Assembly: GCA_021787655.1 (NCBI GenBank)
Contig: JAJYLM010000003.1
Span: 1-35,960, forward strand
DNA length: 35,960 nucleotides
DNA from: a bacterium
Lineage (GTDB): Bacteria > JAMCPX01
Direction: 5' to 3'
Part shown: positions 1-35,960 of the stretch, one piece after another
Layout: every line of letters starts with the position of its first letter
Position numbering within the stretch: position 1 is the first letter of the stretch
Program-made: the position numbers and the translations under genes
The notes under the pieces: generated by a model
Databases searched by the model: none
Told to the model about the DNA's origin: nothing
The model's input: only the letters and a program-made list of their open reading frames with translations

Positions 1-1
1 C

Positions 2-1498
2 AGCACCACCGGTAAACTCTATATAGCAGACAATGCCGGCGTGTTTGCTGTGGACAATGCGACAGGCTGGACGACAAAGATAGTTCCTGCAACCGCATCA
101 TGTGCAAACTGCACCCTTGCAGACCCCGCAGGCATTACCATGGACAACAACGGTAACCTTATCGTAACAGACAGCTACAACAACACCCTTGTTGGTGTTA
201 ATCCGACTACCGGTACGACATGGTATGTACTTGGACCCGGCAATGGTATACTCAACGCACCCATTGGAGTGACATATTCAAATGGGGATCTGTACGTTGC
301 CAACCACGGATCAAGTACGATTACACAAATTAATGCCACGACCCTCAGTGCTGTGAATCTGACCTTAAGCCTTGCCCTGTCATCTGCACCGGAAGGTATT
401 ACATCCGACGGGAGCGGCAACCTCTATGTAGCATGTCAGGGGAACAACACAATATCAAAGATTGTAGTAACTGGCACAAATGGTGCGGTCACAAACAGCT
501 ATGTGACCGGACTTACAGCACCTTATGGTGTCAGTATATCGGGCACATCGATTCTGGCGACCAGTAATTCGAATCAAGTGTTGTCAACCGCAGGGATCGG
601 CGGCGGGGCCGCAAGTGCGATGTGCGCGGACTTCTCGCCGTGGGATATATACTCGAATTCGTCCATCATACCTGACGGGGCTGGAGGTTTGTTTGTCGGA
701 GATATCCATGACGCAATAATCTATCATGTAAACAGCACATGCTCTATAAGTACCTATACACAGGGTTTCGCAGACCCCTATGATATGACGTATGCCAACG
801 GTTATATTTATGCCGTTAACGACTGGTTTGGTGAACCTTATGGAGACAGTATATTAGAGATAAGATCTGACGGCGCTATGAAAGTGCTTGCACAGATTGA
901 GGGCTACGGCGCCTCGGTCAAGGGAAACCCTTCAGGCAGCTTATCCGTCGGTTCTTGGGACGGCAGTCTTATCAACGTCTCTTCGACGGGTGTTACCAGT
1001 ACCGTCTTTCCTTTGGGCACCTTTACCAACGGTACATCCGGTATTGCGTATGATAACAGCGGCAATCTGTTCGTAAACAATTGCGGTGCTATCGAGAAGT
1101 GGAACGGCTCAACACTGACATCCGAATTTGCGTGGAACACAGGCTGTTACCAGATAGCGTATCACAACGGCAATATCTATGTAAGCGATTATGACTATCA
1201 CAGAATAGACGTGGTAAGCGCATCAACCGGTGGACCGGTAACTATATATATCCCTTCAACAGCAGGGCTTCTTGGTCCGGAAGGCATAGGATTTGATATA
1301 TTCGGCAACTTTTATGTTGCAGATTACAGGAATGACGGATTGTTTCGTATAGATCCTCAAGGGCATATGACAGCTCTTGTACCACCTGCAACAAGTACGT
1401 TGATCGGTCCCAACGGCATTGCCATTCCGCCGTCACAGATGATCTACACGGTTGAAGAGGGTGGAACGGGTTCAATTATGTGGGTGATTGCACCGTAA
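2..1498 (+). CDS. NHL/SMP-30-like beta-propeller repeat surface protein, 5'-truncated by the window edge; paralog of 1705..3678
   Basis: Frame is open from base 2 (agc acc acc ggt aaa ctc tat...), matching the interior of the downstream paralog, so GTG at 41 is not the real start. Repeated PxGI(T/A)xDxxGNLYV(A/T)D motifs; ends WVIAP. Confidence 0.8.
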   Translation, partial: STTGKLYIADNAGVFAVDNATGWTTKIVPATASCANCTLADPAGITMDNNGNLIVTDSYNNTLVGVNPTTGTTWYVLGPGNGILNAPIGVTYSNGDLYVANHGSSTITQINATTLSAVNLTLSLALSSAPEGITSDGSGNLYVACQGNNTISKIVVTGTNGAVTNSYVTGLTAPYGVSISGTSILATSNSNQVLSTAGIGGGAASAMCADFSPWDIYSNSSIIPDGAGGLFVGDIHDAIIYHVNSTCSISTYTQGFADPYDMTYANGYIYAVNDWFGEPYGDSILEIRSDGAMKVLAQIEGYGASVKGNPSGSLSVGSWDGSLINVSSTGVTSTVFPLGTFTNGTSGIAYDNSGNLFVNNCGAIEKWNGSTLTSEFAWNTGCYQIAYHNGNIYVSDYDYHRIDVVSASTGGPVTIYIPSTAGLLGPEGIGFDIFGNFYVADYRNDGLFRIDPQGHMTALVPPATSTLIGPNGIAIPPSQMIYTVEEGGTGSIMWVIAP

Positions 1499-1549
1499 GG
1501 GGAGATCATGAAGGAGATCATGGAATTAAGTATTAACTGCGATTTGAGT

Positions 1550-1671
1550 CTCCCTCTTAAGCAGGGAGTTCATCTGCGTTATCCCTCTTACTTAAGAGGG
1601 ACCAAGGGAGTTACATTCTGCTTCTGTAATAAATATCATAACTCCCCTACCCCCTCTTATCTTAAGAGGGG
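1550..1671. repeat. Cluster of REP-like palindromes (inverted doublet plus one degenerate copy)
   Basis: TCCCTCTTACTTAAGAGGGA-CCAA-GGGAGTTAC (1582-1614) is an inverted imperfect copy of TAACTCCCCTACCCCCTCTTATCTTAAGAGGGG (1639-1671); shorter copy CTCCCTCTTAAGCAGGGAGTT at 1550-1570. Confidence 0.7.
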
Positions 1672-1704
1672 AATTTAAAGAGATAAAGGTAAAAAGGAGA
1701 CAAT

Positions 1705-3678
1705 ATGAAGATAACAAAAGCATTACTTAATCTGATGGTTGCGGGCATGTTTGCTGTCATTATAGCAGCAGGATGCGCAAACAATGGGAGCAACGGTCCA
1801 ACAGGTAAAACAGGCCTTCAAGGCCAGCCTGGACCTCTTGCCTCCGCACCGGTCATTGCCGGGTTGGACCCGACGACAGCATCATTTAATACGGTAATTA
1901 CCGTCACCGGCGAGAACTTCACGACAACACTTTCAGATATCACAGTCTATTGTGATGGTACGCCTGCTATGGTTGTCAGCGCAACATCGACACAGATCAC
2001 GGTCACGGGATGCGGAACAACAGGTGTATCAACCCCGTACCAGGCAAGCGTGGCAGTACTCATCAACAAGCAGATGAGCAACAACATAAACGAATGGATC
2101 GTTCCGTCCGGATACATATCCCAGTTTCCTGCAGCGTCTTTAACAGGTCCTCAGGGAGAGGTATATGACAGCACCACCGGTAAACTCTATATAGCAGACA
2201 ATGCCGGCGTGTTTGCTGTGGACAATGCGACAGGCTGGACGACAAAGATAGTTCCTGCAACCGCATCATGTGCAAGCTGTACCCTTGCAGACCCCGCAGG
2301 CATTACCATGGATGGCAGCGGAAACCTTATCGTAACAGACAGCTACAACAGCACCCTTGTTGGTATTAACCCGACAACCGGTGACACGTGGTCTATCCTT
2401 GGACCAGGCAATGGTATACTCACCAATCCCATAGGTGTGACTTATTCAAATGGGGATCTGTACGTAGCGAACAGCGGATCAAGCAAGATCACACAGATCA
2501 ACGGAACAACCTTGAGTGTTGTGAATCTGACCTTAAGCCTTGCTCTTCCATCAGCACCGTACGGTATCACAGCGGACGGGAGTGGAAACCTTTACGTCGC
2601 GTGTCTGGGGAATAATACAATATCAAAGATTGTAGTAACCGGCACAAATGGTGCGGTGACAAACAGCTATGTGACCGGTATTACAGCACCTTATGGTGTC
2701 AGTATATCGGGGACATCGATTCTGGCGACCAGTAATTCGAATCAAGTATTGTCAACCGCAGGGATCGGAGGCGGAGCTGCAAGCACGATGTGCGCTGATT
2801 TCTCACCATGGGAGACAAACGCGAATTCTTCCATCATACCCGACGGGGCCGGAGGCCTGTTAGTCGGAGATCCTTCTGACGGACTGGTGTATCATGTAAA
2901 CAGCGCCTGCAAGGTCAATACCTATGCAGCAGGGTTTGCAGACCCGTATGATATTACCTATCTAAACGGCAATTTCTATGCTGTAAACGAGTGGTTTAAT
3001 GAACCCTATGGTGACGCTATATTAGAAATAAGACCTGACGGAGCTATGAGGACACTTGCACAGATTGAAGGCTATGGTGCTTCGATAACACCCAACCCCT
3101 CCGGAACCCTTACAGTTGGTTCATTTGATGGCAGCGTTATTACAGTCTCATTAACGGGTATCACAAGTACAGTACTTCCTTTAGGATCAATTATAAGCAG
3201 TGATGGTGGTGCACGCGGCCTTGCATACGATAGCAGCGGTAAACTATACATAGGCACACGAGCAACCATCGACACGTGGGATGGCGCTACACTAACTTAC
3301 GGTTTTGCAACAGGTATTACCGGCGGTTATCAAATAATTTATCGCAACGGATACCTCTATATAAGCGATTATAGCGGAAAATCTATAAAGACTGTAAGTG
3401 CCTCTACAGGTGGAGCAGTAACAACTTATGTACCCTCCAGCACAGGTATTGGCGGCTCAGAAGGACTTGGCTTTGATATCTATGGAAACCTTATAAGTGT
3501 AGATGACAGTTCTAATGGTTTATTCCGTATTGACCCTCTGGGACATGTGACAGCACTTGTACCGCATGCTACAAGCCCTATGTTACATCCAAACGGGGTT
3601 GCCATACCGCCGTCGCAGCTTATCTATACGGTTGAGGAAGGTTCCACGACTTCACGCATGTGGGTGATTGCACCGTAA
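1705..3678 (+). CDS. Lipoprotein with short collagen-like G-X-Y linker, IPT/TIG-like domain and NHL-like beta-propeller repeats
   Basis: RBS AAGGAG; signal peptide with lipobox-like IAAG-C; GSNGPTGKTGLQGQPGP; PVIAGLDP...VITVTGENF...VVSATSTQITV (IPT/TIG pattern); many PxGITxDxxGNLYV repeats. Confidence 0.8.
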   Translation: MKITKALLNLMVAGMFAVIIAAGCANNGSNGPTGKTGLQGQPGPLASAPVIAGLDPTTASFNTVITVTGENFTTTLSDITVYCDGTPAMVVSATSTQITVTGCGTTGVSTPYQASVAVLINKQMSNNINEWIVPSGYISQFPAASLTGPQGEVYDSTTGKLYIADNAGVFAVDNATGWTTKIVPATASCASCTLADPAGITMDGSGNLIVTDSYNSTLVGINPTTGDTWSILGPGNGILTNPIGVTYSNGDLYVANSGSSKITQINGTTLSVVNLTLSLALPSAPYGITADGSGNLYVACLGNNTISKIVVTGTNGAVTNSYVTGITAPYGVSISGTSILATSNSNQVLSTAGIGGGAASTMCADFSPWETNANSSIIPDGAGGLLVGDPSDGLVYHVNSACKVNTYAAGFADPYDITYLNGNFYAVNEWFNEPYGDAILEIRPDGAMRTLAQIEGYGASITPNPSGTLTVGSFDGSVITVSLTGITSTVLPLGSIISSDGGARGLAYDSSGKLYIGTRATIDTWDGATLTYGFATGITGGYQIIYRNGYLYISDYSGKSIKTVSASTGGAVTTYVPSSTGIGGSEGLGFDIYGNLISVDDSSNGLFRIDPLGHVTALVPHATSPMLHPNGVAIPPSQLIYTVEEGSTTSRMWVIAP

Positions 3679-3709
3679 GAGAGAAATCATCAGGGTCGTG
3701 ATCAATTAT

Positions 3710-3745
3710 AAGGGCGGTGGCGCATGTGTGCCATCGCCCTTTTTT
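3710..3745 (+). terminator. Rho-independent terminator
   Basis: AAGGGCGGTGGCGC-ATGT-GTGCCATCGCCCTT stem (with G-U pairs) followed by T-run, 30 nt after the stop of 1705..3678. Confidence 0.8.
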
Positions 3746-3934
3746 ATCGGATTCGAGGTTTTTTCGCAGTTGCCGGTTCGTGATCTCTTACCCCGTATCA
3801 GCGATAGAAAATGCAGAGCTTTTTGTTTCGTTTAGAATTATTACCTGCTTTTTGCAGGCGCTTTATCAAGCATGGCGCCAATGCCTGTTTGTTAAGCTTC
3901 CCTTGTTTTGATATACATCAAGGAGAGGTTGTTT

Positions 3935-5161
3935 ATGTCCATACTATTCACGCCATACAAGATTGGTAAAACTGAGATCAAGAACCGGTTCGTCAAGTCC
4001 GCAACGTACGAAAGTATGTCAAGACCTGACGGAATCGTGACAGAACAACTGATCACTACCTACAGACTCCTCGCAAAGGGTGATGTGGGGCTTATCATAC
4101 CGGGTTTCATGAATGTTCATCCCTATGGCAAGGCCATGCCTTTCCAGACAGGCATCTATAGTGATGATATGATCCCTGGTCTGCGAAGGCTCACAGATGC
4201 GGTGCATGAATATGGTGCGAAGATATTCTTCCAGCTCGCCCATGCCGGTATGCAGACCAGCAGGGAGGTGCTCGGAAGGACCCCGATGGGACCCTCCGGA
4301 TCACGGCGTGACCCAGTCTATTTGTTCAAACCGGCGAAGATGTCTCAGGACGACATAGTGACCGCTATCCGTGCATTCAGCGATGCGGCACAGCGTGCAG
4401 CAGAGGCAGGGGCCGATGGTGTTCAGATCCATGCAGCACACGGATATTTGATCAGCCAGTTTCTTTCACCATTTTTGAATGACCGGGATGATGCATGGGG
4501 AGGCTCGGATGAAAACCGCTTCCGGCTCATGAGGGAAGTGATGCTTGCAGTCAGAACGGCTCTGCCGCCGGACATGCCGGTGATCGTCAAGATCAATGTC
4601 AACGACTTTGCCCCGAAAGACGGCGTACAGCCTGAACTGGCAAAAAAATACTGCGGCTGGCTTGCGGCACTGAAGGTCGACGGTATTGAAACCAGCTGTT
4701 CACTGCCGGTCTATTCCTTCATGAACATGATCAGGGGTGATGTGCCGGTCCGCGAGCTTGTCAGGGCATTTCCTCTCTGGAAGCGGCCTGCGGCCTGGGT
4801 CATGACGAAAAGGCTCGACGGTAACTACAACCTTGAAGAGGGATATAACCTCGATGGTGCGAAGGTCATACGGTCTGCAACAGGCAGCATCCCGTTGATC
4901 GTCGTCGGAGGAATGCGGTCAAAGGGGTTCATGGAAAAACACCTCCTCAACGGAGATTTGGATTTTATTTCCATGGCGCGTCCGTTCATACGGGAACCTG
5001 ACCTGGTGAAGCGGTTCAGGGCGGGAAAATCGGAGGCTGCATCCTGCGTTTCGTGCAATCAATGTTTTGCGGCAATGATGAACAGACTGCCGCTGCGCTG
5101 CTACAATAAGGACCTGTATCGGCATCATAACAAAAAGAGCATTTTAAGAGCAAATGTTTGA
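3935..5161 (+). CDS. NADH:flavin oxidoreductase, old yellow enzyme family
   Basis: LFTPYKIGKTEIKNRFVKSAT, QLAHAG, GADGVQIHAAHGYLISQFLSP, NDRDDAWGGSDENRFR, ARPFIREPDL; C-terminal CVSCNQC...C. Start moved to ATG 3935 behind AGGAGAGG. Confidence 0.9.
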   Translation: MSILFTPYKIGKTEIKNRFVKSATYESMSRPDGIVTEQLITTYRLLAKGDVGLIIPGFMNVHPYGKAMPFQTGIYSDDMIPGLRRLTDAVHEYGAKIFFQLAHAGMQTSREVLGRTPMGPSGSRRDPVYLFKPAKMSQDDIVTAIRAFSDAAQRAAEAGADGVQIHAAHGYLISQFLSPFLNDRDDAWGGSDENRFRLMREVMLAVRTALPPDMPVIVKINVNDFAPKDGVQPELAKKYCGWLAALKVDGIETSCSLPVYSFMNMIRGDVPVRELVRAFPLWKRPAAWVMTKRLDGNYNLEEGYNLDGAKVIRSATGSIPLIVVGGMRSKGFMEKHLLNGDLDFISMARPFIREPDLVKRFRAGKSEAASCVSCNQCFAAMMNRLPLRCYNKDLYRHHNKKSILRANV

Positions 5162-5274
5162 CACATGAGTCACTCTTCGTCATGCATGGAGGCAGAGGAG
5201 TGCTTTCATCTGTAGAATAAAGACAAGATCAGGAAAATTATCTTCACCGGACTCCCCGTGAAGAAGGAACCCGG

Positions 5275-6414
5275 ATGAAAAACATTTGTTTCATCGTATG
5301 TGCAGTATTGAGTTCTTTTACCTGTTCAATGAGCGCTTCTGCATCTGATACGGATGATCTTCTGTCCCTCATAACTGATCAAAAGGTCATCAATGCGCAC
5401 GATGCCGGATCTTCGGGTAATGAGCTTGTGCAGAACGAGGAGAAACCAGACACCGGCAAATATTACGATGGAACCGCAGGGACATGGCTCAGGGTGCACG
5501 GGTATGCACAGGTACGGTATCAATACCCGGAAAATGCCACGGCAGGTTTTGACATACACCGGGCACGGCTCGATGTCAGCGGAGATATAACCGACAGCGT
5601 CGGGTATAAACTGCAGCCGGCGTTTGAAGGACCAGCAGCCAGGCTGCTCGATGCTTATGCGGACTGTACGGCCGGATATTATCTGAAAATCACTGCAGGG
5701 CAGTTCAAAATACCATTCAGTCAGGAAAACCTGATCTCGTCGGCTTACCTTGAAACCATAGACCGTTCCCAGGCAGTCGAAGCGCTCGTCGCGCGGAGCA
5801 AGGATATTATCGGCAACCAGAACGGAAGAGACATAGGGATCAAGGCGGGCGGTAATTTTCTCAAGCTGCAGAACATGTTCGTGTTCGAATATGCTCTTGC
5901 AGTGCTGAACGGGCAGGGGATCAACACCATGGACCTGAACGATCAAAAGGACTATGTCGGCAGGCTGGTGATCCACCCGTTTACGGACCTCTCTGTAGAT
6001 GGTGAATACTATGCCGGGAGATACGCACTGTCGAACCTTACCGGAAGCAGCTATGAGCGCACGAGGATCGGAGCCGGCCTTGCGTACGTCCATGAACCGG
6101 TATCGGTCAACGTTGAATTCATACGAGGCAGCGACGGCTATGAAAGCAGTTCCGGCAGGGTCCTTACCAGAAGGCAGGGATGGTATGCCCAGACAGCGTA
6201 TTTCATTCTTCCGCACAAGCTGCAGGGTGTGCTGAAATACGATACCTACAATCCAGATATAACCACCGGCAGCACGTCGACGGTATACACCATCGGGATG
6301 AACTGGAATTTTACGACGGTTACGAGGCTCCAGGTAGATTACGGGATCAAGGATGTGGAAGGAACCCGGAAAAACAGCAATCTTCTGGCTGTCCAGTTCC
6401 AGGCCGGGTTTTGA
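5275..6414 (+). CDS. OprO/OprP-like (phosphate-selective) porin
   Basis: Signal peptide; GYAQVRY, FDIHRARLDVSG, LLDAY, ITAGQFKIPFSQE, GRDIG motifs; C-terminal aromatic (VQFQAGF). Confidence 0.8.
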   Translation: MKNICFIVCAVLSSFTCSMSASASDTDDLLSLITDQKVINAHDAGSSGNELVQNEEKPDTGKYYDGTAGTWLRVHGYAQVRYQYPENATAGFDIHRARLDVSGDITDSVGYKLQPAFEGPAARLLDAYADCTAGYYLKITAGQFKIPFSQENLISSAYLETIDRSQAVEALVARSKDIIGNQNGRDIGIKAGGNFLKLQNMFVFEYALAVLNGQGINTMDLNDQKDYVGRLVIHPFTDLSVDGEYYAGRYALSNLTGSSYERTRIGAGLAYVHEPVSVNVEFIRGSDGYESSSGRVLTRRQGWYAQTAYFILPHKLQGVLKYDTYNPDITTGSTSTVYTIGMNWNFTTVTRLQVDYGIKDVEGTRKNSNLLAVQFQAGF

Positions 6415-6445
6415 TTAAAATCTTTCATCGTTCTGTCTCGCTCGC

Positions 6446-6473
6446 TTGATTTTAATGATATTTCATGTATACT
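6446..6473 (+). promoter_or_regulatory. Putative sigma70-type promoter for the 6503-16543 gene run
   Basis: TTGATT-N16-TATACT in an AT-rich gap 30 nt upstream of ATG 6503. Confidence 0.4.
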
Positions 6474-6502
6474 TTTTCTCATTATAAAATAATGGATACT
6501 AT

Positions 6503-8170
6503 ATGAGATCCCATGAATTGTTAGTGGTTACATGGCTGCCCGACGTTAAGAGCCGGGTGGAAAAGCTCCTGCAGGATAATGAGTACGTTTATGACAGTGT
6601 ATCGTCCCCGATAGAGGCTATTGATGCTGTCGGGAAGTATGCATATAAAGTTGTCATTCTCGACTGTTTACTCCCAGGATTGAACGGCTATCAGCTCGTC
6701 AAGCGTCTCAAAGGGACGCCGCACGGTGGATATGCACAGTTCATCGTATTCATGAACAACATACCGGAAAACAAGCGCCCGGAAGTAATCAACCGATGGG
6801 GTATGCATGTTTTATTGCGAAAGCCTGTCAATGAAGATGATCTGCTGGCATCGTTGAAACAAGCGGAGTCCTACGATCTTCCCAGTGAGAAAATAGACCA
6901 GTATACATCCGACTGTGTCGAGGAAACGTTTTCAGAGCTCGCGCATGTTCTGTGGACCGGGAAGCTCACCTGTTATGGAGACCAGGGGGTTGTCAAAGAG
7001 GTCTACTGGGACAGCGGCAACCCGGTGTTCGCTATGAGCAGCAGCGAGGACGAGCGGCTGGACAAATGGCTGATGGGGAAAGGACTCGTATCCGAGGGTG
7101 TTCTAACATCTGCGTACGACATTATGAATAAGCGCGGCAAACGGCTGGGCGATGCACTTATCATACTGGGAGCCATCAGCGAGGACAGTCTCGAACATGC
7201 TATTTCGGACAATATGAAGGAAATCATCCTCAGCATGTTTTCATGGGACGGTTTCACGTACACGAAAGAGGAAAAAGTAAGGGGCATTAAAGAAATGACC
7301 TCGATACAGGATTCGTTTCCCATCCTTCTCTTTGAAGGCATCAGGAGAAAGTCCGGGATAGAAGCTATCAAAACGAAGCTTCAGGAAACGGGCGAGATCG
7401 TCAGTTTCAGCCCCGATAATATTTTCAATATCGAGGATTTCAAGTTTCCCCAGTCATTCAACAGGCTGATGGGACTCATCAACGGGAAGCGGACTATCTA
7501 TGAGCTGATTGCGAAGAGCGGCGTGTCTCACGATGATGCATACCGGTTTTTATACACACTGCTTCTCCTCAAACTTATACGATTGAGCCAAACAAATGAA
7601 GAAAATAAACAGGTGGCCATCAGCATGGCTGATGCCAGCAGAAAAACAAAGTTTACCGGGAATCTTCACGACGTATCAATCATGGAATTGATACAGATGC
7701 TTGAATTGAACAGAAAATCCGGAACGTTGCAGGTACACGACATTCACGAAATCGGCTGGCTGCTCTTCGACAAGGGCAGTATTATTGATGCCTATTACGG
7801 TGATCTGACCCGGGAAAATGCCGTGTACAGGATGCTGTTCCTGACAGAAGGGGAGTTCGATATAAAGTTCAAGAGCATTGTCGGCGAACCAAGGATAACT
7901 GTTGATACCCAGACATTGCTCATGGATGGTCTGCGAATGCTGGATGAGGTCAACAGGATAGAGCCGCTCTTCGGCAGTTTGAAGAAAAAGCTTGTTGTAA
8001 ATCCATTGCACACCCTGAAAACAAGCGAAGAAAAGGAAGAACTCATGCGTATTTTCAACGGGAACAATGATATATTGACGTCGTCCTTTCTCCTGAACCC
8101 GGACCCGCAGGCAGGGCTTGATATCATCAGTACCTTACTTAAGGATAAGGTTATAAAGGAAGAACTATGA
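6503..8170 (+). CDS. Receiver (REC) domain protein with two DUF4388/PATAN-like domains
   Basis: N-terminal VVILDCLLPGLNGYQL...LRKPV; central TGKLTC...KEVYWDSGNPVFAMSS...RLGDALIILG; C-terminal FTGNLHDVSIMELIQMLELNRKSGTL...FDKGSIIDA...GEFD...LLMDGLRMLDE. Confidence 0.8.
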   Translation: MRSHELLVVTWLPDVKSRVEKLLQDNEYVYDSVSSPIEAIDAVGKYAYKVVILDCLLPGLNGYQLVKRLKGTPHGGYAQFIVFMNNIPENKRPEVINRWGMHVLLRKPVNEDDLLASLKQAESYDLPSEKIDQYTSDCVEETFSELAHVLWTGKLTCYGDQGVVKEVYWDSGNPVFAMSSSEDERLDKWLMGKGLVSEGVLTSAYDIMNKRGKRLGDALIILGAISEDSLEHAISDNMKEIILSMFSWDGFTYTKEEKVRGIKEMTSIQDSFPILLFEGIRRKSGIEAIKTKLQETGEIVSFSPDNIFNIEDFKFPQSFNRLMGLINGKRTIYELIAKSGVSHDDAYRFLYTLLLLKLIRLSQTNEENKQVAISMADASRKTKFTGNLHDVSIMELIQMLELNRKSGTLQVHDIHEIGWLLFDKGSIIDAYYGDLTRENAVYRMLFLTEGEFDIKFKSIVGEPRITVDTQTLLMDGLRMLDEVNRIEPLFGSLKKKLVVNPLHTLKTSEEKEELMRIFNGNNDILTSSFLLNPDPQAGLDIISTLLKDKVIKEEL

Positions 8171-8745
8171 AGATAATCTGTGAGAAGTGCAGTAACGAAT
8201 TTCTCCTGAAAGGGGACGCCTTTGGCAGGGGAGTTCAGATGGTGCAATGCCCGGTGTGCAAAACACCGATCATGGTGAAGGCGGATACATCCCGTGATTT
8301 TCAACGGCGAACCGACAGGAACAGAAGTCTCGCGAAGGATCATGACGCTCATCATGAAAGGATGAGCCATGATCCGGCACAGAGACCGAATCCCGAGCAC
8401 CAGCATAAAGGCTATGATGATGCCAGTATCCAGTTGAATATGATACATCAGATTGAAAACAGCGGGGATATGGTAACATCGGAAGAGCAGTATGGTACGT
8501 CTGACGGAAGGAATGATGCCGGGAGAGCCGGTAACCTGATAAAGACCTTAAAGGCTGTCATCAGCGGCATAGACCCGTCGTCTGTTACCAAGAAATTTGT
8601 TCCGTATGTGTATTATGCCCTGATGATGTTTATTGTGTTTACGTCCCTGTTCCTGTTTTCCGATGTCATACGGCTCGACAATGCACGGGGGAGTGTAACT
8701 GTTTTCCTGCGCTCGCTCGCGTATGTCGTGACACATCACCTGTAG
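8167..8745 (+). CDS. MJ0042-type zinc-ribbon protein with C-terminal transmembrane helix
   Basis: MKIICEKC-x19-CPVC at N-terminus; polar linker; hydrophobic YVYYALMMFIVFTSLFLF; ATGA overlap with upstream stop. Confidence 0.7.
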   Translation: MKIICEKCSNEFLLKGDAFGRGVQMVQCPVCKTPIMVKADTSRDFQRRTDRNRSLAKDHDAHHERMSHDPAQRPNPEHQHKGYDDASIQLNMIHQIENSGDMVTSEEQYGTSDGRNDAGRAGNLIKTLKAVISGIDPSSVTKKFVPYVYYALMMFIVFTSLFLFSDVIRLDNARGSVTVFLRSLAYVVTHHL

Positions 8746-8750
8746 CAATA

Positions 8751-9542
8751 ATGCCCTCGTACGAACATGATATCCGGCATTCCGTACAGTCCTTGCATTT
8801 TATCAGGCGCCTGGTTTACCGTTCTTCCGTAGAATCCACGAACACACTGGCAAACAGTCTGGCACGGGAGGGCAGCGACGAGTGGACAGTCGTTGTTGCG
8901 GACGCACAGGAACACGGCAGGGGGAGGCAGGGCAGGGTGTGGCATTCCCCGCCGGGTGTCAATGTGTATACGTCGATCATTGTAAAGCCGGTCATTGCGT
9001 ATGATGATATACCCGCGATCAGTCTGCTTGCTGGTATGGTTGTGGCGATTGTTCTCGAACATGTGAGCGGCATTGTTGCAGAACTGAAATGGCCCAACGA
9101 TGTCATGATTGCGGGAAAGAAAATCAGCGGCATTTTGCTTGAACTCGGCAACGGTGATCCCGGAAGACCATACCTCGTTGTCGGGATTGGTATCAATGTC
9201 AATTCGGAACCGGGAGAGTATCCAGGACAGCTTTCCGGATCTGCAACATCGATGAAGACGCTGACCGGTACAACCTACGACAGGGCCGGGCTACTGAACT
9301 ATCTTTACAGGGAATTCCATGAATGGTATACTTATTATTGTTCTCACCAGGGCTTTATGAGCATTAAAGAACACTATATGCAGAGGTTCACAATGATCAA
9401 TAAACGTGTTCAAATACAGAGCGGTGCAGAGAGGATGAGCGGTTTCGTGGAAGATATAGATGCATCCGGCAGGCTGGTGCTCCGGGATGATCGCGGTGAA
9501 ACGACAACGATCAAATCCGGAGATGTATATAGAGTTGGATAG
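8751..9542 (+). CDS. birA: Biotin--[acetyl-CoA-carboxylase] ligase (no N-terminal HTH)
   Basis: VESTN, QEHGRGRQGRVWHSP, LKWPNDV, KKISGIL, GIGINVN motifs. Confidence 0.95.
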   Translation: MPSYEHDIRHSVQSLHFIRRLVYRSSVESTNTLANSLAREGSDEWTVVVADAQEHGRGRQGRVWHSPPGVNVYTSIIVKPVIAYDDIPAISLLAGMVVAIVLEHVSGIVAELKWPNDVMIAGKKISGILLELGNGDPGRPYLVVGIGINVNSEPGEYPGQLSGSATSMKTLTGTTYDRAGLLNYLYREFHEWYTYYCSHQGFMSIKEHYMQRFTMINKRVQIQSGAERMSGFVEDIDASGRLVLRDDRGETTTIKSGDVYRVG

Positions 9543-9555
9543 ATAAAGGAAGCGT

Positions 9556-10332
9556 ATGCTGTTAACCATTGATGTCGGCAATACGAATATAGTGTTCGGG
9601 GTGTTCGAGAATGATACCCTGATCACGCACTGGAGAGTCGTAACATCACGGGACAGGACTGCCGATGAATATAAGCTGCTGCTCAAAGAACTGTTCGCCC
9701 TCGACAAAATATCGGTCTCCGGCGTCCGTGGAATCGCTGTTTCCTGCGTCGTTCCTCCCGTCATTGCGGCGCTCGAGAAGGCATGCCTGGAACTGTTTAC
9801 CTTAAAACCCTTTCTCATCGGACCCGGTATCAAGACGGGTATCAGTATAATGTACGATAACCCGAAAGAAGTCGGCGCAGACAGGATCGTGAACGCCGTT
9901 GCCGGGTATGACAAGCACAAAAAAAACCTGATCATCGTTGATTTCGGTACGGCCACGACGTTTGATTGTGTCAGCAAAAAAGGAGAATACCTGGGAGGGG
10001 TCATCGTACCCGGAATCGGTATATCCCTGGAGGCCCTGTTCACGCATGCATCCAAGCTTCCCCGGATTGAGATCACGGCGCCGCCGGCGGTTATCGGGAC
10101 CAACACCGTCCAGAGCATGCAGTCGGGCATATTTTACGGTTATCTGTCCCTGGTCGACGGTATAATCAAGCTGATAGCGAAAGAAATGAATGAAGAGAAA
10201 CCGTTCGTGATCGCCACCGGAGGGTTTGCAGAGCTGATCGGAAATGCCTGTTCGAGCATCAGCGAAGTTGATGAATTCTTGACTTTAAAGGGGTTAAAGC
10301 TAATATATAGCAAGAATCTCGCTAAAAAATAG
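9556..10332 (+). CDS. coaX: Type III pantothenate kinase
   Basis: MLLTIDVGNTN, EVGADRIVNA, VDFGTATTFD, YLGGVIVPG, VIATGG, LTLKGL. Confidence 0.95.
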   Translation: MLLTIDVGNTNIVFGVFENDTLITHWRVVTSRDRTADEYKLLLKELFALDKISVSGVRGIAVSCVVPPVIAALEKACLELFTLKPFLIGPGIKTGISIMYDNPKEVGADRIVNAVAGYDKHKKNLIIVDFGTATTFDCVSKKGEYLGGVIVPGIGISLEALFTHASKLPRIEITAPPAVIGTNTVQSMQSGIFYGYLSLVDGIIKLIAKEMNEEKPFVIATGGFAELIGNACSSISEVDEFLTLKGLKLIYSKNLAKK

Positions 10333-10343
10333 AGGGAGGCTCC

Positions 10344-10823
10344 ATGACTTCTGAAAGTGCAGAAGAATTGTTTGAAAAAGCCCTTACCTTAATCCGGGCA
10401 AAGAAGGAGCGTGAAGCCTTTGAACTTCTGGCGAGGATTTTCGAGAATACGTCATCGTCTGTCTATGAAACGGAAGCGAGATATCTCTCGTACTACGGTT
10501 ATCTGACCGGGGTCGTTGCGCACAATTACCAACAGGGTATCGAATTATGCAACGAAGCCATCAAAAAGGAATTTTTTCATCCTGATTTTTATCTGAATCT
10601 TGGCAAGCTGTACCTTGCCGTCAGCAACAAACACATGGCGGTAAAAGCCTTTTACAAAGGCTTACGGATAGACGGCGCGAACAAAGAACTCAAGGAGGAA
10701 ATCAAAAAGCTCGGTGTGCGCAGGAAACCGGTGTTTTCATTTTTTACCCGGGATAACCCTGTTAACAGGTTCGCAGGCAGGACACGGGCCGTATTCCGCA
10801 GACTACTCAAGGGGGCAAAATGA
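10344..10823 (+). CDS. Tetratricopeptide-repeat protein with basic C-terminus
   Basis: RBS GGGAGG; helical TPR-like motif PDFYLNLGKLYLAVSNKHMAVKAFYKGLRID. Confidence 0.7.
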   Translation: MTSESAEELFEKALTLIRAKKEREAFELLARIFENTSSSVYETEARYLSYYGYLTGVVAHNYQQGIELCNEAIKKEFFHPDFYLNLGKLYLAVSNKHMAVKAFYKGLRIDGANKELKEEIKKLGVRRKPVFSFFTRDNPVNRFAGRTRAVFRRLLKGAK

Positions 10824-12904
10824 GCGACCGTAACGAGCAGACGAGGAACATTGCAATTATTGGATTCGGATCAAGCGGTAAAACGCAGTTGGCAGATACG
10901 CTGCTGTATAACGCGAAGGCTGTTCCGGGTATTGGAAAGGTCATCGATAAGACATCCAACATGGTACTTGAGCAGGAAGAATTCGAACACCTGACCACTA
11001 TCACCGCATCTGTTGCGACGATAGAGATCAACGGGATGCGGTTGAATATTATCGATACCCCGAGTCAGGACGGTTTTATCGGCGAAACGATCAATGCGTT
11101 GCAGTCCGTCGACGGAGCCATCTTTGTCATGAGCGCGCACACGGACATAAAACAGGAAATGGAAATGCTCCTGAAACAGACGGCCGCCCTGGACCTGCCG
11201 GTATTGTTTTTTCTCAATAAAATGGATGCCGAGAATGCGGATTTTTATGCATCCCTCAAAGAGTACAGCGCACACCTGAACATTCCACTGACACCGGTCG
11301 CGCTGCCACTGGGCAGTGAACACAGCTTCGAGGGCGTCTACAACCTGATTGACAAAACAGCTGCACTCTATCCGAAAGACGGTTCCGGACATCCAAAACA
11401 AGGCAGCCGCGGCGCGCCTCCGGAGGCTGGGGAATTTGAAAAAAAATTGATCGAAGCCGTTGCGGAAAGTGATGATTCCCTCCTTGAAAAATACCTCAAC
11501 AATGCGAAGCTGGATATCAGCGAACTGTCCGGTGCAATCAGAAAAGCCGTTTTATCGCGGGCACTGTTCCCGGTGGTGCCGGGTTCTGCACTTCTCAATA
11601 TCGGGATCGATAAACTTCTGGAATTCTGCTCCCTCTGGCTGCCGCATCCCACACTTCTCACGACGAAGGTCCTCTTGAAGTCTGCTGACGGAGTGCAGAC
11701 CCTCGAGTCCGGCAAAACGGACGCGGAGAAGCCGGTCGTGTTTGTGTTCAAGACATCCATGGATCCGTACGCTGGTAAAATGAGCTATGTGAGAATATTT
11801 TCCGGGAAGCTGACACCGGAAACGGTGCTCTATAATGCACAGACCGGCAGTGAGGAAAAAACAAACCATCTGCACATGATGATCGGCAAGAAAAGCAAGC
11901 CCATCGACAGTGCACAAGCAGGTGACATCGTGGCACTTGCGAAACTGCAAACCACCAGGACCACGGACACCCTGAAAGGGATAAAAGATGCTTTTCATAT
12001 ACAACCTCTCTATAAACCGAGGAAATTGGTTGCCTACGCAGTGAAGCCCAGGGGCAAGAGTGATGAAGATAAAATCACCCAGACCCTGAATAAGATCGTG
12101 GAAGAAGATACGTCGCTGTCGGTGCGGAGGGACGCCCAGATCAAAGAACTGATCATCGAGGGTGTTTCGAAAGAACAGCTGGAAATAGTGATGCACAAGG
12201 CACGGCGCAAGTACGGGATTGATCTTGAGCTCGTTCTGCCGGACATTCCCTATAAAGAGACGATCAAGGGAAAGGCAGAAGCTCAGGGGAAATATAAGAA
12301 ACAGTCAGGCGGCAGGGGGCAGTACGGTGATGTATGGCTCAAGCTTGAACCTCTGCACCGGGGGAAAGGTGTCGAATTCGTTGATAGTATTGTCGGAGGC
12401 GCAATCCCAAGACAATACGTACCGGCAGTCGAGAAGGGGGTACGCGAAGCCGCAGTGGAAGGGTTCCTCGCTGGGTTTCCTGTTGTGGATTTTTCAGCAA
12501 CGGTGTATGATGGGTCTTACCACGTTGTTGACTCATCGGAACTCGCATTCAAGATCGCGGGCTCGTTTGCTTTTAAAAAATGTATGGAGAGTGCTACACC
12601 CATAATACTGGAGCCGATTATGCTGATCACGGTGGTTGTACCGGAATCATTTACCGGTGAGGTTATCGGCGTCTTGAATTCAAAACGGGCTAAAATACTC
12701 GGTATGGAACCAGACGAAAGCAAGAAACAGGTGATCAGGGCGCATGTACCGCTCTCGGAGGTCCAGTCCTATGGTGATGAATTGAGGTCGATAACAAAGG
12801 GCATGGGAACATTCGATATTACCTATTTCGGCTATGAGGAGGTACCCGCGCATATCGCGGAGAAGATTATTGCAAGTAAAAACAAAAAAGAGGTAAAAGT
12901 ATAG
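10820..12904 (+). CDS. fusA: Elongation factor G paralog (EF-G II-like) with degenerate GTPase motifs
   Basis: RNIAIIGFGSSGKT, NIIDTPSQ, NKMD, PYKETIK, KKQSGGRGQYGDV, IVGGAIPRQY, DGSYHVVDSSELAFKIAG, ILEPIM; 694 aa; not in an rpsL-rpsG-tuf context. Confidence 0.9.
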   Translation: MSDRNEQTRNIAIIGFGSSGKTQLADTLLYNAKAVPGIGKVIDKTSNMVLEQEEFEHLTTITASVATIEINGMRLNIIDTPSQDGFIGETINALQSVDGAIFVMSAHTDIKQEMEMLLKQTAALDLPVLFFLNKMDAENADFYASLKEYSAHLNIPLTPVALPLGSEHSFEGVYNLIDKTAALYPKDGSGHPKQGSRGAPPEAGEFEKKLIEAVAESDDSLLEKYLNNAKLDISELSGAIRKAVLSRALFPVVPGSALLNIGIDKLLEFCSLWLPHPTLLTTKVLLKSADGVQTLESGKTDAEKPVVFVFKTSMDPYAGKMSYVRIFSGKLTPETVLYNAQTGSEEKTNHLHMMIGKKSKPIDSAQAGDIVALAKLQTTRTTDTLKGIKDAFHIQPLYKPRKLVAYAVKPRGKSDEDKITQTLNKIVEEDTSLSVRRDAQIKELIIEGVSKEQLEIVMHKARRKYGIDLELVLPDIPYKETIKGKAEAQGKYKKQSGGRGQYGDVWLKLEPLHRGKGVEFVDSIVGGAIPRQYVPAVEKGVREAAVEGFLAGFPVVDFSATVYDGSYHVVDSSELAFKIAGSFAFKKCMESATPIILEPIMLITVVVPESFTGEVIGVLNSKRAKILGMEPDESKKQVIRAHVPLSEVQSYGDELRSITKGMGTFDITYFGYEEVPAHIAEKIIASKNKKEVKV

Positions 12905-12905
12905 T

Positions 12906-14024
12906 ATGGATGACAAGAGCAAAGGGACAAAGAAAACAATAGCGGATGAGTTGCTGGAGGATAATTTTTTTAAGCCCCCGATAGACGATGTTATTGAAGA
13001 AACCTCTCCGGCAAAGAAAACGGCCGGGATGGAAACAGTTCAGCCGGGAAGCTCAAGGGGGGCGGAAGAGAGCCTGCTGTTTGATGATTTTCTCAAATCT
13101 CCTGCTGAATCATCCCAGGATGAAGTTTCCGAACTGACGAGCCGGGAAGAACCGGTCATCATCCCGTCTGCTCCTGTACCTGCAGCCCGTTCTGCAAGTC
13201 CTCGTGTTGTCACTGCCCAGGAATCGAAAAAAAGTGGCAGCTCCGTCAAGCTGATTGTTGCTTCGGTGGGGGCAGTCGTCGTTGTTCTCGCTCTTGGTGT
13301 TGCCTATATCATGATGCGTCATCCGTCCCCGGTTTCCGTGCAGAACAATGCCGTCCAGGGAACCCAGCACGTTGCCGTTGTTCGTCCTGAAGCGGGGAGT
13401 GCCTCTGAACATCCTGCGGCAGCGGCGACCGCTCCTCAGGCAGCACAGCCGGCTCCCGTTGCAGAAAACACCGGTCATGAAAGTAAACCTCCGGCAGCCG
13501 CGCAGGTGGCGGAAAATGTACCTCCTGCGGCAGCCGTACAACCGGCACAACAGGCAGTAAAAAAGTTTGAAGTAACGCTCGACAACGTCAGAACCCAGGG
13601 TGCCATCGGCACGATCAAGCGGATAGGAGCGTCCATGGATAAAGGCCTGAGCTTTGATGTTGCACAGAACAAAACGACGGTCACCTCCTATGCCCTGTAC
13701 GTCGACAAGGTCTATCCATCGGAAGGTGAAGCAACTGCCGATAATCTCAAGTTAATGGTGGCGAACATTTCCAATGCCTCGGTCGTGAAGGCGGACGGCG
13801 GATACCGGATTCTTATAGGCAAATATGCCTCCAGGGCACGGGCTTCGTCCGACATAAAAAATCTCAAAGCAGCGGGATTGAAAGAACTCCTTAAGACGGT
13901 TCAGAGTTCATCGACCACGTTTACGGTGAAGGCGTTCCCGTTTCCATCTTCCCGTGCAGCGAGAGCGTATGAGGCAAAGGTAAAGAGGTTTGGAGCAAAA
14001 ACAACAACGATGGAAATGAAATAA
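12906..14024 (+). CDS. Bitopic membrane protein with Pro/Ala-rich linker and SPOR-like C-terminal domain(s)
   Basis: Acidic N-terminus, single TM (LIVASVGAVVVVLALGVAYIMM), P/A/Q-rich linker, YRILIGKYASRARA and FTVKAFPFPSSRAA (SPOR-like YRVxxGxFxSRxxA). Confidence 0.7.
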   Translation: MDDKSKGTKKTIADELLEDNFFKPPIDDVIEETSPAKKTAGMETVQPGSSRGAEESLLFDDFLKSPAESSQDEVSELTSREEPVIIPSAPVPAARSASPRVVTAQESKKSGSSVKLIVASVGAVVVVLALGVAYIMMRHPSPVSVQNNAVQGTQHVAVVRPEAGSASEHPAAAATAPQAAQPAPVAENTGHESKPPAAAQVAENVPPAAAVQPAQQAVKKFEVTLDNVRTQGAIGTIKRIGASMDKGLSFDVAQNKTTVTSYALYVDKVYPSEGEATADNLKLMVANISNASVVKADGGYRILIGKYASRARASSDIKNLKAAGLKELLKTVQSSSTTFTVKAFPFPSSRAARAYEAKVKRFGAKTTTMEMK

Positions 14025-14025
14025 G

Positions 14026-15231
14026 ATGTTCGAGAATCTGTCGGATAGCGCTCGTCTTTACCTTAAAGAGTCCCTCCCGAAACAACTTCTGTCCGCTGTT
14101 GTCAAGGGACTGGTACCGCTCGAGCCGAGGGAACTGCTGATCGTTATAGCTTATCATTATGAAAAATGTGATGAACAGGCCCGGGCAGATGCGCTCAGTA
14201 CGGTAACATCAATGCCGGCCGGAATAATCGATGCTGCGGTAGCGGGCGACGTACCTGACTTTGTCCTGAGCTTTGTTTATCAGCAGTGCAGTCTGTCCCA
14301 GAGTTCGCTGGATGCCCTGGTGACGAACAAAAATATCTCCGATGATACCCTGGTAATGCTTGCCGGAACAGATAATGAATCCTTGCTCGAACTCATTGCA
14401 AAGAACCAGATGAGGATTCTCAAGAACGACAGGATCTTCGATGCGTTGATAACGAATCCCCGCCTGCCAAAAATAGCGAAAGACCAGATCATGGAGTTTT
14501 TTACCATGGTGGCGGGCAAGGAACTGGTGAAACTGAACATCAAGATCGAGAAGAAAGATACAGCCGCAGCTGCGGACAAGGGTACCGGTCTGCCGTCTGC
14601 ACTTTCCCAGAACAGGGATCTGCCCGCCGATGTTCAAAAGGCAGGATTGCCATCGGATACGGCCATGCTGCCGAGCCAGATGTCCTCGCAGTTGCCGTCG
14701 GAACGGGGTTCTGACCTGCCCGCGACGGTCATTGACAATCTCCCGGTCAACCTGATCGCCCAGGAACTGCCGTCCGAGTTGATCAGTGATCAGGAAGAAG
14801 GACAAAGCATGGATGAAGGTGTGCGGGCGACACTTTTTCAGCGGATACAAAAAATGACTGTTTCGCAGAAAATAAAACTGGCACTGCTTGGCAACAAAGA
14901 GGCCCGGAACATTCTTTTGAGGGATTCGAACCGCGTCGTCATAGAAGCAGTCATCAAAAGCCCCCGGATTACGGACGGTGAGGTTATCGGCATAACGAAC
15001 TCGCGCAGTGTCAGCGAGGACATCATCAGGATGATCGCGGGAAACAGGGAATGGCAGAAGAACTACCGGATACGCCAGGCGCTTGCAGCAAATCCGAAGA
15101 CGCCGGTTCCGATAGCTATCAAATTGCTTGAAACTATGTCGAAACAGGACTTAAAGAATCTCAGTAACAGTAAGAATATAGCTTCTGTAGTTGCCACTAC
15201 AGCAAAACGAATGATGGGAGATGCAAAATAA
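14026..15231 (+). CDS. Conserved hypothetical all-alpha (HEAT/LRV-like) protein with internal LP[S/A/V] repeats
   Basis: IQKMTVSQKIKLALLGNKEARNILLRDSNRVV...KSPRITDGEV...ALAANPKTP pattern; stop overlaps next ATG (TAATG). Confidence 0.65.
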   Translation: MFENLSDSARLYLKESLPKQLLSAVVKGLVPLEPRELLIVIAYHYEKCDEQARADALSTVTSMPAGIIDAAVAGDVPDFVLSFVYQQCSLSQSSLDALVTNKNISDDTLVMLAGTDNESLLELIAKNQMRILKNDRIFDALITNPRLPKIAKDQIMEFFTMVAGKELVKLNIKIEKKDTAAAADKGTGLPSALSQNRDLPADVQKAGLPSDTAMLPSQMSSQLPSERGSDLPATVIDNLPVNLIAQELPSELISDQEEGQSMDEGVRATLFQRIQKMTVSQKIKLALLGNKEARNILLRDSNRVVIEAVIKSPRITDGEVIGITNSRSVSEDIIRMIAGNREWQKNYRIRQALAANPKTPVPIAIKLLETMSKQDLKNLSNSKNIASVVATTAKRMMGDAK

Positions 15232-16139
15232 TGGCTCTATTAAACTCGAACAAGAAGGAAATCAATGCAAAGATAGTGTATTATGGACCGGGGTTGTCGG
15301 GCAAGACCACCAACATCCAGTATATCTATAAGAAATTAAAACCGGAACATAAGGGTAAATTGATGACCCTCGCCACCCAGACAGACAGGACGCTGTTCTT
15401 TGACTTTCTGCCGGTCGAACTGGGAGAGATTAAAGGTATGAAGGTACGGTTTCAGCTGTATACCGTCCCCGGCCAGGTTTTTTATAACGCAACGCGGAGA
15501 CTGGTGCTGAAAAATGTCGACGGCATCGTTTTCGTGGCGAGTGCCGAGAAAGACAAAATGTACGACAACCTTGAAAGTTTTAAAAACCTTGAAGAGAATG
15601 TTCAGCACTATGGAAGGGTTCTGACCGATATACCGCTCGTGGTCCAGTATAACAAGATGGATCTGCCGAACGTCAATACCGTCCAGGACATGCAGAAGGA
15701 ACTGAACCGCTTTAACGTGCCGTATTTCGAGGGTTCGGCGAGTACCGGCGCCGGCGTGCTGCAGACACTCACAGGTATTACAAAATTGGTCGTTCACCGG
15801 CTCAAGAGTCAGGCATCGATCACCGATGCCGAGAAAGCGCAGAATAAGGAACTCAAAGAGATTCAGCTGGAAAATGAAAGCACGGAGCAGGAAAGTATCC
15901 AGAACCAGCAGGTTTCCGGACCGGTCCGGGAGCCTGACATGCCGAAGGCGGAACAGCAGCGTTCACCGGCACCGTCACCGGCAAAGGCTGCGGCACGTGT
16001 TCAGGTTTCGAAGAAACTCCTCAATGTTCTCGAGGTGGGTAAACCCGAGCTTTTGAGCAACAATACAGTTATCATTCCCGTTACTGCCGTGGATGATGAA
16101 AAAGCACAGTATGAACTCAAGGTGACCATCAAGCTTTGA
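15231..16139 (+). CDS. mglA: MglA-family small GTPase with ~110 aa C-terminal extension
   Basis: EINAKIVYYGPGLSGKTTNIQYI, TDRTLFFDFLP, FQLYTVPGQVFYNATRRLVLKNVDGIVFVA, QYNKMDLP. Confidence 0.88.
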   Translation: MALLNSNKKEINAKIVYYGPGLSGKTTNIQYIYKKLKPEHKGKLMTLATQTDRTLFFDFLPVELGEIKGMKVRFQLYTVPGQVFYNATRRLVLKNVDGIVFVASAEKDKMYDNLESFKNLEENVQHYGRVLTDIPLVVQYNKMDLPNVNTVQDMQKELNRFNVPYFEGSASTGAGVLQTLTGITKLVVHRLKSQASITDAEKAQNKELKEIQLENESTEQESIQNQQVSGPVREPDMPKAEQQRSPAPSPAKAAARVQVSKKLLNVLEVGKPELLSNNTVIIPVTAVDDEKAQYELKVTIKL

Positions 16140-16204
16140 GGTCAGTTTCCGGTCCTCTGCAGGTAATGCAGGAACGTTCATCAAACGAAAAAGGAGAGAA
16201 GGCA

Positions 16205-16543
16205 ATGTCAGATTTTTTGATCGTTACAACAGAATCCATCCCCGGCTACCGTGTTACCGGGATCCTTGGTACGGTTTTTGGAGTCAGTGTGCGGTCCCGC
16301 AGTATTGTGGGTAACTTTCTCGGTAATCTGAGCGCAATCCTGGGAGGCTCCCAGGAAGGCTATGTGAAGATGGTAACGCAGTCCAGAGAGGACGCGATCG
16401 AACGGATGGCAGCCCAGGCGAAGAGTATCGGGGCGAACGCTATTATCATGATGAGGTTTGATTCCGGCGAATTCGATGCCGGGCAGGGCCAGGCAATGAA
16501 TGAAGTCATCGCGTACGGAACAGCAGTCAAGATCGAACAATAA
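16205..16543 (+). CDS. YbjQ/UPF0145 family protein
   Basis: IVTTESIPGYRVTGILGTVFGVSVRSR...GG...REDAIERM...GANAII...AYGTAV; start at ATG 16205 after AGGAG. Confidence 0.9.
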   Translation: MSDFLIVTTESIPGYRVTGILGTVFGVSVRSRSIVGNFLGNLSAILGGSQEGYVKMVTQSREDAIERMAAQAKSIGANAIIMMRFDSGEFDAGQGQAMNEVIAYGTAVKIEQ

Positions 16544-16691
16544 CCCCGGTCATTCAATAGTAGTATAGTATTTCCGTCATTCTGCCTGAAGGGTGGATCT
16601 TCGGTCAGGGAGCGAGCATCCCGGATGCATGGTATCAGGCGGAATAGAGCGGGGACTTTCTTACGAAGGAACAAGAAATTCTTGTCAGTAT

Positions 16692-17552
16692 CTAAAACGG
16701 GTAAAGGGTAAAGGATACGAGCTGTGTGCTGTTGCTCTGGTTCATGACATCCCCGACGTAGGTGTACGCAAGCGTAAATCGCGGTGCCTTCCATGCAATG
16801 CCGCCGGAAAAGGTCTTGGTGTTCTCGGCCGTTTCCCATGCGTATCCGCCGCGCAATGCGATCTGCTGGACGAAGACCAGCTCACCCCCGGCATGATAGT
16901 CGATGCTGTTCTTTGATGCCACTTCGAGGTTTTTGACGGCGTCGAAAGCAATGGTCAGGACACCATGGAGGATCATGGAAATACCGGTATCGATCAGCCT
17001 CGGCGGAAGCTGATCCCGTGTTCCCCGTATTCTGGTGAGGTTCAATCCTGCAATGGAAAGGTTTAAGAAGGATACACCCGGTGAAAAAATAAGACCGTAT
17101 CCCAGAGATTCGGCCTGACCGGAGAGCGCGCCGGACAACAGGTCCATCCTCCCGGTGACACCGACGCTCAGGACACCGGGCTCGCCGGCGGAGAGCGCCA
17201 TTGCATAGGTGTTCCTCTGGACATAGTCCGATGCCAGTTTATAGATGTCATGGTAATAGCCAAATCCAGCACCGACCTCGGACGTCGTACTGTCGACCGC
17301 CGAGAAATCGAGTCTGCTGCCACTGTACGGGTTGGTAAACAGGTAGCCGGTCTCTGTACCGTAGCGTTTTGTTGCGCTGATGCCGGCTGGGTTCACGATG
17401 ATCGCTGCATTGTCGTCCGCGATAGAACCGAATGCCCCGCCCATACCTGCAGATGCAGGCGTCGCGTATAAATACAGGGAATCAGCGTACGAAGAACAGG
17501 TTGCGAAAAGTATAACAAGAAAGGCTGCTGCTGTAAAAAAGCGCAGCCTCAC
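16692..17552 (-). CDS. Outer-membrane beta-barrel protein (FadL/PorV-like N-terminal motif)
   Basis: Signal peptide; ASAGMGGAFGSIADDNAAIIVNPAG; IALRGGY; terminal F. Confidence 0.7.
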   Translation of the reverse strand: MRLRFFTAAAFLVILFATCSSYADSLYLYATPASAGMGGAFGSIADDNAAIIVNPAGISATKRYGTETGYLFTNPYSGSRLDFSAVDSTTSEVGAGFGYYHDIYKLASDYVQRNTYAMALSAGEPGVLSVGVTGRMDLLSGALSGQAESLGYGLIFSPGVSFLNLSIAGLNLTRIRGTRDQLPPRLIDTGISMILHGVLTIAFDAVKNLEVASKNSIDYHAGGELVFVQQIALRGGYAWETAENTKTFSGGIAWKAPRFTLAYTYVGDVMNQSNSTQLVSFTLYPF

Positions 17553-17980
17553 GGTTTACCTGCTCCAGTTTTCAAGAGCTTGTAGGTATACGATAGTTTT
17601 GCCGTTTTCCCGAGCATTGCAGAGGCAGAGCAAAACTTGTTCTGGGAGAGTTCGATGGCCCGCTCGACGTCCTTTTCCTCCATGGTTCCTTCAATAATAT
17701 ACTCCAAAGTTATGGAGGTATAGACCTTCGGATGCTCTGCAGCCCGTTCGGCATGGATGTTCAGCGTGAAGTTCGTTACCTGCTTGCGCATCTTTTTCAA
17801 GATCGACACGACGTCCATTCCTGTGCACCCGCCTAATCCCGCAAGCAGGAGTTCCATTGGACGCGCGCCGGTATCATCGCCGTCATGAGCTTTTTCTGCA
17901 TCCATCGTCACACGATGATTTGAACCGGTTACGGCCTCAAACTGCATTCCCTGTTTCCACGTGATTTGAGTGGTCGGCAT
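17549..17980 (-). CDS. OsmC/YhfA family protein
   Basis: GARPMELLLAGLGGCTGMDVVSIL...HPKVY...AIELSQNKFCSAS with both conserved Cys. Confidence 0.92.
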   Translation of the reverse strand: MPTTQITWKQGMQFEAVTGSNHRVTMDAEKAHDGDDTGARPMELLLAGLGGCTGMDVVSILKKMRKQVTNFTLNIHAERAAEHPKVYTSITLEYIIEGTMEEKDVERAIELSQNKFCSASAMLGKTAKLSYTYKLLKTGAGKP

Positions 17981-17981
17981 A

Positions 17982-19334
17982 TCAAACCTTTTTCAAAGCG
18001 TCCGTTGCAGCGACGAGCAGCGGATCCCACACCGGGGCAAAGGGGGGAGCATAGCTGAGATCAAGCCGTGACAGCTCATCCACGGTCATGCCCTTATACA
18101 GTCCCGCTGCAATGATATCTATCCTCTTCGAAACACCTTCACCGCCAGCCATCTGGGCGCCAAGAAGCTTGCCGTTCTTTTTTTCCATGACCAGCTTGAT
18201 GGTGATCGATTTGCCTCCCGGATAGTAGTGCGCACGGGTCTTCGATGTAATGACGCTTGCAACCGCATTCAGTTTGTTGTCGAGGGCTTCCCGTTCGGTC
18301 AGCCCGGTCCGTGCGACCTCGAGGTCGAAGACCTTGACCACGGAGGTTCCCGCAACACCCTTGAATGATTCGTTGGCCCCCGCGATATTGGCTCCGGCTA
18401 TCTTGCCCTGCTTGTTCGCCGTGGTGCCGAGCGGCAGGTAAACGTCTTTTTTCAGGATGATGTGCTTGACGGTTGCACAGTCACCCGCAGCGTAGATGTG
18501 CGGTATGTTGGTCTCCATCTTCTCGTTGACGAGGATGGCGTCATGGACACCCGTTGCCACTCCAGCGGCCTTCGCCACCAGAGAGTTCGGTTTCACGCCG
18601 ATCGACAGGATCACGAGATCGACATCAAAGCTTCCGCCCGATGTTTCTATCCTTATCAGTCCGTTCTCTTTTTGCTCGAACGATTTTACCTCTGTCGATT
18701 TCAGGAGCTTTACACCGTTGCCCTCGAGCGTCTTTTCGACCAGTGCTGTTATTTCGTCATCCATAGTTCCCAGAATGCCCGGAAGCTTTTCGATGACGAT
18801 GACTTCCAGCCCGAGCCATTTCAGCGCTTCCGCCATTTCCATGCCGATGTAACCGGCCCCGATAATGGCCGATCGTTTTAAGGAGTGCGATTTGATAAAT
18901 CCTTTGATCGCAATACCGTCATCGAGTGTCCTGAGCTGGAAAATTGCCGGATTGTCAATGCCCGGAATCGGAGGTTTAACCGCCGATGCTCCGGTTGTTA
19001 CCGCCAGGTAATCGTATGGTACAACGATATCCTTCTTTTCAATGTGATCGATTGCGTGGACTTTTCCCGCCTTTGGATCGATGGAGACAACTTCCGTTCT
19101 GGTCAGCACATCAATGTTCCGTTCAGATTTGAAGCGCTCTTTCGGAATAGCGATCAGGTCCGTATGCTTTTTTGTTAAGTCCATGATGTAGTAGGGGAGG
19201 CCGCACGATCCATAGGATATAAACTCGCTTTTTTCAATCGCCGTGACGGCGAGTGAAGATTTCCTCCGTTTCGCCTGGCTTGCAGCGCTCATCCCTGCTG
19301 CAACCCCGCCCACAATAACAACATTTTCCGCCAT
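17982..19334 (-). CDS. cdr: CoA-disulfide reductase / NADH oxidase family flavoprotein
   Basis: IVGGVAAGMSAA, SYGSCGLPYY (single redox Cys), IIGAGYIGMEMAE, IYAAGDC, PLGTTANKQG, DLSYAPPFAPVWDP. Confidence 0.8.
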   Translation of the reverse strand: MAENVVIVGGVAAGMSAASQAKRRKSSLAVTAIEKSEFISYGSCGLPYYIMDLTKKHTDLIAIPKERFKSERNIDVLTRTEVVSIDPKAGKVHAIDHIEKKDIVVPYDYLAVTTGASAVKPPIPGIDNPAIFQLRTLDDGIAIKGFIKSHSLKRSAIIGAGYIGMEMAEALKWLGLEVIVIEKLPGILGTMDDEITALVEKTLEGNGVKLLKSTEVKSFEQKENGLIRIETSGGSFDVDLVILSIGVKPNSLVAKAAGVATGVHDAILVNEKMETNIPHIYAAGDCATVKHIILKKDVYLPLGTTANKQGKIAGANIAGANESFKGVAGTSVVKVFDLEVARTGLTEREALDNKLNAVASVITSKTRAHYYPGGKSITIKLVMEKKNGKLLGAQMAGGEGVSKRIDIIAAGLYKGMTVDELSRLDLSYAPPFAPVWDPLLVAATDALKKV

Positions 19335-19382
19335 CTGGAGATTCTCCTTCTCTTGTGTCTGCCGCGCTGCGGTCAGACTGCT

Positions 19383-20033
19383 TTATCTGTTCGGTTCGAG
19401 TGCAGAAATGACACCGTCGACAAATTGATCCTCGGGCAGTGCACCCACGAATTCGACTCCGTCATTGATGACCGTCTTGGGGACGGACTGAACGCTGTAC
19501 TTGTTGCTGATGTCCGGAAATTCTGTTGCTTCTACCATGTCTGCGGTAACGAATGAATTTTCTATCGCTATCTTATGTGCCGTGCGGACTGCTTTCGGGC
19601 AGTAGGGACAGCTCGGTGTCACGAACACCTGTATTCTCACCGGCTTGTTGATAGCCTGGAGCTTCTTTTTGGATTCTTCGGTCAGATGGCTGCTGCCTTC
19701 TGATACGTCCATGATGTCCTCGATGACCGAGGCGAACTCGTACCCGGCCGGTATGCCGTAGTACCGGATGCCGTAATCCCGTGTGCCTTCTATGATGAGT
19801 GCAGGGTATTTGTCGATCTTGTACTGTTCCTTTTTATCGTTTTGTTGTGCGAAATCATAATGCTCGACCTTGATCTTGTCCGAGAGAGAACCCAGCTCAT
19901 CGATGAGCATCTTCTCGTCGTTGCAGTAGGTGCAGTTTTCTTCCTGCGTGAACAGGACAAGTTTTACGTCGTTCTTCATTTTGGAAAATTCATTCTTTAA
20001 GTACTCTTTGTCTTTCTCTTGCAGTAAACCCAT
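19383..20033 (-). CDS. Protein disulfide oxidoreductase (PDO; two thioredoxin folds, AhpF-NTD-like)
   Basis: CTYC and CPYC motifs; GIRYYGIPAGYEF; VFVTPSCPYCP; SVPKTVIN; FVGALPE. Confidence 0.9.
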   Translation of the reverse strand: MGLLQEKDKEYLKNEFSKMKNDVKLVLFTQEENCTYCNDEKMLIDELGSLSDKIKVEHYDFAQQNDKKEQYKIDKYPALIIEGTRDYGIRYYGIPAGYEFASVIEDIMDVSEGSSHLTEESKKKLQAINKPVRIQVFVTPSCPYCPKAVRTAHKIAIENSFVTADMVEATEFPDISNKYSVQSVPKTVINDGVEFVGALPEDQFVDGVISALEPNR

Positions 20034-20044
20034 GTTTCCTCCGT

Positions 20045-21028
20045 TTATTTTTTTACCATTTCCAGCCGTTCGATATACCGCTGGACCGACGAGCCGGCCA
20101 TGGCACCATCGCCCACAGCGGTTGCAACCTGGCGTACCATTTTCGAACGTATGTCTCCGGCTGCAAAGATACCCGGCTGGTTCGTTCCCATTTCGCTGTC
20201 GGTAACAATATACCCGTTTTCATCGAGCATTACCATATCTTTTACGAAACCCGTATTCGGCTTGTTGCCGATAAAGACAAAAACACCGTCTATCCTCTTT
20301 TCGGCCACCGTGTTTGTTTTCAGGTTCCTGACGGCAACTGCCTCGACTGTTTTTTTCCCTTTTATTTCGGTGATAACGGAATCCCATATGAATTCTATGG
20401 AAGGAATGCCGAATGCACGCTCCTGCAGTATTTTTTCGGCCCTCAATTTGTCTCTCCTGTGGACGACAAAGACTTTCTTCGCAAACCGTGTCAGGAATAT
20501 GGCATCACCGATGGCGGTATCACCTCCGCCGACCACGATGACTTCCTTGTCCTTGAAGAAAGCACCGTCGCATTGCGCACAGTACGAAACGCCCCGGCCG
20601 GTAAAAAGTTTTTCACCGGGGACGTTGAGCTTGATGTTTTGGGTGCCCGCCGCAAGAATGACCGTTTTGGCCGTTATTCTCCGCTCGTCCGTTGTATTGA
20701 CGATCCTGTTCGCGCCGTCGCATTCTATGCCGGTCGCTCCTATCTCGCAGATCTCGACACCAAACGAGCGCGCCTGTTCCTCCATCGACGAGGTCAGATC
20801 CGAACCTGAAATGCCCTTGGGGAATCCCGGATAATTTTCGACGATATCGGCAACAACGATCTCTCCCCCGATTGCTTTTTCCTCGAGGAGCAAGGTCTTC
20901 AGTTTTGCCCTGCCGGCGTAAATACCCGCGGTCATTCCCGCAGGACCGCCGCCGATGATCACGCAGTCATAGGAGTCGCAGGCAGGTTTCTGCTCGGCCT
21001 TGTCAATTGTTAAGTCTGATAAGAGCAT
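20045..21028 (-). CDS. trxB: Thioredoxin-disulfide reductase
   Basis: IIGGGPAGMTAG, ENYPGF, GRGVSYCAQCDG, VVGGGDTA, VHRRDKLRA, GIFAAGDIR, QVATAVGDG. True start likely ATG 21028; the 80 extra codons in the ORF track overlap the upstream thioredoxin. Confidence 0.93.
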   Translation of the reverse strand: MLLSDLTIDKAEQKPACDSYDCVIIGGGPAGMTAGIYAGRAKLKTLLLEEKAIGGEIVVADIVENYPGFPKGISGSDLTSSMEEQARSFGVEICEIGATGIECDGANRIVNTTDERRITAKTVILAAGTQNIKLNVPGEKLFTGRGVSYCAQCDGAFFKDKEVIVVGGGDTAIGDAIFLTRFAKKVFVVHRRDKLRAEKILQERAFGIPSIEFIWDSVITEIKGKKTVEAVAVRNLKTNTVAEKRIDGVFVFIGNKPNTGFVKDMVMLDENGYIVTDSEMGTNQPGIFAAGDIRSKMVRQVATAVGDGAMAGSSVQRYIERLEMVKK

Positions 21029-21386
21029 TTTCGATAAACCTCTCATACTCGGACAGTTTTGTTGCACCGACCAGCCGTTCCACCGAATTACTCTGGTAGT
21101 ACAGCACCAGCGTGGGAATACTCGAAATCTGATAGGTCGAAACAATGTTCGGACACGCATCGGCGTTGACCCTGTAAAACAGGAGCTTGTTCTTGTACTT
21201 CTCGGCAAGCTTCTCAAGCAGGGGCTTGGCGGCATGACACGAGGCACACCACTCGGCCCAGAAATCAACGAGGACCAGCTTGTCCGATTTCAATACGAGG
21301 CTGTAAAATTCTTCGCAGTTGATCTGTATCAGAAATTGAGATTCAGCTTTTAAATTTTTTTGACCTTCTGTCACCGGTTTTACCAT
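21003..21386 (-). CDS. Thioredoxin family protein (WCASC)
   Basis: LVLVDFWAEWCASC...YQISSIPTL...VGA. Confidence 0.88.
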   Translation of the reverse strand: MVKPVTEGQKNLKAESQFLIQINCEEFYSLVLKSDKLVLVDFWAEWCASCHAAKPLLEKLAEKYKNKLLFYRVNADACPNIVSTYQISSIPTLVLYYQSNSVERLVGATKLSEYERFIENALIRLNN

Positions 21387-21397
21387 GCACGGTTTCC

Positions 21398-21730
21398 TTA
21401 CGGTTTTAAAACCTTGGTGAACATCTTCTCGATGTTGGATTTCGGTACGGCACCGACGATTTGGTCGACGACCTTGCCGTTGTTGAACAGGATGATGGTC
21501 GGAATGCCCATGATATTGTACTGCGTCGGAGTCCGTGGGTTCTCGTCCGTGTTCATCCTGCTGAACTTTATCTTGCCGCCGTACTGCTCAGACAGCGACC
21601 GGAACGCCGGCTCCACCATCTTGCACGGTACGCACCACTCTGCCCAAAAGTCCACAACAACGGGTTGTCCCGCTGTCAATACCTCTTTCTCGAAATTGTC
21701 GTCTGTCACGACAGACATTGTTTCACTCAT
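21398..21730 (-). CDS. trxA: Thioredoxin (WCVPC)
   Basis: VTDDNFEKEVL, VVVDFWAEWCVPCKM, YNIMGIPT, IVGAVPK; start at ATG 21730 behind AGGAGG. Confidence 0.9.
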   Translation of the reverse strand: MSETMSVVTDDNFEKEVLTAGQPVVVDFWAEWCVPCKMVEPAFRSLSEQYGGKIKFSRMNTDENPRTPTQYNIMGIPTIILFNNGKVVDQIVGAVPKSNIEKMFTKVLKP

Positions 21731-21798
21731 ATTCAGTTCCTCCTGCCTCTCCGGCGATTTGTAGTTCTTATAGTTTAAAATATAATAATCAAAGCGTA

Positions 21799-22695
21799 TC
21801 ACTCCTGCTGTAAAAACCACTCATATGTCTTTCTGATTCCTTCCTCGATGCCGACCCGCGGTTTCCAGCCCAGGGAGGCTGCTTTGGTGTTCGATAATAT
21901 ATCAATTTGATCATTCCGTTTCATTATTTCAAGAGGCAGATCCTGCTTCCCTGCAATCCGCTGGAATATCGTGAGGAGGTCGCCGACCGGTACGCCGCTC
22001 CCTGAACCGATGTTGACGATCTCGTTGTCCCATGCCGGATCAAGGGATGCAATAAGTGCACTCACTGCATCATCGACGTACAGGAAATCGTAGTGCGATC
22101 CCGGGCTGTCGTACAGCTTGACCTTGTTGTTGCGGACGATACCGTACGCCATGTCGAACATCGGATTTCGTTCCATAAAGGGCCCGTACAACCGTGAAAA
22201 CCGCAGGATCGTCGACGGCACTCCGAACTTGTTTTTATAGAGTCCCATCATGTTCTCCGCATTCCACTTTGTAAAGCCGTAATAGCCGGCAGAAGGGACA
22301 GGATCCGTTTCCTGCGCATGGTCGTTGCTCTTGTAGACTGCTGCAGACGAAGAAAAGATCATTTTCTTCAGTTTTGCGCGGCGGGCCATTTCGAGGACGT
22401 TGACGGTTCCGAGGACGTTCACCTTGAAACATCCGAGCGGCTCCTCGGTGGCCTTTCTCTCGGAAGAAATACTGGCGAGGTGGAAAACATACTCGACGTC
22501 CCTCAGAGGGTGCTCCAGATCCTCGAATTTTGTCACGTCCCCGGGAAAGAACCGGAACAGGCTGGTGTGCAGGAGCTGTTCAATCGACGCCTTTTTGGAC
22601 CGGGCTATTCCGTGGACTTCGTGACCCTGGCCGGTCAGGGCACGGGCAAGATGGCTGCCCAGAAGGCTGGTGACACCGGTTATTCCGATCTTCAT
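21799..22695 (-). CDS. NAD-dependent epimerase/dehydratase (extended SDR)
   Basis: ITGVTSLLG, VFHLAS, NVLGTVNVLE, SSSAAVY, YGFTK, LYGP, DFLYVDDA, LGWKP...EEGIRKT. Confidence 0.88.
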   Translation of the reverse strand: MKIGITGVTSLLGSHLARALTGQGHEVHGIARSKKASIEQLLHTSLFRFFPGDVTKFEDLEHPLRDVEYVFHLASISSERKATEEPLGCFKVNVLGTVNVLEMARRAKLKKMIFSSSAAVYKSNDHAQETDPVPSAGYYGFTKWNAENMMGLYKNKFGVPSTILRFSRLYGPFMERNPMFDMAYGIVRNNKVKLYDSPGSHYDFLYVDDAVSALIASLDPAWDNEIVNIGSGSGVPVGDLLTIFQRIAGKQDLPLEIMKRNDQIDILSNTKAASLGWKPRVGIEEGIRKTYEWFLQQE

Positions 22696-23640
22696 TTACG
22701 CCTCGAGTGCTTCCAGAACAAGGGCCGTCAACAGCGGAAACATAATTTCGTGGTGTCCTGTTATTGCATATCCATGACCCCCGGTCTTGGTCGGCCTCTT
22801 GACAACATTTTCGAGGGGCCTGTAGTGCTGGATCATGTCCATATTGATGGCTGTAAAATCTTTTATGTCATATCCGATGTTTCGCGCGATGGACAGTGCC
22901 TTCAGGAACACTTCCGGAAGAATGACGGCAGAACCGATATTGATAATGACGCCGTTCTCCAGCATCGTCACGATGGACGCAAATTTCCTGAAGTCGATCT
23001 CTGTTGCTTTTCCGATGGCAGCACCGTCAGCCTTCGGGTGCATATGGATGATGTCGGTCCCGTATGCGACGTGGACCGTGAGGGGGATGCCGAGTTTATA
23101 CGCGTTGTAGGTTATACTCATGTCCTTATGCGGGGGAGCGCTGTCGGCAAGCATCTTGCCTGCTGCTTCTCCCAGACCCATATTGTGCGCGGCGCCCGCA
23201 ATGATGGCATCGTTGAGAAGCGATCCTGTTTCCTCTGCCATACCGAAACTCCCGTCTTTGATGGTGACGGCAACGTCTTCGGATGTCTCACCGATCAGGG
23301 CGATCTCCGTGTCATGGATAACGCCGGCCCCCTGCATTGCCAGGGCGGTGATAATCTTCTTTTCCATCAATTGAATGACCAGCGGGGCAAGTCCGACCTT
23401 GATGACACTGTCTCCCATTGCAAGTATCACCTGCTTGTTGTTTTTCTTTGCGGCGGCTATCGCTGCGGCTGATGCGAGAAGTTCATCGGCTTTGAGAAAC
23501 TTCGGCAGGCTGCCCATGAATTCCTTCACCGACATTCCCGTGCGGTAGGGCAGTGCAAAATCCTGTATTTTGACCTTGTTCTTCCGTGTTTTGATTGAAC
23601 TCGTTGTTACCCGTTTCAGATCGATCGGTTCTGCTTTCAT
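22696..23640 (-). CDS. Conserved protein of unknown function, deoxyhypusine-synthase-like fold
   Basis: MGDSVIKVGL, IHDTEIAL.GETSEDV, G.FGMAEETG, TVHVAYGTDIIHMHP, GSAVILPEVFLKA, HYRP..NVV.RP, GHHEI motifs recalled from an uncharacterised DHS-like family. Confidence 0.65.
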   Translation of the reverse strand: MKAEPIDLKRVTTSSIKTRKNKVKIQDFALPYRTGMSVKEFMGSLPKFLKADELLASAAAIAAAKKNNKQVILAMGDSVIKVGLAPLVIQLMEKKIITALAMQGAGVIHDTEIALIGETSEDVAVTIKDGSFGMAEETGSLLNDAIIAGAAHNMGLGEAAGKMLADSAPPHKDMSITYNAYKLGIPLTVHVAYGTDIIHMHPKADGAAIGKATEIDFRKFASIVTMLENGVIINIGSAVILPEVFLKALSIARNIGYDIKDFTAINMDMIQHYRPLENVVKRPTKTGGHGYAITGHHEIMFPLLTALVLEALEA

Positions 23641-23737
23641 GCTCTGTTTTTCCTCTCTTTATTAAAGTTTATGTGTTGGCCGTGCTGCAAACGTACCATG
23701 ATTTTCTCCGGTTGAACAATCGGCTGCCGGCTCGTCA

Positions 23738-24310
23738 TTATGCTCGGTTTCCTGACGACGCAAACGTAAAGCGCAGTTCGGTGATTGGATCTCCCGAGCA
23801 CTGGCATGCAACGATTTTCGATTGAATGTCGTTCAGTTTGCACATGCTGAGAAATTGTTCGAGCCATCCCTGCACGTTCTTAACGTGCGCCATATCGATG
23901 TCCGCAAAGTCCCTGATGGTAACGACTGCTTCGTTCTTTGAAAGGATTGCGACTTCGGCGACGCCGGTATCGAAATAGCTGCTCCAAACGCTCATCGCCC
24001 GGGTAATGAGTGTCCTGGGGTCGACAAACGTCAGGAAGATTTTATAGATGCTCTTGAGGTCGTGTTCGGCAGACAGCCTCCCTTGCTGGACGCAGTAGGA
24101 CAAATCTCCGCTGCCCACGGTTTTGTCGAGCGTTTTCAGGAGGTCCGTGTAAAGCTTGTAGGGATACCACGCAGTCAGCAGTATGTGTTCGTCCATGTAT
24201 TTCCGGGTTTCGTCCGGGAGCGCATTGATAATCCCGGGGAGGGTACCCTTGAGGTTCTTTTTTATAAATTTTATCAAGCCGAGAATAGCAACGCCCTTTA
24301 CCTGTGCCAT
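23738..24310 (-). CDS. DUF2378/TIGR02265-like protein
   Basis: AQVKG..., WYPYKLY, QGRLSAE, WSSYFDTG, GWLEQFL pattern; start ATG 24310 (GTG 24316 alternative). Confidence 0.6.
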   Translation of the reverse strand: MAQVKGVAILGLIKFIKKNLKGTLPGIINALPDETRKYMDEHILLTAWYPYKLYTDLLKTLDKTVGSGDLSYCVQQGRLSAEHDLKSIYKIFLTFVDPRTLITRAMSVWSSYFDTGVAEVAILSKNEAVVTIRDFADIDMAHVKNVQGWLEQFLSMCKLNDIQSKIVACQCSGDPITELRFTFASSGNRA

Positions 24311-24549
24311 TGTCACCCTTCTGTCAATATTTTCCTGTGCAGCGGGACGATGATCGTGTCGTGCGGGAGTGCCCGCTCCCGTTCAGGATACTGTAAGGCT
24401 ATGCCATATCATTTGACCAGTCAACAAGTTAGCCTGAAATCGGTATTTCTCTGATTTTCCATGACAGGTGCCGCGTCGAACACCGGTTCTGCCGACAGTT
24501 TATGATCCACCTCATACACATGCACGGCATTCGTTGTTACCTTGTCAGT

Positions 24550-25308
24550 ATGAAGCTGAAGGCCATTCCATTTCCAAGAGAATATGGTTCATGGGGCATA
24601 CTCATCACCTCGTGCATCATGGGTGTTGCCCTGCAGCGGGGACCGGTGACGGCTGTGACCGTGCTTGCGCTCGCGGGTATTTCACTGCTCTTCATGACGA
24701 AGGCCCCCCTGTCTGCTTTCGTTCGAAGGCGGCACGGCCCGGACCTTGCGGTGAGTGCCGTCTATGCTGGCGGAGGATTGCTCTTCCTGTGGCCTGCACT
24801 TTCAGCAGTCCGCCCGGGAACACTGCTGCTCCTGGCGGTCGTCCCGGTCCTTACCATTGCAGTGTATGCCCTGTCTGCCTTCCTTCACCGGGAGCGCGCA
24901 GTCGTCGTGGAATTTTTTGCCATGGCAACGCTCACACTCCCTGTCCTGTTCTTCTCGCTTGCAGAACGTCACCCGGTGAATGTACGGATGTCTGCACTGT
25001 GGCTTCTGTCGTTTCTCTACTTCTCGGCAAGTATTCTCAAGGTCAAGATGCTCATCTTCAGAACGCGCGGGTTCAGGATTGCCAACGTGACCTACCTGAT
25101 CGCGGTCGCCGGCGTGTTCGCAGTGCTCATTGCCGAACGTGCGGTACCCGTTGGCGCGGGCTTCGCTTTTTTGCCGCTCGTCGAAAATGTCGTCAGTACG
25201 TTTGTGCAGCGTGACGGCAGAAGAAATCTCAAACGTGTCGGAATACTCGAGCTCGTGAAAGGATGCATATTTGCTCTTGTTCTCATCCTTGCGGCAGTTT
25301 CCGCGTGA
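24550..25308 (+). CDS. YwiC-like polytopic membrane protein
   Basis: N-terminal PREYGSWGIL, multiple TM helices, SILKVKMLI and C-terminal LKRVGILE motifs. Confidence 0.75.
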   Translation: MKLKAIPFPREYGSWGILITSCIMGVALQRGPVTAVTVLALAGISLLFMTKAPLSAFVRRRHGPDLAVSAVYAGGGLLFLWPALSAVRPGTLLLLAVVPVLTIAVYALSAFLHRERAVVVEFFAMATLTLPVLFFSLAERHPVNVRMSALWLLSFLYFSASILKVKMLIFRTRGFRIANVTYLIAVAGVFAVLIAERAVPVGAGFAFLPLVENVVSTFVQRDGRRNLKRVGILELVKGCIFALVLILAAVSA

Positions 25309-25465
25309 ACAAAGCAGGATCCTGTAACGGTGCTCAGCACCGTTCTCCGTACACCGCGCGCGCTTTTTCCCGAGGGAAATTGGTTTTTTTTGCCGGTGCG
25401 GCAATCCCGCAAACAGCAACAATAAAAAATATCGTCATCAAACGAAAAAAATATTCTTTTTCATC

Positions 25466-25495
25466 TTGACAAAACGATCTTCATCGTGGTAATTT
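25466..25495 (+). promoter_or_regulatory. Putative sigma70-type promoter
   Basis: TTGACA (25466-25471)-N18-TAATTT (25490-25495) with extended -10 TG and upstream A/T tracts. Confidence 0.6.
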
Positions 25496-25699
25496 AAAGC
25501 ACATGAAGAACTTTAATCATGCAATTAAAGGAGATGATCATCAATACTTCATGTCGTAGGAATACGTACTTTGTTGATGGTGAGCATCCGTCTGTTTCTT
25601 TCAGCGATCTGTTGTTACTTCTTACCTTTTTTCTCCTGAATAAAAAAAATATTGGATTAATGCACGCTTTCTATCAAAAAATCGGGAGGTGAAAGAATA

Positions 25700-25750
25700 A
25701 TGGCTACTAAGAAAAAAGCAAAAAAAGCAACCAAGAAAAAGAAGAAATAA
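25700..25750 (+). CDS. 16-aa lysine-rich micropeptide MATKKKAKKATKKKKK (below ORF-track cutoff)
   Basis: Near-perfect Shine-Dalgarno GGGAGGTGA (25684-25692) 7 nt before ATG; double stop TAATGA; terminator 30 nt downstream; upstream promoter. Confidence 0.7.
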   Translation: MATKKKAKKATKKKKK

Positions 25751-25781
25751 TGAATGAGTTCTGTTGTTGACTCGCTGCTTA

Positions 25782-25817
25782 GGGCTGAACCTGCTTGGAC
25801 GGGTTCAGCCCCCTTTT
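25782..25817 (+). terminator. Rho-independent terminator of the micropeptide unit
   Basis: GGGCTGAACC (25782-25791) / GGTTCAGCCC (25802-25811) perfect 10-bp stem followed by CCTTTT. Confidence 0.75.
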
Positions 25818-25937
25818 CATAGAGAACAAATTGAGCATCATCTGATAGAAAGAATATAATAAATTATCATCTCACCTGTCAATATTTTTTTGTTTTGAAC
25901 AAAAAATCCTCTATTTATAAGATAGTTGCAATAAATT

Positions 25938-26006
25938 CCTCTATAAAATAGAGGTGATCTCTTGTAATTCTAACATAACTATCTATAAAATAGATAGTTA
26001 TGTTAG
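25938..26006. repeat. Two palindromes sharing the core TCTATAAAATAGA
   Basis: CCTCTAT-AAA-ATAGAGG (25938-25954) and perfect 17-bp-arm CTAACATAACTATCTAT-AAA-ATAGATAGTTATGTTAG (25970-26006). Confidence 0.85.
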
Positions 26007-26169
26007 GGAAGAAAATCATCACTTACAGGAACGATGCCTGCTGAAGTATTAAAAACTGTGCTTTATTTCAATTAGTTGTGTATTTCCTGCGCGCCATTGC
26101 TATAGATTGATCTATGGAAAAACACGACAAACTCATGCATTGTGAGAGCCGGACTCTCCGGACTGCGGG

Positions 26170-26889
26170 TTATAAATAAAAAATCAGGTTGAGTCCGACG
26201 CTTAAATTGTCAAGCGGTGCAATGGATTTACCGTCCTTCTGGTAGAGATTAATGTGCCTGTATCTGAGTTCGAGGCCCAGTGATGTAAACGATGTCAGAT
26301 ATGTTTCTAAACCAATCATGCCCTGGCCGCCTGCACCGAAACCGGATTGTGATTCCTGGCCTCCGTTGATCTGCTGTTTGACGGAAAGCGATGCCATATA
26401 GACCGGCCCGATGCCTGCATAGAGCGCAAAGGTATTCAGGGGAACGTAGAGCAGGATGTTCAGGGATACCGGAAAACCGGAACATGAAGTGTCGACTGTT
26501 GTCCCCGATATCGTGCCTGACGAACGGCCGTAGAGGTAATCAAACTCTGCACTCAGCATGAGGTCCTCGGTAATGCCGTACCGCGCAGCTATTCCCAGGG
26601 TGCCGATGGATCCGGTCTGGTTGCTGATGCTGGTTGTTGCGGCAGCATTCGTGCTGTACGACGCATAAGCGATGTTGGTATCGAGGGACCATCTGTTTTT
26701 GATGGATCGTCCCCCGGTATCGGGAGAGACGGGTACTGCAGACGGGATCGCAATACTTGATACCGTGAGCGGTGTTCCGGTCCCTGTCGTGAAATCTTGT
26801 GCAGCAGCAGCATATGCAGGTATGCAGGAAACTGCGGACAGGATGAGGATCAGCAGTGCTGATCTGATTGGAGCGGTGATCGTATTCAT
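26170..26889 (-). CDS. Small outer-membrane beta-barrel protein (OmpW/OmpA-TM-like)
   Basis: Signal peptide, alternating hydrophobic strands (LYAGIGPVY, GFGAGGQGMIGLETY, LGLELRYR), terminal GLNLIFYL. Confidence 0.7.
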   Translation of the reverse strand: MNTITAPIRSALLILILSAVSCIPAYAAAAQDFTTGTGTPLTVSSIAIPSAVPVSPDTGGRSIKNRWSLDTNIAYASYSTNAAATTSISNQTGSIGTLGIAARYGITEDLMLSAEFDYLYGRSSGTISGTTVDTSCSGFPVSLNILLYVPLNTFALYAGIGPVYMASLSVKQQINGGQESQSGFGAGGQGMIGLETYLTSFTSLGLELRYRHINLYQKDGKSIAPLDNLSVGLNLIFYL

Positions 26890-27341
26890 CAGAATTTTTC
26901 TCCTTTTGCCTCTCGAATTTGACTGCCTATCGGCTTGATTCTGTTCCAGATGTTGATAAAGAACAGTACGATTCCGGCTATCTCACCGAACGAGCCCGCG
27001 ACGACCGTCCCTGCAATCCACGGTGACAGGACGATGCTCCCGGCAATTTCTGCCGCGGATCGTACCAGGATCGACAGAAACATGAGATAGAAGGTGATTT
27101 CTGCAAGCAGGGGACTGTAAAATACCTTTTCCCGGGGCCTCGGGAAAAGCCAGAGTGCTATGCCCATGATCAGCATCATGACAAAGCCGACAAGGATCAA
27201 GTGTGTATGCGCCGTGATCAGGGACTGTGGTACCGCCGCATCCGAAATGTTGATCCTGTACGACATAAAACCGCCCAGCAATAATCCCATCACCAGGAAC
27301 AGGATGGCTGATTTTACATAATACCGCGCTAACGTAAACAT
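26889..27341 (-). CDS. Four-TM membrane protein resembling a short fragment of heme-copper oxidase subunit I
   Basis: YVKSAILFLVMGLLLG...AHTHLILVGFVMMLIMGIALWLFPR: HxH-L-xx-G motif; stop overlaps start of 26170..26889. Confidence 0.6.
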   Translation of the reverse strand: MFTLARYYVKSAILFLVMGLLLGGFMSYRINISDAAVPQSLITAHTHLILVGFVMMLIMGIALWLFPRPREKVFYSPLLAEITFYLMFLSILVRSAAEIAGSIVLSPWIAGTVVAGSFGEIAGIVLFFINIWNRIKPIGSQIREAKGEKF

Positions 27342-27538
27342 GAACCGTTTCCGGCAGCAGGCATTTTGTTCACGTTGCTCACGGACAACGTGGAGCGTAG
27401 AGCGTCATTCCTCATGGAGAAATTGTTTGCATAGTATTCCTGTTATTGCAAGAGAAAAGAAGCACCCCGGACTGTTCTTGGAATCGTTGAACTTACTGCC
27501 CCGATATGGTAAACGTCTGCATAAGCGGAGGAGGGTGT

Positions 27539-29323
27539 ATGGAAGAAAACATTGCTCAGAGCCTTTATAACAGGGCACAGACTCATCCGGATGAACCTGC
27601 ATTGATGTTCAAAGAAAACGGTACGTATGTTACGAGGTCCGTATCGTGGTTTTGGGGGAGGGTGCAGAACATTGCGTCCGGTCTTCTCACCCTGGGTATC
27701 CGCGAAACGGACAAAGTGGCCATCATGAGCGGAACGCGGGTCGAATGGACGCTCGCGGACCTTGCGATCATTTCGTTGCGGTGCATCACCTCGACCATCT
27801 ATCCCTCGCTGCTCGAAAAGGATATCAGGTTCATTCTGGATAATTCTGATGCACGCTGCGTGTTCGTCGAAAATGCAGCACTCCTGGACCGTGTCCTTGC
27901 CGTACGGCATGAGCTGCCGAACCTCGTCGGGATCGTCGTGTTTGAGGATGGAGCCGCCGGACACGAGGGCGTTATCACCCTGAAGCAGCTCGAAGAGTCG
28001 GGGAAGAACAATGCCGGGCAGGATGAGATCAAGAGGCGTATGAATGCCATCACCATGGACGACGTTGCGACCATCATCTACACCTCTGGTACGACCGGTC
28101 CGCCGAAGGGTGCCGAGATCATCCACAGGAATATCATCACGAACCTGAAAGACCTGCTGTCCCTCAGCTTCAATCTGCCCGACGATATCACGATGGGGTA
28201 TCTGCCGCTCGCCCACGCGTACGAACGGATCAACCAGTTCGGCGCGATCTACACACACATGATCTATGCATTCGCGGAGAACCTCGATTCTGTGGCGAAA
28301 AACATAGGAGAAGTAAGGCCCACGATACTCCCGGGCGTGCCGAGGGTTTATGAAAAGATCTACGCACGGATCATCAATGAAATAGAACACAGTTCCCGTC
28401 TCAAGAAAAAAATATTCTTTTGGGCACTCAAGACGGGCAAGGCGTCGCTTCCGTACAGGCTTGAAGAGAGGCCCATGCCCCCGGTCATCCGTCTCAAGTA
28501 CCAGCTTGCGCGGATACTCGTCTTCAACAAACTCAGCGGAAAGCTCGGCGGCAGGCTGCGGATAGGCATAACGGCAGCAGCGCCGCTCTCGCCGTCCATC
28601 ATCGAGTTTTTCAACGCGCTCGGCATACCAATCTACGAGGGCTACGGCATGACCGAAACGTTCGCACCGGCCGTGGTCAGTTACGGAAAGAATTTCAAGA
28701 TAGGCTATGTCGGAAAACCCCTGCCCAGTATGCAGGTAAAGATAGGCGACGACGGCGAGATTCTCATGAAGGGGCCGGCCGTGTTCAAGGGATACTACAA
28801 GAAGCCCGAAGGAACGCCTGCGATGATCGACGATCAGGGCTGGCTGCATTCCGGCGATCTTGGAGACATCGACAGAGACGGCTTTGTCAGGATCACCGGC
28901 AGGAAGAAAGACCTCATCATAACGGCAGGGGGGAAGAACATAACGCCGCAAAACATCGAGAACATCTATACCTCGGACCCGTTCATCGCCCAGTGTGTTC
29001 CCTATGGCGACAATAAGAAGTACCTTACCGCCGTGCTCGTGCTGAACGAACAGGAGATAACTGTCTGGGCACAGCAGCAGAACATAGCGTTCAAGGATTA
29101 CCGCGATCTGACCGGAAACATGCAGGTCTACTCGTTTATCAGGAAAAAGGCGGATGCGCTGAACGAACGCCTCGCCTCGTTCGAGACGATCAAAAAGTTC
29201 ATCATTTCGGATCATGATTTTACCCTCGAATCGGGCGAACTCACGCCGACCATGAAGGTGAAGAAGAACAAGGTCATCGAGAAATTCAGGGACCAGCTTG
29301 ACAGTCTGTACGAGAAGGACTGA
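27539..29323 (+). CDS. fadD: Long-chain-fatty-acid--CoA ligase (AMP-binding)
   Basis: IIYTSGTTGPPKG, YLPLAHAYER, EGYGMTET, GWLHSGDLG, ITGRKKDLIITAGGKNI, ELTPTMKVK; start ATG 27539 behind GGAGGAGG. Confidence 0.92.
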   Translation: MEENIAQSLYNRAQTHPDEPALMFKENGTYVTRSVSWFWGRVQNIASGLLTLGIRETDKVAIMSGTRVEWTLADLAIISLRCITSTIYPSLLEKDIRFILDNSDARCVFVENAALLDRVLAVRHELPNLVGIVVFEDGAAGHEGVITLKQLEESGKNNAGQDEIKRRMNAITMDDVATIIYTSGTTGPPKGAEIIHRNIITNLKDLLSLSFNLPDDITMGYLPLAHAYERINQFGAIYTHMIYAFAENLDSVAKNIGEVRPTILPGVPRVYEKIYARIINEIEHSSRLKKKIFFWALKTGKASLPYRLEERPMPPVIRLKYQLARILVFNKLSGKLGGRLRIGITAAAPLSPSIIEFFNALGIPIYEGYGMTETFAPAVVSYGKNFKIGYVGKPLPSMQVKIGDDGEILMKGPAVFKGYYKKPEGTPAMIDDQGWLHSGDLGDIDRDGFVRITGRKKDLIITAGGKNITPQNIENIYTSDPFIAQCVPYGDNKKYLTAVLVLNEQEITVWAQQQNIAFKDYRDLTGNMQVYSFIRKKADALNERLASFETIKKFIISDHDFTLESGELTPTMKVKKNKVIEKFRDQLDSLYEKD

Positions 29324-29335
29324 ACCGGGGCACGG

Positions 29336-30112
29336 TCAGCGTGTCCCGAGGTACGCCTCGATAACGGCCTTGTTTTTCTTGATATCGTCCGGCAGGCCCT
29401 CTGCAAGCTTCTTCCCGTAATCGAGCACCACGATCCAGTTGGCAATGTCGGACACAAACCGCATATCATGCTCGATAAGGATGACGTTGATCGACTGTTC
29501 CCGGATCCTGCCGATTGCCCGCACGAGCTCTGTTTTCTCGGTCGGATTGAGTCCGGCGGCCGGTTCGTCGAGCAGGAGCAGCTGCGGCCTGGTGATGAGT
29601 CCCCGGGCGAGTTCGAGCAGCTTCCGCTCTCCGTAGGAAAGCTCCCCGGCCTTTCGGTCCTTCTTTCCTGCCAGGCCCACGAATGCGAGAAGGTCCGCTG
29701 CTTCCTGCCTGAGCGCGGCCTCCCGTGCCCTGAACACAGGAGTATGGATCAGCATGTCCGTTATGCTGTACGAAAATTCTTTCCTCCTGAGTCCGCCGAT
29801 CATCACGTTGTCTTCGACGCTGACGTTGGTGAACAGCGCGAGGTTTTGAAAACTCCGGTAGATGCCGTGTGCAGCTATCTCGTGCGGTTTCCTGCCTGTC
29901 AATTCGACGGCACCCCGGTACACGATGCTGCCCGATGTGGGCCTGAGAAACCCTGTAATGCAGTTGAACAGGGTTGTCTTGCCCGCACCGTTGGGTCCTA
30001 TGATGCACAGGACTTCGCCCTTCCTGATCCCGATGGTGACGCGGTCGAGCGCCTTCAGGCCCCCGAACATGATGCTGATATCGGTGATGGAAAGGATGGT
30101 CCCGTCATCCAT
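29336..30112 (-). CDS. livG: Branched-chain amino acid ABC transporter ATP-binding protein
   Basis: FGGLKAL, IIGPNGAGKTT, FQNLALF, LSYGERK, LLLDEPAAG, IEHDM, VIEAYLG. Confidence 0.9.
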   Translation of the reverse strand: MDDGTILSITDISIMFGGLKALDRVTIGIRKGEVLCIIGPNGAGKTTLFNCITGFLRPTSGSIVYRGAVELTGRKPHEIAAHGIYRSFQNLALFTNVSVEDNVMIGGLRRKEFSYSITDMLIHTPVFRAREAALRQEAADLLAFVGLAGKKDRKAGELSYGERKLLELARGLITRPQLLLLDEPAAGLNPTEKTELVRAIGRIREQSINVILIEHDMRFVSDIANWIVVLDYGKKLAEGLPDDIKKNKAVIEAYLGTR

Positions 30113-30113
30113 A

Positions 30114-31232
30114 TTATGCCTTCTTTCCAAGGAGACCTTCCGGCCTGAACAGCATCATGGTGATCAGGAGTAGGGCGAAGATGAGCATTCTGTAGACGAC
30201 AAATCCCCGGAGCAGCTCCGGCAGCACGACCAGGGTAAATGCTCCGAGCATCACGCCGGCGATGTTTCCCATGCCGCCGAGGATGACCATGGCAAGAACG
30301 TAGACGGATTCGATGAACGTAAAGCTGTCCGGAGACACGAACATCTGCTTGGATGCGAACAGCACGCCCGCAACGCCGCCGAAAAAGGCGCTGAGCATGA
30401 AGTAGACGGTCTTCACCGCATAGGTGTTGATACCCACCATTGCGGATGCCCGTTCGTTCTCCCGGATGGCAACGGCATACCTGCCGAACCTGCATTGCTT
30501 GATCCGTACCAGTACATAAACCTGGAGTATGACGAAGCACAGGACAAGGTAGGTGAAACTCATACCGGAGAGAAACCCGATCCACGGCAGCCATGGCCGG
30601 GGGACGTTCATGATGCCGTTCGGTCCGTTGGTCAGGCTGTCCCAGTTGTTGAACACGATCCGCACGATCTCGCCGAATCCGAGCGTCGCTATGGCGAGGT
30701 AATCACCCCGTAGACGCAGGGTCGGGATCGCGATGATAAGACTGAAAACGGAGGCAGCAGCCCCTCCGGCGGCCAGCGCGATCCAGAAACTGATGCCGAA
30801 CCGTGCAGCGAGGATTGCATACGTGTATGCGCCGATGCCGTAGAACGCGATATACCCGAGATTGAGCAGACCAAGGTCGCCGACGAGGAGGTTCAGACCA
30901 AGTGCGAGCATCATGTAGAACAGGACCGAGGTGAAGACATCGAGGCTGTAGCTGTTCAGCAGCAGCGGTGCGGCGATAGCGGCAGCGAGCACGAAGACCC
31001 ACGCATGGCGGACGGCCCGTGATGATTCCAGACGGGCCCGGAGCAGGCCGTGCGGACGCCGAAGCCCCCTGCGCCTGGTGATGACGGTGAAAACAATGAT
31101 GCCCGCAAGCATGAAGAGAGCGGCAGCGGTTGCCCTGGAGAACCCCATGATCGGGAACGCTATCGCCGCAGTCCATACGGCCGGGAGCACGTATGTTGTG
31201 AACAGTGTCCTGATCGACGGGACGGAGGTCAC
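30114..31232 (-). CDS. livM: Branched-chain amino acid ABC transporter permease
   Basis: LGLNLLVG..GLLNLGYIAFYGIGAY, LRLRGDYLAIATLGFGEIVR, TNGPNG, VILGGMG, FRPEGL. Confidence 0.92.
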   Translation of the reverse strand: MTSVPSIRTLFTTYVLPAVWTAAIAFPIMGFSRATAAALFMLAGIIVFTVITRRRGLRRPHGLLRARLESSRAVRHAWVFVLAAAIAAPLLLNSYSLDVFTSVLFYMMLALGLNLLVGDLGLLNLGYIAFYGIGAYTYAILAARFGISFWIALAAGGAAASVFSLIIAIPTLRLRGDYLAIATLGFGEIVRIVFNNWDSLTNGPNGIMNVPRPWLPWIGFLSGMSFTYLVLCFVILQVYVLVRIKQCRFGRYAVAIRENERASAMVGINTYAVKTVYFMLSAFFGGVAGVLFASKQMFVSPDSFTFIESVYVLAMVILGGMGNIAGVMLGAFTLVVLPELLRGFVVYRMLIFALLLITMMLFRPEGLLGKKA

Positions 31233-32122
31233 GCCTGTCCCTTTCCGAAAAGCCCGGACGGCTTGATCAGCAGGATCAGGATGAGGATGATGAAAGCAAA
31301 GGCGTCTTTGTAGTCAGGTGAAATGTACGCGGCGCCCAGGCTTTCCATCAGTCCGAGCAGCAGGCCGCCCACCATGGCCCCGCGGATATCGCCGATGCCG
31401 CCGAGCACTGCTGCGGTAAATGCCTTGATGCCTGCGAGGTAGCCGATGGAGAAATTCACCATGCCGTAGTAGAATCCGATGAGCACGCCTGCAACACCCG
31501 CAAGCCCGGAGCCCACGATGAACGTGATCGAGATAACGGTGTTGACATTGATGCCGACGAGCTGTGCCGTAACCGGGTCCTGCGAGACGGCCTTCATCGC
31601 CCATCCGGTCATTGTCCGGTTCACGAACAGATCGAGGAGCAGCATGACCGCAAGCGCAACAGCGAATATCAGGACCTGGTTGACCGTTACGGAAACACCG
31701 TGGATGTTGAAGGCGGTGTTCAGGACCGCGAGAGAGACATAACTCTTGTCCGATGCCCCCTGTCCGATCATGACGAAATTCTGCAAAAATATGGATGCAC
31801 CGAGTGCCGTTATCAGCAGGGACAGCCGCGATGAGTTCCGAATGGGCTTGTATGCGAATTTCTCAACGCTCAGTCCATACGCCATGGACAGGAACATTCC
31901 GCCGGTCATCGCGAGCAGGATGGTCCCGAAGCCGGACGTGTGGTGCGCGCCGACCAGAGCAAGGACGAGCAGGCCGCCGTAGGCACCGATCATATAGATC
32001 TCGCCATGTGCGAAGTTGATAAGCTCGATGATGCCGTAGACCATGGTATAACCGAGTGCGATCAGGGCGTAGACGCTGCCTGCTGTCAAGCCGTTGATCA
32101 CCTGCTGGATAAAAATTTTCAT
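31229..32122 (-). CDS. livH: Branched-chain amino acid ABC transporter permease
   Basis: INGLTAGSVYALIALGYTMVYGIIELINFAHGE, KAFTAAVLGGIG, KPSGLFG. Confidence 0.95.
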   Translation of the reverse strand: MKIFIQQVINGLTAGSVYALIALGYTMVYGIIELINFAHGEIYMIGAYGGLLVLALVGAHHTSGFGTILLAMTGGMFLSMAYGLSVEKFAYKPIRNSSRLSLLITALGASIFLQNFVMIGQGASDKSYVSLAVLNTAFNIHGVSVTVNQVLIFAVALAVMLLLDLFVNRTMTGWAMKAVSQDPVTAQLVGINVNTVISITFIVGSGLAGVAGVLIGFYYGMVNFSIGYLAGIKAFTAAVLGGIGDIRGAMVGGLLLGLMESLGAAYISPDYKDAFAFIILILILLIKPSGLFGKGQA

Positions 32123-32285
32123 ACCCTGCCGTATAGCATACCTTGTGCAGATCAGACAACCCTGGAAAGGGAAGTGATGCCGTCGATCCTCAACGATATG
32201 TGCTCACGAGACAAAGTAGAAAGACGGGCTCACAGTAACAAAAAATGCGCTTGGCCAATGAGGAAACTTCTTTATCCGAACCCGG

Positions 32286-33692
32286 TTATCTCGCCGTACC
32301 GGTGATCCGGTGTACCGAAAGGATCTCCCTGAGCTGACGCCGTGTCAGCAGCCCCTTTTCCAGGATGACATCGATCACCGGCCTTTTTTCCCTGACTGCC
32401 TGTTTGACGACCTCGGCGGCACGAAGGTAGCCGATCCGCGTGTTCAGGACAGTCGCAATGGCCGGTGTATGGATAAAATAGGAATACATCCGTTCCCGGT
32501 TTGCACTAATGCCGCGGACGGCCTTATCCGCGAATACGGGCAGAAAGTTACTCAGCAGTTCTACGGATTCAAGCAGGGTATTTGCCATGACCGGCATCAT
32601 AACGTTCAGCTCAAGTTGTCCCGCCTGCTCTGCCATGGAGACGGTCAGCCCGTTGCCCATGATCCTGAAGCAGATCATGTCCAGGGCTTCAGCCATGACC
32701 GGATTCGCCTTGCCCGGCATGATCGAAGAACCCGGCTGGACAGCCGGGAGGTTTATCTCTGCAAGCCCGGTGACCGGACCGGATGAGAGCAGTCTCAGAT
32801 CGTTTGCGATCCTGATAAGTTCGATCGCGAGACTACTGAGCAGACCGGACGTATGACTCATGGCAAGCCGGGACTGCAGTCCCTCTCTCGCGTCCCGGGA
32901 CGCAAACAGCCTGAGGCCGGTCAGCCTGCGGAGGTTCCTGATTGCCGTCCTGCGGTATCCACGCGGCGTATTGATACCGGTCCCTGCTGCCGTGCCGCCG
33001 AGAGGGATTTCGAGCAGTGTCGGACCCCGGGAGGGTGCGCTCACTCCACGGAGCATGGATATTGTTTTGCGGATGGTTTCGGCGTACGCATGGAACTCCT
33101 GTCCGAGGGTCACCGGAACCGCGTCCTGCAGGTGCGTCCTGCCGGATTTCAGGAGCGTCCTGAACGACCGGGCCTTGTTCAGAAGAGCGGACTCGAGCTG
33201 CTGTAAGGCAGGGATGAGCTTTGCTATGTCCGTCAGCAATGCGACGTGCGCTGCAGACGGAAAGGTGTCATTGGTCGATTGCGACATGTTCACGTGGTCG
33301 TTCGGGCTTAACCATGTGTATTCACCCCTGTGCCGGCCCAGATATCCGAGAGCAATATTCGCGATGACCTCGTTCACGTTCATGTTCAGGGACGTTCCGG
33401 CGCCTGCCTGGTACTTGTCGATTACGAACTGGTCTGCGTACCTGCCGCCGAGGATGTCGTCGCATGAACGGAGGATGGCACCAGCCCTCTTTTTGTCGAG
33501 CACTCCGAGTTCCCGGTTGGTCAATGCACAGGCCTTCTTGACGAGCACGTATGCCCGCACCAGCGAAGGGTGGTTTTTCTCACCGCTGACCGGGAAGTTG
33601 GACAGCGCACGCACCGTCTGCACACCGTAGTATGCCTGCGCGGGAACGGCGACGCTGCCGAGAGAATCTTGTTCAATGCGCTGTTTTTTCAT
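32286..33692 (-). CDS. aspA: Aspartate ammonia-lyase (class II fumarase/aspartase family)
   Basis: YYGVQTVRA..NF, QAGAGTSLNMNVNEVIAN, PNDHVNMSQSTND, KSGRTHLQDAVP, QPGSSIMPGKANPV, GQLELNVM; fumC not fully excluded. Confidence 0.82.
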   Translation of the reverse strand: MKKQRIEQDSLGSVAVPAQAYYGVQTVRALSNFPVSGEKNHPSLVRAYVLVKKACALTNRELGVLDKKRAGAILRSCDDILGGRYADQFVIDKYQAGAGTSLNMNVNEVIANIALGYLGRHRGEYTWLSPNDHVNMSQSTNDTFPSAAHVALLTDIAKLIPALQQLESALLNKARSFRTLLKSGRTHLQDAVPVTLGQEFHAYAETIRKTISMLRGVSAPSRGPTLLEIPLGGTAAGTGINTPRGYRRTAIRNLRRLTGLRLFASRDAREGLQSRLAMSHTSGLLSSLAIELIRIANDLRLLSSGPVTGLAEINLPAVQPGSSIMPGKANPVMAEALDMICFRIMGNGLTVSMAEQAGQLELNVMMPVMANTLLESVELLSNFLPVFADKAVRGISANRERMYSYFIHTPAIATVLNTRIGYLRAAEVVKQAVREKRPVIDVILEKGLLTRRQLREILSVHRITGTAR

Positions 33693-33731
33693 GAACGGAC
33701 GCCTCGGTGATGACCGGAACCGGCTGTGCCG

Positions 33732-34163
33732 TTACCGTATCAGGAGCCTCCAGGTATAATGAATCGTGAAGCTGCCGAAACCGATGCTCACCAGGTTGAT
33801 GAGGACTTCGAAAAACATACCGGTGTTCATGTTTTTATACATCCCGTTCTCGATGTTATACAGGACATCCATCAATCCGAGGAACACGAACGTGCCTCCT
33901 GCAACAATGCCCCAGAGTACGCCTGCCGTTTCGTGGTGATACAGGTAATGTGCAGACAGGAAGAAGGCAATACTCATCCAGAGGTCTGCAGCGACGAAGC
34001 TCCTCTGAAACACCATATAACACCGTTCGTTGGATGACTGGACACTGTTCGGGACGAAGAAAAATAATATCCAGAAGATGATCGTAAACACACCGGCAAG
34101 AACCTCGAGAACGATAAATGTCATGGATGCAGTCGCGAGCGGCAGAAACCCTGGTATATGCAT
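33732..34163 (-). CDS. Hypothetical four-TM membrane protein
   Basis: AAGGAGG RBS before ATG 34163; four hydrophobic segments; FQRSFVAADLW, FLGLMDVLYNIENG. Confidence 0.7.
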   Translation of the reverse strand: MHIPGFLPLATASMTFIVLEVLAGVFTIIFWILFFFVPNSVQSSNERCYMVFQRSFVAADLWMSIAFFLSAHYLYHHETAGVLWGIVAGGTFVFLGLMDVLYNIENGMYKNMNTGMFFEVLINLVSIGFGSFTIHYTWRLLIR

Positions 34164-34417
34164 AGGAACCTCCTTAACGGTTTTTATAAAAACCGGATAC
34201 CACGAATGCCGCGTTGTGACAAGAGAAGACTGATCTGTGCTGACAGCTTCTGCCGCACACGTCCTGCTTGTCATAACGACACGTTTGGCATATTGTTATG
34301 CCATCGGTTTGTCCCGCGGTGCAGGGCGGAACCGGAATAACATGCACGCTCCTGGGGGAACGGGATGATTCTTGCAGTATCCTTTCTGACGGGGTTGGCA
34401 AAAAAGGCGGATGGGGT

Positions 34418-35413
34418 ATGTTCGAACGAACGGTTTTGGTCACTGGTGCAGGAGGGTTTATCGGGTCGTTTTTGTGCAGGAGGCTGTCTGCGGACGGATT
34501 CCGGATACGGGCACTTGCATTCCCCGGGGAAAACATGGAACACCTGCAGGCCCTCGGCGCCGATATCCGTACCGGTGATCTGACGAAGCCTGCAACCATC
34601 AAGGGCATAGCCGATGGCGTGGACATCGCCTATCACCTTGCCGGCCGGGTGACTGACTGGGGTCCGAAGAAGGTGTTCGAGGAGGCAATCGTCGATGCGA
34701 CAAGGAACCTGGTTGCAGAGGCTGCATGCAAGGTCCAGAGGTTTGTCTACATAAGCTCATTCTGCGCATGCGGCATGGGCAGGCACCTGAAGGGCATGAC
34801 AGAAGACGGCCAGATGTTCAAAACAGGCATTCCGTATGGAGACGCAAAGCTGGATGCCGAGGCTGTGGTCATGGACTATCACCGGAAGAAGGGCATGACC
34901 TATACGATCGTCAGGCCGGCGAATGTCATCGGTCCGGGCAGCATCTGGGTCAGGGACGTGTTTGAGAGGCTGCACGTGTCCGGCGTACCGCTGATCGACC
35001 ACGGACGCTACAGTGCGAGCCTCGTCTCTGTGGAAAATCTCGTCGATGGCCTCGTGCTGGCAGGTACCAGAGAAGAAGCGAAGAACAGGGCATATTTTTT
35101 CCGTGACGACTGGGATGTTACGTGGGCGCACTATCTATCCGACCTCGGCGCCATCGCCGGGAAACGCCCATCATTCAGCGTCCCGTTCAGGGCAGCATGG
35201 CTTGGCGCCGCCGTCGTCGAGCGGATCTATGCGCCTTTCCACGCCCGTCCGCCGGCCACAAGAGCTGCCGTTGCGATCATGGGCAGGGACATGGATGTCG
35301 ATAACAGCAGGGCAAAAGCCGAGCTTGGCTGGAAAACGCGGGTCACGTACGAACAGGCCATGAAGACGATAGAAGCCTGGGTAAGAAGCGAATTGTTCAC
35401 CGGTAAAAAATAG
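34418..35413 (+). CDS. Extended SDR, 3-beta-HSD/epimerase-like
   Basis: VLVTGAGGFIG, YHLAG, FVYISS, YGDAK, IVRPANVIGPG, AKAELGW; start ATG 34418. Confidence 0.88.
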   Translation: MFERTVLVTGAGGFIGSFLCRRLSADGFRIRALAFPGENMEHLQALGADIRTGDLTKPATIKGIADGVDIAYHLAGRVTDWGPKKVFEEAIVDATRNLVAEAACKVQRFVYISSFCACGMGRHLKGMTEDGQMFKTGIPYGDAKLDAEAVVMDYHRKKGMTYTIVRPANVIGPGSIWVRDVFERLHVSGVPLIDHGRYSASLVSVENLVDGLVLAGTREEAKNRAYFFRDDWDVTWAHYLSDLGAIAGKRPSFSVPFRAAWLGAAVVERIYAPFHARPPATRAAVAIMGRDMDVDNSRAKAELGWKTRVTYEQAMKTIEAWVRSELFTGKK

Positions 35414-35435
35414 GGACGAAGTTTGTTCATGATAC

Positions 35436-35476
35436 GATGAAGCAATGCTCTTCCGTATATGGAGCATTGCTTCATC
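35436..35476. terminator. Long hairpin between convergent genes, likely bidirectional terminator
   Basis: GATGAAGCAATGCTC / GAGCATTGCTTCATC perfect 15-bp stem, 11-nt loop; no clear U-tract. Confidence 0.6.
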
Positions 35477-35509
35477 AGCTGACCTTAACCCAGGCTGCGT
35501 CAGAAACGG

Positions 35510-35959
35510 TTATCTGAATGCCTGAACGTTGCCGGCCCTGCTGTTTGCAGGTCCGGAAAAACCTGAGTTCCCTGATTGTCGATACTGTGTTTGGAACGCA
35601 GGTGCCTGCTGCTGAGAAAAATTATTGGACTGCCCGAATTGCTGCCGGGGTGCTGAAAAGGCAGTGGACTGTCCAAAGTGCGCCTGCGGCTGTATGACCT
35701 GCCTGATTTGCTGCGGTTGTTGCTGCCTGGAAAATCCGTTGGTCTGCCGGAATTGTGTCTGGCTGAACTGTGTCCGGGGTTGTACCGGCTGACTGTAGTT
35801 CTGCTGTGGACGGTTGACCATGCTGTTGCCCGGGCTGAGCAGTGCAGGCTGTGTGCCCTGTCTGAACTGGTTGGCAGGCTGTCGTGCGACGAAATTATTG
35901 TGCTGGTTCTGTTGCTGCGGCGGTACAGCCAGTCTGAACCCGTTGCGTGGCTGCTGCGG
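35510..35959 (-). CDS. C-terminal Q/N/S/G/F-rich low-complexity tail of a gene starting beyond the window
   Basis: Frame stays open from 35821 to the window end (PQQPRNGFRLAVPPQQQNQHNNFVARQPANQFRQGTQPALLSPGNS-MVNRPQQN...). Confidence 0.7.
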   Translation of the reverse strand, partial: PQQPRNGFRLAVPPQQQNQHNNFVARQPANQFRQGTQPALLSPGNSMVNRPQQNYSQPVQPRTQFSQTQFRQTNGFSRQQQPQQIRQVIQPQAHFGQSTAFSAPRQQFGQSNNFSQQQAPAFQTQYRQSGNSGFSGPANSRAGNVQAFR

Positions 35960-35960
35960 C

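Follow-up and report, generated by a model that had tools for sequence, protein, structure and literature searches.

A conserved lysine-rich micro-ORF with predicted promoter, Shine-Dalgarno sequence and terminator forms a putative stand-alone unit

The window, that is the whole stretch of 35,960 nucleotides that was analyzed, carries on its + strand a micro-ORF whose 16-residue product would be composed of K, A and T only, with 10 lysines and without acidic residues. The following features were identified at the locus:

25444..25465, + strand: A/T-rich tract 5′ of the −35, AAAAAAATATTCTTTT(T/A)CATC, kept in genus members
25466-25471, + strand: −35 hexamer TTGACA, 6/6 consensus match
25487..25495, + strand: extended −10, TGgTAATTT (TG 25487-25488, TAATTT hexamer 25490-25495)
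25503..25559, + strand: 18-codon frame MKNFNHAIKGDDHQYFMS with stop TAG; its conserved AUG coincides with the predicted start of transcription
25511..25530, + strand: 5′ hairpin UUUAAU-N6-AUUAAA within the conserved 5′ block, in MFE and centroid folds
25625..25640, + strand: pyrimidine tract CCTTTTTTCTCCTGAA that could pair with the Shine-Dalgarno sequence, in MFE and centroid folds
25684-25692, + strand: Shine-Dalgarno sequence GGGAGGTGA, 7 nt 5′ of ATG 25700
25700-25747, + strand: micro-ORF MATKKKAKKATKKKKK, 16 codons, followed by stops TAA (25748-50) and TGA (25751-53)
25782..25817, + strand: intrinsic terminator from the terminator scan, hairpin 25782-25811 (12 pairs, 8 G-C), then CCTTTTCATA

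A TTGACA-N18-TAATTT promoter had been proposed for this unit in an earlier, sequence-only reading, and its elements were compared with those of relatives. The spacer between the −35 and the −10 is 18 nt, CTTGACAAA at the −35 is invariant in the 12 relatives with the 5′ block, and the −10 position is kept as TAATTT, TATTTT, TAGTTT or TAAAAA. The consensus scan, however, did not list the promoter, because the −10 hexamer, which has a TG upstream, matches the consensus at just 3/6 positions. The A/T-rich tract 5′ of the −35 is taken here to resemble an UP element.

The leader of about 197 nt agrees with the ~200 nt proposed earlier and opens with a conserved AUG that had been missed. In 12/12 relatives this ATG is located 30-31 nt 3′ of the −35 and 7 nt 3′ of the −10, and the frame starting from it is open for 13-20 codons, with [KR]G kept. 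When the relatives were compared, no codon-position signature was found in any frame of the 5′ block, and coding by the 18-codon leader frame is therefore unproven. A 57-codon leader frame (25519-25692) was rejected as a gene, as its start is not conserved and its amino-acid conservation is low; it is open in the genus, its frame relative to the ribosome-binding site varies and its sequence is pyrimidine-rich, and its openness is taken as compositional. The duplex between the pyrimidine tract and the Shine-Dalgarno sequence marginally beats shuffled leaders in energy (as good in 14/300 shuffles for genome G000 and 16/300 for G004), and masking by 25625-25640 was discarded as no better than shuffles in 6/8 genomes. 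No conserved leader structure was found (consensus energy −1.07 kcal/mol), and the fold of the whole RNA was weakly better than that of shuffles (z = −1.74).

The Shine-Dalgarno sequence had been described as the strongest noticed in the window. It is present, and its core G-GGTGA (GGAGGTGA or GGGGGTGA) is kept in 9/9 genomes, 6-7 nt 5′ of the ATG, but GGAGGTGA occurs three times in the window versus 1.13 expected. The terminator, which had likewise been proposed, was found by the scan and is kept in 12/12 loci at 27-33 nt 3′ of the stop (32 nt at this locus), with compensatory changes at two inner pairs, 12:26 and 13:25 (CG/UA, UA/CG), and with a 3′ untranslated part and outer hairpin stem that are conserved in sequence. 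Downstream, no + strand ORF reaches 150 aa before the one that begins at 27506, ~1.7 kb on and behind two − strand genes, in agreement with the view that no + strand gene follows. Together, the predicted elements support the micro-ORF as a putative stand-alone unit with strong expression signals.

A pattern search in related genomes, suggested in the sequence-only reading, identified the Shine-Dalgarno sequence plus micro-ORF in 9/13 genomes of the phylum of the window, at a single locus each, and DNA matches to the unit were obtained in 5/5 genomes of the genus and 9/11 of the family. Three genomes of the phylum, each 84-95% complete, did not yield this combination. In 12/12 loci of the lineage the ORF has 15-16 codons, and the start codon ATG, the Shine-Dalgarno spacing and the stop position are kept across 9 genomes; loss of the ATG or the Shine-Dalgarno sequence, or frameshifts, had been named beforehand as speaking against a gene. 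In a codon test over 15 codons of the 9 genomes, 15 columns were variable, 12 of them at position 3 and all of these synonymous, while the other three were position-1 changes that swap Ala, Thr and Ser; position 2 did not change. The expectation of synonymous-only variation thus held for all but these swaps. Third bases of the Lys codons vary between A and G only, conservation extends to A and T, the non-Lys residues, at positions 2, 3, 7, 10 and 11, and 25/30 bases upstream of the ORF are variable in the same comparison. The adjoining YwiC-like protein is merely 47-60% identical in these loci. Two details noted earlier, the double stop and the duplicated ATKKK, are present here but are not general: the former is restricted to G000 and G001, and the second ATKKK is AAKKK or TSKKK in other genera.

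The in-frame conservation in 9/13 genomes of the phylum rules out chance as the origin of the ORF, and sequence comparison confirms the micro-ORF as a conserved, probably coding frame. An antisense frame shares its third codon positions, so that the codon test alone cannot fix the strand; the + strand was assigned because the Shine-Dalgarno sequence, ATG, stop, promoter and terminator all serve this strand. The own genome contains 75,772 ORFs of 8-40 aa; the K+R fraction is at least 0.5 in 177 of them, and an SD-like word precedes 16 of these 177. As a separate observation, a second conserved K-rich micro-ORF, of a sister type starting with MACKTK, is located in the own genome 8 nt before tRNA-Asn.

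Outside the phylum, an ORF of 11-41 codons starting with ‘MA[AT]KKK...’, preceded by a Shine-Dalgarno sequence and usually followed by a hairpin, recurs in Acidobacteriota, Nitrospirota, Chloroflexota, Proteobacteria, Patescibacteria, others and a few archaeal bins; every carrier match listed is a metagenome bin, and the N-terminal likeness between phyla is imposed by search patterns with a fixed N-terminus. A sample of 388 genomes from other families contained at least 25 with such an ORF, and the exact motif was present in 3/388 genomes of this sample and in 10/101 genomes of one acidobacterial class. Of the 120 genome matches to MAxKKKAKK listed, 87 are ORFs of at most 37 aa, and an SD-like word precedes most of the short ones, with a strong hairpin past the stop in many. 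At the acidobacterial loci the whole plan of promoter, leader, Shine-Dalgarno sequence, ORF and terminator is repeated, and two acidobacterial genomes carry two copies each. In metagenomes, 57/68 matches reach a stop within 22 codons, and 55 stop 0-2 codons past the 15 required codons. A length of 15-16 aa is found in many lineages, across at least 17 different flank families. Across 151 distinct micro-ORF sequences, the order of AAA and AAG codons shortens the A-runs: the longest run averages 5.3 versus 6.3 in within-ORF permutations, and it is below the permuted mean in 115 ORFs and above it in 22.

Neighbors differ between phyla, and no conserved functional neighbor across phyla was found; a class I Lys-tRNA synthetase gene adjoins one archaeal locus, and an Orn/DAP decarboxylase gene precedes a betaproteobacterial one. 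At a locus titled ‘candidate division FCPU426’ the peptide is identical to that of G008 and G010, with zero neighbors in common with the lineage of the window; the adjacent hexapeptide-transferase is 45% identical to its best match in G000 and the adjacent dUTPase has no match there. Since the peptide is of low complexity and has 16 residues, homology and convergence are indistinguishable between phyla. In sequence terms, the searches show that the micro-ORF is part of a wide, never-annotated putative family spanning many bacterial phyla.

The proposal that such peptides escape annotation was borne out, as 0/9 related members of 21-41 aa were present in a collection of 15 billion proteins. No family was found in NCBIfam or Pfam for eight members of 20-37 aa (E ≤ 10 for Pfam), and a 21-aa member had no match in the PDB. 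Searches of Rfam with the window and 12 related loci gave nothing at gathering score and sub-threshold noise only at E ≤ 10. Membership of bTHX or bS22 found no backing: in a search of the own genome (82.5% complete), neither the bS22 profile (Pfam PF08213 COX24_C; six-frame) nor the bTHX profile (Pfam PF17070 Thx) had a match at E ≤ 1. A likeness to histone H1 in composition, as claimed earlier, is apparent, but two long K/A-rich relatives of 106 and 117 aa score 28.3 and 31.9 bits against HC2 (Pfam PF07382), below the cut-off of 40; these matches (E 1e-6 to 1e-7) may reflect composition alone. A 41-aa member reached 11.2 bits, also below that cut-off. The second HC2 set consisted of 11 proteins of 31-117 aa, the own peptide (16 aa) being too short for profile search. 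In the ESM Atlas, the closest clusters to the 41-aa member were unnamed ones of 31-37 aa, followed by one that bears HC2 (score 0.89). A full-text literature search, which included peptide strings, found no paper on such peptides, and the word ‘lysine’ is absent from the main text of the sORFdb paper. The sequencing runs listed with the locus comprise five of DNA and none of RNA. DNA run X2 has four listed differences, all beyond 25920, and DNA run X4 differs from the stretch at 76 positions; a metatranscriptome from the study of the best DNA run contained 0 contigs on the stretch.

The reading that is tentatively preferred, on the sequence evidence, is that of a transcribed and translated micro-gene for a presumably highly expressed polycation that would act by its charge and bind nucleic acid, with the nucleoid as the most probable target. 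A sigma-70-type promoter would start an RNA of ~315 nt at or beside AUG 25503, the near-perfect Shine-Dalgarno sequence after the ~197-nt leader would direct translation of the 16 codons, and the hairpin and T-run would end the RNA. Met is usually removed before Ala, and the mature peptide would have 15 residues. It could then act as a diffusible, genetically dosed polycation on nucleic acid. Transcription, translation, abundance and any binding of the peptide are inferred here. The nucleoid is suggested as target by analogy with the K/A/T-rich tails of histone H1, HC2-like, HU and SWIB proteins, and the longer proteins that start with the same N-terminus include some with HC2-like repeats as well as HU and SWIB proteins. 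Against this reading, the distribution is patchy, the rRNA-binding proteins uS11 and uL11 also begin in this style, and the narrow length of 15-16 aa is easier to reconcile with a defined binding site than with an unspecific counter-ion. For the wider set, chances seem evenly balanced that an autonomous, never-annotated family extends across many phyla of bacteria and into a few archaeal bins. Its oligolysines of 11-25 residues would either be genetically dosed polycations, serving nucleoid and RNA as ‘micro-histones’ or as counter-ions in the manner of polyamines, or constitute a novel class of ribosomal micro-protein whose size lets it escape gene callers and tryptic proteomics; a Cys-bearing sister type (MAC...) would be linked to the family, sometimes in tandem under one promoter.

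The main rival, which is unlikely but to be taken seriously, is a ribosomal micro-protein of which one copy would be bound in a defined rRNA pocket, like bS22/eL41, bTHX and bL37. The tight length over at least 17 flank families and the strong expression signals argue for it, as does the K-rich micro-ORF before tRNA-Asn. A precedent exists in Borrelia: bS22 was unannotated there, has 30 aa with 61% K/R and was detected solely by cryo-EM, in a pocket formed by 16S h2/h27/h44/h45 and 23S H68, and the authors anticipate further such cases (PMC10618245). The lack of bS22 and Thx profile matches in the 82.5% complete genome may be read in its favor, but it also counts against it, as the ORF matches neither profile. 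Furthermore, ribosomal protein genes never adjoin the micro-ORF among 28 neighbors scanned, the distribution is patchy, two acidobacterial genomes carry two copies each, and the wider family spans lengths of 11-41 aa. Peptides in rRNA pockets usually contain Arg or aromatic residues, whereas this one consists of K, A and T only.

It is improbable that the act of translation matters and not the peptide, with the unit as a sensor or regulator (Lys-tRNA supply, ribosome stalling) or as an RNA stabilizer. The ORF has the size of a leader peptide, it is preceded by a long leader in which the 5′ block is conserved and one tract might mask the SD, and the archaeal and betaproteobacterial loci beside the synthetase and decarboxylase genes would be in line with such a role. 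However, no co-oriented gene follows: the RNA would end at a terminator 32 nt past the stop, and 1.7 kb with two − strand genes separate the unit from the nearest + strand gene downstream; moreover, neighbors vary by phylum, non-Lys residues are kept too and SD masking is unsupported in 6/8 genomes. A non-coding or dual-function small RNA, in which (AAR)n would be a protein-binding site, e.g., for the distal face of Hfq, and the ORF incidental, is distinctly improbable. Hfq is encoded in the own genome (67.7 bits) and its distal face binds ARN repeats, the unit, which has a terminator of its own, resembles a small RNA in size and shape, and the conserved 3′ untranslated part and outer stem would agree with this. 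An ARN motif would allow any third base, whereas those of the Lys codons are A or G only, and the invariant ATG, the SD core at fixed spacing and the conserved stop position point to translation; in addition, no Rfam match was obtained for the window and 12 related loci, nor was a conserved leader structure found. A gene on the other strand (antisense frame 25657-25734, Phe/Leu-rich MVAFFAFFLVAIIL..., of the type I toxin kind) or a chance A-rich ORF is scarcely credible, and the antisense frame was dropped: it appears ‘conserved’ through the shared third codon positions, and a promoter-like site matches 11/12 positions on the − strand (25882-25853), but it lacks an SD and an ATG, starting with TTG only, inside a Phe run and with a pyrimidine tract in place of the SD, and it runs into the non-conserved leader while the conserved signals all serve the + strand.

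If the peptide is made, it would represent a conserved gene class too short to pass the length cut-off of any gene caller, with a product that trypsin would destroy. It would also provide the cell with positive charge from a new and tunable source, in addition to polyamines, Mg2+ and basic proteins, and this would bear on the neutralization of nucleoid and ribosome in poorly studied phyla. The acidobacterial loci may provide cultivable carriers.

Among known systems, bS22/eL41/mS38 resemble the predicted peptide in that they are very short, consist mostly of Lys/Arg and are encoded by stand-alone small genes that are easily missed by annotation, as in Borrelia (PMC10618245). In contrast, bS22 has ~30 aa and is helical and sequence-specific, whereas the 16 residues of the micro-ORF product are limited to K, A and T, and its relatives have 11-41 aa. 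bTHX and bL37, too, are basic and ribosomal, have fewer than 30 residues and are each confined to certain lineages, but the own genome is without a Thx profile match. With trpL/hisL leader peptides the micro-ORF shares its 14-16 codons, the abundance of one amino acid and the terminator that follows; unlike these, it has no downstream gene to regulate, and a ribosome at the stop cannot affect the hairpin because this is too distant (32 nt). The tails of histone H1-like (HC2), HU and SWIB proteins are similar in K/A/T composition and in the N-terminal ‘MA[AT]KKKAKK’, but belong to proteins of 50-500 aa or with a folded domain. Polyamines such as spermidine and spermine are small diffusible polycations that neutralize nucleic acids. 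With 10 lysine charges as compared to +3 or +4, the predicted peptide would differ from them in charge, and its dose would be set by transcription and translation because, unlike polyamines, it would be made by the ribosome.

All elements named in the sequence-only reading (promoter, Shine-Dalgarno sequence (SD), ORF, double stop and terminator) could be found in the sequence, and a related micro-ORF was identified elsewhere in the same genome (G000):

25466-25471, + strand: -35 element TTGACA, followed by an 18-nt spacer
25490-25495, + strand: -10 element TAATTT, with TG (25487-25488) 5' of it
25503-25559, + strand: leader frame starting with ATG, MKNFNHAIKGDDHQYFMS
25684-25692, + strand: SD GGGAGGTGA, 7 nt 5' of the ATG at 25700
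25700-25747, + strand: micro-ORF MATKKKAKKATKKKKK, followed by TAA and then TGA
25782-25811, + strand: terminator hairpin of 12 pairs (8 G-C), followed by CCTTTTCATA
G000:C104:1520-1570 (L239/L240), - strand, outside the window: sister K/T-rich micro-ORF MACKTKKTKTKSTKKK with a GGGAG SD

The predicted promoter was absent from the promoter-scan output because its -10 element matches just three of six positions. Three terminator-like sites were detected in the 1.1-kb region scanned vs 0.6 expected. The unit falls in a bin with a G+C of 0.32, the only low one in the window, which elsewhere is at about 0.5. Upstream, on the + strand, a YwiC-like membrane protein is encoded, and both downstream neighbors, an outer-membrane beta-barrel protein and a COX1/DUF2871-like protein, are on the - strand. 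That no + strand gene follows was borne out, as the nearest + strand ORF of ≥150 aa begins at 27506, beyond these two genes.

Beyond the terminator the sequence is not conserved in relatives. Two promoter-like sequences are located just 3' of the terminator, TTGACA-N18-TATATT (11/12) on the - strand (25882-25853), which would yield an RNA antisense to the micro-ORF, and TTGAGC-N18-TATAAT (10/12) on the + strand (25831-25860). The same intergenic gap contains a smaller palindrome (25938-25954) and a perfect 17-bp inverted repeat, CTAACATAACTATCTAT / ATAGATAGTTATGTTAG (25970-26006, 3 nt between the arms), which may act as an operator or form a hairpin. Further away, a 314-aa protein (22696-23640, - strand) showed weak, sub-cut-off matches to deoxyhypusine synthase and an ArgZ-like C-terminal domain (E about 0.002), and could be a polyamine-related enzyme.

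The genome (2.02 Mb, 194 contigs, 53% G+C, 82.5% complete) contains 75,772 ORFs of 8-40 aa, of which 177 have K+R ≥0.5, and an SD-like word is present upstream of 16 of those 177. DNA matches to the 391-nt unit were obtained in 5/5 genomes of the genus and 9/11 of the family. In the phylum, represented by 13 species genomes in the collection, the SD and ORF were identified in nine, at a single place in each. In G005, which gave no such match, the conserved promoter block sits at a contig end, and G006 (92% complete), G011 (84%) and G012 (95%, another class) had zero matches, also with a looser pattern. The encoded peptides are MATKKKAKKATKKKK(K), MATKKKAKKTTKKKKK, MATKKKAKKAAKKKKK, MAAKKKAKKAAKKKK and MATKKKAKKTSKKKK. 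When 15 codons were compared in the nine genomes, 15 columns varied: 12 at codon position 3, three at position 1 and none at position 2, vs 25 of the 30 bases 5' of the ORF. The expectation that variation would be synonymous only held for the 12 third-position columns, where Lys codons exchange A and G only, and failed for the other three, which are Ala/Thr/Ser exchanges at residues 3, 10 and 11. The micro-ORF is not a chance ORF; its coding frame is conserved, at loci where the flanking YwiC-like and beta-barrel proteins are 47-60% and 53-70% identical, respectively. The terminator is kept in 12/12 loci of the lineage, counting three metagenome contigs, with an invariant outer stem, two inner pairs alternating between CG and UA, and 27-33 nt from stop to hairpin.

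The leader ATG lies 30-31 nt 3' of the -35 element (7 nt 3' of the -10 element) in the 12 relatives whose contigs cover the 5' block, and should coincide with the transcription start expected from the predicted promoter. Its frame has 13-20 codons in these relatives (MKHFNREIKGECYHNCTV and MKVINLKIRGDNYNY among others), and [KR]G is kept in all 12. Conservation at the family level covers the first ~50 nt of the RNA and is lost farther into the leader, in its middle part. Since no frame of the conserved 5' block shows a codon-position signature, a leaderless small ORF at 25503-25559 is possible but unproven. A 57-codon frame (25519-25692), with neither a Pfam match nor a conserved start and in varying frame relative to the ribosome binding site, was not taken as a gene because the sequence there is pyrimidine-rich. 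The tract 25625-25640 pairs with the SD in the MFE and centroid folds; masking of the SD by this tract was rejected, being marginal compared to shuffles in G000 (14/300 as good) and G004 (16/300) and failing in six others. The leader consensus fold has -1.07 kcal/mol, and Rfam searches of the window gave no match at the gathering score and sub-threshold noise alone at E≤10.

The sister micro-ORF is located 8 nt 5' of tRNA-Asn(GTT) and is kept in 9/10 family loci as M[AV]CKTK...TKKK(K), with 16-18 aa and in one case a GTG start. On the metagenome contig L314, MACAKKTVKKTAKKKK and, after it, MAAKKKAKKTAKKKK lie 3' of a single CTTGACAAA promoter. In L314 and in L011 (G013:C7) a Cys-bearing 'MAC/MAKC' type stands 5' of a 'MA[AT]KKK' type, and because of this tandem order the two types look like linked paralogues.

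The pattern M-A-x-K-K-K-A-K-K (27 nt), scanned in 185,579 species genomes, gave at least 120 loci. Among the 120 matches listed, 87 open ORFs of ≤37 aa, most with a GGAG-like word a few bases 5' and many with a strong hairpin after the stop; the remaining 33 are N-termini of long K/A-rich proteins, HU, proteins read as SWIB and a few unrelated proteins. In another genome of the genus (G002:C72:3583 onward, L212), a K-rich N-terminus, MAKKKAAKKKAVKKK..., is followed by KRKPN(P/A)AFMKP..PRTE; proteins of this style, which we take to be SWIB proteins, recur in other phyla. Acidobacteriota/Terriglobia form the majority of carriers among the matches listed (taxa as recorded), which also include Dormibacterota, Binatia, Chloroflexota, Nitrospirota, Alpha-, Beta- and Gammaproteobacteria, 'delta proteobacteria', Bacteriovoracaceae, Verrucomicrobiia, Planctomycetota, Marinimicrobia, Brevinema, FCPU426, Saccharibacteria, Peregrinibacteria, Gracilibacteria and two archaeal bins. 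In metagenomes, a 45-nt pattern (15 codons) identified 68 loci, all with SD-like purine runs and with flanks of at least 17 unrelated kinds as read by eye. ORF lengths were 15 (n=25), 16 (n=28), 17 (n=2), 22 (n=4) and 99-105 aa (n=11), and the narrow length is a real property, because the pattern leaves the position of the stop free.

In 401 sampled genomes the exact 27-nt pattern was present in 12 (nine of the own phylum and 3/388 of other families), the reversed-pattern control in 0 and a looser pattern in 77. From the latter 70 loci were read, 30 listed by the search and 40 of 59 others chosen by eye for in-frame Lys runs, and in 23 genomes an SD-like word accompanies a complete ORF that spans 13-41 aa and has K+R ≥0.5. 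With G248 and G013 added, at least 25/388 genomes of other families carry a micro-ORF, a lower bound that depends on the patterns used. The exact motif occurs in 10/101 sampled genomes of one acidobacterial class, and from this prevalence the family is wide but patchy. Neighbors are constant within lineages and differ between phyla (e.g., thiolase, AddB-like nuclease, GatB, SecA, MerR, PlsY, dUTPase, FtsY, AhpC).

Acidobacterial loci share the whole layout. The promoter has a T-rich tract, CTTGAC and -10 TATACA, and the leader of ~75 nt contains two hairpins. The SD is GGGAG, the ORF has 12-15 codons, the last of them for His, and a spacer of ~25 nt is followed by GGGGACGC...GCGTCCCC and a T-run. 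Two acidobacterial genomes have two loci apiece. The same peptide is encoded by differing codons while the post-stop spacer diverges, an illustration and not a test, because the loci were grouped by peptide. For 151 different micro-ORF sequences, which encode 85 distinct peptides, the longest A-run averaged 5.28 vs 6.34 after permutation of codons within each ORF, 115 ORFs being below and 22 above their permuted mean, with no run longer than 9 (Wilcoxon p = 2.5e-18, which overstates because the sequences are related). Slippage on homopolymeric A occurs during transcription or translation. The AAA/AAG order fits selection against such slippage, and is therefore compatible with expression of the micro-ORFs.

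Some loci showed individual features. L027, L052 and L131 (Binatia, Chloroflexota and 'delta proteobacterium') share a near-identical stretch of ~45 nt, GGTGGTTT(A/G)AACCCTCCTTACTCTCAGGCGACAAGGTAACCGTTCTGG, ~30 nt past the stop and 5' of an AhpC/TSA gene; Rfam, run on L027 alone, gave nothing. Seven metagenome loci of one flank family (L259, L263, L271, L274, L292, L296, L320) have a conserved GAGGCCTCTTCAAGGGAGCCCTC after the micro-ORF and then a terminator. In an archaeal bin (L080), a class I Lys-tRNA synthetase gene is divergent from MAAKKKAKKRKR at a distance of 110 nt, and in a betaproteobacterial bin (L059) another micro-ORF lies 345 nt 3' of an Orn/DAP decarboxylase gene; each arrangement was seen once and may be coincidental.

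NCBIfam and Pfam contained no family for eight members of 20-37 aa (E≤10), the PDB no chain matching a 21-aa member, Rfam nothing in 12 related loci, and a collection of 15 billion proteins 0/9 members of 21-41 aa. In the ESM Atlas, the clusters nearest to a 41-aa member comprise 'hypothetical proteins' of 31-37 aa and are unnamed; the next cluster has HC2 in 21% of its members (score 0.89). Long proteins rich in K and A that begin in the same way scored 28-32 bits against Pfam HC2, below the cut-off of 40. Peptides of this type were not described in any paper found by literature searches. The micro-genes are apparently a gene family undescribed so far; the observation is real, and reaches further than the sequence-only reading could show.

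Transcription would start from the predicted promoter and the micro-ORF would be translated efficiently. Met is usually removed when Ala comes next, and its loss would leave 15 residues, of which 10 are lysine and none is acidic. Such a predicted oligolysine peptide can hardly do anything else than bind a polyanion. Tentatively favored is non-specific, H1-tail-like binding of nucleic acid, mainly on the nucleoid, because the peptide is composed like the tails of H1/HC2, the N-terminus is common to HU, SWIB and HC2-like proteins, and lengths span 11 aa to several hundred.

The main alternative, a ribosomal micro-protein, is doubtful: the length of 15-16 aa in many lineages, the sister gene adjoining a tRNA and the precedent of bS22 speak for it, but the distribution is patchy, the composition is K/A/T only and a link to ribosomal genes is missing (0 ribosomal protein genes among 28 neighbors scanned). 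The bS22 (COX24_C) and Thx profiles had no match in G000 (82.5% complete). A translation-dependent sensor is improbable, as there is no gene for it to regulate. Hfq is present, but an Hfq-binding (ARN)n RNA would leave unexplained why ATG, SD core and stop are conserved and why third bases are limited to A/G, and is quite improbable. The codon test by itself cannot pick the strand, because the third codon positions of a Phe/Leu-rich antisense frame (25657-25734) coincide with those of the Lys frame; what sets the + strand as the coding strand is the conservation of the predicted promoter, SD, ATG, stop and terminator. The sole start of the antisense frame is a TTG within a pyrimidine run. An antisense peptide or a chance ORF is barely credible.

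With nucleic-acid binding as the preferred reading, the peptides would belong to a known kind, very small polybasic peptides with affinity for nucleic acid. The nearest precedent met is bS22 of Borrelia, likewise tiny, K/R-rich and unannotated: in that study it is described as a protein of 30 aa with 61% K/R, for which cryo-EM was the sole means of discovery, and its authors anticipate further such cases (PMC10618245).
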